Below are positions 1 through 64,000 of a stretch of DNA of 64,000 nucleotides, one piece after another. The notes beneath the pieces are model-generated. The model saw nothing but the letters and a program-made list of their open reading frames with translations, made no database searches and was not told where the DNA came from. Positions within the stretch are counted from its first letter, which is position 1. Every line of letters starts with the position of its first letter. This stretch comes from Nitrosopumilus sp. (lineage in GTDB: Archaea; Thermoproteota; Nitrososphaeria; Nitrososphaerales; Nitrosopumilaceae), in contig OZ241857.1 in NCBI GenBank assembly GCA_965203315.1, positions 1,504,001 to 1,568,000 on the forward strand, in the 5' to 3' direction. A program made the position numbers and the translations under genes.

Positions 1-1641
1 ACCGATCATCTGTTCTGATTTATCTGGATCCCAATCTATGATATCGTACATATGTTCAGGTAGATTGTCATCTTGAATATACCACATCTCGTCATGTTTA
101 TCATACCAGCAATTGTTGTAGATGTCTCTCTCTGGAATGTCATCTGGAGTTGAAAAGTTTGCTAATGTTATCCGGTTCTTGTCCCTCTCTATCAATTTTT
201 CTTCTAGCAGATTATGTTCTAACACATTCTCATTTATGGGAGCACGTCCTCGAGGATTATCTGATCTCTTTAAGAGATATTTGATCCATTCATCATCACA
301 CTCGTCTGTAAAATCTGGTAACGGTACATTCTCACACCACTCTTTGTACAAAATCGCAACGCGTTTGTCATAATATCGTAGAGCTTCGGCATGAGCTCTG
401 TTCTCATTCCTTTCCCTCTCTGAAATCTCAGGATTATGTATGAATAACCTAACTGACATCGCCAACACTTCCAGATCTCTTATATCTTGTGTTGGAACAT
501 AACCAGGTCCACTCCATATAGGACCATCAAGTGGTTTAACATTCTGAATCGTGTCTAAATTTTCAATCAAAAAATCATAGATCAGTTCGATCCTTTTAGC
601 AAAGATACGTTGATTTATCTCTTCTCTAGTTAACGTAGATACAAGATCGATATCCCAACCATGTAACTTGCATGCCAAGATCAATTTTTTATCTAGTGAT
701 AAAAATATGGGTGATGAAACACCAAAAACAAATTTGATGCAATTTGTGATATAGTTGTCTAAATCTTTATCCTCTTCTCTCGCTAGTTTATACAGCTCTT
801 CACGTTCCAAATTTGAGTAATATTCATTCAACTCTGCAAACGTAGAGTCTCCAGTCAGATCATAACCTGCAAACTGTTGTTTGATCAGTAAAGACACAGA
901 GTTACGATCAACATCTTTTGGTAGAGCTATCCTAAAGTGTCTAATGGGATCATAAAAGTTTGCTAGAGGATAGTCCCACTGCACATCAATACCATTACGA
1001 TAGATTCCAACATATGATACTAGTTCAAAGGACAAACTGTATAGTGCTCCAACATCTGCTTCAAAGATGATTCTAAAGTTTGTAATGTACAAGGTTCCAT
1101 GGTCTTTAATTTTAAGGGAGTCTTTGTACATCTCTTCAATATATTCATCAGGCTCGAGACATAGGTATCTCTCGTTCTCGGTGAACAATACTGGTCTTAA
1201 AAGCTCTTTAAAGATCTTGCTGCACAATTGTAAGGATGTAAATCTACGCCCAACTAGATCGTATGCGGCCATGTCACATTTGACCGGATTAGACCCATAA
1301 TTCTCTCTGATGTAATGTATTGTGATGCTGTTCTCTCTTGGTGTAATAGCTATAACTTCATCTAGATCTAGATCCAATCTGATTACTCTATTGTTGTATA
1401 CTCGGACTCTCTTGTTGGTGATCACCAAAACCTCATTGTCATTTAGTGTGGTTTTGATTATGATCTGCTCCTTTGCCACAACCCCACTATCTTGTGGAAC
1501 GATTTTAAGATTTTGGTTTGATGCGTTGACTATTCCTTTTGGGGGAGGGATTAAACCAACAGTTCTTCTAACCTGTTCTGTTACGTTGATGGAGATTGAG
1601 ACCTTGACGTTATCTCGAGGAATGCGCAGTATGTGACTCAA
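1..1641 (-). CDS. Hypothetical protein (>547 aa, runs off the window edge) with two tandem PH/GRAM-like domains
   Basis: Manual minus-strand translation is open from TTG 1641 to base 1 (MSHILRIPRDNVKV...EVLVITNKRVRVY...LEPDEYIEE...HGTLYITNFRIIFE...WDPDKSEQMIG). Not in the ORF track because it has no stop in the window. Start codon uncertain. Confidence 0.8.
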   Translation of the reverse strand, partial: MSHILRIPRDNVKVSISINVTEQVRRTVGLIPPPKGIVNASNQNLKIVPQDSGVVAKEQIIIKTTLNDNEVLVITNKRVRVYNNRVIRLDLDLDEVIAITPRENSITIHYIRENYGSNPVKCDMAAYDLVGRRFTSLQLCSKIFKELLRPVLFTENERYLCLEPDEYIEEMYKDSLKIKDHGTLYITNFRIIFEADVGALYSLSFELVSYVGIYRNGIDVQWDYPLANFYDPIRHFRIALPKDVDRNSVSLLIKQQFAGYDLTGDSTFAELNEYYSNLEREELYKLAREEDKDLDNYITNCIKFVFGVSSPIFLSLDKKLILACKLHGWDIDLVSTLTREEINQRIFAKRIELIYDFLIENLDTIQNVKPLDGPIWSGPGYVPTQDIRDLEVLAMSVRLFIHNPEISERERNENRAHAEALRYYDKRVAILYKEWCENVPLPDFTDECDDEWIKYLLKRSDNPRGRAPINENVLEHNLLEEKLIERDKNRITLANFSTPDDIPERDIYNNCWYDKHDEMWYIQDDNLPEHMYDIIDWDPDKSEQMIG

Positions 1642-1759
1642 AACAGTAGAAAATCTACGTATCTTATGTGAGAGAATTTTGTGTAAAACCGCAATCTCTA
1701 CTGATTTAGCAGAACCAATCAAAGTACCTCTTAAATATCTCTTATGGTGAAGATAATAG

Positions 1760-2320
1760 ATGGATAAAATGAGTCTAGATGCTCTTGATACAATTTGCTT
1801 AACACTAGCTGCCAACAATAATGAAATTGAGGGCAGAACAGTTATTCAAAAACTCATCTATTTTGAAATGCAAAAGATAAAAGAAATAAACATTATGCCA
1901 CATCTTGCATACTATTATGGTCCCTTTAACAGTGAAGTTGCAGATGGTTTAGGAATGTTAGTTTACTTGGGTATCATAACTGAAAGAATAGTACCTGAAA
2001 CATATCCGACATGGGCATATAGAGTTGAAGGTGACAAGGGAAAATCAGTTATAGAAAAATTGAAAAGAGATAAACAGAATACATACAAAAAAATCAAAGA
2101 TGTTGTTCAGATATGTAAAGACTGCTGTTCATTAAAACAAAACCCATTGTCTATTGCAGCTAAAATTCACTATATATTTTTAGATGTAGAAACTAAAAAC
2201 ATGTTGTATAAAGACATAAGTGACGCAACAGAAAACTTTGGTTGGGAGATTACAGATGACGAAGTAGATTCTGGTGCACAGCTGTTAGAGCAACTTGATC
2301 TTGCCAGAATTAAGCGATAA
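1760..2320 (+). CDS. Panacea/SocA (DUF4065)/YwgA-like protein
   Basis: GRTVIQKLIYF...YYYGPF motif; disrupted paralog at 6254-8320. Confidence 0.65.
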   Translation: MDKMSLDALDTICLTLAANNNEIEGRTVIQKLIYFEMQKIKEINIMPHLAYYYGPFNSEVADGLGMLVYLGIITERIVPETYPTWAYRVEGDKGKSVIEKLKRDKQNTYKKIKDVVQICKDCCSLKQNPLSIAAKIHYIFLDVETKNMLYKDISDATENFGWEITDDEVDSGAQLLEQLDLARIKR

Positions 2321-2778
2321 AAATCACTTTGAATATAACTTTATACTAGACACACTTTACAGATTTATTAATTTATCAAAACCAGAAATAGAAATATTTA
2401 TGTCCACTAAAACCTCCCGTAAAAATAGTAATCTACAGAGCAATAGGAGTGAATGGAGAACAATACTTTGAACTACGTGATGGAACAAACACACAACAAT
2501 GATGGAATGTACCAACGAAAATAAGTTTTGACGTCAATAACGTGATCAAATCTCTATGAATCAAAATGTAAAGTTCAAACCTTTTTTACACTATAAAGAT
2601 AGCGTTTTTTAATTAATCAACATGGAGGTCGCTCATATTGATACATTGTTTATGTCGGAACTTATTTTTGGCGGTATATTGTGTTATTAAAAATAACATA
2701 TATCTAAAAATTCTAAATGTTCTATTGTGATGTAGCCTAGTAAACAAATACAATTAGAAACAAAATATAAATGTGAAC

Positions 2779-2925
2779 TTATTTTTGTCCTCGACTATGG
2801 TTGGTGGCTTTATCCTCTGTTCTTGTGCTGTTTTTTCTCTTGAGACCAGGTCTAATAGGCGCCTCCACACTACCATATATGTGGGTTGTTTTTTCTTTAT
2901 CGTTATCAGATTTTTCGCTTGTCAT
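2779..2925 (-). CDS. Small hypothetical protein, 48 aa (MTSEKSDNDKEKTTHIYGSVEAPIRPGLKRK...)
   Basis: ATG-initiated ORF below the track cutoff; TATA-like sequence about 25 bp upstream; weak resemblance to 54737-54859. Confidence 0.35.
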   Translation of the reverse strand: MTSEKSDNDKEKTTHIYGSVEAPIRPGLKRKNSTRTEDKATNHSRGQK

Positions 2926-3117
2926 ACTTGTACAAGGCAGCTATCATATAAAAATTCTATGATATATGGTTAAGTGTCGTAACGTGGGAGTTTGGTGGGA
3001 AGAAACTCAAAATTACCTGCTTAGTCAATCCATGAGTCGCACACTGAAATCTCCAACTCTAGGATCACAGAACCAACACAATCAATCTTTATTTACTGTA
3101 TATGTCTATATCGTACA

Positions 3118-3366
3118 ATGGCCTCTTGTGACAGACGCACTCATGCATACAAGAACGGTAGAACACTAGAGCAGTGTAGAGATATAGCCGAGGCTCTGAA
3201 TCCTATCTTTAAGGAGCAGATCAAGATCAATGGCAAGATACTCTGGACAGATATACTCGAGCAGGTGAAACATGACGAGTTGGTGTACAAGTTTACGCTA
3301 AAGTTTCTTAGGCGTGATGGATACGATATCGGCAACTACAAGATCCCTGAAGTAAAACTAGTCTAG
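3118..3366 (+). CDS. Small hypothetical protein
   Basis: 82-aa ORF with natural composition and an upstream TATA-like element. Confidence 0.75.
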   Translation: MASCDRRTHAYKNGRTLEQCRDIAEALNPIFKEQIKINGKILWTDILEQVKHDELVYKFTLKFLRRDGYDIGNYKIPEVKLV

Positions 3367-4152
3367 TACACATGTATCTCGTAGCCTCTTTGCCATGATA
3401 TATGGTGTAACGAGCAATACGGGAATCGAGACTGCGATAAATACCGTCTGTAGCTGTGTAAGCGCAATAGATAGTGCTATTCCACTTGCTGTACCCACAA
3501 ATATGGATAGAAATGTTCCCGCACATGTAGGACATGCAATAAAGAGTCCTGTTGCAGCACCCAGTATGCCGACTCCTCGCTCTCTATTTGATATAGTGTA
3601 TGCATTTACAACTATTGCTGCATTTAGTGCAACCAAATACGATACAATAACCTGTAGTACCAAGTTTATTGGAATTATCTGCAATCCTACATGTTCTGTA
3701 AGATATACTATGACTTTGGGCATATATCCAGGATCATCACAACATGGGGCAACAAACCCTGATGGGATTACAGCTCCATAGTGTATCACAAAGTTGACCT
3801 CTGGTTGATACACTAGAGTCCCTGACACCAAAGCAAAGAATATTCCATATATCACAAACGTTACAACAAACACCTTCTTTGATCTCTTGTTGGATACCAG
3901 TATGGCAATAGTACTCAACATATCGTTCTTGCCTTGTTTGATCTTTGTTTTTTGGTATCTGTATAATCCAAAAGAGATGGCACCGAGTGCAGCAATCAAT
4001 GTGATGTAAAATCCATATGCGATTCGTTGAATCGAGTCTATGGCACTAGGCGTCAGCAGTTCTGGATCCTGATACCTCCCATACAACACAAACAGTACAG
4101 CAATGACAACAAACCCTAAAACGATCAACTCTCTGCCTGAACGACCGATCAT
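3358..4152 (-). CDS. Multi-pass membrane protein with PCC and CPTC motifs
   Basis: Several hydrophobic helices; Cys motifs suggest metal binding. Confidence 0.8.
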   Translation of the reverse strand: MIGRSGRELIVLGFVVIAVLFVLYGRYQDPELLTPSAIDSIQRIAYGFYITLIAALGAISFGLYRYQKTKIKQGKNDMLSTIAILVSNKRSKKVFVVTFVIYGIFFALVSGTLVYQPEVNFVIHYGAVIPSGFVAPCCDDPGYMPKVIVYLTEHVGLQIIPINLVLQVIVSYLVALNAAIVVNAYTISNRERGVGILGAATGLFIACPTCAGTFLSIFVGTASGIALSIALTQLQTVFIAVSIPVLLVTPYIMAKRLRDTCVLD

Positions 4153-4187
4153 GATATATGATATTTCATAATGAGATTAAATTCTAT

Positions 4188-6023
4188 CTAGCTGAGCCTT
4201 GGTAGAAATATGTACAGTATTGCTATGATCTCTAGCCTACCAAATATCATCAAGAACCCTAACACGATCTTTGTTGCAGGATCTGTCTCAAAGTCGATCA
4301 CACCTGTAGAGAGTCCTCCTGTAGTGATCACACCTACTGCCTCAAAGAATGCATCGTTGTATGATGCACCGGTGATTGCTGCTAGATGTGCTCCTGTTAC
4401 CGCTGCTATTATGGGAAACAGTCCGACAATTATCAATGTTGATATGATCTCTTTTCGTGTCTGTTCAGAGACCCCCATTCGTTTTATTGTAAGAAACTTT
4501 AGACTGTCCTTTAGATGAAACAGTCTAAATATCTTCAAACCACCAGCTGTGGAGAATCCACAACCACCTACAAACATTAGAATTATGAGTATCGCATATG
4601 CCGAGTCTCCTAGTCCTAGATTGCTTATGTTATCTTCTTGTAGCCCTGCAGTAGAGCTTGCTGATACGACATAGAATGCACTATTTACTAACTCACCACC
4701 ACCTGTACCATAAAGTAGAATTATCGAACCAACAAGTATTGCAAAGTATGTTAAAACCTCCTTGCCGAGTTTTGGCGCAAGAAACTTTTTCCGTACAAAC
4801 GCATAGTGAAATGTAAATGGTAGTGCACCAAGTATCATTGCACCCATTAAGACTAGACGTTCTTGCCATATCAACTCTTCCAAGATGTACGATGTTGGTA
4901 CAAATCCTCCTGTCGCCAAAGTACTCATTGCGAGCGAAAAGTAATCGAGTAACTCTATTCGTTCAGAGTCATTTGACTCTCCAAATATAAACAACAACAT
5001 TGCAACGATTACAATATACAGAGAAAAGATCACCGCAATGGTAGAGAATAACTCTTTCATGTGTAGCGTTCTTCCAGATATGAATCCACGCATAGCTTGA
5101 AGTTTCGATTCCGGATAAAATGCAGTAATTACTAGATATATGAAACTCATGCCTCCTACTAGCTGTGTATAACTTCTATAGAAGGTAAAACTCTGAGTTA
5201 GGCTCTCTGGTTCATCAAACAGTGATATTCCTCCTGTTGTAAATCCAGCTGCGCTAGAAAAGAAAGCATTACCAAATACCTCGACATTCGTCTCATCACT
5301 GGGAAATACATACAGATACGGTACAGTTCCAAACAGTGACAGCAGAAATAGACTTGCAAATACTAGGATCGAGGCTTGCTGTAAATTCAAGCTAGATTTT
5401 TCGCCATATGAGTTTAGAAAGAAACCGGTAACAAGCAACAAGACTGTAGTAAGATATATGCCAGTAGCTGTAAGCGTATCCTCGAGTATGGTTGAGACTA
5501 TAGCTGGAACCAGTAGCAAGACCCCAGCAAACTGTAGTACAAATCCTAGATTTCCTAGAACAGACTTTACTGGCGGACTAAGGAGTCTTGGTGACGTTGT
5601 AGCTGCTTCACGAATGACATCGGCTATAGTAGTTTGAAATATTATTCCAACTACATTGTTCTTTGAGACTATGGGTAGTTTTCTAATGTGATTGTCTCGC
5701 ATCTTGTGTAGTGCGATCTGTAAGGTCGTCTTTTCTCCTATGGTGATCAGCGGTGTATGCATTATGTCTTTTAGTGAGGTAACCTCTGCATGTACAGTAA
5801 CATCACTGACTTTGTTGAGGATATCTTCGTCGGTTACGATTCCTACCGGCACGCCACTGTGATCGGTTACTATAATATCATCTGTCTCGTAGCGCTGTAG
5901 CATTCTTGTAGCATCACGCGTTAGTGTATTCTCGTCTAGTATTAGAACATCTTTGTTCATATACTCAGAGACATACTTGTTTAGCACGTATGATACCGAC
6001 TTTTCTGGGTTGCTTGACATCAA
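4188..6023 (-). CDS. trkH: TrkH-family K+ uptake protein with N-terminal CBS pair
   Basis: CBS domains (GIVTDEDI, IRKLPIV); pore motifs GFTTGG, LATGG, SSTAG, GGCGFSTAGGLK, ITTGGLSTG, FGRLEI. Confidence 0.92.
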   Translation of the reverse strand: MMSSNPEKSVSYVLNKYVSEYMNKDVLILDENTLTRDATRMLQRYETDDIIVTDHSGVPVGIVTDEDILNKVSDVTVHAEVTSLKDIMHTPLITIGEKTTLQIALHKMRDNHIRKLPIVSKNNVVGIIFQTTIADVIREAATTSPRLLSPPVKSVLGNLGFVLQFAGVLLLVPAIVSTILEDTLTATGIYLTTVLLLVTGFFLNSYGEKSSLNLQQASILVFASLFLLSLFGTVPYLYVFPSDETNVEVFGNAFFSSAAGFTTGGISLFDEPESLTQSFTFYRSYTQLVGGMSFIYLVITAFYPESKLQAMRGFISGRTLHMKELFSTIAVIFSLYIVIVAMLLFIFGESNDSERIELLDYFSLAMSTLATGGFVPTSYILEELIWQERLVLMGAMILGALPFTFHYAFVRKKFLAPKLGKEVLTYFAILVGSIILLYGTGGGELVNSAFYVVSASSTAGLQEDNISNLGLGDSAYAILIILMFVGGCGFSTAGGLKIFRLFHLKDSLKFLTIKRMGVSEQTRKEIISTLIIVGLFPIIAAVTGAHLAAITGASYNDAFFEAVGVITTGGLSTGVIDFETDPATKIVLGFLMIFGRLEIIAILYIFLPRLS

Positions 6024-6112
6024 GCTATTCTTGATCGTGTATTTTAAATAATTTGGTATTGTGTGGTTTGATACTAAAACACCCTTTATTGTTTCTAAAT
6101 ACTGTTTTAAAC

Positions 6113-6220
6113 CGATCTTTTCGGTTTACGTGGGATAGAATAGTTGCAGAAAACACTACGATTCTAAGTGGATCGTGGGAAAAAGCCTTACGAAATACCA
6201 TAAGTAAACCGAAAATATCC
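6113..6220. mobile_element. MITE, IS6-derived GGATCT family
   Basis: Ends CGATCTTTTCGGTTTACG...GTAAACCGAAAATATCC match the TIRs of IS 6541-8040. Confidence 0.8.
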
Positions 6221-6540
6221 CAATACAGACTAAGTTTTAAATAGTCTTCAAGTATGATGATCCTGTTGTCCTTGGATGCATTTGACACAATTTGTTTAAC
6301 GTTGGCTGCTAACAGTAATGAGATTAGAGGCCGAACAACAATTCATAAATTAATCTATTTCGAGATGCAACAAATTTCAGAAATAAAAATTAATCCACAT
6401 ATTGCATATTATTATGACCATTTAACAGTCAAGTTGCGGTAGAGTTAGAAAATTTGGTTTATTTAGATGTTATAAGCGAAAAAAGATTATTGTCGAGCTA
6501 TCCTACATATGAATATAAACTTGAAGAGAAAGGGATAGAG

Positions 6541-8040
6541 GGATCTTTTCGATTTACGTTGGATGGATTTTTTACAGACTCATCATTGCAAGACTTGATG
6601 GAATTATTGAAACGAAATATTCACACTTTGTATTAAAATGTCAATAAAAAAGCACTTGTTATTTAATTCTGTTAGAATTTACTAGACAAATTTAAAATTA
6701 TACAGAGTTTTCACTGCGTTCAGTATTAATGTACGCCATTTATTGACTCCTTTTACAATAATTCTAGCTCTGTCGGCTGGTGTGTCATTGTTTAAACCCA
6801 TATGTGGTCTAATGTAATTGTAATGTATTCTAATTCCACGAATGAGAAAAGCGTTTTTGAAGCCTTTGATTTTTTGTTCAACATGTCTAAACTTTCCATT
6901 AAAACTCTCAATCTCATTGTTGTGTACATGATCACCTGCCATGTGAATTTCTCTAATGTGAATAGATGACTTGCCTGATTTTGCTTTTGCAAATATCTTC
7001 TTAAACGATGATTCATAGCAAGCTGCGCCATCAGTTATCAGTACAGACGGTGTTTTTTGTGCAATCTTTTCTGCCTCTTTAAATAATTTATTGACTTGTG
7101 CTTTATTTTTCTTCTTGCCAACTTGACTGCCTAGCCAAAACCTTGTTTTACGATCCAGCATCGCAAAGAGATAATGCAGTTTGCCATTGATCTCGAACCA
7201 CACTTCATCAGCATGAAATATCTCACCAACTTGAGGTGCGAGTGTTGAGATGTACTCGTCCATCAATTTGACGTATCTTATAGTCCAGTCGTGGATGGTG
7301 GTACGCCCAACTTTGACACCTTTCTTTGCCAAAAATTGTACGACTTCACTCAAGCTAGATCCTGTAAGATGTAAATGTATTGCATCAGTTACATGCTCTG
7401 GTGACGCGGCTAGTCCCTCAAATCCCACATTTCCAGAAAACGATACCTCGCATATCTTGCAGTAATATTTTTGATTATCATAATTTTTGTTAGGTCTGAT
7501 GCCATTTTTTACAGTCTTTAGAGTGCCACAGTATTTACAACAAATCTTACCATCATTTAGTGACTCTAGCGTAGTTTCTTTTGTTTTTGTCCCAACCTCC
7601 ACTACGATATCAACCATTTTGACATGTTTGCATCTCTTTTTTCCAAACTTGTAGCCTTTACAAGTGCAAAACCAATTTCCTGGTTCACCCATAACATCGT
7701 ATGTTTCATCTCCTGTTTGAATCTTGACTTTGTAGTGGTTATCTTGTACTTTTTTGACACACTTGCACATTTCTAAATACTCTTTTGTAGCATCAGACAT
7801 GCGGATTTGCTCTAGATTTTGCTTCACATGTGTAGTAGAAATATACTAGTATATACTACTTTTTTTAAAAAAAGTTAATTTTTTAGTTAAAAAAATTTTA
7901 TTCATTTAAAGTTTTCTATCATATGTTGAATTACAAACAGAAATCTAGCAAATATCACACAATTGCTTTATTTTTGAAGTGTTGAGTAGTTTTGGGAAAA
8001 AGTCGTCTAAAAAACCATCCAACGTAAATCGAATAGATCC
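6541..8040 (-). mobile_element. IS6-family insertion sequence, 1500 bp
   Basis: 26-bp TIR GGATCT(T/A)TTCGATTTACGTTGGATGG; 8-bp target duplication GGATAGAG (6533-6540 and 8041-8048). Confidence 0.93.
6682..7827 (-). CDS. IS6-family DDE transposase with N-terminal SWIM finger and Zn ribbon
   Basis: FHADEVW, LITDG, NNEIESFN, HYNYIRPHMGL; CTC...RCKH SWIM motif; CKYC...CKIC ribbon. Confidence 0.92.
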   Translation of the reverse strand: MKQNLEQIRMSDATKEYLEMCKCVKKVQDNHYKVKIQTGDETYDVMGEPGNWFCTCKGYKFGKKRCKHVKMVDIVVEVGTKTKETTLESLNDGKICCKYCGTLKTVKNGIRPNKNYDNQKYYCKICEVSFSGNVGFEGLAASPEHVTDAIHLHLTGSSLSEVVQFLAKKGVKVGRTTIHDWTIRYVKLMDEYISTLAPQVGEIFHADEVWFEINGKLHYLFAMLDRKTRFWLGSQVGKKKNKAQVNKLFKEAEKIAQKTPSVLITDGAACYESSFKKIFAKAKSGKSSIHIREIHMAGDHVHNNEIESFNGKFRHVEQKIKGFKNAFLIRGIRIHYNYIRPHMGLNNDTPADRARIIVKGVNKWRTLILNAVKTLYNFKFV

Positions 8041-8516
8041 GGATAGAGACTACAGACACACTGATAGAAAGTAATGAAAAATCATATAGAAAAATTAAAA
8101 AGATTGTTGAAACATGTAGGGAATATTGTTCGTTAAAGCAAAATCCATTATCAATAGCAGCAAAAATCCATTACATTCTCTCAAAAAAGAACGTAAAGAA
8201 GGAATAACTCCTTATAAAGTAATCAAAATGTCCAGGACTTTTGATTGGAACATCTCAAAACCAGATATCGAATCTGGCACAAAGCTATTAGGAAAACTCA
8301 ATCTTGTCAGAATTAAGTGATAAAAGATAAGTACAAATCAATAAGAGCCTAGAATTGATTGCTTTTACAAATTTACAGATTATTTTTCCAAATAACATAA
8401 CTCAATATTTAGTAAGCACTGTCTTAGTTGTTCATAACCATGGGCGAATTTAACTACAATGTTAATTGATTCTAAATTTCACAATAATTGCTTAGAGGCT
8501 ATAGGCATCTAATCAT

Positions 8517-9029
8517 CTATTGTTTTGCAATTGATATGAGATTTTCGTAAAAATGCTTAAAAGATTCATTATGTTGTTTGGCCTTTTCAACATCAAAAGT
8601 TTTTAGAATTTCTAGACTTTTTTTCTCACTATTTCGTCTAGTACCTCCGGTCAACTCTATGAATTTCTCCTTGTTGATATCTTTAGTATTTTTTATAAAT
8701 TGGTTTTTGTAATTAATTTTTGAACCAGATATGTACCAGCTTTCAATACATTTATTGACTATTATTATACGATCTTTACTAATGCTAAACTCTTTGTTTC
8801 TCTTCTGTATCTTGTTTTCAATCGAATCTGAATTTTTATCAACCAACATTACATGATATTCGTTATTGTTTTTATTTTTCTCAATTAATGAGTTAATGTC
8901 TTTATTAAGAGATTCAGCATATTTTAAAATTCTTGGAGTAAAATTACTAAAACACTTTCTCAAAATGAATTCCACAAAGAGCTTATCTGTGTTGCCTTCT
9001 ACATATACAAATAAATCATTTGTTTTCAT
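8517..9029 (-). CDS. TOPRIM-like protein (DUF4276/RloB-like), partner of the ABC ATPase
   Basis: VYVEGNTD...LVDKNSD...CIESWY; 4-bp overlap with the ATPase gene. Confidence 0.7.
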   Translation of the reverse strand: MKTNDLFVYVEGNTDKLFVEFILRKCFSNFTPRILKYAESLNKDINSLIEKNKNNNEYHVMLVDKNSDSIENKIQKRNKEFSISKDRIIIVNKCIESWYISGSKINYKNQFIKNTKDINKEKFIELTGGTRRNSEKKSLEILKTFDVEKAKQHNESFKHFYENLISIAKQ

Positions 9030-10246
9030 AATAATAAACCTTGTCTCAAAAGTGTATGTATCGGAGCTACATCGTTAAATCTTTTAACCATTTCATGATC
9101 TTTTAACTTGATTAAAGTTGAAATTCCTTGTTTATCTCTATTCAATAATAGAACGTTCTTTATGGGTATATACTCTACAATATCTGGGTTGTGTGTGGTA
9201 ATGATAATTTGTTTTAATTCCGTAGCAACATCCATCAACTCAATTATTTGGCTTAACAAACTTGGATAAATACTATGTTCGGGTTCGTCAATTACTGATA
9301 CTGACGTATCTTCAAAAAACATACAGATCAATAGTGCAATAATATTTACTGTTCCGTCTGAAACAAATTGGGCAGGTATGTTTTTATCGCTACCGATCTC
9401 TTGCAGACTAAGCTCTGCTTTTCCATTATGATGTTTTATAGAAAATGCTTTCAAAAATGGCAGTAAACTTTGTATGTAATTTAAAAGCTCTTCTCTATCC
9501 TCTTTATTATTTTTTATATGCGCTAAAATATAAGCTAGATTAGATCCATTTGCACTTAATCCAGAGAAATTAGTTATAGTGGTTGGCAATTTTAGCGTAT
9601 TTGGATTTAGGTCATAGGTAGCTATGCTGTGAATAAAATGATGCCAATTTGGTAATATCTGATAAAACAAACCTTCTTGTATCAATAATTGTTCTTCGCT
9701 AGTTCGAAAGTATTCTATTATGGCTGGACGTTTTTCAGTCATAGTTTCTATTTTATCTGTAACTTTATTAAAACTGATTTTTCCTACATTTTTTGATATA
9801 GTTAATTTAGAAATATTATGTGGTTCTTTTAAAGGATCTAAATAAATGATTAAACTATCATCTAATGTGACATATTCATTCGCATCTTGAGTAAATTTTA
9901 TACAAAATTTGTAAACAATTTTGGTTGTTTTCATTTTGGTATGTTCTTCAAGTTTTTGAATATTCTCTGGAAAATCTGAAGAAAAATGTACTTCAAATGA
10001 TAACAATCTGTCTTTTGAATAAAAATTGAGTACTTGATCACTACCTCCCTGAATCAATAAGGCGTATGGCAGTCCATGCTGAATAATATCTGCAAGAAAA
10101 GAGAAAATATTTTTAAAATTGGATTTGCCTGATGCATTTTGTCCAATAATCACATTAAACCGTTCAAGATCAACATCTATGTCAAGAAAATTTTTAAAGT
10201 TATGAACTTTTAACTTGCTTATATAAAAATTGGGAGTGTCCATCAT
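9026..10246 (-). CDS. ABC/SMC-like ATPase (AAA_21/COG4637 type)
   Basis: NFKNF, Walker A GQNASGKS, signature VSDGT, Walker B VIDEPE, H-loop IITTHN. Confidence 0.9.
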   Translation of the reverse strand: MMDTPNFYISKLKVHNFKNFLDIDVDLERFNVIIGQNASGKSNFKNIFSFLADIIQHGLPYALLIQGGSDQVLNFYSKDRLLSFEVHFSSDFPENIQKLEEHTKMKTTKIVYKFCIKFTQDANEYVTLDDSLIIYLDPLKEPHNISKLTISKNVGKISFNKVTDKIETMTEKRPAIIEYFRTSEEQLLIQEGLFYQILPNWHHFIHSIATYDLNPNTLKLPTTITNFSGLSANGSNLAYILAHIKNNKEDREELLNYIQSLLPFLKAFSIKHHNGKAELSLQEIGSDKNIPAQFVSDGTVNIIALLICMFFEDTSVSVIDEPEHSIYPSLLSQIIELMDVATELKQIIITTHNPDIVEYIPIKNVLLLNRDKQGISTLIKLKDHEMVKRFNDVAPIHTLLRQGLLL

Positions 10247-10541
10247 ATTGCTATCATTTTACTCATTTATAAATTTATAATCGCTTGGTAATTTTGTAAA
10301 CATTACGCTAGTTTACCTCTCATATGACATGATTTTTGAGTTGTATGATCTGATTTTATACGTGTGCATTATCAAACTGAATATAACACTCAGAGAGATT
10401 AAATATCTCATTAACGATCATCCCTAGACATGATGCCATCTTGATGTTATAGTCATTATTTATTCTCTTGATGTTACAATAGATTTTTCGCAACAGAACT
10501 TGAATGCTATATTTATAAACAAAGAACAATATCTTAATTAT

Positions 10542-11003
10542 ATGAATATTAATCAAAAACAAGAACCGGACTATGAGACTGTAAATATCTCCTATGTTGG
10601 ACTTGTTGATCCTTCTGGTATTGAAGGCATAGTAATTCTCAAGACTGATGGTGGACGTGAGTTACACGTACGTGCATTTACGGGCGAGGTTGCACAGTAT
10701 ATTGGAATCTTTAAGACCTCTCAATACGATGAGATTCCATCCATATACAAAATGATCGAAAGTATCTGCGAAGAGAATGAGATATATCTAGTCAAAGTAA
10801 AGATATACTCTACCGGTCAAGTCTTTCGTGCAAATCTATACTTTACAGGAAGACGAGACATGATTCTACGAAACTATCGTGCATCCGACGCTATTGCTCT
10901 AGCTGCATACTACAAGATTCCTATTCTAGTCAGAAAGAACCTATTCGATGATGCAGAAGCAAATTCCTCTACTTTTATCTCTTCTATGGGCACAGACGTC
11001 TGA
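10542..11003 (+). CDS. Bifunctional nuclease family protein (DUF151)
   Basis: RASDAIALA..YKIPILV motif; TTTATAAA at 10512-10519 supports a start at 10542. Confidence 0.85.
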   Translation: MNINQKQEPDYETVNISYVGLVDPSGIEGIVILKTDGGRELHVRAFTGEVAQYIGIFKTSQYDEIPSIYKMIESICEENEIYLVKVKIYSTGQVFRANLYFTGRRDMILRNYRASDAIALAAYYKIPILVRKNLFDDAEANSSTFISSMGTDV

Positions 11004-11178
11004 TAAACGTCTAGTATCTAGATCTCAACACTCGTCACAATAGATACATCTATAGATCAGAGATACACTAGACGGTGCTTCATAATTCGGCAAACTCATC
11101 ATTGTTCAGCTTAACTTGGTACTAATCATCAGCACAACTCTTGATATGTGTACTATGTGATAAGGTTTTATTTGACTT

Positions 11179-11436
11179 CTAGTATGATATTCTCCGTATA
11201 GCATATGGTTCTTTTAGCATGATCGTATTCCCTTGTGATCTCAATTCGACATGTTTCAAGTTTAGCATAGTTGTTATAACTAGAGCTTCGCAACGTGTAC
11301 ATAACATCGTATCTCCATTTGATCTCGCCTCAATGACTATGTTTGATTCTAGTCTATCCTGTTTGTTACATTTAGGACATAACAATATCCCTTTTGTGGC
11401 AAGTATTATCTCTTTCACAAATATGGTTCGTTCCAT
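11179..11436 (-). CDS. Small Zn-ribbon protein
   Basis: CPKC...CTRC. Confidence 0.75.
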   Translation of the reverse strand: MERTIFVKEIILATKGILLCPKCNKQDRLESNIVIEARSNGDTMLCTRCEALVITTMLNLKHVELRSQGNTIMLKEPYAIRRISY

Positions 11437-11887
11437 GTATACTCTGTCATACAGTCTTAAAAAAAGATTGCTTGTTACTATGACTATGGCAATTTTGAGT
11501 GTAGATTATACCATCTAACCTATGGTCACAAATGAAGTTATTTTCCTGTCTGCTTTGTATATGTGTTCATAGAAAGTCTGTCTCTCACAGATAGATAAAA
11601 CTTGATTGCAATACCAAATACTAGAAAAACTAGTCGTGTTCATGACTATGATCACATAAAGTTCACATACATTCATCGTTCTAGCGTATTATTGATCATT
11701 AGATATTCTGCCTCTAGTTGGTGATAAAATTATTCAACGTAAGAGTCGTGGGCAGGCAAATTATTTTTGTTCATGGCTATAGAACTTGTGTAGCGAATAG
11801 ACCAAAACATAGTTTTGTACATCTCACTCTACAGTCCCAGTTGAATTAAAAAAGAACTATTTATTGTGCGAGTCGATTATCACAACA

Positions 11888-14035
11888 ATGAAAGTAGATG
11901 GACTCAAACTTTCGAGATCCGCAATATCCTTTCTAAAGTCACAAGGTTTCGTAGATCTATATCCTCCCCAAGCAGACAGTGTAAAGGCTGGTCTGCTACG
12001 TGGCAAGAGTCTCTTGATATCTGCTCCCACAGCTAGTGGAAAGACTATGATTGCAACACTTGCAATCTTGAGTCATTTTTCAAATAGGAATAAAAGCAAG
12101 ATAGTATATCTTGGTCCATTACGTGCACTTGCAGCTGAAAAGTATCTAGAGTTTAAGAGACTTGAAGAGGTCTCTGCTAGGATCAAGGTTGGTGTATCTA
12201 CAGGTGACTATGATCGAGCAGATCGAAGCCTCAAGAACCGTAATGTCTTGGTAATGACAAACGAAAAGATGGATGCAATAATCAGACGCGGTGACTCGTG
12301 GATAGATGATATTGGGCTAGTGATCGCAGATGAGATTCATCTGATCGGCGATGAGACTCGTGGACCTGCACTAGAGATGGTTCTCACTCGACTCAAACAA
12401 CTAGAGTCAAGACCACAGATGATCGGCCTTAGCGCTACTGTGACAAACTCTGACAAGATTGCTAAATGGCTAGGTTGCAAGTTGGTCAAGAGCAGTTGGC
12501 GACCTGTTCCACTAGCCGAAGGAGTATGTAGTGATGGTCACGTTGTAATGAACGACAGAAAAAAGTTTAGCGTAAAAAAGAGCACTCGTGGACTAGCAGT
12601 AGATCTGAGTCTTCAATCTATACAAGATGGTGGACAATCTCTAATATTTGCAGAGACCAGATCTCGTTCCAGATCTCTTGCAACAAAGGCGACTACTATA
12701 GTTGAAAAGATGTTGACAAAAGACGACATTAAACAACTAGACAAGGTATCATCCAAGATTCTTGCACGTAGCGAGAATACCGAACTTGTAAAGGCTCTTG
12801 CGGATACAGTAAAGAGTGGAGTCGCATTTCATCATGCCGGTCTAGATCAATACTGTCGAACCATTATCGAAGATGCATTTCGTCTAGGAACAATCAAACT
12901 CTTGACATCCACTCCAACTCTAGCAGCTGGAGTAAATCTTCCTGCAAGGCGAGTGATCATATCTAGTATCAACAGATATAATCCAAAACTGGGCATGAAT
13001 GCTCCAATAAGCGTTCTAGAGTACAAACAGCTCTGTGGACGTGCAGGTAGACCACAATATGATACCTGTGGTGAATCGATAATAATCAGCAGTATGGGCA
13101 TCAATCCAATCATCAAACGTTACATCAAAGGCAAACCTGAACCTATAAAGTCGACACTAGCTACAGAGTCTATAATAAATAGACAATCTGGAGGAGAGCG
13201 GTACTCGCCGCTTAGAGTTCACATGCTCGCACTAGCAGTAACTAATCCAGATATCACATACGATGAGATAGTCGAGTTCTTTTCAGAGACTCTCTGTGGT
13301 ATACAATTGTCAAAAAATACGCTAAAATCAAGGATCGATGATGCGCTAGAGTATTTAGTGATGGGGGAGTTTTTTGTAGAGAGAGACGGTCTATACTCTG
13401 CAACCAAATTTGGGACAGAGATAGCAAAGTTGTATATAGATCCCAAGACTGCCAACGACTTTAAATTCGCAATCCGAGACTTGTCCCCTAAAAGATATAC
13501 TCTAAGTTATCTACATCTGATCACACAAGCATTAGAGTTCTTTCCAAACTATTACATGCGTAGTATAGATGAAGACTCTATAGACAAACTGGTTAACACA
13601 AAATCTGGTGAATGGGTATTTCGTATAATGGAACCTCCATATTCACGCAGCATGCTAGTCTTGAATGATTGGGTAAACGAGTCTAATCATATCAAGATAT
13701 CTGAGAGGTTTGGTATAGAATCTGGTGATGTGTACAGAATGGTAGAGAATGCAGATAGACTGGCGTATTGTTTGCGAGAGATATCAAAGTATATCGATCG
13801 TGATGACATGATCGAAATATTTGATGATCTACGTAAAAGAATCAGGTATGGAATAAAGTCTGATCTCATAGATCTAGTTCAAGTCAGAGGAGTAGGACGA
13901 GTACGTGCTCGTAAATTGTACAAAAGTGGAATAAAGAGTGCTAGGGATTTGAGACGTGCACCAGTAACCAAACTTGCAAAGATCGACAACATTGGAGCCA
14001 ACCTTGCTAAAAAGCTAAAGGCTGCTGCACGATGA
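11888..14035 (+). CDS. hel308: Ski2-like SF2 DNA helicase Hel308/Hjm
   Basis: APTASGKT, DEIH, LSAT, AFHHAGL, TPTLAAGVNLPARRV, GRAGRPQYD, GVGRVRARKL. Confidence 0.95.
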   Translation: MKVDGLKLSRSAISFLKSQGFVDLYPPQADSVKAGLLRGKSLLISAPTASGKTMIATLAILSHFSNRNKSKIVYLGPLRALAAEKYLEFKRLEEVSARIKVGVSTGDYDRADRSLKNRNVLVMTNEKMDAIIRRGDSWIDDIGLVIADEIHLIGDETRGPALEMVLTRLKQLESRPQMIGLSATVTNSDKIAKWLGCKLVKSSWRPVPLAEGVCSDGHVVMNDRKKFSVKKSTRGLAVDLSLQSIQDGGQSLIFAETRSRSRSLATKATTIVEKMLTKDDIKQLDKVSSKILARSENTELVKALADTVKSGVAFHHAGLDQYCRTIIEDAFRLGTIKLLTSTPTLAAGVNLPARRVIISSINRYNPKLGMNAPISVLEYKQLCGRAGRPQYDTCGESIIISSMGINPIIKRYIKGKPEPIKSTLATESIINRQSGGERYSPLRVHMLALAVTNPDITYDEIVEFFSETLCGIQLSKNTLKSRIDDALEYLVMGEFFVERDGLYSATKFGTEIAKLYIDPKTANDFKFAIRDLSPKRYTLSYLHLITQALEFFPNYYMRSIDEDSIDKLVNTKSGEWVFRIMEPPYSRSMLVLNDWVNESNHIKISERFGIESGDVYRMVENADRLAYCLREISKYIDRDDMIEIFDDLRKRIRYGIKSDLIDLVQVRGVGRVRARKLYKSGIKSARDLRRAPVTKLAKIDNIGANLAKKLKAAAR

Positions 14036-14337
14036 TCTCGAACTGTTCTAGTTTGAGAGTATTGACTATTGATCATATATCTAGATTTGTAGACTAGTGT
14101 TGATTCGATACCTGGATAGCTTTACTATAGAGCCATTCTTGAACCTGATGTAACTCGAGATCATATCTGTATCTATGGTTTTGATAGATGCATCTCGCCT
14201 CATTATATTGTGATTAATGTGATCTCTAGTTGATACTGATTACATATATTTAGACTCTTTTTGAAAAAAGGTCAAAGTGTGATAGTGATGTCTATAAAGT
14301 TCAACATGAATAAAGAGGATAATTCTGGAGATGACAA

Positions 14338-15690
14338 ATGATATTTGAGACTGCCTTCGGTATAACTGCCATTCTATCCATCATACTGGGTGTACTGTGC
14401 GTCAAGATCAACAGATCGAAGGTAATTTCTGAGAGATCTAAATCTGAGCTAGAGAGTTCAAAGACAGAACTGGAGAGATTAAACATGGAATTAGAGTTTA
14501 AACTAAACTCTCTTCAAAATAGCGATGATCATATAGTGGCATTATCCAACAGGATCATATCACAAAACAATGAAGAGTTTAAGAGAACTGCAACTGATCC
14601 AATCAACATAACAATCAAAGATCTGAACGCAAAGATAGAAAAGATGACAACAGAGAATGAGACTAGTAAGGTTTCACTTGCTACAAATATGGAAAAGATC
14701 GCCGAGACGACAAAGAAAGATATCATAGATCTATCAAGCAGAGTTATATCACAAAACAATGAGGACTTTAAGAGAAATACAACGGATCCAATAAGTACAA
14801 CAATAAGAGATCTGAACGAAAAGATAGAAAAGATGATGAGAGACGATGCAACCAGCACAGCCTCGTTTGATACACACATGAAACATCTGGCAGAGACAAC
14901 AAAACTGTTGTTAAAAGACACAAAGACTATCTCTGATGTACTAAAAAATCCACTAAAACACGGCAGACATGCAGAACTTGGTTTGGAGCGCGTATTCGAA
15001 TTGTCGGGTCTGCATAAAGGCATACATTATCGTGTTCAAGAGACAACAGAGTCAGGAAGACCTGACTTTATAATAACACTATCTGAAGAGCGTTCTTTCA
15101 TCGTTGATTCAAAAGCTCCGTTAGCTGCATTGTGGTCTGCTTTTAATACTGATGATGAAGCTACTAGGTCTGCAGATCTTGACAAGCATGTACAAAATGT
15201 AAAAAAACACATCAACGACTTGTCAAAAAAGGAGTATTGGATGTCAAAAGAGTCATCTATAGATTATGTGATTATGGTGATGCATGAATATGCATTAATG
15301 CCTGCACTAGACAGATATCCAGAGTTGACAGAGTATGCATTAGAGAGACATGTAATACTAGTTACTCCATCTACACTTATGGTGTTGTTACATGTTGTGA
15401 TGCTAATGTGGCGTGAAAGAGATCTAGAACAAAAGATTAAAAGTATAGGCATAGAGTATTCAAATATTCATAAGCGATTAAATAAATTTGCTGAATACTA
15501 TAACACAACTGGCAAGAAACTAGCAGATGCAATATCGAGTTATAATAGTGGCATACGATCATGGGATAGATATATTCTGCCTGGCGCAGATAGGATAACA
15601 CAAGCAGGTCTAGCTGGAAATATGAAAGAGTTGGACGAAATTGATAAAACTCCGAATCAATTGCGATTGAGTGATACAGAACCGCAATAG
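14338..15690 (+). CDS. rmuC: RmuC-family DNA recombination protein
   Basis: N-terminal TM helix, coiled coil, GRHAELGLERV, RPDFII, IVDSKAPL, LSKKEYW, VTPSTL. Confidence 0.88.
   Translation: MIFETAFGITAILSIILGVLCVKINRSKVISERSKSELESSKTELERLNMELEFKLNSLQNSDDHIVALSNRIISQNNEEFKRTATDPINITIKDLNAKIEKMTTENETSKVSLATNMEKIAETTKKDIIDLSSRVISQNNEDFKRNTTDPISTTIRDLNEKIEKMMRDDATSTASFDTHMKHLAETTKLLLKDTKTISDVLKNPLKHGRHAELGLERVFELSGLHKGIHYRVQETTESGRPDFIITLSEERSFIVDSKAPLAALWSAFNTDDEATRSADLDKHVQNVKKHINDLSKKEYWMSKESSIDYVIMVMHEYALMPALDRYPELTEYALERHVILVTPSTLMVLLHVVMLMWRERDLEQKIKSIGIEYSNIHKRLNKFAEYYNTTGKKLADAISSYNSGIRSWDRYILPGADRITQAGLAGNMKELDEIDKTPNQLRLSDTEPQ
14542..14905 (+). repeat. Internal tandem duplication in rmuC (two units, ~189-bp period)
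   Basis: LSNRIISQNNEEFKR...IAETTK versus LSSRVISQNNEDFKR...LAETTK. Confidence 0.85.
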
Positions 15691-16793
15691 TTGCAAAGGA
15701 AGAATTTATTGCAAGATTCATTGAATTTAATGTATGAGAGTGCACAATTACTGCAATCAAAACTGATCAATTTGCTCACTAGATATTATGTACAATTCGT
15801 ATAGCCTTGTGCATAACGAAAAAATCAAAACTACAAATGCCATTTCTAAAGGTAAAAATTAACAAAGCAACATGACTGCTGGATGATATTTGGAGCAATT
15901 TGAATTGTGCATGAAGCTGAAAGAGATAGAGAGTAGACTTGTGGGTTTATGATACTGTACATAAATCCTTGAAAAGTTTATTGAGAATCTAACGTAGCAG
16001 CAATTGTCTAAACTAGTCGATCATTTGATTCATACATGCGTGTTTTGGAGATCCATTGCGGAGACTCGATCAACGGAACTTCAAAAAATCTAATAACCAC
16101 TAAATCATTTACAGTATGAGGTATGACTACAATACCAAATATTCTCGATCAGGTCATTTTACATGACGCTCAGAGAAAGATTTTGGGTGATATACAGTTA
16201 ACGCAAATGTGCCTCTTCCTCGAGGTGAATGTTTGGCGGTGGCCACATTTCCATAAATTTATTTACAAATCGTTCAAGTTTCTTTTTAAATCCGTATTGC
16301 GAAATTTGTCTGCCATTCACATAAAACATATCATTCTTTTTTCGTGGATTGCGTGCGATTATCCACCCATTATAAATCGCTGAACTTAGTATATACATGA
16401 GTTTTCTCACTCTGTGATCCCTACTTGATGTTTTTAGTTTGAATCTATCGACACTGCGATATCCTGTTTCGATAATCCATCTCTTTTTGTACTTGTCAAT
16501 GTTAATTCGTGCATTGTTTGTCGCAAATGCAATATATCCAGACTCGGTTCTAGTACTCTCTTCAATGATCATCGAATACTCTGCAGCGAGACCTTTCTTT
16601 CGGTTTTTCATCGTGCGTTTTGATACTCGTTTATATTTTCCTTTACCGAATTCTTTAATACATTTTTTGACTGGAATACTTTCTTTGCAAGGCATGAGAT
16701 AAGTCAAGTGTCTTCTGTTAAACAGATCAATCACTTCTGTTATGCAGAACTCTTTATCTAGTGTGAATGTGCCTGGATTTATCCCAAATTTCT

Positions 16794-18048
16794 CAGTACT
16801 TCCAAATGTCTCTTTAAATAACGAAAATTATATAGAAATAGAAAGATCTATAAAGGGTTTCTAAAAATAACTTTTGTTGAAAAACAAAAATGAATTAAAT
16901 GGACAGCGATTTAGAAGACATTTAGAATATTCTCGATATACTGCATTTTTAAATGATTTAGATATTCCTGTGTCTAAAAAAAATAATGCAAAGTTTGGTA
17001 AAGAAGATGTTTTATCCATTATGTTTAAAACAGCCATGTCTAAAAGTACAATAACTGGACATTCAACTTCAATGAAAATGAGGAAAAAGCGTGCTCCATC
17101 TCCAGAATATTTTAGACTATTATTCAAAAAGGCAGCAGCTGATTTTGACAACTTTAAATTTAAAAGGTCAGTAAAAAGCAACATCGCAGCATTACAGGAT
17201 ATGGGTCGTTGGTCTAAAGAGCCAAAAGATATAGCAATTGATCTGCACAAATATGCACGATATGATGACAAAACAGATACTAAACTATGCTATGGTCCGG
17301 TTGACGACAGATATGCATTACATGAAAAGTACATGACAGCACAAGTCATAAACGAAGGCGAAACACTAGTTGTGTCAAAACATGCCATGTACAAAGGAGA
17401 CCAAAACCCCAATTTTGTGCGTAAAATCATCAAAGATTGTGAAGATCTGCGTCTGGACATTGGTAACTGGTTGATGGATCGTGAGTTTCTTACTACACAG
17501 ATCTTGCAGCTGCTGCAAGGTCGAGGTTACACATTTCTCACCATCTGTCAAAATAACGCCAAGACAAGGCGATATCTAGAAGAGTACAAACAAGGAAAAC
17601 GTAAACGAGTATCAAAACGTACGATCTCTAATGGCAAAGGCTTGTCAATGGACTATTACATGATCATAGAAGAAATTGAAAAGGATGGTAAAATAGACTA
17701 CATTCCATTTGCAACAAACAATCCAAGAATTGATACAAAAAAATACGCAAAGCGATGGGTTATTGAAACTGGATATAGGGTAGTCGATAAGATGAGATTA
17801 CCAACTACAACTAAAAATGAATCAGTAAGAGATTTGTTGTTTTCTTTTTCTCTTTTGTTTTATAATGCTTGGATCATAGCACGTAACATAGATGATGAAA
17901 ATGATCCATTGAATGTTGGTTGGTGGCACATTCCTCAACTTACGTTCAGAGATCTTGTGCTAGATTACATTGAACTCTATCGAGAAAAATGGCCTCCACC
18001 AAAGATTGCCGCTGCAGCTTGTTAATAAGCAGACAGTTGGAAGTACTG
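16794..18048 (+). mobile_element. ISH3/IS4-like element B, copy 1 (1255 bp)
   Basis: TIR CAGTACTTCCAA(A/C)TGTCT; 7-bp TSD AATTTCT; near-identical copy at 42690-43944. Confidence 0.93.
16874..18025 (+). CDS. ISH3/IS4-like DDE transposase
   Basis: IAIDLH, LMDREF, YAKRWVIETGYR (YREK-type motif). Confidence 0.92.
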   Translation: MLKNKNELNGQRFRRHLEYSRYTAFLNDLDIPVSKKNNAKFGKEDVLSIMFKTAMSKSTITGHSTSMKMRKKRAPSPEYFRLLFKKAAADFDNFKFKRSVKSNIAALQDMGRWSKEPKDIAIDLHKYARYDDKTDTKLCYGPVDDRYALHEKYMTAQVINEGETLVVSKHAMYKGDQNPNFVRKIIKDCEDLRLDIGNWLMDREFLTTQILQLLQGRGYTFLTICQNNAKTRRYLEEYKQGKRKRVSKRTISNGKGLSMDYYMIIEEIEKDGKIDYIPFATNNPRIDTKKYAKRWVIETGYRVVDKMRLPTTTKNESVRDLLFSFSLLFYNAWIIARNIDDENDPLNVGWWHIPQLTFRDLVLDYIELYREKWPPPKIAAAAC

Positions 18049-20457
18049 AATTTCTTGGCTTTTTCGAGGATTTTACGTATACAATCAACGTTTGTGTCTT
18101 CATCTGACATGCCAAATATTGCAAACACTATTGATGACCCGTTGATGGTGATTTGAGCTGTGATGTGTTTTTGATACTGACATGTCTTTTTGTCAATCTT
18201 ACCACGATGCAGATAATCACTTTCTGTTTTATCGAACCTCAGATCCTTGTGTATATCTATTGCAATGTCTTGAACACTAGGCCAACGCCCCTTGCGTTTT
18301 AATATTCTAATTTGTTCCTTAACTATCCTATCAAACATTGCTTCTGGATCACATTCATTTACCATTTTTATGAATAATGTTCTAACCCATTCACCAGTAG
18401 GCATACCATTGTCTTTATTATTATTTGCAACATCTGCAATATTTGCTTTTGACATTATCGACTTAAACAAGAGAGAGAAAACTGTAGAAGTACCATACAT
18501 GGCATTGTAATTTTGTGATATGGGAAAAGATATTTCGGTTAACCATTTTGTAATTTTATTATCTTCAATGTATTTTGCAAACTTTCGTTCATATTTTTCA
18601 ATTTGATTTTGCAATGGTTATTGATTTTTAATACCCTTTATAGATCTTTCTATTTTTGTTTATAGGTTTTAAGATCACATTTGCGTTAACTGATATAGAG
18701 AAAGAATTGAAAAAGTATAACAAAATCGTTCTATCAGCTCCACCGGGCTTTGGCAAATCCATTATCGCAGCTGCTTTGGCAGACAAATACAAAAGTTCGT
18801 TTATCGTCACAACCACAAAACTACTTCAGGATCAATATGCGGATTTTTTCAAAGATCTCAAATCAGTTAAGGGCAAGTCAAACTTTGTTTGTTTAAAACA
18901 GATGGAACAACACAAACCGGACAGTATTATAGATCATGGTATTGCCCTTGATATGAAGATGACATGTGATACTGGAGAATGTAGGGAACAAATCACTGAA
19001 AATGGTAAAATCAAATATCAGGACTGTAAATTTAAACCGAGAATAGATGAATCCGAGTCAAAATCTTCTACTGATGTGTGTTATTATTATAAGCAAAAAT
19101 TTGATGGATTACGTAACAATCATTCGGTATGGAATTATTATTCATACTTTCAAGTGCTAACGCACGATCACAACCCCTACCTAAACTATTTAAATAGAGA
19201 AATAACCATATTTGATGAAGCCCACAACCTTGAAAGTAATATACGTGAATTTGCCAAAATTGATATTTCTACAACACAATTGCAAGAGTGTGGAATTACT
19301 TTGTGTAATTATGTCAATTATGATATGAACGACATATGTAATATCTTGTACAATATGAAGCAGTACTATTCAACTCAGATTAAGAACTTTGACAATAGTC
19401 ATGAATCTCAAAATAATTTTGTTGACAATATAATCTCGATTGAAAAAACTATAGATAAAATAAAACATAACAACGCATTCTTTTCAGATCAACATCAGAG
19501 CTTTGTTCTAAATACAAATACTCAAGAATCTTATGTATCCTTTATACCACAAGACATATCTATATATGCGCACAAGTTCTTTCATAAAAAGCATCAGATA
19601 TTCATCTCGTCATTTCTCGACTTTGATCTATTTTGTGAATCACTCAAAATACCAAAAAACATGATCAAATTTATAAATGTATCGGATCTTCAGTTTCGAT
19701 CTACAAATTACGTTAAATTCTTTGATGTAGCCCCTTTCGTTCATAATAGACCAGATATAATTTCCAAATTCTCAAGATGCGTTGATGAAATACTAGATAA
19801 ACATCATGATGAGCGAGGATTAATACTCGCATCATCTCGTAGCTTGTGTAATGAAATACTAGATGAATTATCTGTACGCAACAAGGCTAGAGTTAGGTTA
19901 TGTCACACATCAAACAATCCTAGTAACCAAACCCCCGATGAGATAATTCGAGAACACACAATTACTTCACATGGTGTTCTATTGTCATCATCTTTGTGGG
20001 ATGGTATAGATCTCAAAGATGATATATCTAGATTTCAAATAATTCTAAGCCTTCCATACACTCCACACAGTGATCCTACCGGCATGATCCATAAAGGAGA
20101 TTCGTCTTGGCGTGATACTCAAACCGCATCCAAGCTGCTGCGAGGTCTAGGTAGATCTATACGAAACGATCAAGATTGGGCAGATACATACATTCTTGAC
20201 TCTAATATTCACAAACTCCTCTCAGATGCAAGAGATACTATTCCAAAGTCATATTATGATATTTTTAATATTAAAGATGACAAAGTATCATATTTGCGTA
20301 AACTGTTTCAACACATGTTCAGAAGATAGATTCACACATCTACAATCTATCTTTATAGTTAGATGTGTGATATTTACATGATTTAATATTTTTGATCAAT
20401 GACTTATTCACACATAGACCATTTGAATTTATATGTCCAAATCTACTTGGTGTATAC

Positions 20458-21195
20458 ATGACATGTGATTCTAATAATCCGAATTTTTCGTATGAGCATT
20501 ATAGATCAATTCTACTCAATTTAAAAGAGAGATACAAATTCTCCAACTTTGACAACAACTCAACAAATGATGTAATACTAAGACATGATGTTGATATATC
20601 TCTAGACTATGCACTAGAGATGGCCAAGATCGAACACAAGCTAGACGTAACAGCAACCTACTTTATCTTATTTCATGCTGATTTGTACAACCCATTTAAT
20701 ATTCATTCTACACGTGTAGTCTCTGAGATTCTCAAACTCGGTCACAAGATTGGATTTCATTATGATATATCATACTATGAAGAGAATAATTTAGTCCCTA
20801 AAGATACAGTATTAAAAGAGATTAAGATTATGGAACAAGAATATGGCACAGAGATCTCTGTTGTCTCTGCACATAGACCAAGCAGAAAGTATGTTGCACT
20901 AGATCTTCCAGAGTACAGAGATGCATATGCAGACGAATTTGTAAAGGATCGCAAGTATCTTAGTGATAGTGGCAAAAACTGGAGAGAAGGCTGCATATGT
21001 AAAAACTATACCAAATACGACAAGATTCAACTTTTGATACATCCAGTATGGTGGACTAAAGATAACCTCTCAAGAGAACAGATACTAGATAGGGAGAACG
21101 GTACCAATACAACATATGCTAAAGCAGTTATACAATGGAGACAAGAGATTGCAGATTATCTACAAAAATTAGAAGTGCAATCGAATCATTCTTGA
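20458..21195 (+). CDS. Polysaccharide deacetylase-like protein
   Basis: LRHDVD, ATYFI, GHKIGFHYD, SAHRP, QLLIHPVWW. Confidence 0.8.
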   Translation: MTCDSNNPNFSYEHYRSILLNLKERYKFSNFDNNSTNDVILRHDVDISLDYALEMAKIEHKLDVTATYFILFHADLYNPFNIHSTRVVSEILKLGHKIGFHYDISYYEENNLVPKDTVLKEIKIMEQEYGTEISVVSAHRPSRKYVALDLPEYRDAYADEFVKDRKYLSDSGKNWREGCICKNYTKYDKIQLLIHPVWWTKDNLSREQILDRENGTNTTYAKAVIQWRQEIADYLQKLEVQSNHS

Positions 21196-21725
21196 ATTCT
21201 TCCAGGTATACCAAATATTGTAGAACCGTTAGGTACATTTGTGTTTATAAATGAACATGCGCCTATGATACAGTCGTCGCCAATTATTACATGTTCTTTG
21301 ATGAAGGAGTTTGTCCATATGGTAGATCTACATCCCACCTTCGTACTGCCGCCAATTATACAGTGCGGTCCTATAATGCAGTCACTGCCAATTATAGCAT
21401 TATGTCCAATATGTGTTCCATTATCTATCTTTGTGCCAGAACCAATTATTGTATCGTGCATATTTCCACGATCTATAGTACAGTTGGCTCCAATATGTAC
21501 ATCATCACCAATTATGACTTTGCCATAGTGCGGAAATTTTTCTAGTCTTCCAGTCTCATTTCGTTCAAATCCAAAACCATCTGTTCCAATTACCGTTCCT
21601 TCTTTGTATTTGACATTTTTGCCAAGATGTATCACACCTTGATTAAAAGCATCAGTCATTGTGAGAATCTCTGTCATTCCTCGTTCCTGTGTAATTTTTC
21701 TGATGAAATTGAGTCTCTCAGTCAT
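21186..21725 (-). CDS. LpxD-like hexapeptide-repeat acyltransferase
   Basis: IGTDGFGF, GKVIIGDDVHIGANCTIDRG, TKIDN..HIGHN. Confidence 0.88.
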   Translation of the reverse strand: MTERLNFIRKITQERGMTEILTMTDAFNQGVIHLGKNVKYKEGTVIGTDGFGFERNETGRLEKFPHYGKVIIGDDVHIGANCTIDRGNMHDTIIGSGTKIDNGTHIGHNAIIGSDCIIGPHCIIGGSTKVGCRSTIWTNSFIKEHVIIGDDCIIGACSFINTNVPNGSTIFGIPGRIQE

Positions 21726-21873
21726 GAGTTAATGGTGTCTGTTCGGACTATTTTATCTTTTGTTGATTTTCATAATGTGTAGTACAAAAAGTCGTTCATC
21801 CATAGCCAGATGACTAGGCCAAGCAAACAATCCGTGTTGCAGTGTAAATGAAGGCATGTGGGTTTACTCAGAC

Positions 21874-21993
21874 GGTTCTCTTCGATTTACGTGGGATAAA
21901 ATTTTCAGAGAAAAAAGCACTACAAAATACTGTGGGGAAAATTTAGGGTCAAAGTCTTGTAAAAATACCATCCCATGTAAATCGAAGAGATCC
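21874..21993. mobile_element. MITE, IS6-derived GGATCT family
   Basis: GGTTCTCTTCGATTTACGTGGGAT...ATCCCATGTAAATCGAAGAGATCC. Confidence 0.85.
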
Positions 21994-22061
21994 CAAATGA
22001 TGGGGTGAACAGCTTTTTTATATTTCATAGTTTTTTCTGCCTAGAAAAACTTATAGAATAG

Positions 22062-23132
22062 ATGACTATTATTGAATTCACCTTGAACATATGGTTGGAC
22101 ATATTGGCACCAAAAGAGATCACATTCTCTGAACCCATCATTAAACGATTGTGTACTAGACACCAAATACTTTGTACCACACGTCACTATAATGAGGTTA
22201 ATAGAATGGCCAAAATTCGCAATTTTAAGGTCAAGGTGGTTGGAAAGCATGGTGGCAAGTCCAAGAGTGGGAAACTTGACGCAAGCATATCTAGAATGTT
22301 CAAACTATCAAAAATGATCCAACAATTTTCTCCAGATTTGGTAATAAGCTATAGCTCTCCAGAAGCTGCTAGAATTGCATATGGTCTAGGGATCAAACAT
22401 ATTAGTTTCTGTGATACGCCACAAGCAGAGGCACAGAACAGATTAACGATACCATTTGTGTACAAACTCTTCGTACCTACTCCAATTAGAAAGGAAGTGA
22501 TCAAGTATGGCATCAAACCCTCAGATATTGTATCATATAATGCACTTGATGCAGCAGTTACCATAAAACGTGTTGTACCGAAGAGCCGCATACCTATTAT
22601 GTCTAAAACTAGAAAGAACATTGTCGTCAGAGTAGAGGAAGAGGAGGCTGCATATATACAGTGTAAATTTAATACAACAGAGATTATTGAAAAGTTGGTA
22701 ACAGAGTTTGACGATTGTAATATTGTAATTTTGGGCAGATATCCAAATCAGATTGCGAGGTTGAAGAGATTGGTTGGAGATCGAGCCAAAGTTATCAAGA
22801 TGACATATGATGGAAAACACATACTACACTATACAGATGTCTTTATAGGTTCTGGTGGAACGATGACTGCCGAATCCGCATTGATGGGTGTTCCCACCAT
22901 AGCATTTACTGGCTTTAAACATACTATAGGAACATACCTAGTCATAAAGAGAGTTTTGAAAGAAGAAACAGATCCTACAAAGATATGTCATCTTGTACGT
23001 AAGATGCTTACTGGCTCGACTGACTATAAAAAACGTGCAAGGGCCATAGTAAATAGTATGGACGATCCTATTGATATTCTAGTAAATATGGTTGATCAGA
23101 TTGCTCATGAGCAAAAGCAGGATCTTGACTGA
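22062..23132 (+). CDS. DUF354 family protein (GT-B fold)
   Basis: IWLDILAPK, VVGKHGG, SSPEAARIAYGLG, GSGGTMTAESALMGVP. Confidence 0.88.
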   Translation: MTIIEFTLNIWLDILAPKEITFSEPIIKRLCTRHQILCTTRHYNEVNRMAKIRNFKVKVVGKHGGKSKSGKLDASISRMFKLSKMIQQFSPDLVISYSSPEAARIAYGLGIKHISFCDTPQAEAQNRLTIPFVYKLFVPTPIRKEVIKYGIKPSDIVSYNALDAAVTIKRVVPKSRIPIMSKTRKNIVVRVEEEEAAYIQCKFNTTEIIEKLVTEFDDCNIVILGRYPNQIARLKRLVGDRAKVIKMTYDGKHILHYTDVFIGSGGTMTAESALMGVPTIAFTGFKHTIGTYLVIKRVLKEETDPTKICHLVRKMLTGSTDYKKRARAIVNSMDDPIDILVNMVDQIAHEQKQDLD

Positions 23133-23200
23133 TTTTGGATGTAGATGGTTGTAAACTCGTTCGATCTTGTAGTGATTTAAGACATTTAGTTTAATTGACG

Positions 23201-23278
23201 GGGTCTTTTCGGTTTACGTGGATGGAGTTTCGCGAGGCTTTTTCCGTAACCATCATCACACATAATCAGAAAAGATCC
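23201..23278. mobile_element. Short MITE, IS6-derived GGATCT family
   Basis: GGGTCTTTTCGGTTTACG...AATCAGAAAAGATCC. Confidence 0.75.
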
Positions 23279-23319
23279 GATTCAAATACCTTTTATTCCA
23301 ATTAATTTGATATGTTTCC

Positions 23320-24342
23320 ATGAGAATTCTCATGATATCGCCTACCCAACATGGAGTGGGTGGCATCCCAAATCATGTAGATGGACTTGTAAATTTCTTA
23401 CAGAGACGGGGTCATGAGGTATATACAATATCTGCAGACAATACTCCTATTATTCCGATTTATAAACTCAAGAATATTAGCTTTATGTTATCTGCTCTTC
23501 TTAAAAGTAAGATAATACAATATAATCCAGATATTGTTCATGCACATAATGTTCCCGCAGCGCTTGCAATGAGGTATGCTTATGGAAAAAAGATACTTAC
23601 ACTGCATGGTGTATTTTCAGATCAAGTAACATATCTGCATGGCTCAACTTTGGGTAATATGTTAAAACGATATGAAACTAGTGTGCTTGGGTGGGCAGAC
23701 GCAATTACAGCTGTATCAAAAGAAGCAGTTAATCATTATAGTAATTTGGGATATGTTGCTAGAAAGATCCCTAACGCAATAAGTATTGCAGACCTACCAC
23801 AAGGTACTGAGGAATTATATGAGAATCAAATAATCTATGCAGGCAGACTATCTAATGAAAAAGGAGTTAGAGTACTTGTAGACATAATAAAACATTTGCC
23901 TAGCAATATACATCTTATAGTTGCAGGTTCAGGACCTGATGAGAAACTAGTTATACGTGCAGCTGAAAATAGGCCGAACATACATGTATTGAGTCATCTT
24001 CCAAAAGAGCATCTCATACCATTATTACGTGGTTCTCGCATAATGATTCAGCCGTCTTTATATGAAGGAATTAGTTCTAGCATATTGGAGGCGATGGCGT
24101 GTCAAACTCTAGTAATTACCACAAATGTTGGTGGAAATGTTGAACTTGTACGAGATGGACAAAATGGCATACTGGTTGATTCTGATAATTATAAAGCAGT
24201 TTTATCAAAAATATTACAATATATGGTAGATGATACCGCACAAAATAGTATAATTGAAAGAGCTACTAGTTTTGTAAAGCAGTATGATTGGGAGAATATT
24301 GGTATTATGTATCTCAAATTATACGAGTCGCTGATTGATTGA
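23320..24342 (+). CDS. Glycosyltransferase family 4
   Basis: DIVHAH, AGRLSNEKG, PSLYEG..SSILEAMAC, TNVGG. Confidence 0.92.
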   Translation: MRILMISPTQHGVGGIPNHVDGLVNFLQRRGHEVYTISADNTPIIPIYKLKNISFMLSALLKSKIIQYNPDIVHAHNVPAALAMRYAYGKKILTLHGVFSDQVTYLHGSTLGNMLKRYETSVLGWADAITAVSKEAVNHYSNLGYVARKIPNAISIADLPQGTEELYENQIIYAGRLSNEKGVRVLVDIIKHLPSNIHLIVAGSGPDEKLVIRAAENRPNIHVLSHLPKEHLIPLLRGSRIMIQPSLYEGISSSILEAMACQTLVITTNVGGNVELVRDGQNGILVDSDNYKAVLSKILQYMVDDTAQNSIIERATSFVKQYDWENIGIMYLKLYESLID

Positions 24343-24359
24343 TCGATCTGATGGACAGA

Positions 24360-24478
24360 AGATCTTTTCGATTTACGCAGAATGGCATTTTACAAGGCTT
24401 TTCCCACTAAATTTTCCCTATCGAATCTTATAGTGCTTTTTCTATGAAAATTCTATCTAGCGTAAATCAAAAAGATCC
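24360..24478. mobile_element. MITE, IS6-derived GGATCT family
   Basis: AGATCTTTTCGATTTACGC...GCGTAAATCAAAAAGATCC. Confidence 0.85.
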
Positions 24479-24696
24479 AACCTATTGTTAAGAAAATCAG
24501 TACTTTGATGAGATATAAATTTGGCAAGTACCTCGAAATGATTACCCAGATCTCTCGGAAGATTAATTTATGCTATTCTATCTGAACCGCCACACGTGAG
24601 CCGATTACCCATAAACTAACAACTCTGATCGACTTTTTTCGTGGACATTTATGATGTCTGTATTAACATATATATCGTTTTCAACACCATATTTTT

Positions 24697-25791
24697 ATGA
24701 AGATTCAAGTTATACATCCAATAATTAATCTACTGGGCGGAGCTGAACAAACTACAAAATATCTATTGCGATCGCTAGTAAATAATGGGCATGACACAAC
24801 ACTTTATACGATAACAGACTCTTGTATAGATATACCTGATAATGTACATCATAATAAAAAGAAGAGATTTCCATTTAGTACTAGACTAACTAGTATTTAT
24901 GAAACAAATAGTTTATTCAATAATATTGGCGATTGTGATTTAGTTATAGTATCGTCTGGTAATCTTTGTTTACCTACGCTAGAATCAAAAAAAAAAAAAA
25001 AACAAATAATCATTTATGCACATAGTGATTTTGAATCTGAACTAAACTTCGTCAATAATCCCACGAAACGGAAATCGTGGTTATATAATGCTTTTATCCA
25101 AAAACAAATTAAAAAACAAATTAATTTGATTACAAATCCATCATTTACTTATATTGCAAACTCTTTATACACTAAACATAGAATCAAAAAATTATTTAAT
25201 GTAAATTCAATGGTAATATATCCTCCTGTCACAATGAAAAATATATCATCTGACAAAAATAGAGATGGAATAATCACCGTATCTAGATTCGGACCTGAAA
25301 AGAATTTGACATTTAATATTGACGTGATAAAAAAGATACCAACTGTTTATAAAATGTATGGTAATCTCAATTTACACTATCAAAATGCATATTTGAAAAA
25401 ATTAAAAAGTATATCAAAAGACTATGAACATATAAAATGTATGGAAAATTATCCGAGAAAGTCTATAGAAAATGCACTAAATTTGTCTAAAGTATATTTT
25501 CAGAGCAGTAAAGAGACTTTCGGAATTTCAGTTGTAGAAGGAATTCTGGCTGGTTGCATTCCTATTGTTCCAGATCATACAGCAAATCAAGAAACTGTGC
25601 CTTTTCAAGAACTACGCTACCCTGATGGAGATCATAAAACAGCTAGAGAGAAGATTAAACTAGCACTCGCAGGAGATTATGACAAATATTTACCAGAACT
25701 ACATGTGCACGTAAAAAAGTTCTCAGAGAATACATTTGAATCAAATATCATTCAGCATATAGATAAATATAATACCTCTCAGCAAACATGA
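24697..25791 (+). CDS. Glycosyltransferase family 4 (contains an A16 tract)
   Basis: GGAEQ, ANSLYT, VIYPPV, SRFGPEKN, ETFGISVVEG. Confidence 0.9.
   Translation: MKIQVIHPIINLLGGAEQTTKYLLRSLVNNGHDTTLYTITDSCIDIPDNVHHNKKKRFPFSTRLTSIYETNSLFNNIGDCDLVIVSSGNLCLPTLESKKKKKQIIIYAHSDFESELNFVNNPTKRKSWLYNAFIQKQIKKQINLITNPSFTYIANSLYTKHRIKKLFNVNSMVIYPPVTMKNISSDKNRDGIITVSRFGPEKNLTFNIDVIKKIPTVYKMYGNLNLHYQNAYLKKLKSISKDYEHIKCMENYPRKSIENALNLSKVYFQSSKETFGISVVEGILAGCIPIVPDHTANQETVPFQELRYPDGDHKTAREKIKLALAGDYDKYLPELHVHVKKFSENTFESNIIQHIDKYNTSQQT
24987..25002 (+). repeat. A16 homopolymer inside the GT4 CDS (currently in frame)
   Basis: Direct count; encodes SKKKKKQ. Confidence 0.9.
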
Positions 25792-25798
25792 TTAGACA

Positions 25799-26860
25799 AT
25801 GAAAATAGGCGTTATTCACCCTGCATTTGATTCAATTGGAGGTGCAGAACAAGTGACCAAATCAATGTTGAGGGGATTGGTAAATGCAGAACATGACGTC
25901 TCACTATACACCATAACAAAGGCAGGTTCTTTTTCTCACATTAAGCGGCGTTTTGCAAGGTTTAGTTATCTACCGTTGAGATCAGATCTCATAAACATTT
26001 GGCGTACATATGATCTATACAAGCAAGCTAACGAGAATGATGTTATAATATCTAACACATTGAGGGTCGCAAACACAAAAAAACCCACAATAATTTATTG
26101 TCATTCTACTTTTGAATCTGAGCTACAGTTTGTTGCTATAAAACCAAAAGGTAAACTCAGGCTGTATCGAGAATATCTACAAAAACATGTAAAAAGACAG
26201 ATAGATGTATTAAAAACTTCATCTTTCAAGTACATTGCCAATTCATTATATACGAAAAATAAAATAAAGGAGCTATTCGACATAGATTCTAATATAATAT
26301 ATCCTCCTGTCACAATGAAAAATATATCATCTGACAAAAATAGAGATGGAATAATCACCGTATCTAGATTCGGACCTGAAAAGAATTTAACATTTAATAT
26401 TGACGTGATAAAAGATTTTGTTGATACAACGTATAAGATATATGGTGATAACAAGCAACATTATAATAACATATACTATGGCAAGATTTTAGAACAATCA
26501 AAACATTACAACAACATAAAACTATTTGCAAATCAAAGCAGAGATGTATTGGAAAAAAATCTATGTGAATCTAAAGTATACTTTCAAAGTAGTAGAGAAA
26601 ATTTTGGCATATCTGTAGTTGAAGGTATAATGGCCGGTTGCATTCCAATTGTCCCAAACAATTATGCAAATAAAGAAACTGTACCATTTAGAGAATTGAG
26701 ATTTGAGGAAAATGATATAAACGATGCAAGAGAGAAGCTAAAGTCGGCACTCGCAGGAGATTATGACAAATATTTACCAGAACTAAAACATCATGTCAAA
26801 CAATTTACTGAAGAAGAATTTCATAAAAATATGCTTTCATATGTGTCGAAAATATCATGA
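25799..26860 (+). CDS. Glycosyltransferase family 4 (tandem paralog)
   Basis: GGAEQ, IIYPPV, ENFGISVVEG. Confidence 0.9.
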   Translation: MKIGVIHPAFDSIGGAEQVTKSMLRGLVNAEHDVSLYTITKAGSFSHIKRRFARFSYLPLRSDLINIWRTYDLYKQANENDVIISNTLRVANTKKPTIIYCHSTFESELQFVAIKPKGKLRLYREYLQKHVKRQIDVLKTSSFKYIANSLYTKNKIKELFDIDSNIIYPPVTMKNISSDKNRDGIITVSRFGPEKNLTFNIDVIKDFVDTTYKIYGDNKQHYNNIYYGKILEQSKHYNNIKLFANQSRDVLEKNLCESKVYFQSSRENFGISVVEGIMAGCIPIVPNNYANKETVPFRELRFEENDINDAREKLKSALAGDYDKYLPELKHHVKQFTEEEFHKNMLSYVSKIS

Positions 26861-27786
26861 ATCCTCTCGTATCTGTTGTAATTCCTGTATTTAATGGGGA
26901 AAAATATCTAAAAAAATCTATTGAATCAGTACTTGCTCAGACATACAAAAACATTGAAATTATATGTGTTAATGATGGTTCCACTGATAACTCTTTATGT
27001 ATATTACAAGAATATCAAAAAAAATATCCAAATATAAAAGTTATTTCTCAAGAGAATAGAGGATTATCTGCAGCATTAAATTCAGCAATCAAAATCATGA
27101 ATGGAAAATATCTTAAAAAAGTGGACGCAGATGATATATATTACTCAAATGCTATAGAAGAGTTTGTGTCTTTGGCTGAAGAATTTAACGGTAATGATAT
27201 TATTTATTCAAATTTTGACTATATGGACTTGGAGGATCGTATTACTAAGCACTACATGTATGAAAATTATGATCATTTGGACAAACTCTCTATAAATCTT
27301 ATATTATTATCAAATGGAATGTATGGCAATCTCGGATTTGATTTTATACCAAAATACATATTTGATAAATGTGGAGTGTATGATGAAACTATCAGACTAA
27401 ACGAAGATTATGAAATGCAGCTACGTTTATGTATACTATATGGAGTCAACTTACGTCTAGTACCAAAGTCGCTGTTTAAGGTTCGAATACATCCAGACTC
27501 ACTGACCCGTAATAATATTTATAGTGGGGAGAGACGGAACGAAATCATAAGGAAATCAATACTAAAACAACTAGATCAAAATGATCAACAATATTATAAA
27601 ATAGAAATGAAGAAATTGTGGAAAAAAATTCCATTACGTACAAAATTTCGTAGAGCATATCAAAAAATCCTACTAAACATTTTGGGTGAATCGTTAACAA
27701 ATAAATGCTTAAAATTATACATGAAAAAAATCAAACACAATAATCTAGAAATGGGGGGGGGGGGAGGAGAGTGGATAGACATGTAA
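26857..27786 (+). CDS. Glycosyltransferase family 2 (G12 tract near its 3' end)
   Basis: VSVVIPVFN, VNDGSTD, NRGLSAALN, VDADD, EDYEM. Confidence 0.92.
   Translation: MNPLVSVVIPVFNGEKYLKKSIESVLAQTYKNIEIICVNDGSTDNSLCILQEYQKKYPNIKVISQENRGLSAALNSAIKIMNGKYLKKVDADDIYYSNAIEEFVSLAEEFNGNDIIYSNFDYMDLEDRITKHYMYENYDHLDKLSINLILLSNGMYGNLGFDFIPKYIFDKCGVYDETIRLNEDYEMQLRLCILYGVNLRLVPKSLFKVRIHPDSLTRNNIYSGERRNEIIRKSILKQLDQNDQQYYKIEMKKLWKKIPLRTKFRRAYQKILLNILGESLTNKCLKLYMKKIKHNNLEMGGGGGEWIDM
27753..27764 (+). repeat. G12 homopolymer at the junction of the GT2 gene and the next ORF
   Basis: Direct count, ATGGGGGGGGGGGGA. Confidence 0.9.
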
Positions 27787-28562
27787 TGAATATGTGTGTA
27801 TTATTTAATAAAATAACGTTTAGATTTAAACATTTAAAGTACGGTAATGGTGATAAATCCTATTGGGATTATGATGGTAAACAAGATTTGTTAATAGTTG
27901 TGAATTATATGCATACTAGATGCGATCGTCATGATAAATTTGAAACAGCGTGGCTAGCATTTATTACTATTTTAAAAAACTATAATTCAAATTCGATAAG
28001 ATTTATGGTTATTATATGTGGACTAGTTAGAACTTACCTATATGTTGCACTTGTGTTAGATGAATGTGTGTGCATAGATTTTATACTAGATGCGATTGAA
28101 AAAGTAAAACAGTATGACATATCATTTAAAAATATACATTTCTATGTAAATACTGACGAATTAAACAATTTCAAAAGTAGTATGTTTGATTTGTTATGTT
28201 GTGAATTTGTAATGCAACACATAATTAAATCTATCAAAACCACACACCTGAATCATTCAAATTACTATAGTCGCGAACATAATAATTTTCCTAGTGTTCA
28301 GTATCACAATTTAGTGTTATATGTTCTGTCAGAGGTAAATTCCGTCTATGACCCCACATATGCAGGAGTAAATAAGAAAACAATTCCGTTCGTGACTATA
28401 GAATCAAATAGTATTCGCGTTATTCAAATACCTGGAACAGTGTTTTTCAAATATACAAACTATATAAAAACCAGACAAGAGACTAGAGATCTTTTAACCC
28501 AATTTCAATTAAAACCTGCGGATCAAACCAAGTACATATTATGCAACAGGAGTCAAAAATGA
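27771..28562 (+). pseudogene. Probable degraded SAM-methyltransferase-like gene carrying a MITE
   Basis: KSYWD and FDLLCCEFVMQHI resemble class I methyltransferase motifs; no intact GxGxG; MITE at 28265-28401. Confidence 0.4.
28265..28401. mobile_element. MITE with CTATAGTCRCGAAC ends (possibly IS630-like, TA target)
   Basis: Terminal inverted repeat; similar copy at 63688-63823. Confidence 0.8.
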
Positions 28563-29434
28563 CTGTTTCTATAATAATTCCCGTATATAATGCATCAACG
28601 TATCTAAATGAATGCATAGATTCAGCACTAAATCAAACATATGACGATATCGAGATAATCGCAGTTAACGATGGCTCCACTGATAACTCACTGAATATAT
28701 TAAAAAGTTATGGTGACAGAATTAGATACATAACAAAAAATAATGGAGGTACAGCGTCTGCGTTAAATACTGGCATAACAAATATGAAAGGAGAATGGTT
28801 CAAGTGGTTAAGTGCAGATGATGTTTTATGCCCCAATGCAGTTGAAGAGTTAATTTCAACAGCGTTAATACTGGACAATAAAAAATGTATATTATATAGC
28901 AATTTTGACTATATAGACTATAATGGTAATATAATTAAGCAGCATATTGAAACAAATTATAACGAGTTGACCTCTATCGATATGAATTCTATTCTATTAG
29001 ATTGTTTTTTTGGAAATGGAATAACGAGCATGATACACAAATCAGCTTTTGAACAATATGGATTGTTTGATGAAGATCTTGGGTTTGGTGAGGACTATGA
29101 AATGTGGTTAAGATTGTGTGTATTACATGGATTTAGATTACATTTAATTCCAAAGAGTCTAGCAAAGTACAGAGTTCATGAGGCACAGCTGACCCACGTA
29201 AAATTTGGCAAATCAATAAGCCAAGACGTAAAGATTAGAAAAAAAATTCTGATGCAACTCGATCCTGATGAACGACATCTATACAAGATTGCAGTAAAAA
29301 AATTCCAACGAACAAAACCGTTTAGAGTGAGATTCAGACGATTCTACAGAGATCTAATGATTAATGTTTTTGGAGAGAGGATATCTGAAAAGATTTTAAG
29401 ATTTTATATGACCAGAATTAAACGCGATATTTAG
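28559..29434 (+). CDS. Glycosyltransferase family 2
   Basis: VSIIIPVYN, VNDGSTD, NGGTASALN, LSADD, EDYEMW. Confidence 0.92.
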   Translation: MTVSIIIPVYNASTYLNECIDSALNQTYDDIEIIAVNDGSTDNSLNILKSYGDRIRYITKNNGGTASALNTGITNMKGEWFKWLSADDVLCPNAVEELISTALILDNKKCILYSNFDYIDYNGNIIKQHIETNYNELTSIDMNSILLDCFFGNGITSMIHKSAFEQYGLFDEDLGFGEDYEMWLRLCVLHGFRLHLIPKSLAKYRVHEAQLTHVKFGKSISQDVKIRKKILMQLDPDERHLYKIAVKKFQRTKPFRVRFRRFYRDLMINVFGERISEKILRFYMTRIKRDI

Positions 29435-30154
29435 TTATTCGATCTTGTACCTTCTCCATCGTTCAGAGTCAAGCGACATATCCATAGTTAATGGTGGACC
29501 AGAGTAGTCGTGTATGGTCATTGGTTTGACATCTGGAGTAGTAATCTTTGCCAACTCTAATACAGACATTTTTTTATCGCCAACGATATGCACTACTCCT
29601 TCTAATTTTGCCTTTTGTACATCTGATATGCCTTTTGCTACTTGTTCAGCAAAGAGATATGTTCCAAACCTATCAGAAAATGCCTTTGGGTATGGCCATC
29701 TCTCTTTAGCAACAAAGTTTGTTCTTACAATTAAATATTGATCGAGTTTCCGTATCTCATGTTCCCCTAACAGCTTGGTTAAAGCATAGAAATTCTCTGG
29801 ATAAGGAATTGAACTCTCTTTATACATACCAACACGTCCATCAAAGACACATGCTGTAGATACATAGATGAATTGAATGCCTTGGTCTGATCTGATTGTG
29901 GCATCTACTAGATTGCGAGTACCTTCAACATTACTCTTCCATGCAAGAGATTGTTTCTCTTCACACGGTCTAATTCCAGTTAGTGCTCCTGCATGTATCA
30001 CAAGATCTATATCAGAATGAGATAGAAAAAATTCAAAGATAGCGTCTCTATCTCCTAGATCAAGATCTGCATGTGTAGGTGTTAGAGCATTTTTGTATAT
30101 CTTTTTTAGTTCAGATCCTAAGGCACCACTTGCACCAGTAATAAGTATAGTCAT
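29435..30154 (-). CDS. rmlD: RmlD-like sugar-nucleotide reductase
   Basis: ILITGASGALG, YVSTACVFDG, YALTK. Confidence 0.82.
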   Translation of the reverse strand: MTILITGASGALGSELKKIYKNALTPTHADLDLGDRDAIFEFFLSHSDIDLVIHAGALTGIRPCEEKQSLAWKSNVEGTRNLVDATIRSDQGIQFIYVSTACVFDGRVGMYKESSIPYPENFYALTKLLGEHEIRKLDQYLIVRTNFVAKERWPYPKAFSDRFGTYLFAEQVAKGISDVQKAKLEGVVHIVGDKKMSVLELAKITTPDVKPMTIHDYSGPPLTMDMSLDSERWRRYKIE

Positions 30155-30155
30155 A

Positions 30156-31145
30156 TCACTTCTTGAATATAGGTCCATGCGTGTATACTTTGCGTTGAAT
30201 TGATTTAGAGTTAAAGAACGATTTGTAATTGCTATATCTGTCATGTCTATAGTTTGCAACTTCGTTCTTAATACTAGTATTGAACTCTTTAACTGCATAC
30301 TTTATGTCATACTTTGCTCGGAAGCCAGATTTGCCTAATTTCTCACCTGACACACGATAATTTCTCTTATCTATAATGTCTTCTGAGATCTCTATTTCAC
30401 ATGGTATTAGTTTCTTGATCTGCTTTGCCATGTCCTCTATAGTTAAATTCTTCCAAACTACATTATAGATGCCTTCCATATTATTTTCTACAGCATAGCT
30501 AAATGCTAGAGCTGCATCATAAACATGTAGAAATGGCCTCCATTGATTACCGCCAAATACAACTAGTTTCTCTCTGTTTAACGCTTGAGCAATAAACAGA
30601 TTGATCGCAAGATCAAATCTCATTCTATGTGATGCTCCAAAAAGTGTCCCTAATCGAAGAATGGTGGGATAGTCATAAGCTTGGAGAATTGCTCGTTCTG
30701 ATTGAAATTTTGATTGACCATACGAATCTAATGGATTTACTTCCGAGTTTTCTCTAATTATTTGATTTGGCTGTGCTCCGTATACTGAACATGTGCTTGC
30801 AAAGATTATCTGTTTGATATTGTATAGTTTACACAGATCTGCCAAATTCCGAGTAGATAAATAATTAATCTCTATGGATGTCTTGGGGTCCAATTCGGAC
30901 GATTGAGTACCAACTATGGATGCAAGATGAATTACACTATCAATATTTTTCAATGAACTACTGACTGCCCCCAAGTCACGAATGTCGCCTTGTACCAACT
31001 CTAGTTTATCTGATTTAATCTCTTTGAGTGAATCTCTACCAAACAGAAAGTTATCTAATACTCTAACATGGTGCCCTTTCTTCAAGAGTATCCTAGTTAG
31101 AACCGAGCCCAGATACCCAGAGCCTCCAGTAAGCAAGATGTTCAT
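30156..31145 (-). CDS. NAD-dependent sugar epimerase/dehydratase
   Basis: TGGSGYLG, ASTCSVYG, YGQSK, WRPFLHV. Confidence 0.9.
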   Translation of the reverse strand: MNILLTGGSGYLGSVLTRILLKKGHHVRVLDNFLFGRDSLKEIKSDKLELVQGDIRDLGAVSSSLKNIDSVIHLASIVGTQSSELDPKTSIEINYLSTRNLADLCKLYNIKQIIFASTCSVYGAQPNQIIRENSEVNPLDSYGQSKFQSERAILQAYDYPTILRLGTLFGASHRMRFDLAINLFIAQALNREKLVVFGGNQWRPFLHVYDAALAFSYAVENNMEGIYNVVWKNLTIEDMAKQIKKLIPCEIEISEDIIDKRNYRVSGEKLGKSGFRAKYDIKYAVKEFNTSIKNEVANYRHDRYSNYKSFFNSKSIQRKVYTHGPIFKK

Positions 31146-31588
31146 CTGTGTTTAACCCTCCATACATTACCAAATATATGAGGATCGAGTCGTTCATCAT
31201 CTGGATTCTCACTATCAAAAGATTCAGTTGACATGCCTAGTATTACAGTATCGTCAGATAACGACATCCACCCAGTATATATTCCAGGTGGAACATATAG
31301 TACAGATGGTTTCAAATGAGATATTACGAATGTATCGATCTGCTTGTATGTTCTACTGTCTTGACGATCATCTACTAGAACAAACTTTGCGGTACCTGAC
31401 GTAACAAAGAATGCTTTATGTTCTATTTTGTGTTTATGAAATCCTCGTATTGTTCCATAAGCATAGTTTCCAGTAGTGTATATCCTTCTTATGCTGAATT
31501 TGTCTTGACCTTCAGGCAGTATCTGTGATAGAAATCCACGATCATCGATAAAAGTCTCGACATAATTATGCTCTACTCCGTCAATCAA
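31142..31588 (-). CDS. rmlC: RmlC-like cupin (dTDP-4-dehydrorhamnose 3,5-epimerase family)
   Basis: DDRGF, IRGFHKH, LVDDRQDS.TY, LYVPPG. Confidence 0.8.
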   Translation of the reverse strand: MIDGVEHNYVETFIDDRGFLSQILPEGQDKFSIRRIYTTGNYAYGTIRGFHKHKIEHKAFFVTSGTAKFVLVDDRQDSRTYKQIDTFVISHLKPSVLYVPPGIYTGWMSLSDDTVILGMSTESFDSENPDDERLDPHIFGNVWRVKHR

Positions 31589-31846
31589 CCACTTCTATTA
31601 GATGATGTGCTATTAATTCTATTCGATAATTCGTATGTACAAGGATGTTTAACTTTGAGCGGTAAGATTCTACTGTGTAGGATTCTACAACATAAATCTT
31701 AAAACTGTGTTTGTAAATTAAACTATTGAGTCATTTGTATGAGAACATACATTTGTGTTTAGAAGGATTAAGGATTCACACAATGTTAATGATCATACAC
31801 TATGCTAAAAGAACCAATAAAACAATAACGCAGATTCATTGTTTCT

Positions 31847-33040
31847 TTACCTAGAATAATCTGGATATAGTTGATCATTCCATCTTTTTTTATAGGCACT
31901 TATTGACTTGCTAGTATTGATCTTTGGATGATCCCACCATATCTTTGGAGTAGATATCTCTTGAGAGCGAGACTCTAATGCAGATATGGTCTTTTCTGCA
32001 CTATTGGGTTTACCGTATGGGTTCTTCCAATTAGTCTTGCGGTTAACCATTGTCTCAACCGCTGACAAGATGTGGTCTCTGTTTAGACCGGCGACTATGT
32101 TTGATCCAACCTCTACTGTCTCAGCACGTTCAGTGCTTATTCTAATAGTAACACATGGAACTCTGAATATGCAAGAGTCTTCTTGAACTGTACCGGAATC
32201 GGTAACACAACAGAACGCATTCTTTTCCAACTTTGAAAATTCCAGAAAACCTAAAGGATCGTACAAATGAACTCCTTTAGGTATTTTGATATCGTGATGT
32301 ATGATGCTCTGTCGCGTCCTTGGATGAATCGGAAAGATTATCTGTTTCTCATATGTTTGGTACAGCTTGCCTAATGTGGATATGATACTTTTGAGCGGTC
32401 TCTTGGGACCAACGTTTTCTGGTCTATGCGCTGTCACTAGAAAATAATCTTTAGATGATATGTTAAGATCTTTTAGAATTGGGCTTGCTTCGATCTCTTC
32501 TCTAAAGTTGTACAAGACATCATAGATTGGTTTACCCACTCTAAAGATCTTGTGAGATGAAATTCCCTCATTTAGTAGATTTTCTCTAGTACCTCTAGTT
32601 GGTGTAAAATAATAGTCTGATATACTATCTATTATACGACGGTTCTTCTCTTCTGGCATACGCCAATCATAACTTCGCATTCCGGCCTCTAGATGCGCAA
32701 TTTTTATCCCCATCTTTGATGCAACGATTGCACTAAGAGCAGGATTTGCATCAGAGAACGAAAAGACTAGATCAGGCCTCTCCTTTAACAAAACCTTTTC
32801 AAATTTTGAGATCAATTTGCTTAGTTGTTGGGCTTGTGTTCCAGAACCAACTTTGAGATGATAGTCTGGTTTAGGAAAGTCTAGTTGTTTAAAGAATAGA
32901 CCATCAAAAAAATAAGAATAATGTTGGCCGGTATGAACTATTACAAAATCACGTTTGCGTCTCTGAAGTTGTCTTATGATTGGTTGATAGTTGATTATAT
33001 CTGGTCTAATCCCAAGTACAATCATATACTTTATTGACAA
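31847..33040 (-). CDS. wecB: UDP-N-acetylglucosamine 2-epimerase (non-hydrolysing)
   Basis: VLGIRP, VHTGQHY, HLEAGMRS, MPEEKNR, TAHRPEN, TDSGTVQED; start probably TTG 33040. Confidence 0.92.
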   Translation of the reverse strand: MSIKYMIVLGIRPDIINYQPIIRQLQRRKRDFVIVHTGQHYSYFFDGLFFKQLDFPKPDYHLKVGSGTQAQQLSKLISKFEKVLLKERPDLVFSFSDANPALSAIVASKMGIKIAHLEAGMRSYDWRMPEEKNRRIIDSISDYYFTPTRGTRENLLNEGISSHKIFRVGKPIYDVLYNFREEIEASPILKDLNISSKDYFLVTAHRPENVGPKRPLKSIISTLGKLYQTYEKQIIFPIHPRTRQSIIHHDIKIPKGVHLYDPLGFLEFSKLEKNAFCCVTDSGTVQEDSCIFRVPCVTIRISTERAETVEVGSNIVAGLNRDHILSAVETMVNRKTNWKNPYGKPNSAEKTISALESRSQEISTPKIWWDHPKINTSKSISAYKKRWNDQLYPDYSR

Positions 33041-33606
33041 TTGCTCTATTCCAAAGATCAATAGATATATTTCTTGAGATAAAATATAGTCGATTAGGTA
33101 TCTGCCGCTCTTAGATAACTCTTGAACCACACACAAATTCAATGCTTGAAATCCATCAAAAATGGCTAAATGCATTAGAAATTGATTAAAGATCCATAGA
33201 TTTATCAAAATATTTTGATTTTGTATCTGTTCTTACTGTACTATTAATCAGCAAGTTTAGGTAGAGAATGACACATCTCTTATCCAAATATCGCGACACG
33301 TCCACTTGTAACGTTCATGCAAATTAATTTAAGTACTCGATGGTCTCGGTTTTGATAGAATTTTTCGATCATCTAATTGAAATTATCTATCACAACTTCT
33401 TGTATTCACAAGGATACATTGTTCTTGTATGGATATGACATCATATAGTCCGTATCTGATACCTAGTTATCAGATCAATCTGATCGCTGTCTCGCGTACG
33501 TCTTATGATGTATCTCTTACAGTATCCATACTAAACATACTTACAATACTTATTATGATACTTATGAAATCGGTTATATACTATATCTGAAAGAGTCTTT
33601 GTAGTA

Positions 33607-35271
33607 ATGGCGTTAATCCAGATATCGAATCAGACGATCAAGAATCTAGGTAAGAAGAGTACGATACGATTTACACAGAGTATATGCCCAGATTGTAATA
33701 TGATACTTGATGCAGAGGTATTTGAGCGTGATGGTCAAGTATTCATGTCAAAGGTATGTCCTACACACGGTGAGTGTGAAGAGTTGTACTTTGGCTCATA
33801 TGATATGTACAAAAAGTTTAGCACATACTGGATGGATGGCAAAGGTGCCCATGCACCAAATGTGATGATCGACAAGTGCTCTTGTCCAAATAACTGTGGT
33901 CTCTGTTCAAACCACTTATCTCATAGTGGACTGGCAAACATGATTGTAACAAATCGATGTGATCTAACCTGTTGGTACTGCTTCTTTTATGTCAAAAAGG
34001 GTCTAGAGGGTGCATACATGTATGAACCAGATCACACACAGATACGTGCCATGATGAAGACTCTGCGTGCAGAGCGACCAATACCTGGCAACTCGATGCA
34101 GATAACTGGCGGTGAGCCGATGTTGCGTGAGGATATTGCTGATGTTATTAAGATAATGAAGGAAGAAGGAGTCGATCACATTCAGATGAATACCAACGGC
34201 ATTCGACATGCAATGGATCCAGAAGCTGCTCGTGAGGTACGACTGGCTGGATGTAACAACCTGTATCTATCGTTTGATGGTGTTACGCCACGAACAAATC
34301 CAAAGAATCACTGGGAGATTCCATATGCTCTAGATAGCTGTCGCAAGACTGGCACAACAGTGGTGTTTGTTCCAACTGTAATCAAATCTATAAACGATCA
34401 TGAACTAGGTGGAATTATACGATATGCGCAAAAGAACATGGATGTTGTTCATGCAGTAAACTTTCAACCTGTATCATTAACAGGAAGAATGGGTAAGACA
34501 GAACGTGAAAAGTATCGCATTACCATACCCGATTGTATACAACGAATTGAAGAACAGACAAATGGTGAAGTAACTGTAGATGATTGGTTCCCTGTTCCTA
34601 GCTGTATGCCATTGACAAACGTAATCGAGGCATTCTCGAGTAAACCAAAATACGAGTTGTCTATACACTTTGCCTGCGGTGCTGGTACCTATATCTTTGA
34701 AGATGAAGAGACCAAAAAGTTTGTACCACTAACCAAGTTTTGTGATATACAAGGAATGTTAGAGTTGTTTGAGGACAAAGCAGAAGAGATACGCTCTGGC
34801 AAAAACAAGTACTTTACAATGTTAGAAGTTGTACGAAAATTGAAGGGATTCGTGGATAGTAAAAAGCAGCCAGCTGGTCTCGATCTGGCCAAGATGTTTG
34901 GAAATATCTTGATGAAGCGATCGTTTGACTCTGTTGGTTCTTGGCATGTAAAGGGACTATTCTTAGGCATGATGCACTTTCAAGACAAGTATAACGAAGA
35001 CCTTGAGAGACTACAGCGTTGCGATATACATTATCTGACACCAGATCTGAGAATCGTTCCGTTCTGTGCATTTAATGTGATACCTGAATGGTACCGCGAT
35101 CGAATTCAAAAGAAATACTCCATTACAGTAGAAGAGTGGGAAGAACGTGAAGGTGTAAAATTGGAAGATGGTCTGTATAGAGGTCTGATGAGGCGTGGTG
35201 CAGGTGACGAACTCGCAGCCGGATGTGCCAAGAGTCAAATGTTCCATGAAGCCAGTCAGAGTCTAATGTGA
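33607..35271 (+). CDS. tes: Tetraether lipid synthase (GDGT-MAS), radical SAM enzyme
   Basis: N-terminal CPDC...CPTHG, CPNNCGLC, CDLTCWYC SAM motif, GVNFQP-like AVNFQPV, RLQRCDIHY...VPFCAFN: architecture of the MJ0619/Tes family. Confidence 0.9.
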   Translation: MALIQISNQTIKNLGKKSTIRFTQSICPDCNMILDAEVFERDGQVFMSKVCPTHGECEELYFGSYDMYKKFSTYWMDGKGAHAPNVMIDKCSCPNNCGLCSNHLSHSGLANMIVTNRCDLTCWYCFFYVKKGLEGAYMYEPDHTQIRAMMKTLRAERPIPGNSMQITGGEPMLREDIADVIKIMKEEGVDHIQMNTNGIRHAMDPEAAREVRLAGCNNLYLSFDGVTPRTNPKNHWEIPYALDSCRKTGTTVVFVPTVIKSINDHELGGIIRYAQKNMDVVHAVNFQPVSLTGRMGKTEREKYRITIPDCIQRIEEQTNGEVTVDDWFPVPSCMPLTNVIEAFSSKPKYELSIHFACGAGTYIFEDEETKKFVPLTKFCDIQGMLELFEDKAEEIRSGKNKYFTMLEVVRKLKGFVDSKKQPAGLDLAKMFGNILMKRSFDSVGSWHVKGLFLGMMHFQDKYNEDLERLQRCDIHYLTPDLRIVPFCAFNVIPEWYRDRIQKKYSITVEEWEEREGVKLEDGLYRGLMRRGAGDELAAGCAKSQMFHEASQSLM

Positions 35272-35353
35272 TAATCCTGATCATATGAACATGTTCAACA
35301 GGAACATACTGTATGCCTCAAAAATTCTTATAGATGTCTAACTATGATTACAT

Positions 35354-35842
35354 ATGGTTACAAATTCTATTTCGCCTACAGCTAAAATTGGCAAAAATGT
35401 CAAAATCTGGAATTTTGTATACATTGGCAAAGATTCTATAATAGGCGACAACGTAAGAATTGCTTCATTTGCACATATTGATTACAATGCACAAATAGGC
35501 GACAATACAAAGATTGAGGCGTACGCCATAGTGGCTAATGGCTGTACGATTGGGAAAAACGTATTCATTGGACCAAACGTTGTCATGGCTAACGATCCAT
35601 TTCCTGTTGGTAATGACACGACATGGAAACGTGGCAATATTACAATACATGATCATGCAGTGATAAGCTCAGGTGTGATTATAGGTGCTGGGGTAACTGT
35701 TGGCGAGAACAGTGTAGTGGGCATGGGATCACTTGTAACAAAAGATATTCCTCCTAATGTTGTAGCATATGGAACACCTGCAAAAATACGATACACTCGT
35801 GCTGAGTATGATAAGAAACGACAAGATTGGATAAACAACTAA
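35354..35842 (+). CDS. Hexapeptide-repeat sugar N-acyltransferase
   Basis: IGxNVxI repeats, FIGPNVVMAND, VTKDIPPNVVAYGTPA. Confidence 0.88.
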   Translation: MVTNSISPTAKIGKNVKIWNFVYIGKDSIIGDNVRIASFAHIDYNAQIGDNTKIEAYAIVANGCTIGKNVFIGPNVVMANDPFPVGNDTTWKRGNITIHDHAVISSGVIIGAGVTVGENSVVGMGSLVTKDIPPNVVAYGTPAKIRYTRAEYDKKRQDWINN

Positions 35843-35845
35843 TAC

Positions 35846-36021
35846 GGTTCTGTTCAATTGACGGGGATTGAGATCATTATGACGTTATCTCAAAGAACGT
35901 CACTATCTGACTCAAAACAGTAGCAATTTACGATAGCCGATGTGAGACCGTTTCCGTATTTTGTAAAATTTTTCGAGAATTTTGTGCAGAAAACGCCAAC
36001 CCCAGTCAATTGAACAGAACC
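35846..36021. mobile_element. MITE, second IS6-type family (GGTTCTG ends)
   Basis: 17-bp perfect TIR GGTTCTGTTCAATTGAC; right half repeated at 44823-44915. Confidence 0.88.
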
Positions 36022-36170
36022 CAGATATGAGATGAGAGATGATGTCAATCCATATAACTTTGTAAATACTAACTAGTATACAAGACAGATGACACTATTT
36101 GAAGAATGGTCATCTTTTGAATTGGTGTAGTGTATGATCACTATAAATTATTAGAGATTTATCTACAACC

Positions 36171-36863
36171 ATGCGTAAACTGGAACGCGTATTTGGTAAG
36201 CATGGGAGAACAATGATAAGACTAACAGATAAAATCGTGGGTAAATCCCCACCCCACACATCAGACAGAGTTATAGAATATTGGAGTGATGTAGCCAACA
36301 ATAACGATATTGAAAAAATTATGCGAGGCATCTGTGACGAGTTGGATAAGAATGCTTTTGAAGGGAAGCCAATGGGTTTAGTTGAAATTTTGAATGATTA
36401 TGATTTGAGATCAAAGAAAGTTATGGATCTAGCATGTGGATTGGGTCGAACATGTAAATTTGTTGCGCCTAAGGTGAGAGAATATGTGGGTGTCGATTTT
36501 GTATCCGAGATGATCGAAAAGGCAAAGAACTACAATGCATTATTTAAAAATGCCAAATTTTATGTAAATGATGGTAAAACACTAGTCAACTTTCAAGATG
36601 ACTCTTTTGATCTGGTGTATTGTGAGTTAGCAATACAACACATGGATAAACCAGTTCAAGAATCATATGTAAATGAAGTATTTCGCATATTGAAACCAGA
36701 TGGTATATTTCTTGTACAAATTCCTAAAATGGAATTCTACAACGATGAGAATTATGCTAGAACAGAACAAGAGACTAGAAAACTTTTGTCCCAGTACACA
36801 ATAGAGCTGGAAAACGGAGACGCATATTATATTGTAAATGCTAGAAAACACAATGTACAATAG
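36171..36863 (+). CDS. Class I SAM-dependent methyltransferase
   Basis: VMDLACGLGR, GVDFVSEMI, FQDDSFDLV, FRILKPDG. Confidence 0.9.
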   Translation: MRKLERVFGKHGRTMIRLTDKIVGKSPPHTSDRVIEYWSDVANNNDIEKIMRGICDELDKNAFEGKPMGLVEILNDYDLRSKKVMDLACGLGRTCKFVAPKVREYVGVDFVSEMIEKAKNYNALFKNAKFYVNDGKTLVNFQDDSFDLVYCELAIQHMDKPVQESYVNEVFRILKPDGIFLVQIPKMEFYNDENYARTEQETRKLLSQYTIELENGDAYYIVNARKHNVQ

Positions 36864-36986
36864 AAACTAATTTAATCTTAAATCCTAGATCATAGTCAGT
36901 TTACCCAATTGACTATTCAACACGCCACCGCAGGTTTTGGCGGCGGCTCTGGTTCGATCTTTGGGTCGATAAACGATTTTGATGAT

Positions 36987-37890
36987 GGTGATTAGCCGCG
37001 TACAGCCCCTAACATCAATTTCACCAAAAAGTTGAACAAGTCACACACTCTAAAATTATATCTCCATTCCATCTCTTTTATGTATAGTAGAAATTTGTCT
37101 TGGCTTACACCATGATGTTTAGACAATTTTTGTTTTGCAAAACTCCAGAATCCTTCAATTCCGTTGGTATGCACTTCATCTTGCCCAAACGTCTTGCTAT
37201 GATCAACTGACTGGTGTTTGTAACCATGCGTGGTCAGTGGGTTGTATCCAGCCCACTTGTCTGTGTATATGGTGCTACCTTTCTATACTACCGCAGTTAT
37301 GCTGGCAAGTAAAGTGTCTGCACTAGCATCAGGTATGATCTCAACATGTACGTTTCCACCTCTCTTCAACATATCCAAAACGATGATCTTGTTTTCTGCA
37401 CCACGACCACGATTTCCTTTCCTTTTACCCCCAAAATACGCCTCATCTACCTCAATTTCGCCACGAAACATACGAAATTCGTTGTTTGAGTGTTCCAGTA
37501 TGAGGCGTCTAAATATGTCAAACGCTTGTAGCACTGTCTTGTAATTTAGCTGTGTCTGTTCTGCCGCAACCTTTGGAGAAGCGGATATCTCAAATAACTT
37601 GATTAGAATAAGCCACTTTGAATACGGTATGCAAAGTAGTGCAAAATGAGAATCTCTAAACGGCCTAAAATCCCTCTTACACGATTTGCAGCGTAACCTA
37701 CTTTTATTCTTCATTGGATAGAATTGGTTGCTTGTACAAAATTTGCATCTGATTTCTTTAGCCGATACTGATTCCAGATATCGTATTGTGGATATCTCAT
37801 CACATGTTATCTTGGATAATGACCACAGATCCATCAACTATGTGGTAAAAACACCCCCTATTATTTAGGGGCTGTACGCGGCTAATCACC
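36987..37890 (-). mobile_element. IS1595-family insertion sequence, 904 bp
   Basis: Perfect 26-bp TIR GGTGATTAGCCGCGTACAGCCCCTAA. Confidence 0.92.
36992..37837 (-). pseudogene. IS1595 transposase with one in-frame TAG (37283-37285)
   Basis: Zn ribbon, EVDEAYFGG, then V*KGSTIYTDKWAGY...HTNGIEGFWS...EMEWRYN in the same frame. Confidence 0.88.
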
Positions 37891-37948
37891 TGCAATAATC
37901 AAAGAGATCGTCTTCGCATTGTATGTTTCGTGCTAGAATCCATGCGTT

Positions 37949-38089
37949 AGACCGTATGCGTATTTCATACACCATACGCACATTTTAAGGTACAACAAAA
38001 CACAAGTGTGATTTCTAGAGGCAAATTGATTCATTGTTATCATGTTTGACGATTGGGCGTGGGCACTCTTAATAATACGCATACAGTCT
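37949..38089. mobile_element. MITE with AGAC ends (related to the IS5/ISL2 element)
   Basis: AGACCGTATGCGTATT...AATACGCATACAGTCT; a lone end also at 55160-55175. Confidence 0.75.
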
Positions 38090-38143
38090 GTGGAACAAAT
38101 GTAAAACAAATATGAATTTATATCTCTTTGATTTAAATTTTGT

Positions 38144-39270
38144 ATGAAGACTTTGATCGTTCACGACTTTGCAACTGTGGGCGCTACAATGTCTAAGATA
38201 TTACCTGATACGGACATTATGTATCTCGTACCGCCTGATAATGAAATGTTTATGTTTGTTACGGCGCCCCCCCCCCAAATAAAGTACATTATTTACATTC
38301 TACAAGACTGACTGTTCAATTAGAAGAATTTACAAACATTGCACGAGAATATGATATTGTTATATGTTTTGGATGGAATGCTGGAATGTTGTCGTATTTA
38401 TCAGGAATTGATTATATTTTGTATATCAATGATATTTTTATAGATAAATATCATAGGGATTTATTTTTACCAAAATCAAAATATAAACAGTTCTTTGTAC
38501 ATAAACTGTTTGATGATATCTTGAAAAGTGCTAATATGGTTGTTTCAAACCATAAAGATTATTTGAAACAGATTCAAAAATATCGTAAAGATGAAATACC
38601 AATAATCATAAACCCGTTAGACTATGAAATATTTAACGCGGAAATACCATCTAATCGAATGGACAAATTTACATTCTTGTTGCCCACCAGAATCGAGCCA
38701 ATCAAGGGAATCAAACTATTATGTGAATCTATAAAATTAACAAAGTCAGATTTTATTGTTCATATGGTTGATTGGAAGAGTGACGCACACAAATCATATT
38801 ATCAAGATATAATAAACAATCTATCTAATAAAATAACCTTAATACCAAAGATACCTCATAAAGAGATTGCGTCACGGTTCCGTCAATATCATGCAGTGAT
38901 GGGATCTATTGTTCGAGAGTACGCTCCCATGATTGAAAAGGAGGCGATTGCATGCAGTGTTCCTGTGTTCCATTCCGCTGAAATTGGATATGATGGTGAT
39001 TATCCGTTTTACAAGGGGTCTCGGGATCCTGCAAAGATTGCGAAATACATTGATCGGATGGTCCAAGATGATCAGTTCTTAGATCAATTACAACGTGAAC
39101 AGTACAAATGGTTAAAGAATACAATAAACAATGAAACGATCGTAAACGAGTGGTCCCAGACACTTTGCAAAGCAAACTCAAATCGGAGAGGGAACACACA
39201 GGGCAAATATCTATTCATGTTTAGATTATGGTCTATTTTTAAGAGATTGAAAAAACAGAAATCATTATAA
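38144..39270 (+). CDS. GT4-like glycosyltransferase, frameshifted at a C10 tract (currently OFF)
   Basis: ATG 38144 MKTLIVHDFATVG reads into the C tract; the downstream frame (NKVHYLH...PTRIEPIKG...EKEAIACSVPV) joins if the tract is C8 or C11. Confidence 0.8.
38267..38276 (+). repeat. C10 homopolymer causing the frameshift
   Basis: Direct count. Confidence 0.9.
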
Positions 39271-39275
39271 TGTTT

Positions 39276-39365
39276 GGCGATTAGCTGCCTGGGCCCTAAC
39301 AGATACTAGGTCATCGAATCAAAGAGCACAATCTCGGTTATTGTATTTTCATTCCATCTCTTAGA
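39276..39365 (-). mobile_element. Truncated end of a non-autonomous IS1595 derivative
   Basis: Reverse complement of about 54488-54577. Confidence 0.8.
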
Positions 39366-40188
39366 TATAATAGACATTATGCGTTAGTCGTTTTGACCGA
39401 AACACTTAGATCGTAGGTCTAAAAATAGCAATCATTGAGTCAAAAAACTAGTACGTCAGACGGACAAATACTGTGTCTCCAGCAAAGAGTAAAAGAGTTA
39501 GAGCAGACTGTTAGTGAACTAGAGCAACAACGAGATACTGTTGCAGAACAACTCGACCAAGAGGCGAACAATAAACCTAATTTTTACAGACAGAAAACAG
39601 AAAAGGTTGATGATTTTTGTAAGAGGATCCTCTCCAAACCAACTACTTTGTATAAATTCACAAAAATGACGCCCAATCTATTCGCGCTGTATGAAAAAGA
39701 ATACAAACAATACATCAAAGATGAATCAATTAGAGAGAGACGCAATGATCAACTCAACAAGAGACGTAAAGAGAAACTAGATGGTGAACCAAAGATACCA
39801 CAATACTCTGGCGTTAATGTTGGACGAGGAAAGGTGTCAGTATTAAGCACAACAGCTGTCATGTTGATGGAGTTTATGTCTACTCGAGCTGGAATGACTC
39901 AAGATGTGATTGGGTCCATATTTGATATGAGTCAAAGCAATGTCTCTAGACATACTAGACATGTACGTAGATTCCTGAATCAATCTTGGACAAGACCAAT
40001 AGATATAGCAGACCAGATCTCTAAATGTAAAACATTACAAGATCTACGAGAATGGATTCCTCGCTTAAAGACTGCAATTGATGGGACTCATTTCATAATC
40101 GATATACCATCAGATTCTCAGTTAGAAACGTGGTCAAGGTCTGGCAAACTAAAGAAACACACTTGTGTAATTCTATCCATGTGAACTG

Positions 40189-40196
40189 TTTATAAA
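40189..40196 (-). promoter_or_regulatory. TATA box in the IS1111 right end (outward/circle-junction promoter)
   Basis: TTTATAAA 13 bp from the element end, preceded by purine-rich AAAAG. Confidence 0.5.
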
Positions 40197-40199
40197 GCT

Positions 40200-40388
40200 T
40201 TTAGAGATTTTTCGATTTTGGTGCATAGTTTACACTAGGGTGGTATTCCTCACAATCACAGGATTTCGGACATATATCCATTCGAGCTCGAAGCTCAGTA
40301 TCATCTTCATCCTTTTATCAAAATCAGTCCACTTAGTGAGCCGAGGTTCTCCCTCATTGAATTACCGGACTTTAGATTTTGACTATAA
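40200..40388 (-). ncRNA. Predicted bridge/seek RNA
   Basis: Two stem/internal-loop/hairpin domains (40317-40383 and 40268-40312); loop segments match the target (GTAATTC, TCACTA) and donor (ATGGATA); RNA ends are uncertain. Confidence 0.72.
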
Positions 40389-41420
40389 TTACACAACAAA
40401 CTTTTTCTCCTCTCTGAGCATGCAATGTATCACTCGAAGTAACTTGGCAGCTGTAGCAACAGTAGCTTTGCTCTTTCCACGCTTTTCTGCGAGTTTAAAA
40501 TAAAATTTTGATACGTTTGTGTTTGGATAATATCGCACATGCGTGTGTACTGCTTCAGCTAGAATCCATCTCATTATACGACTGCCCTGTTTTGTTATCT
40601 TGCCATGTACTACTTTGTCTGCGGAATTACGTACCGATGGAACTAGTCCTGCATATGCACATAGTTTATGTGAATCATTAAATCTTGAAATCTCTCCAAT
40701 CTCTGCGGTAATTACCAGTGCGCTGTAATCACCTATGCCAGGAATTGACTTTAAGAGCTGTGCATCTTTTGATCTCTTTACCTTGTCTGCTATTCTAACA
40801 TCGCATTCATTGATCTCTATATTCAATGACTCTATCATTCTCAAATACGAGTTTATACGATAGTCATCAAGTTTACGTAATTCTGCGTTGTATCTCTTAC
40901 TAAACGTGGTACCTTGTATCTGTATTCCACTCTGCAACAATATGCCGTGTATTAGATTCTTGTATCTTGTTCTGTTTTTTATGTGTCCTTGTCTATGTCG
41001 CACTAGTCTCTTTGAATCAATAGTATCATGATCCGGTACATAACATTCTGCAATGTATCCTCCTCGTAGCAGTTCTGCTAGTATCTTTGAGTCTACCTTG
41101 TCTGTCTTTTTCTTTGATGCTGCTATCGCTTTTGTTTGGTACGGATTCGATAGTACTACATCAAATCCCAACTCGTCTGTCATATATCGATACAATCCAT
41201 ACCAGACTGAAGATGACTCCATTACATAACGGGTCTTGTCTGCAGGGAATTGCTTGAATGTCTCTGCAACACTATAGTGATTTGTCATTATGCGTTTGTC
41301 TAGTAAGATGTTGTCATCTTCATCGATTGCTGTCACATACAGAGAGTTCTTGTGAACATCTATTCCAACATAGATCGTTCTTGTTTTTACTTTTTTGGTG
41401 GGTAATGTGTTTGTTTGCAT
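40389..41420 (-). CDS. IS110-family DEDD recombinase/transposase
   Basis: VGIDVHK, VMESS, KTDKVDS, SIPGIG, YAGLVPSVRNSA (Ser), GKITKQG. Confidence 0.95.
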   Translation of the reverse strand: MQTNTLPTKKVKTRTIYVGIDVHKNSLYVTAIDEDDNILLDKRIMTNHYSVAETFKQFPADKTRYVMESSSVWYGLYRYMTDELGFDVVLSNPYQTKAIAASKKKTDKVDSKILAELLRGGYIAECYVPDHDTIDSKRLVRHRQGHIKNRTRYKNLIHGILLQSGIQIQGTTFSKRYNAELRKLDDYRINSYLRMIESLNIEINECDVRIADKVKRSKDAQLLKSIPGIGDYSALVITAEIGEISRFNDSHKLCAYAGLVPSVRNSADKVVHGKITKQGSRIMRWILAEAVHTHVRYYPNTNVSKFYFKLAEKRGKSKATVATAAKLLRVIHCMLREEKKFVV

Positions 41421-42541
41421 TTTTTGCCATCTTGGCTAGTTTTGCAGATGATCGCTTGGATCTAACATGCTTGGTATCATCTGATCGATTTCTTTTCGGC
41501 TTCACATATGGTTAGTGATGGTGAACAAAGAAAAACTGATCCTAACTATGAGCCCATTATACTATGGCAGTACGCACGAGATAACCATACTCAAAGAGTG
41601 GAAATTGGGATTTGGTAAATGGGAAGACAAGATGAGAGATCCATCAACTCCACGTAAAGAGAGAATAAAGATGCGTCAGGATTCTGCATACCAAGGTGGC
41701 GAGAGTGTATTTCCAGGAACAAACTTTATCGTACCATTCAAAAAACCTCGTGGCGGCGAGCTCACCAAAGAGCAGAAAGAGTTTAACCGAGATCACAGCT
41801 CAGAACGCGTGGTGGTTGAAAATTCCATAGGAATGATCAAGCAGTATCGTCACATGCAACAACAAATTGAATGTGTTGAACCTGATTTAGAAAAAAGAAT
41901 CGAAGAGGTAGCAGCACTTGTAAATGCAGGCATATTATGGGACAAAAGACGCGATCGACCGACCAAGAGATTTGACAAGCTATTGCGTGCATATCATCGG
42001 CGTGCCAACAAATTGAGAAAGAGATACGGCTAAAACATCATAAATGCAATACCGGATACCATTATCTGTTTATGATTTACTGTATTCCTGTACATTCGTG
42101 TACAATAACGCAACATTTTGACTGTATTTGCAAAGTTGAATGAGATATTCTAATTTTAGACACTTGTGTAATGACGTTGACGCAATAACTTACGAATTTC
42201 AACCAGCTTTGGTATCGTTGAAAACGACTAACGCATAATGTCTAGAATAGTTAGGCAACATCTCAATGCGTTAAGACGAGCTGGTAAATTACCAAAAGTA
42301 GTAGACATTGCAATAGACATGCACTGCTATCAGAGATACGACAAAGAACAAACCAAATACACTGTAAAGACCATGTTCAAGAAGAGTGTAAAACTATGCG
42401 AAGAGTACATGACTGCACAGATTGTAAACGTTGGAGCAACGTTAACCGTAGCTAAATTACAAGTGAAAAAAGGTGCTGGAAACCCAGATCTTATACGTAA
42501 AATCATCAAAACCTGCCACCAGCAGAGACTAATCCTAGGCG

Positions 42542-42689
42542 CAGTACTTCCAAATGTCTCTTTAAATAACGAAAATTATATAGAAATAGAAAGATCTATA
42601 AAGGGTTTCTAAAAATAACTTTTGTTGAAAAACAAAAATGAATTAAATGGACAGCGATTTAGAAGACATTTAGAATATTCTCGATATAC
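42542..42689 (+). repeat. 148-bp duplicate of the left end of element B
   Basis: Matches 42690-42837. Confidence 0.92.
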
Positions 42690-43944
42690 CAGTACTTCCA
42701 AATGTCTCTTTAAATAACGAAAATTATATAGAAATAGAAAGATCTATAAAGGGTTTCTAAAAATAACTTTTGTTGAAAAACAAAAATGAATTAAATGGAC
42801 AGCGATTTAGAAGACATTTAGAATATTCTCGATATACTGCATTTTTAAATGATTTAGATATTCCTGTGTCTAAAAAAAATAATGCAAAGTTTGGTAAAGA
42901 AGATGTTTTATCCATTATGTTTAAAACAGCCATGTCTAAAAGTACAATAACTGGACATTCAACTTCAATGAAAATGAGGAAAAAGCGTGCTCCATCTCCA
43001 GAATATTTTAGACTATTATTCAAAAAGGCAGCAGCTGATTTTGACAACTTTAAATTTAAAAGGTCAGTAAAAAGCAACATCGCAGCATTACAAGATATGG
43101 GTCGTTGGTCTAAAGAGCCAAAAGATATAGCAATTGATCTGCACAAATATGCACGATATGATGACAAAACAGATACTAAACTATGCTATGGTCCGGTTGA
43201 CGACAGATATGCATTACATGAAAAGTACATGACAGCACAAGTCATAAACGAAGGCGAAACACTAGTTGTGTCAAAACATGCCATGTACAAAGGAGACCAA
43301 AACCCCAATTTTGTGCGTAAAATCATCAAAGATTGTGAAGATCTGCGTCTGGACATTGGTAACTGGTTGATGGATCGTGAGTTTCTTACTACACAGATCT
43401 TGCAGCTGCTGCAAGGTCGAGGTTACACATTTCTCACCATCTGTCAAAATAACGCCAAGACAAGGCGATATCTAGAAGAGTACAAACAAGGAAAACGTAA
43501 ACGAGTATCAAAACGTACGATCTCTAATGGCAAAGGCTTGTCAATGGACTATTACATGATCATAGAAGAAATTGAAAAGGATGGTAAAATAGACTACATT
43601 CCATTCGCAACAAACAATCCAAGAATTGATACAAAAAAATACGCAAAGCGATGGGTTATTGAAACTGGATATAGGGTAGTCGATAAGATGAGATTACCAA
43701 CTACAACTAAAAATGAATCAGTAAGAGATTTGTTGTTTTCTTTTTCTCTTTTGTTTTATAATGCTTGGATCATAGCACGTAACATAGATGATGAAAATGA
43801 TCCATTGAATGTTGGTTGGTGGCACATTCCTCAACTTACGTTCAGAGATCTTGTGCTAGATTACATTGAACTCTATCGAGAAAAATGGCCTCCACCAAAG
43901 ATTGCCGCTGCAGCTTGTTAATAAGCAGACAGTTGGAAGTACTG
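42690..43944 (+). mobile_element. ISH3/IS4-like element B, copy 2
   Basis: Same TIRs as copy 1; 5-bp TSD AGGCG flanks the composite 42542-43944. Confidence 0.93.
42770..43921 (+). CDS. ISH3/IS4-like DDE transposase
   Basis: Protein identical to 16874-18025. Confidence 0.92.
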   Translation: MLKNKNELNGQRFRRHLEYSRYTAFLNDLDIPVSKKNNAKFGKEDVLSIMFKTAMSKSTITGHSTSMKMRKKRAPSPEYFRLLFKKAAADFDNFKFKRSVKSNIAALQDMGRWSKEPKDIAIDLHKYARYDDKTDTKLCYGPVDDRYALHEKYMTAQVINEGETLVVSKHAMYKGDQNPNFVRKIIKDCEDLRLDIGNWLMDREFLTTQILQLLQGRGYTFLTICQNNAKTRRYLEEYKQGKRKRVSKRTISNGKGLSMDYYMIIEEIEKDGKIDYIPFATNNPRIDTKKYAKRWVIETGYRVVDKMRLPTTTKNESVRDLLFSFSLLFYNAWIIARNIDDENDPLNVGWWHIPQLTFRDLVLDYIELYREKWPPPKIAAAAC

Positions 43945-44119
43945 AGGCGTGTTTTTACTTGATCGAGAGTTCTATACGGCAGAGATATTTGAACTCTTTA
44001 GACAGATGAATCGAACATTTCTGATGCCCTGCGTACATACCAATCCAATCAAAAAAATGATCAAAGAATTTAAACAAGGAAAGCGTAGGCGAGTATCGCA
44101 GCATCATATTTCTAATAAG

Positions 44120-44403
44120 AGACCCTATTCATAATTCGGTTCTTTCTTGACACTTAGCACGATCATCCTAGCATAAACCAAAACACACACTCATCATTAT
44201 GCATATCTCTTGTTTAGTTGAATATTGATTAAAGTTATCGACGAAATATTTGATATCCTAGAGGTAAATTTACAATATGTTGTGAATTTATAGATCTGCA
44301 TACATATTAAAACTTGGTATAAATGGAATAGTCCAAATCACACACGTGGCACAAAAATATTCAAACTCCAATATTTGCCAAAATTGAATTATGAATACGG
44401 TCT
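44120..44403. mobile_element. MITE, 284 bp, AGAC ends (IS5/ISL2-related)
   Basis: TIR AGACC(C/G)TATTCATAATTC; 3-bp TSD AAG; removal restores HISNKDGLRSSYY. Confidence 0.9.
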
Positions 44404-44822
44404 AAGGATGGATTGCGTTCTAGTTATTATGTGATCATAATAGAGATCAAAAAGAAATTCAAAAAAGAGTATCTTGTATTTGCAACAAACAATCCTAGAA
44501 TAGATGTTGAAAAATATAGAAAGAGATGGGTCATTGAAACTGGATATCGTGACATTAACGATATGAGATTAAAGACTTCTAGTTATGATCACAGAGTACG
44601 AGAATTGATGTTTATTTTCAGTGTATTGTTTTACAACGCATGGATTCTGGCACGAAACATACAATGCGAAGACGATCTCTTTGATTATTGCAATCAAATT
44701 ACTGCACTTGTTTTTCTAGAAATGACATACGAATACATCAAATCGTTTATTGACCCAGAGATCGAACCAGAGCCACCACCAAAACCTGCGGTGGCGTGTT
44801 GAATACACAATTGGGTAAACTG

Positions 44823-44915
44823 TACGATAGCTGATGTGAGGCCGTTTCCGTATTTTGTAAAATTTTTCGAGAATTTTGGGCAGAAAACACCAACCCACGT
44901 CAATTGAACAGAACC
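44823..44915. mobile_element. Right half of a GGTTCTG-family MITE
   Basis: Matches about 35929-36021. Confidence 0.85.
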
Positions 44916-45066
44916 ATTATGAGACATTTGAAGATATGGGAGCCGAAGTTTTGAATTATCTGACAGATACACAATTTGGACATTTTACAGTATTTCCACA
45001 GAGATGTAATAATGTGAAATGACTTATTTCGAGCACTATATAAACTATAAGTAATTTAATGTATTA

Positions 45067-48000
45067 TTGACAATAAAATTCTTGAATGAAGATGAGGAAA
45101 GGCTGCATAATTCATTAGCGAAAATTAATTCGAGATTACCGAACGTGTTTTATTCAATATTCGTTGTTTTGCGTCAACAACCACCCAAACAAACAAAAAT
45201 TTCAAAAGATCCAAATACAAAACCAACACCGAAATTACAAATGACCGGAACACCCAACCCTGGAAATAACATCGAAGAAAATCCAGATCGGGTCTCACAG
45301 TCTGCACATTCGGCTAGAGAAACATTAAATCTCATACTCCGAGACCTAAAATTAAAGGCAGATTCCGATACATCTACAAAAAACTGTTCAAATGAAAAGT
45401 CTAAACAAAAAAATAATATTCAAAAATTAGTAGATCTGTATGCCTACGCGCCTAATACTAATCCCTCTTTTCGAAACGAACTCACAGACAGGATTCTCGA
45501 TTTATATGGTTTATTCGTTAGTATATCTCACCATCGCGATAACCCTATATCTGAACAAGAATATTCAATTAAATTAGAAACATACGTAAAATTATTAAAT
45601 TATGTTTTTGACAATCATTATAAAGTAAAACAAGAAATGGAACAAATACTAGAAATACAAAATCCTAATAAAAATGATCTAGAGAAATTAAAGCCTTTGT
45701 TGAGTAAAAATAGGCAATTGTATAGGGATTTCTTTGACAATGCAAAAAGTAATTGGTTAGAACTGTTGATATCTGAAAAGTATTTTGAAAAAATTCCAAA
45801 TTTAAATGAAGATAATCCTGATTGGCCAGAATATTATTATTTGGAACGTATTGCTGTAGAAAAACCTGAACAAATAAAAAATATTATTTTAAAAATTAAC
45901 ATAACAAAATCAGAGTTAGTAACTGTTCATCAAGTGTTGTGTAATTTAATTCGTGCAGCAATTAAAATGCCACCAAATATAGCAAAAGAAGTAGCTAAAA
46001 AAGCAATAAAAAAATGGTATAAAGAATCTACAAGTCAATTTTTGGTACATGATTTAACAAATTTAATGCATCATCTGATCGATCAAGAATTTCAAACAGC
46101 ATTAGATATTTATTTTGTATTAATAGATGTAAAACCAGATCCGGACAAATCGGACGCTGATAACTCTGATTTTTTAAATAATATGGGACAACGTCTTGTT
46201 CCTATGATAAACATTAATGTTTATGAAGATATTTTAAAAAAATATACGCCATTATTGTGTGATGTTGATTATGATTCTGTTCTGGAGAAGCTAATAGAAA
46301 AATTAGTGAAAGCTAATAGTCTCGCAAACAAAATATACTTATTTCCTAAAGAATCACATTATGATGAATCAAATGCTTGGAGAGCTGCAATAGAAGAACA
46401 TGAACGAAACTATAAACTTGATCCACGTTCTCATTTAGTTACTGCCATTCGTCAAACACTAGAAAAATCTGAATATGTGGGAATCGCTAGTCTTAAAAAA
46501 TCATTAGAAATACTAAAATGTAGAAAACGTGATTACCACATCTTCAGTAGACTAGAGATGTATTTTTTTGGTAGACATCCTTTAGACTTTTCAGATGAAG
46601 TTGATAGATTAATTTCTGAATATTTTGACAATAATAACTTCAAACATGAATATTATTATTTGTTGCATAACAACTATCCTCATTTAAAATATGAAACGCA
46701 AAAAAGTATTAAGGAGATGATTTCTAGAGGACCTGATCCTAGTAAGTATAAACGATCTGATGAGAAATTCACAGAATATAAAGAAATATGGAAGATCGAA
46801 AAACTTTATCCGATTATTGACTATCTTCCAGAATTGAAAAAAGAATTTGACTCACTTGTACAAAAACACGGAAAACCCTCGAATATAGACTTTAGTCGTT
46901 ATCCAACACGTGTTTATAGAGAACAACCACCTCCTTCAGAATTGAATGAATCTATGTCAGTGCTCGAAGTCATAGAATTCATACATTCGTACAAAATACC
47001 TGACGAAATATCGTTTTTAGAAGATAGCACAGGGAGAAAATTTAGAGAACTTGTCAAAAAAAATTCTAAAGAATATTCTCAACATGCAATGAAATTACAA
47101 TCTTGTCATGGATTGTTTCAGTTTAGATTTCTAGAGGGGTTGTCAAATAGTAGAAACGTAGATTGGCACACTGTATTTGATTTATGTGAATTAATTATAG
47201 TTGATTCTCCATCTAAAGATCATAGTATTTTACATTGGGTGTTGATTTATTTTGGTGATATACTAAAAAATAATTTACATAGCGATAAAAGTACCATACA
47301 ATTCAATTTACGAAATAAAATATGGAATATTTTAGAAAAGGCAATCGAAATAGCACCAGACGACAAAATAGAATCAGACCGATATTCTGCTGGAGATCAA
47401 GATGCAATGTTTATCGCAGATAACACAAGTATTGGAATACTTATATGGGCTTTAATGGAATATGCAATTTGGTGTTCAAAAGAAATTAAAAATAAAGAAA
47501 ATCCTCACATTCTAGTCCCAGAAGTCAAAAAACTTTTAGAATTAAAACTCGATCCTAAAAATGACCAATCTGTTTCTTTTCATACAATGTTGGGTTATTA
47601 TTTTCCTAATCTCTTATTACTTGACAAAGATTGGACAAAATCAAATATAAGTTTAATTTTTAATCATAGCCCACTTCATATCAATGTCGGTAATGCTGCA
47701 TGGGATGGATATACATTACGAGCTATTTATGAAGCAAGTTATGATGTGTTATTTGACGAATATAAATATAGAATTTCTAATATTATTGATAAAGACATGT
47801 TGACTGTAAAAGACACATCGAGGAGTTTAACTCAACAAATCGCATTAATTTGTCTTAATGATTTAAATCGACATAAAGAATTATTTATACTGTTTTTAAC
47901 AAAATCAAATCCTGTATTAGTAAAGGAATATCTTGAATATGTGGGTCATATTATAGAGGTCTGGGATGATACAAAGCCACCAAAAATAGATATTTTTGAA

Positions 48001-48381
48001 TTATTATCTCACAATGAAATAAAATCAAATCCAAATATGGGGTGGTTATTTTTAACATCAGTGGTACCAAATTCAGAATATCTTACACTATTAAAATCAG
48101 TGCTTATTGAAACAAAAGGAGAGATTTATCCATTATATAGATTGGTAAAAAAAATTAACTCGTTTGTAGAATATTATCCTATAGAAGTACTTGAATGTAT
48201 TGAAAAAATAATCAAATATGATCAAATACATGACATGATGTTTATGATATTAAATGATCTTGATGATATGTTCTCAAAAATTACTGTGCGTAAAAATAAA
48301 CAAGCAATTGATAAAATGAATCAAATAATAAATATCTTGGGTTCTTTAGGATATGATCAATTTAGAAAATTTTATGGTTAG
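45067..48381 (+). CDS. Large protein: N-terminal HEPN-like domain plus long helical region (putative defence sensor-effector)
   Basis: NPDRVSQSAHSARE...FVSISHH; NWLELL...DWPEYYYLERIA; halves are homologous to 59615-60058 and 58241-59605. Confidence 0.75.
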   Translation: MTIKFLNEDEERLHNSLAKINSRLPNVFYSIFVVLRQQPPKQTKISKDPNTKPTPKLQMTGTPNPGNNIEENPDRVSQSAHSARETLNLILRDLKLKADSDTSTKNCSNEKSKQKNNIQKLVDLYAYAPNTNPSFRNELTDRILDLYGLFVSISHHRDNPISEQEYSIKLETYVKLLNYVFDNHYKVKQEMEQILEIQNPNKNDLEKLKPLLSKNRQLYRDFFDNAKSNWLELLISEKYFEKIPNLNEDNPDWPEYYYLERIAVEKPEQIKNIILKINITKSELVTVHQVLCNLIRAAIKMPPNIAKEVAKKAIKKWYKESTSQFLVHDLTNLMHHLIDQEFQTALDIYFVLIDVKPDPDKSDADNSDFLNNMGQRLVPMININVYEDILKKYTPLLCDVDYDSVLEKLIEKLVKANSLANKIYLFPKESHYDESNAWRAAIEEHERNYKLDPRSHLVTAIRQTLEKSEYVGIASLKKSLEILKCRKRDYHIFSRLEMYFFGRHPLDFSDEVDRLISEYFDNNNFKHEYYYLLHNNYPHLKYETQKSIKEMISRGPDPSKYKRSDEKFTEYKEIWKIEKLYPIIDYLPELKKEFDSLVQKHGKPSNIDFSRYPTRVYREQPPPSELNESMSVLEVIEFIHSYKIPDEISFLEDSTGRKFRELVKKNSKEYSQHAMKLQSCHGLFQFRFLEGLSNSRNVDWHTVFDLCELIIVDSPSKDHSILHWVLIYFGDILKNNLHSDKSTIQFNLRNKIWNILEKAIEIAPDDKIESDRYSAGDQDAMFIADNTSIGILIWALMEYAIWCSKEIKNKENPHILVPEVKKLLELKLDPKNDQSVSFHTMLGYYFPNLLLLDKDWTKSNISLIFNHSPLHINVGNAAWDGYTLRAIYEASYDVLFDEYKYRISNIIDKDMLTVKDTSRSLTQQIALICLNDLNRHKELFILFLTKSNPVLVKEYLEYVGHIIEVWDDTKPPKIDIFELLSHNEIKSNPNMGWLFLTSVVPNSEYLTLLKSVLIETKGEIYPLYRLVKKINSFVEYYPIEVLECIEKIIKYDQIHDMMFMILNDLDDMFSKITVRKNKQAIDKMNQIINILGSLGYDQFRKFYG

Positions 48382-48391
48382 GTACTTTCTA

Positions 48392-48470
48392 GAATCTTTT
48401 CGATTTATACGGGATGGCGTTTCGCAAGGCTTTTTCTGTAACCATTCTATACCAGTAAACCGAAAATGTC
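48392..48470. mobile_element. Degenerate short MITE, GGATCT family
   Basis: GAATCTTTTCGATTTA...GTAAACCGAAAATGTC. Confidence 0.65.
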
Positions 48471-48518
48471 ACATGCTCTCTTCAATTAAAAGTCAAGATG
48501 ACCTAACAATCTAATAGC

Positions 48519-49433
48519 TCAACTATTTGAACCAGTCTTTAGTTTTAAGAGCATACTGCACGCAGAGCATATCTCTCCTGTACAATCGTTTCCACATCTT
48601 GTACAGGTGCCTCTCTGTTTGTGACTAGCAGTCTTTACTATTTCTGATACCTTTGTAATTGACTGGTATAGGTTGTTCTTGATCCCACTATGTTGCGTCT
48701 CTAGCGAGTTGAGAAACTCACGAATCTCTGTTCGTATTCCTTCATTCATGTGTGGACAAGGCTCTGTCTGAAATGGTATATTGTTTGTAAACGCGTAAAA
48801 TACGATCTCTGACTCGTATATCTCACAGAACGGTTTTATCTTTCTTGGTGGAATAGCTGCAACGTTGGGACCAGTCCACCCAATCCTGTTCGTATCTCCT
48901 GACAACATGTTTATCACAAAAGTCTGTAATGTGTCATCGAGATTGTGACCGGTAGCGATGGCACTAGCCCCCAAGTCTCTTGCAGCAAAGTCCATAGCAC
49001 GTCTTCGTAGTGTACCGCATATAGAACAAGACGACATTCTATCATCTCTGATCTCCAGAGACTCTGATAGTGTCACATCAAAGAGATCCTTGTACGAGTA
49101 TACGTTGTACTCTATGTCTAGTTTGTTGCAAAACTTGGCAACTAGGTCTAACGCCTCTTCTCTGTATCCTGGTATTCCCTCATCGATAGTGATCACTCTG
49201 ATATCAAAGTTGTGTCTGTCAGATATCTTGTGCATTACATCCAGTAGTGTTAACGAGTCCTTACCACCAGATACTGCAACTGCTACTAGATCACCTCTCT
49301 GTATCATGTTGTACTTTGATATGGTCTTTGTCGTCTTGCGTACTATGGATGTAGAGAAACATCCAGAACACAGTCTTGTCCCAGAATACTTTCTGGTGTA
49401 TGCTGCGATACCATCACATTTGTCACACTTCAA
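48519..49433 (-). CDS. tRNA 2-thiolation protein (TtuA/Ncs6, TIGR00269)
   Basis: CDKC..CSGC, VSGGKDS, CSICGTLRR, TGHNLDD, C-terminal Zn finger. Confidence 0.92.
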   Translation of the reverse strand: MKCDKCDGIAAYTRKYSGTRLCSGCFSTSIVRKTTKTISKYNMIQRGDLVAVAVSGGKDSLTLLDVMHKISDRHNFDIRVITIDEGIPGYREEALDLVAKFCNKLDIEYNVYSYKDLFDVTLSESLEIRDDRMSSCSICGTLRRRAMDFAARDLGASAIATGHNLDDTLQTFVINMLSGDTNRIGWTGPNVAAIPPRKIKPFCEIYESEIVFYAFTNNIPFQTEPCPHMNEGIRTEIREFLNSLETQHSGIKNNLYQSITKVSEIVKTASHKQRGTCTRCGNDCTGEICSACSMLLKLKTGSNS

Positions 49434-49442
49434 CTATATCGC

Positions 49443-50639
49443 CTATATTGTAAACCAACCAGACTTGATATATGATAATGCTATGTTTAGTCCAAACACG
49501 ATAAAAGTGAACGCATAGATTCCCCACATTACTCCATTTACTGCACTATCTGACATCTTTTTATCGATTATACTGTGAATGAACTTGCCTCCGTCTAGTA
49601 TTGGTAGCGGTAACATGTTGATTATTCCAATAAAGAACGATATCATCCACAACCACAAGAGAAACATCGATACATTAGGATCTCCCCACTCGATATAATC
49701 CAGTACAGGTTTGTATCCTATGTTGTTGTCTCGCATTATTCCTATCAGTCCTATGTTGGGATCATCTTTTGATGGTGTGATTAAAACATCGAATGTCATC
49801 GGTGTGTCGCCTCGGAGTATACCGACACTTGCAGTATCACCGGGACTCAGACGAGGAAAGTCCGCCGCACTAGATATCTGTTTATCGTTTATAGATACGA
49901 TGATGTCGTTGGCTGCAAGACCTGCTGTCTGTGCACCAGATCCATCGATTATAGAGAGTACGGTTACACCTAGAGGCAGTTCATAAAATGCACCGAGTAT
50001 CGGCTCTGGCAAGACTATGGCAAAGAGTGGATTTGTGAGTAGTATCGCTCCCAAGACTAGAGCAAATATCACGTTTGATGTAGCACCTGCTCCTATAACT
50101 CGTAGTTTGGATATCTTTTTTGCCTTGTTAAACTCTTCTTCATCTGGCTCTACAAATCCCGCAAACATTGCGATAAATATCGCAAATCCCCCAGTCTTGA
50201 TCTTTATCTTTTCTAGTGCAGCTACTATTCCGTGAGCACCCTCATGTACAACCAGTACGATCGGAATAGAGAGCAAAAAGTATGCAATGGCAGAAGGAGA
50301 CGTCAGTGTAACACCTGGTATCAGTACGGTCAGTTCGGCAAACTCGGTCTCTGCGACAAAATAGTTGCCTACATTGTTCAATAGAAACCAGAACGCAAAC
50401 CCCATCATCAGAAATCCAGCTATGACGCTGGTATCTGCAAAGACTCGTATCCCACGTCTAGTTCTACCTAGTAGTCGTACCAGTATGTCGTTGACGCTCT
50501 TGTTCTTGTATACTAGACTGTACGCCTTTATCTCGAATCCAAATCGCTCAAACTTGAGACCCTTTGCTACGACAAGAATCACAACCCAAGCAATCAGAAC
50601 ATACACTATTGCATTTTGAGTTATAAAATCAAGTTCCAA
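49443..50639 (-). CDS. Site-2 protease (M50) with PDZ domain
   Basis: HEGAH, GFVEPDEE, AGATSN, NMLPLPILDGG. Confidence 0.93.
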   Translation of the reverse strand: MELDFITQNAIVYVLIAWVVILVVAKGLKFERFGFEIKAYSLVYKNKSVNDILVRLLGRTRRGIRVFADTSVIAGFLMMGFAFWFLLNNVGNYFVAETEFAELTVLIPGVTLTSPSAIAYFLLSIPIVLVVHEGAHGIVAALEKIKIKTGGFAIFIAMFAGFVEPDEEEFNKAKKISKLRVIGAGATSNVIFALVLGAILLTNPLFAIVLPEPILGAFYELPLGVTVLSIIDGSGAQTAGLAANDIIVSINDKQISSAADFPRLSPGDTASVGILRGDTPMTFDVLITPSKDDPNIGLIGIMRDNNIGYKPVLDYIEWGDPNVSMFLLWLWMISFFIGIINMLPLPILDGGKFIHSIIDKKMSDSAVNGVMWGIYAFTFIVFGLNIALSYIKSGWFTI

Positions 50640-50681
50640 TTGTTTGTTAGTTTTTTAAACTAGCACCATTTATCAGTTGCT

Positions 50682-50999
50682 ATGGAGAGTAACATCAGGC
50701 CAGCCATGATCGTATCTACGTATCCTGATATGCGGACTATAAAGGATATAGCAAAGTCTCTTGTTGAGGAGCGACTATGTGCCTGTGTGAATATTATACC
50801 GATAACGTCTGTATACAGATGGCAGAGCGCTATACAAGATACGCCAGAGTATCTAGGTATATTCAAGACCACGTCTGCAAAGTTGTCTGCACTGCGAGAG
50901 AGAGTATCTGAGACTCATCCGTATGATGTTCCCGAGATAGCCGAGCTAGATATGGTGTCATTGAATGAGAGCTATCTCAAGTGGCTGATCGAGTCCTAG
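50682..50999 (+). CDS. cutA: Divalent-cation tolerance protein CutA
   Basis: LVEERLCACVNI, SVYRWQ, HPYDVPEI, YLKW. Confidence 0.93.
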   Translation: MESNIRPAMIVSTYPDMRTIKDIAKSLVEERLCACVNIIPITSVYRWQSAIQDTPEYLGIFKTTSAKLSALRERVSETHPYDVPEIAELDMVSLNESYLKWLIES

Positions 51000-52021
51000 T
51001 TGATCGCATAGCGTAGTGTCGATACTATTCCACCAAGTCCAGTAACTCGTAGACCGATATCTGTTGTACTGTCTACTCCGTATGTCTCTACACCTTTTGT
51101 TGTACAGTCATTTAACAGCTGAATCACACCCTCTTCGTTCTGCTGTATTATATGATCAGAGAATACTATGGATTCTACTGCACCCAACTGGTTTGCATGT
51201 ACGGTGTCGTTGTATCCCATTGTAAACTTTTTACTCTTTTTATGTACTGATATCATGATATCGTCTATTATGCTAGATACCTTTGCGAGTTTACTGTCAG
51301 ATATTATCTCTCTCATGGCTTGAGATTTAGTGAACGTGTATATGCCGTCTTCACCACCCGAGTCGATACCTTCTACCATCTGTATGGATAGACTCGTATT
51401 TGTACGCATATGGTTTACGAGTCGATTCTTTGTGTTTCCTGGTCCAAATACCAGTATCTTGTCTCTCTGTATGGCTAGTATGGACTGTAGTATATTGTGA
51501 AAGAACTTTTCTGTGGTATAGTTGGTCTTGTATCTCTTGCCGCCTGCTCCAGAGTATATGTTTGGTAGAAACTCTAAATGTGTTCCGTATAGTCTTGCTA
51601 TGCCACACTCGCCAGAGTCTATCGCGACTAGAACAAATTCGATCTTGTTGACTGGTTTTACTAGTCTGCGTTGTGTATCTGACCAGTATCTCTTTGAGAT
51701 TACAATGTGATTGCCTATTTGTACTGTAAGAGAGTGATGTGATCCATGTGGGATGGCTTCGTTGCTAGACTCTGTGATTCTACCTGATATGCGTAGTCTA
51801 TCTAGATTGTACAGTGTAATCTTTTCAACTAGTAGCGATATCTTGACCTTTACTCGTTCGCCTTTATCTGGTCTGGAATAGTCTCTGTCTTGTTTTATGA
51901 CTCGCGTGGTATCGCCTATTATTGTATCGCCTGGTACAATTACGCGACGTATGTTTAATAGATCGTCCGAGTCTTCGGGGGATACTGCAGTCAGATTCTC
52001 GTTTATCGTCTTTGTGATCAT
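50996..52021 (-). CDS. pelA: mRNA surveillance protein pelota
   Basis: PEDSDDLL, TTRVIK, RLRISGRI, HGSHH, GPGNTK, LGGIVSTLRY. Confidence 0.93.
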   Translation of the reverse strand: MITKTINENLTAVSPEDSDDLLNIRRVIVPGDTIIGDTTRVIKQDRDYSRPDKGERVKVKISLLVEKITLYNLDRLRISGRITESSNEAIPHGSHHSLTVQIGNHIVISKRYWSDTQRRLVKPVNKIEFVLVAIDSGECGIARLYGTHLEFLPNIYSGAGGKRYKTNYTTEKFFHNILQSILAIQRDKILVFGPGNTKNRLVNHMRTNTSLSIQMVEGIDSGGEDGIYTFTKSQAMREIISDSKLAKVSSIIDDIMISVHKKSKKFTMGYNDTVHANQLGAVESIVFSDHIIQQNEEGVIQLLNDCTTKGVETYGVDSTTDIGLRVTGLGGIVSTLRYAIN

Positions 52022-52074
52022 TGTAGTGTTGTGTTGTGAAATAGACATTAAAGGTTATGTAAGGTTGTGTCTAA

Positions 52075-52183
52075 GGATCGATTTACGTGGGATGGAATTT
52101 TTACAAAAAAGTACAAGACTTCATAAGAGCATTTTAGGTAAAAAGTCTTACAAAATACAATCCCACATAAATCGAAAAGATCC
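52075..52183. mobile_element. MITE, GGATCT family
   Basis: GGATCGATTTACGTGGGAT...ATCCCACATAAATCGAAAAGATCC. Confidence 0.8.
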
Positions 52184-52462
52184 CACTACATTTATTACCT
52201 AGAACTCATTTTGAGTTTATGCTCTACTTTGAATGTTTACACATTCTTTATATTTGCAGGTCTGAAGTTTTCTAGTGGTGCATAACGCATATATGCTAGT
52301 CAATAAAATAACAGCATCAACTAAAATCGATCTAGAGATTAACTTTTTGCTATAGAATATTGCATAACTATTAACTACATTTGATTCTGTGGAAAAAATT
52401 GTAATGTGAATTTGTTTTGTCCTCGACTATATCTAATAAATCATCCACATTAGAGTTAATTG

Positions 52463-53926
52463 TTAGGTATTTATCCCCTCACATGCTTGTTTATCAAATT
52501 GTCCCCAACATTTCTCAAGATTCTTTAATTCATTTGGATCGCATTTGGCTTTTTTTAAACTTTCATCTATTTCGTCGCGAATATCTTTAAGCTTCTCACC
52601 ATTATTAGAAATTTCGTGTTTCAAAAGTGATAAATATCTGAGAAAGGATATTCTTGCATACGTCTCTAATTTCTTTGCTACTTCTTTAATTAACATCCCT
52701 TTGATTTTATCTTCTTTGGGCTCAGACTCGTGAACATATTTACTTCTAAAATCATATACTTTCTTCATAAACTCTACCATATCTATATCGTTAAAGTCAT
52801 TATTCAGTAATGTAGACAATCTGGAAGAAAATCGTTCTCTAAGACATTTGCTGTTTGGTATGATTAAACTCTCTAGCGCTATCACAAAGTCTACAATTCG
52901 TTCATTATGATTTTCGTTCTCCATGGCCATTCCAAAACGATTTATTGCTGACTTTGGATAGTTAGTATTAAATTTTTCTGTCACTGATTCTATAAACTTA
53001 TACAACTCACAAAACAAACTCCATTCTGTATCTTTGATTATGTACTGATTATCAATCATATATTTTGGATAACGAGGTTCTGGAAAACATGGATGAGATA
53101 GAGCAGTTTTATCTGACGCGCTATATATGTCACCAAAAAACAGATCACCTGGTTTAAAGATACTTAATGCATTTGTGATATACTTAAATTTCTCCAGAGC
53201 AGGATAAGATCTTTTATCGTATAGATTATGTAGATCTGTTACTTTTGGATTTAATTCATGTTGCCAATCATCGTTTTGGAATTTTTTTATTAAAACAAAC
53301 CTTAACCATCTGTCTCGATACGCTATTTGATCATCGTAAGGATGAACGATTTTGGAATATTCACTACTAGTTATCTTCCTAATATATAACTCATCGGATA
53401 ATTCCAAATCACTGTTTGATGTGTTGTTGAAATTGTATAGTGGTGCTAACCAGTACTCATAATACATATTGTTTTTTAGAAATGTATTGAAATCTTTGAT
53501 GAATTTTTCACATCCTTCAATATTATGATCGGTTCCATATTCATTCAAATACATTAGAATAAAGTCCGATAGAAATGTCTCCCCCGATGGAAGGTTAGAT
53601 GCTTTTTCCGTATTCTTTCGTGAGTTAATTTCTTTTTTAATGGCATTATCCATTATCTCTTTTGTTTTACTATATGATGGATGTTCGTCAACATTCTCAG
53701 TAATGTGGCATTCTATATCTTTAGCTAGTTTATCGTAATCTATTGACCTGTACTGGATTTTGAGTTCATTATCTACTAGTTTGTAGTATGGATTTTTTAT
53801 TAAATATGGACAATTACAATAGTCTGAAATTTTTGTTTCTGCAAGATTGAGAACATCTTTTAAAAACAATTGCAGATTTTCCAAAATCTCCGAATCTTGT
53901 TCACTTTGTAGATTGTGAAAGACCAT
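52463..53926 (-). CDS. ApeA-like HEPN domain protein
   Basis: RIVDFVIALESL...FSSRLSTLL...VYDFRSKYVH (Rx4H). Confidence 0.8.
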   Translation of the reverse strand: MVFHNLQSEQDSEILENLQLFLKDVLNLAETKISDYCNCPYLIKNPYYKLVDNELKIQYRSIDYDKLAKDIECHITENVDEHPSYSKTKEIMDNAIKKEINSRKNTEKASNLPSGETFLSDFILMYLNEYGTDHNIEGCEKFIKDFNTFLKNNMYYEYWLAPLYNFNNTSNSDLELSDELYIRKITSSEYSKIVHPYDDQIAYRDRWLRFVLIKKFQNDDWQHELNPKVTDLHNLYDKRSYPALEKFKYITNALSIFKPGDLFFGDIYSASDKTALSHPCFPEPRYPKYMIDNQYIIKDTEWSLFCELYKFIESVTEKFNTNYPKSAINRFGMAMENENHNERIVDFVIALESLIIPNSKCLRERFSSRLSTLLNNDFNDIDMVEFMKKVYDFRSKYVHESEPKEDKIKGMLIKEVAKKLETYARISFLRYLSLLKHEISNNGEKLKDIRDEIDESLKKAKCDPNELKNLEKCWGQFDKQACEGINT

Positions 53927-53998
53927 TCACCCCTTTATCTAACATAATATTCCTCCCATGACTACTAATTAATGAGTGTTCTTTTTAATATTTTTGAA

Positions 53999-54577
53999 GG
54001 CGATTAGCTACTTGGGGCCCTAGAACAATTATATAGTAATTTGCGTAGTACGTAACATCAGATATGAAATCTTAGTGGATGCGGGCAATGATTAACTAAC
54101 CATAATCAAGCATCTGGAATCACGTTATTCTAAAAGAATGACCTGCAAGTTTTTCAAGAATGACAAATACTATGCTACGTAGGATAGTTGAGTGATTACG
54201 CTACACAATCTACAAATGGCTTAATTCTACAATGATGATAGGAATATCCAAATCTCAAAATTATGTAATAATGTGTGGAGCGTGCGTTGAATATTGTAAA
54301 TCTTTGATGTTTAGGAAATGAAATGCGTAAATTTTAGTTTTTTGCTATGCTATTTTAGTGCCAGACGAGACAAAGATCCCCCAAAATATCTTTGTAGGTG
54401 AAGTGCACATTAATGGAACGGTTCAGAGGCTGTGCGAAACCGTGTCTGGCAAAGTATCGTAGCGTAAACTCAAAGTTTTCACCACGTCTAGGAGATGGAG
54501 TGAAAATACAATAACCGAGATTGTGCTCTTTGATTCGATGATCCAGTATCTGTTAGGGCCACAGGTAGCTAATCGCC
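53999..54577 (+). mobile_element. Non-autonomous, degraded IS1595 derivative
   Basis: TIR GGCGATTAGCTAC.TG.GGCCCTA; residual GEVHING and EME*KYNNRD remnants of the transposase C-terminus. Confidence 0.82.
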
Positions 54578-54736
54578 AAAATGAATTTTAAACTCTATTT
54601 GATAAATAACATCTGGTTTGATAAATATCCAACATATTGTTAATTTTATGTTTGAATTTCGATGAAAACAATTTGAGAAATTTAGAAAATTTTGCTTGAT
54701 AAAACCGCCACCACCCGTCAAGTTTACAGAATCGAT

Positions 54737-54859
54737 CTAATCACTCTGTTTAGGTGGAATACCTTTCTTAACGCCAGGTATATCTAGTGCTCTAATACCG
54801 CCAAGTAATGATGGTAGCTCCTCCTCTTCATCTTTCTCTTTAGCATGTACTTTGCTCAT
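54737..54859 (-). CDS. Small hypothetical protein, 40 aa (MSKVHAKEKDEEEELPSLLGG...)
   Basis: ATG with an upstream TATATA; weak similarity to 2779-2925. Confidence 0.35.
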   Translation of the reverse strand: MSKVHAKEKDEEEELPSLLGGIRALDIPGVKKGIPPKQSD

Positions 54860-54957
54860 TACTCTATATACTCCAGCATCATATATAGGCGTATTGCAGA
54901 CTTGAGTGTAAGATATTAAGTCAAGAAATGAGAGGCACCAAAAGGACAACTTTAGGT

Positions 54958-55071
54958 GGATCTCTTCGATTTACATGGAATAGCATTTCGTAAGGCTTTT
55001 CCTATAATTTTCTCTCATAGAATCTTAGTATTTTTCTATAAACATTCATCACACGTAAATCGAAGAGCTCC
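54958..55071. mobile_element. MITE, GGATCT family
   Basis: GGATCTCTTCGATTTAC...GTAAATCGAAGAGCTCC. Confidence 0.85.
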
Positions 55072-55648
55072 ACCACTAATTCAAACAAATCTTTGTGTAT
55101 TTGAAACAAAACAACGTAAATCTCTGAAAGTCTCATCATGTTTAGACATGTTGAGATGAAATACGCATACAGTCTAGAATAAAAAGAACCAGTCCTAAAG
55201 TGAAACAAGATTCCAAATGAACAGATCAAAATTCTGACAGTGAAATAATTTTCATTTAAGACACTTCTCACGAACAGTATTGTACACAAGATTACCAGAC
55301 TCAGTTAAAAGAGTCCAATGAGAGTTGAGAATGATCCAATGATCGTTTGATGTCCTTGATGGTACTCCAACTGTATCGTATGAATGGTAATCTATTTCCT
55401 TGTGATACTGTTTGGTGCAGAAAATCTCTTGTCTTTTGATCCGAAGTTGCGCCACTACCTACAGAATGATACTTGTTTATGATGCTGATGACGTTATCGT
55501 ATGATACTTTTGCAATGATCGATGCAGCTGACACTATGCTGTATCTCTCGTCTGCTTTGTGGGTTGCCTGTACTTTGGCACCGGCAAGTCGAAGTATACG
55601 CTCTGCACAGGTCTTGGGGTTGCCTGGCGAATCCACGATTGTATGATC

Positions 55649-56893
55649 CAGACATCGCAAATGTACGTGTAAATTTTGGCATCTAGGGTGCAATCGGCTC
55701 AGGCGGAGGCTCAGGTGGGATCTCGATCAATGTTTGCACTGTTTTAAGAAACAAGCTTTGGTACATCTTGTGAGATGTGATACCTTCAACCAACAATACA
55801 AGATTGAATATAGTCCACAAGTTTAGCAACATTTGTGCAGACATGAACATGTATGTTCTACACGGTGTTGATCTACTGTGAGTTCTAACACGCATATTTC
55901 GAGTAAATTTGAATCCATTCTCAATCTCCCAACGATCGCGATATTTCTCTAGATCAATATTTGGATCATTTGTTGCAAATGCTCTATACTCTTCTGGGTC
56001 ATCTCTGTCACGAGTTATTATGATGTAACATCCTGCTTGATCCTTGTTGTTCTTTATTACATATTTTGACACTCTAACTCGTTCTCCTCGTTTGTATTCC
56101 TCTATTGCTTTTTTATGCCAGAAGTGTTTACGCATGGCATCAGATATTTGTGTCTAGTTCCATTCAAGAATTTGATCATAGCAACTGAATAAAACCCACG
56201 ATCGGCAACAAACAGCGCTGGTCTTGTAGAGTTTATTTCGTAAAAATCTACAATTTTAGGCATAAAATCAGCATTTTTTTCCCCTTTTTTGACTGAAAAT
56301 GTAGATAAAACAAGTCTTGTGCCGGGGTTGACCAGCTGTGCAGAGATGTGTGTCTCAAATACAGTCGTACCATCTTTCGCTCTACCCTTAATCAGATCTG
56401 GATTATCTTTATCATATCTTGAAAAACTCGTTCTGTCTACTCCAATGATAGGATGTCGAGGAAAGCGACCAAGCCGTTTTAGCTCTGACAGGTGTTGCGT
56501 CACGGCATACTTGAATATCTCATCTATCGGTTTCTCACACGTCTCTTCGATCCTCTTCCTAATCCATTCGCCTGTAGGTGCATAACCATCACTATCTCTG
56601 ATCAATCTGGAACGATCAGCAGGAGATTTGTTTGCTACTGCCGCATCTATGATGATCTTGAGTCCGTCCCATTTTGTGTATTTGGCATTGTGATAATTAG
56701 ATACTTTGAATGGTATCTGATCCATAGCGTTTATGAAAATATATCTATAAGTAGAACGGTTTCTAGATACTGCTTGTCTCAGCGAGTCTGATTGTTTGCG
56801 CATTAGATTCCTGAGACATGCAATCCTTATTGACTTTGTTTGATCGATATTTTTGATCTTTTGGTTAAATTATAGTTACTTTTGCGATGTCTG
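55649..56893 (-). mobile_element. ISH3/IS4-like element D, 1245 bp
   Basis: TIR CAGACATCGCAAA(A/T)GTA; 6-bp TSD ATGATC. Confidence 0.92.
55683..56803 (-). pseudogene. ISH3-like transposase split by a -1 frameshift at A_AAA_AAG
   Basis: IGVDRT, VADRGF | YRDRWEIENGFK; junction ATA AAA AAG CAA TAG. Confidence 0.85.
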
Positions 56894-57208
56894 ATGATCA
56901 GGTTTGAGCTCTTTGATGATATCTGTAAATGAGATCGCCTCTAAAAAATCCAAGTTATGATAACATCGATATCTGTCTACGATACTAGCACTCTTGTATG
57001 ATGTATGGTGCGAGTGTATGATATCTATTATCTTTGGATATAATGTCTGTCGTTCATACTTTGTTAATGTCTTTGAATCTCTGACTCCTATCTCGTCTAG
57101 TTTGTAGACGTCTGACTCTTTGATCAGTATACCTGCTGATACTAGTGGGCCGATTACTTCACCACGTCCTGCTTCATCGATACCACAGATCATCATGTCT
57201 ACGATCGA

Positions 57209-57523
57209 TTATTCATCTTGGGACTCTTTGGCCTTCTTTTTGATGTATGACTCTGCCCAGTCTACTGTTATTACGCCTGCCTCGGATAGGTTGGTCAACG
57301 TGTTTGTCGATGCTTCGCCGGTAACCTTGCCGTTTAGTCGTCTTATCTGTCGCCACTTTAGTGAAGTGTTTCCACTCTTAGAGTTGTAGATTATTCCCAA
57401 AACGTCTTTTGCGTTCACAAATGTGATATCTCGTATCTTCTTTAATGTGACCTTGTCTGCCGACTCGACATAGATGGATCCAAGACCCTCTTCTCGTTCT
57501 GCAAACACCTCATAGTCGTCCAT
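57209..57523 (-). CDS. Hypothetical protein
   Basis: MDDYEVFAEREEGLG...; lies directly upstream of rnhB; start uncertain. Confidence 0.75.
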   Translation of the reverse strand: MDDYEVFAEREEGLGSIYVESADKVTLKKIRDITFVNAKDVLGIIYNSKSGNTSLKWRQIRRLNGKVTGEASTNTLTNLSEAGVITVDWAESYIKKKAKESQDE

Positions 57524-57684
57524 ATAGCTACGTGGTGCGTATGATCTACATGTACTGTATATGATGAATCTTCTAAAACTATCCAGCGATGATGGCGCAT
57601 CAATCGTAACCATTTTGAAATATTCATTGAATAGCCATTTATCAAGCTTCTTGAAAGACTCTAGTAATATCACTATGTGGTTGT

Positions 57685-57740
57685 GGGCTGTGATGAACCT
57701 ATCCCTTTGATCGATGATGAGGATCTTGAGTTCTGAGCCC
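57685..57740 (+). ncRNA. Box C/D guide sRNA, predicted target C34 of tRNA-Leu(CAA)
   Basis: Terminal stem GGGCT/AGCCC; C GTGATGA, D' TTGA, C' ATGATGA, D CTGA; D guide GGATCTTGAGTT. Confidence 0.88.
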
Positions 57741-57776
57741 CAGTAGACTTAGATGTACCAGTACACTGATCAAATC

Positions 57777-57941
57777 CTATCCAAAGTCTGCATCCCGTTT
57801 TTGACTCTGAGACTCGTTTGCTCTAGACGCTGCACGAAACGCTTCATCGTGGTTTTGAGATCCGTGTCCACACTGTACGCAACCCATCTTGAAACCATCT
57901 TCGTCTTTCTCAAACTTTTGACAGCCACAGAAACATGCCAT
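57777..57941 (-). CDS. Small Cys/His-rich Zn-binding protein
   Basis: MACFCGC...CVQCGH...H. Confidence 0.65.
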   Translation of the reverse strand: MACFCGCQKFEKDEDGFKMGCVQCGHGSQNHDEAFRAASRANESQSQKRDADFG

Positions 57942-58240
57942 TGTGTATATTCTAGATGTCATCGATATATCTCTTGGGAATTGTATGCAGATTGGACGTC
58001 AGTCTTTTCTATATTGTGAAGGTTTTGTGATTTTTGTCGATAAACGAGATTAGACACAAGTCTGACTATGTAATTGTAAAGTTGAATATACCGTTTGGCT
58101 AAATTTATGATTTCGTTATGTTTATTATCAAAATATTAGTCGAAAAGTCTGCAAAACATCTCTTGTCTCACGCTCCATCTCTAGATGATTTACAGAACTA
58201 GTCAAAGGATAAATATACATAATCTACAACTAGTAATGGG

Positions 58241-59605
58241 ATGTTAGTTAACAAATCTGAAAATTTTGATGTATTTATGCAACAATTTCACAGCTTTAAA
58301 ACACTGAATGATGAAGATGATAGACCCTTTGAGACATATGTGATGAAGTATCCTGTAGAGTCTTCCAAACATGCCTCTTCAATAGCTAAATGCTCTCCAC
58401 AAACACAAAATGACTTTTTGTCTGGAATCAGAAATGTGATCGACGACAAAATGACTTTGGATTGGATTTCGCTTTTGGGTATGATTGAACTAGTGTCCAT
58501 ATCAGGATCTAGTGTGAATCCTGATCAAGATGATGCCATACTTAATGCATGTGGTGTGCTTGTAAGAGGATTAGAATTTAATATGATTGATTACTCCTTT
58601 AAAGATCAAATTATCAATATTACTAACAGGATGCTTGAAATTGGAGATGCATATAATGAACCTGACTTTGCAGTAAATGATGCCACTGACTCTCTAACAC
58701 GTTCTATAAACTATATTGACGGAATGTCTTTTCATGTATTGTGTAGATATTTAGAATGGTGTCACAATAATGAAAAACTAGATAATACATTTACTAGGGA
58801 TAACAAACAAATCTTTGAAAAGTATTTAGATGATTTTAAAAACCACACAATAGCTAGACACTCAGTAATGGGATTCTTTTTTTCTTGGTTTTTCTCTATC
58901 GACAAACAATGGACTATTGATATTGTGTTTAAAAAAATTCAGTCAAGTTTACCAAAATTAAAGATCTCTTTTTGGTCTTCTTTTGTATTGTTTATGAAAG
59001 AAAAACCACTCTTAATAGCATTGAGTGCAATGTATGATGAGTTTCTTAACGGCACAATAATATCTGATTTACATAATACTGTGATATATAGAGATACTAT
59101 AGATCATGTTGTGCTAGGATACTTGAATGATGTGGACAAATTTGATGAAATATTTAAAAAATTTATTAAATTTACAGATGATGAATCCATAGATCACTGT
59201 GCTAGTGTTATAGCTTGTATTCCATTGAGATATAAGGATATCTCTGTTTTTAAAGATAAAATAAATCTACTATGGAAGAATACTAGATTTGTAGAATCAA
59301 AGTATTTTGAAATGTGGTTTAAAAATAATCCATTTGACAAGGATAATATTGATCTGTTTCTAAATTATGCTAAAACTAGAACTAGGCCATTTCCATATTC
59401 AACATTTCCTACAGATAGACTTGGTGAATATATTGATGAATATCCAATCAAAGTAGCAGAATGTGTTAATTTGCTTGTTGGTAAACATGAATATATGACT
59501 AGTTCCATGATGGAATCATTACTTTATAATCTTCGCAAGAAAAATAACCCCCAAGTTAACAAGATATGTGACGAGATTAACAAAAAAATGCTAACTTTTG
59601 TTTAG
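58241..59605 (+). CDS. Helical protein homologous to the C-terminal half of 45067-48381
   Basis: SKHASSIAKC..FLSG..DW, GFFF..IDKQWT, YPIKVAECV versus SQHAMKLQSC..FLEG..DW, GYYF..LDKDWT, YPIEVLECI. Confidence 0.78.
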   Translation: MLVNKSENFDVFMQQFHSFKTLNDEDDRPFETYVMKYPVESSKHASSIAKCSPQTQNDFLSGIRNVIDDKMTLDWISLLGMIELVSISGSSVNPDQDDAILNACGVLVRGLEFNMIDYSFKDQIINITNRMLEIGDAYNEPDFAVNDATDSLTRSINYIDGMSFHVLCRYLEWCHNNEKLDNTFTRDNKQIFEKYLDDFKNHTIARHSVMGFFFSWFFSIDKQWTIDIVFKKIQSSLPKLKISFWSSFVLFMKEKPLLIALSAMYDEFLNGTIISDLHNTVIYRDTIDHVVLGYLNDVDKFDEIFKKFIKFTDDESIDHCASVIACIPLRYKDISVFKDKINLLWKNTRFVESKYFEMWFKNNPFDKDNIDLFLNYAKTRTRPFPYSTFPTDRLGEYIDEYPIKVAECVNLLVGKHEYMTSSMMESLLYNLRKKNNPQVNKICDEINKKMLTFV

Positions 59606-59614
59606 AGACACAAA

Positions 59615-60058
59615 CTATACATCAAATAACTTTTTTAATATTTTCTGTATTTCGTTCATTTTTAGTTCAGCATCCTCCTGGGTTATATTCCTACCATGAT
59701 GAGCTACATCACTTAATTTTCTGTATTGATGTGGTATGTCTTTACATATGTTCTTGAGTTTATTCTCATACTCTAATTCTAGTTTTTCCGAACCAGTATT
59801 CATAAAACCTATGTTTTTTGATATGTTGAGTATTCTATTTATTCCGGGTTTGCGGTTTATTTTCTTATTAGCCTGAGAGAATCTTGCTAAAAGATCAATA
59901 ACTTCTCTTAACGAATGAGCAAAATGCACCAGTCTATCATTGTACTCTTCCGAACGAAGAGCGATTATAGATCCCAAATAAGCATCTTTTATTTTTGGAT
60001 AATATTTTTCAAGTCTGTTTGATATGATCTCTTCTTCAGAACTATAGATTTGTTTCAT
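59615..60058 (-). CDS. Stand-alone HEPN-like domain homologous to the N-terminus of 45067-48381
   Basis: NDRLVHFAHSLREVIDLL...YRKLSDVAHH. Confidence 0.72.
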   Translation of the reverse strand: MKQIYSSEEEIISNRLEKYYPKIKDAYLGSIIALRSEEYNDRLVHFAHSLREVIDLLARFSQANKKINRKPGINRILNISKNIGFMNTGSEKLELEYENKLKNICKDIPHQYRKLSDVAHHGRNITQEDAELKMNEIQKILKKLFDV

Positions 60059-60349
60059 AACACTAAATCACACTTACAATATAATAAGTATTTTGAGAGG
60101 TTTTACGTAATCCACAAAATCTAGAGAATTTCGAGTTTCAAATCTATCGAATGCGAGATCTATAGTTACAAACAGAAGTTCACATTTGTCCATGATTTGC
60201 TGCTAATCTGGACAATTTTTATCACTCTCAACTTACGAGTTACGAACACATCTACCAACATTCTTGATTGATACATGTGACTACCAACTTGTAGTAGCTA
60301 TAGATCACTTTAACAAAACTAAAAAAAGCTATAACTTTCTTGTACCATA

Positions 60350-62056
60350 ATGCACATCAAATATTCAGATCAATTGTTGACCAATTTCCCAACCAAGATG
60401 TCTCCTAGAGAGATCCAAAAAGAGATTCTAGCAAAGATAGCCGAAGAGTTGAACTCTGGTTACAAAAAGATAGTCGTCTCTGCACCTACAGGTTCTGGTA
60501 AATCTGCCATTGCTGTGGCATTGGCAAACACATTCAAGAGTTCGTTTATCGTTACGAGCCAAAAGTCACTTCAAGATCAATATACCAAGGACTTTAGACA
60601 TATCAGATCTGTCAAAGGTATGGCAAACTTTGCTTGCCTGAAACAGATGGAGCGGCACAAGCCACGCAGTATAACAGATAGAGGTCTTGCACTAGAGAGG
60701 GGCATGACATGCAACAAGGGTGAATGCAAAGAGAGATACTTTGAGAATGGGAAAAGAAAGACTCGACGCTGTAAATTCCAACACTCGATTGAAACCTTTG
60801 ATATGGAAGATGATGACAACTTGTGTCCATACTATAAACAAAAGTACATCGGACTTTTAGCAGATCATTCTCTGTGGAATTATGCAATATACTTTCAAAC
60901 CATAAAGTCATCAAGTGAACAGGTGTATCACCAATGTTTGGAGAATAGACGTATTGCTATATTTGATGAGGCACACAAGATTGAGAATGAGATACTGAAC
61001 TTTATCGGACTAGACTTTACCACATTAGACATGGAAAGATGTAAGATGGATCCGAGTCGTTATAATCTAGATGATGTTGGTGATATCATTGATATTGTTT
61101 CCGAGATGGAAAAGTATTACTCCAACGCAGCTAAAGTTATTGAAGAGAGTAAAGACTATCAGATAAATCCCAATTATAATCTGATTAAACCACTTTTGGA
61201 TAAATGTGAAGCATTAAAGAATGTTGGCCATGAACTTAAAAGTGATCCATACAACTTTGTCATAGATCAGATAGAGGAAGTAGATCACATCAACATCTCT
61301 GTCAAACCGTTACAGATATCAAGGTACATCAGACAATTCTTTATCAGTCCATGTCAGATATTCATGTCTGCAACCATAGATCGAGATTCATTCTGCGAAA
61401 CTACTGGAATTCCAAAAGATAAGGTTGGATTTGTAGATACTCCAAAGTCACCATTCAGATTGGAAAATCGTTGTGTCGATATGCTTGATGTAGCAAAACT
61501 AGTCTATAAAACACAGACACCAGAGATAGAGATGAAGATCGTACGAGCAATAGACAACATACTGGACAATAAACATCCAAATGATCGTGGAATCATACTA
61601 ACAACATCTAAAAAATGGTGCGATATAATATACAGCAATCTGTTGCCCCGCAACAAGAGACGAATCAAACTATGTCACGCGTCCAATAATCCAGGCGGAA
61701 AGAGTCAGAAAGAGATACTTGAAGAACATGCTACAACCTTACGCAGTGTTCTCCTGTCATCATCTCTATGGGAAGGAGTCGATCTCAAAGATGATCTATC
61801 TAGATTTCAGATAATCGCAAAGATTCCATATCCGCCTCTGAGTGACAAACGGACAAGGACCAAGATGTACAAGTATCCATTATGGTATTCAGCTCAAACT
61901 TTGACTAGACTGTTACAAGGATTTGGAAGATCAATAAGAAATGAGCGTGACTGGGCAAGGACGTACGTTCTAGACTCTAAGGTACATGATCTGATATCAT
62001 CTACAAAAAATATAATCCCCAAGTCATACTATGATACTCTGGGATTTGATGTGTAG
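60350..62056 (+). CDS. DinG/XPD(Rad3)-like SF2 helicase
   Basis: PREIQ, APTGSGKS, Fe-S-type Cys residues, DEAH, MSAT, WEGVD, QGFGRSIR. Confidence 0.92.
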   Translation: MHIKYSDQLLTNFPTKMSPREIQKEILAKIAEELNSGYKKIVVSAPTGSGKSAIAVALANTFKSSFIVTSQKSLQDQYTKDFRHIRSVKGMANFACLKQMERHKPRSITDRGLALERGMTCNKGECKERYFENGKRKTRRCKFQHSIETFDMEDDDNLCPYYKQKYIGLLADHSLWNYAIYFQTIKSSSEQVYHQCLENRRIAIFDEAHKIENEILNFIGLDFTTLDMERCKMDPSRYNLDDVGDIIDIVSEMEKYYSNAAKVIEESKDYQINPNYNLIKPLLDKCEALKNVGHELKSDPYNFVIDQIEEVDHINISVKPLQISRYIRQFFISPCQIFMSATIDRDSFCETTGIPKDKVGFVDTPKSPFRLENRCVDMLDVAKLVYKTQTPEIEMKIVRAIDNILDNKHPNDRGIILTTSKKWCDIIYSNLLPRNKRRIKLCHASNNPGGKSQKEILEEHATTLRSVLLSSSLWEGVDLKDDLSRFQIIAKIPYPPLSDKRTRTKMYKYPLWYSAQTLTRLLQGFGRSIRNERDWARTYVLDSKVHDLISSTKNIIPKSYYDTLGFDV

Positions 62057-62148
62057 AATATCGCCCTAAAATATCAAAACTCTTGACCAGCTCTTGAGAT
62101 TCTTGAATATGCTTTTAGAGATATATGTGAAAATGTAAGCGAGATCTT

Positions 62149-62715
62149 GTGGTTCGTTATATTGGATCATTAAAAGTACAGGATGCATATGCATGTGATG
62201 GCGGTATGATCATACCTGATACTATCATTAGTATGAATATGTCGTATCATCACCCAACTCAGATATTTGCTTATGGTGTGGTGGCACGAATCGCAGACGA
62301 GTTGATGAGAGCATTAGAGATATCTGTTGGTGATGTCATCAAGATAAAAGGCATGTACGAGACTGTTGTAAAATGTCTGCCACTATATCCATCAGATGAA
62401 GAGGAGAAGATAATCAGGATAGACAATACTATAAGATCAGATATAATTACAGATATTGGAGAACAGGTATCTCTAAAAAAAGTAAAACCTATTCCAGCTA
62501 GAGAACTCATCATGCAACCACTAGAGAGAGATGTAGGTTATAGCGTGGGTGACGTGTTAGGTGCACTAGAGGGTCTTCCATTAATACAAGAGAAGGTGAT
62601 GGGTTTTCCATACTTTGCAGGTCAATTGCCGTTTCGTGTGCGTTATGTTGTGCCAAATTCTACTGTTATAGTTACAAAGAATACTGTCATAGAGTTTGAA
62701 GATGTTGGAAGATAA
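62149..62715 (+). CDS. Stand-alone CDC48/VAT N-domain protein (no AAA module)
   Basis: VARI...MRALEISVGDVIKIKG..TVVKCLPLYPSDE...IIRID..IR...IGEQV...FRV..VVP...VIVTKNTVIE. Confidence 0.75.
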   Translation: MVRYIGSLKVQDAYACDGGMIIPDTIISMNMSYHHPTQIFAYGVVARIADELMRALEISVGDVIKIKGMYETVVKCLPLYPSDEEEKIIRIDNTIRSDIITDIGEQVSLKKVKPIPARELIMQPLERDVGYSVGDVLGALEGLPLIQEKVMGFPYFAGQLPFRVRYVVPNSTVIVTKNTVIEFEDVGR

Positions 62716-62844
62716 TCTCAAATGATATCTATGGATTGATATCAAGTTTAGCTCAAAACTATTCATACTCTCGAGATGTGTATTTGACACGGTATTTTCT
62801 CACGATTCATCGATTTCTGCTCTTGGTTGATAAACGCTTTGTAC

Positions 62845-62923
62845 GGGATTCTCCGATTTACGCGATATGACATTTTACAAGACTCTTTCTCACTTAATTT
62901 CATCATGTAAATCGAAGAGATCC
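62845..62923. mobile_element. Short MITE, GGATCT family
   Basis: GGGATTCTCCGATTTACG...ATGTAAATCGAAGAGATCC. Confidence 0.75.
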
Positions 62924-62964
62924 TAATACTAAGGATTATATAAGATCATGGACATATATAGAGC

Positions 62965-63531
62965 ATGGGACAATATGGTGGTCACGCCTCACATTTGAGC
63001 TTTGGTGACGATGTAGACATCGTGGCATCGGGTATCGAAAAGATAAAAGAGTTCAAAGATTGTGTACATTCAGCAACTCTAATTCGACTTCATCTAGAAC
63101 CACGTACGCCAAGCGATCCAACTAGTGATGATTTTATTGTAATTGACAACATGCGCTGTGATACACCCCCCTCAGTAGTCGAGATCAAATACGGCTCACA
63201 TACTATATCACATGAAACGATTCCTGATCTTACAGTATTTTTTGAGGTAAAGATGAATCTAGACGAGCAAGAGTTTCTAGGTAATTTATTAAAACGTGCT
63301 AGAATGAACAAATACGGAGTACTAGAAGAACACAAGTGGAGAGTGAGAATAAAGGGCGAGGATAAAGTCAGTGATTTCTTATTCGCTGGTAAATTAGAAA
63401 AATATGAACTAAAACGTAATTTTGATGACAAGTTCCCTCATGTGCTTGTTAAATGCTGGATCATCGTAACAGATCAAGTTGAAGACAGCAACTTGGAAGA
63501 AAGTCATTCCACATACATAAATTCAAGATAA
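62965..63531 (+). CDS. Hypothetical protein
   Basis: 188-aa ORF with an upstream TTATATAA box. Confidence 0.7.
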   Translation: MGQYGGHASHLSFGDDVDIVASGIEKIKEFKDCVHSATLIRLHLEPRTPSDPTSDDFIVIDNMRCDTPPSVVEIKYGSHTISHETIPDLTVFFEVKMNLDEQEFLGNLLKRARMNKYGVLEEHKWRVRIKGEDKVSDFLFAGKLEKYELKRNFDDKFPHVLVKCWIIVTDQVEDSNLEESHSTYINSR

Positions 63532-63687
63532 TGTGTGCTAAAAGACTCTAAACAACAAAACATATAGCACACATAAAGAGAAATGAAAAAGTCACAAATT
63601 CATAACCATATTTACCGATCAATGATAATATTGACTAATCCATACCTAATTTCATATGGTTGGAAGTACCAAATTCATTCAGTATAA

Positions 63688-63823
63688 TATAAAGTCGTGG
63701 ACATAATAATTTTCCTAGTGTTCAGTATCACAATTTGGCGTTAGCTGTTCTGCCAGAGGTAAACTACGTCTCACCCTACATATGCGGTAGTAAACAAGAA
63801 AACAATTCCGTTCGTGACTATAG
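63688..63823. mobile_element. MITE, second copy of the 28265-28401 family
   Basis: Shared internal sequence and end GTTCGTGACTATAG. Confidence 0.8.
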
Positions 63824-64000
63824 AAATGAAAATATCAAATATAATTTAAGTAATCTTGTATCTCAAAGATTTCGGCTAATGAGTAGTCTAATACACTTTG
63901 ATTGTCTTTCATAATTTTTTGTGCTAATTTAAAAGTATTATCTGGAGTGTAAGCATTATTATTTACTGCACATGCCCAACCTAATCTATTTACTTGTGCT

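What the first reader, a model, noticed from the sequence alone, without database searches (positions are those of the whole stretch)
40176..41514. Archaeal IS1111-type recombinase with a readable bridge/seek RNA matching its own target
Seen (element orientation, after the stop codon): GUCAAAAUC-uaa-AGUCC [gGUAAUUCaau] GAG-g-GAG-aac-CUC-gg-CUC [ACUAagu] GGACU-GAUUUUGAU, then GGAU [gaagaugauacu] GAGC-uucga-GCUC [gaAUGGAUAuau] GUCC. The reconstructed target is catcac-TA-gaattac: GUAAUUC is the reverse complement of its right arm and UCACUA equals its left arm plus core. The circle junction is catgga-TA-accat, and AUGGAUA matches its left arm plus core; the match to the other donor arm is weak. 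Known: IS110/IS1111 recombinases use an element-encoded RNA with target- and donor-binding loops, and IS1111 members carry it 3' of the gene and have sub-terminal IRs. Inference: an intact, compact (343 aa), reprogrammable system with a TA core from a marine-type archaeon.
Basis: partly seen in the sequence, partly recalled or inferred. Interest (0 to 1): 0.85.

Follow-up and report, generated by a model that had tools for sequence, protein, structure and literature searches.

The report
Archaeal RNA-guided insertion sequence, IS1111 type
This is a 1.3-kb jumping gene in an ammonia-oxidising archaeon that carries, behind its recombinase gene, a small folded RNA whose loops spell out both its own ends and the exact DNA site it sits in, a known kind of RNA-guided element, seen here in a little-studied archaeal lineage with sister copies that have naturally re-aimed guides.

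Summary
Window 40176-41514 (minus strand, 1339 bp) is an IS110-family element of IS1111 type. It has a 343-aa DEDD/Ser recombinase ORF, then two stem-loops with internal loops, 7-bp sub-terminal inverted repeats with 7-nt and 3-nt terminal extensions, and a TA core. It splits another IS's transposase gene; three uninterrupted copies of that gene carry the exact target and a fourth carries it with one mismatch.

The same genome holds 12 full-length relatives in 5 guide classes. Each class's loop sequences match its own flanks and not the others'. Across 24 elements from about 20 genomes, no permutation out of 20000 reached the observed guide-flank match for the right target, the left target or the right donor. 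The fold is kept, with compensatory changes in 17 of 25 pairs. The weak fourth guide is real: about 5 nt that covary with the left end.

RNA expression, circle formation and activity are untested. This copy also differs from its family: a 1-nt insertion cuts off an N-terminal extension that is otherwise open from a GTG in the left repeat.

Verdict: a new member of a known kind (bridge/seek RNA). Two side features may be new. One is a TATA-like box placed to start a leaderless mRNA across the circle junction. The other is a left-end copy of the donor-guide strand.

The parts
40176..41514 (-). Whole element, 1339 bp, counting the left TA as part of it (IS1111 convention: 7-nt left extension TAACCAT, 3-nt right extension GGA)
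   Evidence: The flanks abut with a 2-nt overlap at 4 other loci. A contig joint skips 1339 nt with 2 letters shared by both sides. The ends are conserved among 12 copies.
41513..41514 (-). Core dinucleotide TA, left copy (the right copy lies at 40174-40175 in the flank)
   Evidence: The same TA sits at a fixed place in the 3' strands of both RNA loops.
41501..41507 (-). Left sub-terminal inverted repeat ATGTGAA. It contains the GTG (41503-41505) that is the first start codon of the family's extended reading frame.
40179..40185 (-). Right sub-terminal inverted repeat TTCACAT, followed by the 3-nt extension GGA (40176-40178)
40389..41420 (-). Recombinase ORF, 343 aa. DEDD residues D21, E68, D107, D110 and Ser266 in GLVPSVRNSA.
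41320..41505 (-). 61-aa ORF starting at the GTG in the left repeat. It is the remnant of the family's N-terminal extension frame, detached from the recombinase frame in this copy by a 1-nt insertion near 41375.
41473..41485 (-). Left-end sub-terminal motif AUCAGAUGAUACC, a same-sense copy of the 5' strand of the donor loop
40317..40383 (-). Stem-loop 1, the target-binding loop. The 5' strand GUAAUUC (40359-40365) pairs with the top strand right of the core. The 3' strand UCAC+UA (40334-40339) equals the top strand left of the core plus the core.
40268..40312 (-). Stem-loop 2, the donor-binding loop. The 3' strand AUGGA+UA (40275-40281) equals the right end plus the core. Within the 5' strand GAAGAUGAUACU (40297-40308), AUGAU (40300-40304) is complementary to left-end positions +1..+5 at 4 of 5 places.
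40220..40240 (-). Third small hairpin, UAGU-GUAA-ACUA. In relatives it reads UAGC-GNNN-GCUA or CAGU-GUGA-ACUG.
   Evidence: The hairpin search found a 4-6-bp, G-first-loop hairpin in 17 of 24 elements. By my reading, about a dozen of those sit at the equivalent position.
40189..40196 (-). TATA-like box TTTATAAA, 13 nt from the right end and pointing out of the element
   Evidence: The box lies 13 nt from the end in 17 of 23 distinct elements and 11-14 nt in the other six.
39435..40184 (+). 5' part of the interrupted host gene (another IS's transposase, HTH_Tnp_4). Its last 9 nt run into the element.
41515..42033 (+). 3' part of the interrupted host gene (DDE_Tnp_4)

Best explanation
The region is an IS1111-type member of the IS110 family in an ammonia-oxidising archaeon. 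Its recombinase is guided by an RNA of about 116-165 nt encoded just after the stop codon.

Stem-loop 1 reads the target. The 5' strand of its internal loop pairs with about 7 nt of the top strand right of the TA core. The 3' strand pairs with the bottom strand of 4-5 nt left of the core plus the core itself.

Stem-loop 2 reads the joined ends of the excised circle in the same way. Its 3' strand covers the right end plus the core. The last ~5 nt of the guide part of its 5' strand cover the left end.

Recombination at TA then inserts the element without any other duplication. This copy was aimed at, and sits in, the transposase gene of another IS.

Shown here: the anatomy, the guide-flank and guide-end matches and their covariation, the conserved fold, and the catalytic residues. 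Inferred: that the RNA is made, that it binds the protein, that a circle forms, and that this copy is still active.
For: (1) Protein. PF01548 at 6e-25 and PF02371 at 3e-23. NF033542 'IS110 family RNA-guided transposase' scores 242.9 bits against a cut-off of 140. The alignment to IS621 (8wt6) places D21, E68, D107/D110 and S266 on its GID, E, TDxVD and S(G) positions.

(2) Precise insertion at TA.

(3) Same genome. There are 12 full-length relatives at 67-75% DNA identity in 5 guide classes. In the 12-site x 5-guide table, a site's own guide gives runs of 5-8 nt on the right side against 2-5 for foreign guides. On the left it gives 3-7 against 2-3. One row (L013) was mis-registered by my script.

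(4) 24 elements from about 20 genomes. The mean right-target run is 6.25 for own guides against 3.04 in 552 cross pairs. The left-target figure is 5.42 against 2.20. No shuffle of guide-to-site assignment out of 20000 reaches the observed sum for the right target, the left target or the right donor.

(5) Core covariation. L042 has AA in both loops and at both junctions. The remnant L014 has CA in both loops.

(6) Left-end variants ACCAT, ACTAT, ATCAT, GTCAT, ATTAC and TTTGT are each met by the matching donor-loop letters at 4-5 of 5 places in 22 of 24 elements.

(7) Fold. RNAalifold on 17 sequences gives both stem-loops. On 32 distinct rows, 93.4% of cells pair, 17 of 25 pairs show changes on both sides, and slid controls pair at 34-48%. 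Frequent G-U pairs fix the strand as the sense strand.

(8) A covariance model built from these sequences finds all 12 own copies and matches in 24 of 151 genomes of the class.
Against: No RNA data exist: no listed run that holds the sequence is on record as RNA. Transcription, processing and ends of the RNA are therefore unknown.

The fold of this one sequence is not more stable than shuffles (z = -1.34).

The alignment used for the pair counts was fitted to the model, and related sequences inflate the shuffle tests.

Several sites fit their guides poorly. The left match is only 2-3 nt (the core alone, or the core plus one base) in L035, L032, L043, L044 and L050. The right match is only 3-4 nt in L047, L038, L048, L041 and L033. 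The own guide is at least as good as every foreign guide at only 16 of 24 right sides and 21 of 24 left sides.

L009 has its right match displaced by 2 nt, and L031 reads TG where TA is expected at the right junction.

This copy's own right-donor match has a mismatch (4 of 5).

The truncated twin L003 (97% identical) sits beside a left flank that does not fit this copy's left guide, and its own RNA region is missing.

This copy lacks the family's N-terminal extension.
Confidence: 0.88

Rival explanations
1. The element type is as described, but this particular copy is a non-autonomous or dead relic. A 1-nt insertion has separated the catalytic core from the family's normal start, the GTG in the left repeat. 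It can move only with help from sister recombinases, if at all.
For: In 19 of 23 distinct elements the recombinase frame has no stop from left-end position +1 to the catalytic core. The other two frames achieve this in 1 and 2 of 23. The first start is a GTG at +8 in 25 of 29 elements. This copy is an exception: it has 2 stops in the recombinase frame, and the old frame survives as a 61-aa ORF. There is only one full copy of this guide class, against 6 and 3 for classes A and B.
Against: The 343-aa ORF has an ATG and all catalytic residues. IS621 itself has only about 8 residues before the first Asp (alignment). The 97%-identical truncated copy L003 carries the same insertion at a different site, so the variant spread after the change. 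The guide-target fit of this copy is among the best: 7 nt on the right side plus 6 on the left counting the core.
Confidence: 0.3
2. The 5' strand of the donor loop does not read the left terminus. It reads (or also reads) the sub-terminal left-end motif YAGA+N6 about 30-40 nt inside the element, on the bottom strand. This could be a second donor contact or self-repression by the RNA-protein complex.
For: The last 6 nt of that loop strand equal the 6 nt after a YAGR in the element's own left end exactly in 14 of 24 elements, and within 1 mismatch in 18 of 24. Cross pairs match exactly in 7 of 522. Eight different hexamers are each matched. Departures from perfect complementarity to the terminus are shared by the loop and the motif: TGAT in this lineage, TAGC in L031/L032, TGGC in L038.
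Against: Five nucleotides of the same loop strand are complementary to left-end positions +1..+5, in the same register as the target loop, and covary with them. This includes L042, which has no such motif. Both sequences being complementary to the terminus explains much of their likeness. The motif also lies in the open N-terminal extension frame, where it codes S/L-D-G/D/S. Two guides pairing with one DNA strand 35 nt apart has no precedent in the papers I read.
Confidence: 0.2
3. The 3' non-coding region is not an RNA guide. It is a terminator or a protein-binding DNA region, and the loop-flank matches are chance.
For: The single-sequence fold energy is unremarkable. There is no Rfam match. 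No RNA run is available.
Against: No shuffle out of 20000 reaches the observed match for three separate guide-DNA relations. Five guide classes in one genome each fit their own sites. Compensatory changes occur in 17 of 25 pairs and G-U pairs are strand-specific. The protein belongs to a family shown experimentally to use such RNAs (PMC11187229 and PMC11208160, sections read).
Confidence: 0.02

Closest known systems
IS1111-group elements with a seekRNA (ISEc11, ISPa11, ISKpn4, ISPst6; Siddiquee et al. 2024, PMC11187229)
   Same: The recombinase is a DEDD/Ser enzyme of about 340 aa. The non-coding RNA region lies 3' of the gene. The ends have sub-terminal inverted repeats with 7-nt left and 3-nt right extensions. 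The top-strand match lies 5' of the bottom-strand match in the RNA. There is no duplication beyond the shared core. Close relatives show natural re-aiming, as ISEc11 and ISXne4 do. The elements prefer repeated targets: class B here inserts 8 bp inside the shared terminus of other repeat elements, much as IS4321/IS5075 target transposon terminal repeats (title of the Partridge and Hall paper, seen in the reference list).
   Different: The host is an archaeon. The inverted repeat is only 7 bp, against the 'usually 11-13' in that paper. The motif reads GLVPSVRNSA (S-A) where the paper gives S/T-G, occasionally T-A. A clear second loop matches the donor ends; in ISEc11 the short 82-nt RNA with the target loop sufficed. 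My covariance model does not detect an RNA in a Klebsiella plasmid IS110-family element that sits directly after a Tn3-family transposase gene. That this element is of the IS4321/IS5075 type is my guess from its position.
IS621 / ISCro4 bridge recombinases and bridge RNA (Durrant et al. 2024, PMC11208160; Hiraizumi et al. 2026, PMC13626964)
   Same: The RNA has the same two-internal-loop logic: a target-binding loop and a donor-binding loop. Each has two guide strands and a shared core dinucleotide present in both loops. The catalytic residues align.
   Different: The RNA is at the right end rather than the left. The core is TA rather than CT. The order of strand matches is reversed. The proteins align only locally (42 bits). 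Durrant et al. noted that many IS1111 RNAs hold donor-binding letters in a multi-loop; here it is a simple internal loop, as in IS621.
Haloarchaeal IS110-family elements (ISHvo9 family and relatives)
   Same: They are the best named protein matches, at 34-38% identity over 94-99% of the length, and they are archaeal.
   Different: The RNA model gives only a non-significant hit (E = 0.11), and it lies upstream of the ISHvo9 gene. Siddiquee et al. list ISHvo10 as diverged, with long non-coding regions on both sides, and report no target consensus for Hvo9.

Membership tests
IS110 family (RNA-guided DEDD recombinases) | N-terminal DEDD RuvC-like domain plus C-terminal Tnp domain | tested here: met
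   PF01548 at 88.2 bits and PF02371 at 82.5 bits. NF033542 at 242.9 bits against a cut-off of 140.
IS110 family (RNA-guided DEDD recombinases) | Catalytic Asp/Glu/Asp/Asp and the Tnp-domain serine are present | tested here: met
   The alignment to IS621 (8wt6) puts GIDVHK, MESS, KTDKVD and RNSA on IS621's GIDTAK, IEAT, KTDTVD and ESGS. The positions are D21, E68, D107, D110 and S266. Which IS621 residues are catalytic is recalled, not taken from a call.
IS110 family (RNA-guided DEDD recombinases) | Site-specific insertion with a shared core dinucleotide and no further duplication | tested here: met
   Empty sites show a 2-nt overlap. A contig joint skips 1339 nt with 2 shared letters.
IS110 family (RNA-guided DEDD recombinases) | Element-encoded structured RNA with loops complementary to target and donor | tested here: met
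   Guide-flank and guide-end matches with covariation. Conserved fold. Existence of the RNA molecule itself was not tested.
IS110 family (RNA-guided DEDD recombinases) | Circular intermediate with abutted ends; RNA co-purifies with the recombinase | not testable with these tools
   Only Logan contigs of DNA runs were available.
IS1111 group | Long non-coding region / guide RNA downstream of the recombinase gene | tested here: met
   213 nt lie between the stop codon (40389-40391) and the right end (40176), against 92 nt before the ATG. The RNA model hits lie 3' of the gene in the loci.
IS1111 group | Sub-terminal inverted repeats with asymmetric terminal extensions (7 nt left, 3 nt right) | tested here: met
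   TAACCAT|ATGTGAA ... TTCACAT|GGA. The repeat is 7 bp. That is shorter than the 'usually 11-13' of PMC11187229 but within the 7-17 bp given in PMC11208160.
IS1111 group | Recombinase of 330-350 aa with a GL-P----S(t)G motif | tested here: inconclusive
   This ORF is 343 aa with GLVPSVRNSA: the serine is kept but Ala replaces Gly. The family's usual frame is longer, with 368-380 aa open in most relatives.
IS1111 group | In the RNA, the match to the top strand lies 5' of the match to the bottom strand | tested here: met
   The 5' loop strand is complementary to the top strand right of the core. The 3' loop strand equals the top strand left of the core.
IS1111 group | Recombinase falls inside the IS1111 clade in a tree with reference IS | not tested
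   No ISfinder reference set was at hand. Full-length matches of 24-27% to enterobacterial plasmid IS110-family genes, against only local matches to IS621, are suggestive but not decisive.

The most novel reading that the evidence does not exclude
These archaeal elements may have rebuilt the 'junction promoter' trick with archaeal parts and added a self-check.

A TATA-like box sits 13 nt from the right end. Only in the excised circle does it lie 22 nt upstream of a GTG inside the left inverted repeat. Transcription would then start on that codon and give a leaderless mRNA for an N-terminally extended recombinase, with the guide RNA in its 3' tail.

A left-end copy of the donor-guide strand (YAGA+N6, about 20-30 nt into that mRNA) could be a guide-matched site. 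Through it the RNA-protein complex might contact the donor a second time or shut off its own expression.
Probability: 0.25. Interest if true: 0.65.

Novelty: new member of a known kind. Interest (0 to 1): 0.5.

Why it matters
RNA-guided IS110/IS1111 recombinases are being developed as programmable DNA-insertion tools. Almost all the work is on bacterial elements.

This genome is a ready-made natural experiment. Five guide classes of one archaeal element family live side by side, each with known occupied sites. Two classes also have many free target sites: 3 exact ones for this copy and 45 for class B. That gives direct rules for guide length, register and mismatch tolerance in a compact TA-core system with a simple two-loop RNA.

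It also shows these elements parasitising other insertion sequences, both in a transposase gene and in a shared terminal repeat.

If the junction-TATA/leaderless-GTG reading and the left-end guide copy hold, they would show how an RNA-guided transposon controls its expression in archaea.

Tried and rejected
Rfam: no family matched. The only hit was a chance lncRNA match at E = 7.

RNA evidence: no RNA holder is listed. laid four contig runs. The guessed-RNA run X6 laid nothing. The one joint, which skips 1339 nt, comes from uninterrupted copies of the host IS, so I do not read it as excision.

Single-sequence thermodynamics is not informative.

I asked whether the likeness of the left-end motif to the donor-loop strand is just shared complementarity to the left terminus. 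The motif's complement fits the terminus at only 5-8 of 11 places, less well than it fits the loop strand. That explanation is therefore incomplete, though not excluded.

A left-end hairpin, CAGAUGAU...AUCAUCUG, is visible in the copies of this genome. I did not see it in the one relative from another genome that I read for it (L030). No systematic scan was made, so I dropped it as a general feature.

I looked for 'handshake'-type matches of the 3 nt after the core in the target loop. Only L042 (TTT) fitted, and elements whose left end starts with G did not. I dropped this too.

The RNA model was run on ISHvo9, a Halorubrum element and a Klebsiella plasmid element and found nothing significant.

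C1:936501-936629 (L074) is a decayed orphan copy of the RNA region without a recombinase gene. L014, L016, L017 and L018 are remnants cut by other elements.

The automatic left-end search picked wrong places in some elements. I re-found L033, L004, L038, L039, L043, L040 and L054 with a generic end pattern. I dropped the left sides of L013, L046, L047 and L058 and the right sides of L040, L054 and L058 before the counts.

The first regex for the left-end motif took the wrong YAGR in four elements. One search repeats the count with the best YAGR for own and cross pairs alike.

Literature: searches for seekRNA + IS1111, bridge RNA + IS110 + archaea, IS110 + Nitrosopumil and IS1111 + archaea + leaderless found no description of these elements' RNAs or of a junction TATA/leaderless start. 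Supplementary tables of PMC11208160, PMC11187229 and the bioRxiv paper on archaeal IS110 recombinases were not seen and may list such elements.

The tally of 52 of 301 genomes includes one genome flagged unpublished (G283). No other claim rests on it.
Full report
WHAT IS THERE

On the minus strand, window 40176-41514 is a 1339-bp insertion.
- It begins TA|ACCATATGTGAAG and ends TTCACATGGA|TA.
- It holds one long ORF (40389-41420, 343 aa).
- 213 nt of non-coding sequence lie between the stop codon and the right end.
- It splits a gene on the plus strand. The two pieces (39435-40184 and 41515-42033) carry HTH_Tnp_4 and DDE_Tnp_4, so the host gene is the transposase of another insertion sequence.
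- Removing the element and one TA restores a single frame (..KKHTCVIL-VMVNKEK..), read directly.

The same genome holds four uninterrupted copies of that host gene, in which the two flanks abut with a 2-nt overlap. Three carry the exact 13-mer TCACTAGAATTAC. The fourth reads TTAC for TCAC. In a second organism's assembly, a contig joins 40173 to 41513, skipping 1339 nt with two letters fitting either side. I read that contig as one of the uninterrupted copies, not as excision.

THE PROTEIN

The ORF matches PF01548 and PF02371 and NCBIfam NF033542 'IS110 family RNA-guided transposase' at 242.9 bits against a cut-off of 140.

Against solved structures, it aligns locally with the IS621 and ISCro4 recombinases. 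The alignment places D21, E68, D107/D110 and S266 on their conserved positions.

The best named relatives are haloarchaeal IS110-family genes, including the ISHvo9 family, at 34-38% identity over nearly full length. Enterobacterial plasmid relatives align over full length at 24-27%.

The genome encodes archaeal AmoA at 387 bits, so the host is an ammonia-oxidising archaeon.

- The minimum-energy and centroid folds recover stem-loop 1 (40317-40383).
- The centroid fold recovers stem-loop 2 (40268-40312).
- The energy is ordinary for the composition (z = -1.34), so the case must rest on comparison.
- Rfam has no matching family.

A NATURAL EXPERIMENT IN THE SAME GENOME

A DNA search of the genome found 12 full-length relatives at 67-75% identity, plus remnants. 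Aligned, they share the ends and the helices. They differ exactly in the two strands of the internal loop of stem-loop 1, and fall into five classes:
- this copy;
- L002;
- L005;
- class A, with six copies;
- class B, with three copies.

Each class's 5' loop strand is complementary to the sequence right of its own TA. Each class's 3' loop strand equals the 4-5 nt left of its own TA plus the TA. In the 12 x 5 table, own guides give right-side runs of 5-8 nt against 2-5 for foreign guides, and left-side runs of 3-7 against 2-3. One row (L013, whose left end is deleted) was mis-registered by my script.

Not everything is clean. L009 has its right match shifted by 2 nt and a weak left match. L002's right match has an internal mismatch.

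Class B's target..CCCCCCGTTAAGT-TA-AAAGAACC, is the shared last ~22 bp of at least five different repeat families. It occurs 45 more times unoccupied.

BEYOND THIS GENOME

A protein search of 301 genomes of the class found matches at E <= 1e-30 in 52 (one of these, G283, is flagged unpublished).

I built a covariance model from 17 RNA regions.
- It finds all 12 copies, two known remnants and one further orphan in the own genome.
- It finds 38 regions in the loci fetched.
- It finds matches in 24 of 151 genomes of the class.

Using the model alignment to cut out the four loop strands, I located the ends independently of the target guides. The right end was found from the donor-loop 3' strand, and the left end from the inverted repeat. 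The 7-letter donor-loop string was found exactly in 29 of 34 rows. Two of those (L040, L058) lay at places I did not trust.

For 24 elements:
- The mean right-target run is 6.25 nt for own guides against 3.04 in 552 cross pairs.
- The mean left-target run is 5.42 against 2.20.
- No shuffle out of 20000 reaches the observed sums.
- The own guide is at least as good as every foreign guide at 16 of 24 right sides and 21 of 24 left sides.
- Weak cases are listed in the Against line.

Relatedness inflates such tests. The guides themselves, however, differ between even close relatives.

THE FOURTH GUIDE

In this copy it is AUGAU against ACCAT, 4 of 5. In the same register as the target loop, the last letters of the guide part of the donor loop's 5' strand are complementary to left-end positions +1..+5 at 4-5 of 5 places in 22 of 24 elements. 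They change together with the left end: ACCAT, ACTAT, ATCAT, GTCAT, ATTAC, TTTGT (permutation 0 of 20000).

The core covaries too. L042 has AA in both loops and at both junctions. The remnant L014 has CA in both loops.

THE FOLD

RNAalifold on the MAFFT alignment gives both stem-loops, with 13 of 25 pairs showing double changes.

On the model-fitted alignment (32 distinct rows):
- 93.4% of cells pair.
- 17 of 25 pairs have changes on both sides.
- Sliding the partners by 1-3 columns drops pairing to 34-48%.
- Many G-U pairs (for example 27 and 29 rows at two positions) show the folded strand is the sense strand.

Comparison corrects one detail. The inner helix of stem-loop 1 is GAGG/CCUC, leaving a 12-nt 3' loop N3-LTG-TA-N3.

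A third small hairpin with a G-first tetraloop follows stem-loop 2 (40220-40240). It shows compensatory changes among relatives.

FAMILY PLACEMENT

From the sections of Siddiquee et al. that I read (PMC11187229), IS1111-group elements have these features:
- the RNA lies 3' of the gene;
- sub-terminal inverted repeats with 7-nt and 3-nt extensions;
- recombinases of 330-350 aa with a GL-P----S(t)G motif;
- the top-strand match lies 5' of the bottom-strand match.

All are met here, with two shortfalls. The repeat is only 7 bp, which is within the 7-17 bp quoted by Durrant et al. (PMC11208160, section 12). The motif reads S-A.

Durrant et al. predicted right-end bridge RNAs in 93% of ISfinder IS1111 elements. 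Another preprint (10.1101/2024.06.21.599552, passages read) counted 662 archaeal IS110 recombinases. The kind is therefore known, and archaeal members are known to exist.

I found no description of these Nitrosopumilus-type elements or their RNAs. I could not see the supplementary tables.

WHAT IS DIFFERENT OR UNEXPLAINED

(a) The reading frame.
- In 19 of 23 distinct elements the recombinase frame has no stop from the first base of the left end to the catalytic core. The other two frames manage this in 1 and 2 of 23.
- The frame is closed upstream by TAA, formed by the core TA plus the first A of the left end.
- The first start is a GTG at +8, inside the left repeat, in 25 of 29 elements.
- The encoded extensions are 17-66 aa, basic and poorly conserved.
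- This copy is an exception. A 1-nt insertion just before the core puts the old frame out of register; it survives as the 61-aa ORF 41320-41505. An ATG at +93 opens the 343-aa ORF.
- The truncated twin L003 shares the insertion.

(b) The TATA-like box. A box (TTTAWAAA and near variants) lies 13 nt from the right end in 17 of 23 elements, and 11-14 nt in the other six. After circle formation its last base would be 22 nt from that GTG. From general knowledge (recalled) that archaeal TATA boxes centre near -26, this would start transcription at or next to the GTG and give a leaderless mRNA. This is inference only.

(c) The left-end motif. About 30-40 nt inside the left end lies YAGA+N6. Its N6 equals the last six letters of the donor loop's 5' strand exactly in 14 of 24 elements, and within one mismatch in 18 of 24. 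Cross pairs match exactly in 7 of 522. Eight different hexamers are involved. Shared complementarity to the terminus explains part of this but not the shared departures. I have no settled explanation.

VERDICT

This is a new archaeal member of the known bridge/seek-RNA elements. It is documented here by unusually clear natural re-aiming. Its expression and activity are untested, and two side features are worth a bench test.

Noticed in passing
G000:C1, 45 sites (e.g. 124363, 200153, 227389); occupied copies L010-L012: The motif CCCCC(G/A)NTAAGTTAAAAGAACC is the common last ~22 bp of at least five different repeat families in this genome. Conservation stops right after GAACC. It looks like a shared terminal repeat of other mobile elements, and it is the target of guide class B.
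   Followed up: partly
window 41473-41485 and the matching place in 23 related elements: A left-end motif YAGA+N6 copies the 5' strand of the donor loop and covaries with it. It is exact in 14 of 24 elements, against 7 of 522 cross pairs.
   Followed up: partly
window 41503-41505 (GTG) and 40189-40196 (TATA-like box): In most relatives the recombinase frame is open from the left terminus, with a GTG at +8. A conserved TATA-like box lies 13 nt from the right end, so it would sit 22 nt upstream of that GTG in a circle.
   Followed up: partly
L003 (G000:C1:846044-846486), L014, L019: Several copies are truncated by another element whose end reads GGATCTTTTCG(A/G)TTTACGTGGGAT. A loose end in run X4 shows the same junction.
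   Followed up: no
L002 left flank (G000:C1, just beyond 1709258): The ~52 bp next to the left end of L002 are present twice in tandem (AAAACTCCGTATAAATGTAATAGTCCAAATCACACACGTGGCACAAAAATAT).
   Followed up: no
L044 (G036) right end; L039 (G110) flanks: L044 has its last ~50 bp, including the right end, duplicated in tandem. L039 is flanked on both sides by the same ~30 bp.
   Followed up: no
G000:C1:936501-936629 (L074): A decayed orphan copy of the class-A-like RNA region, with no recombinase gene beside it.
   Followed up: yes
window 42238-43921: Two more transposase-like ORFs lie just beyond the host IS: a 124-aa fragment and a 383-aa DDE_Tnp_1 protein sharing a motif. The neighbourhood is a pile-up of insertion sequences.
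   Followed up: no
L075 520-673 (Haloferax volcanii pHV4, ISHvo9): The only hint of the RNA model in ISHvo9, non-significant at E = 0.11, lies upstream of the gene rather than downstream.
   Followed up: no
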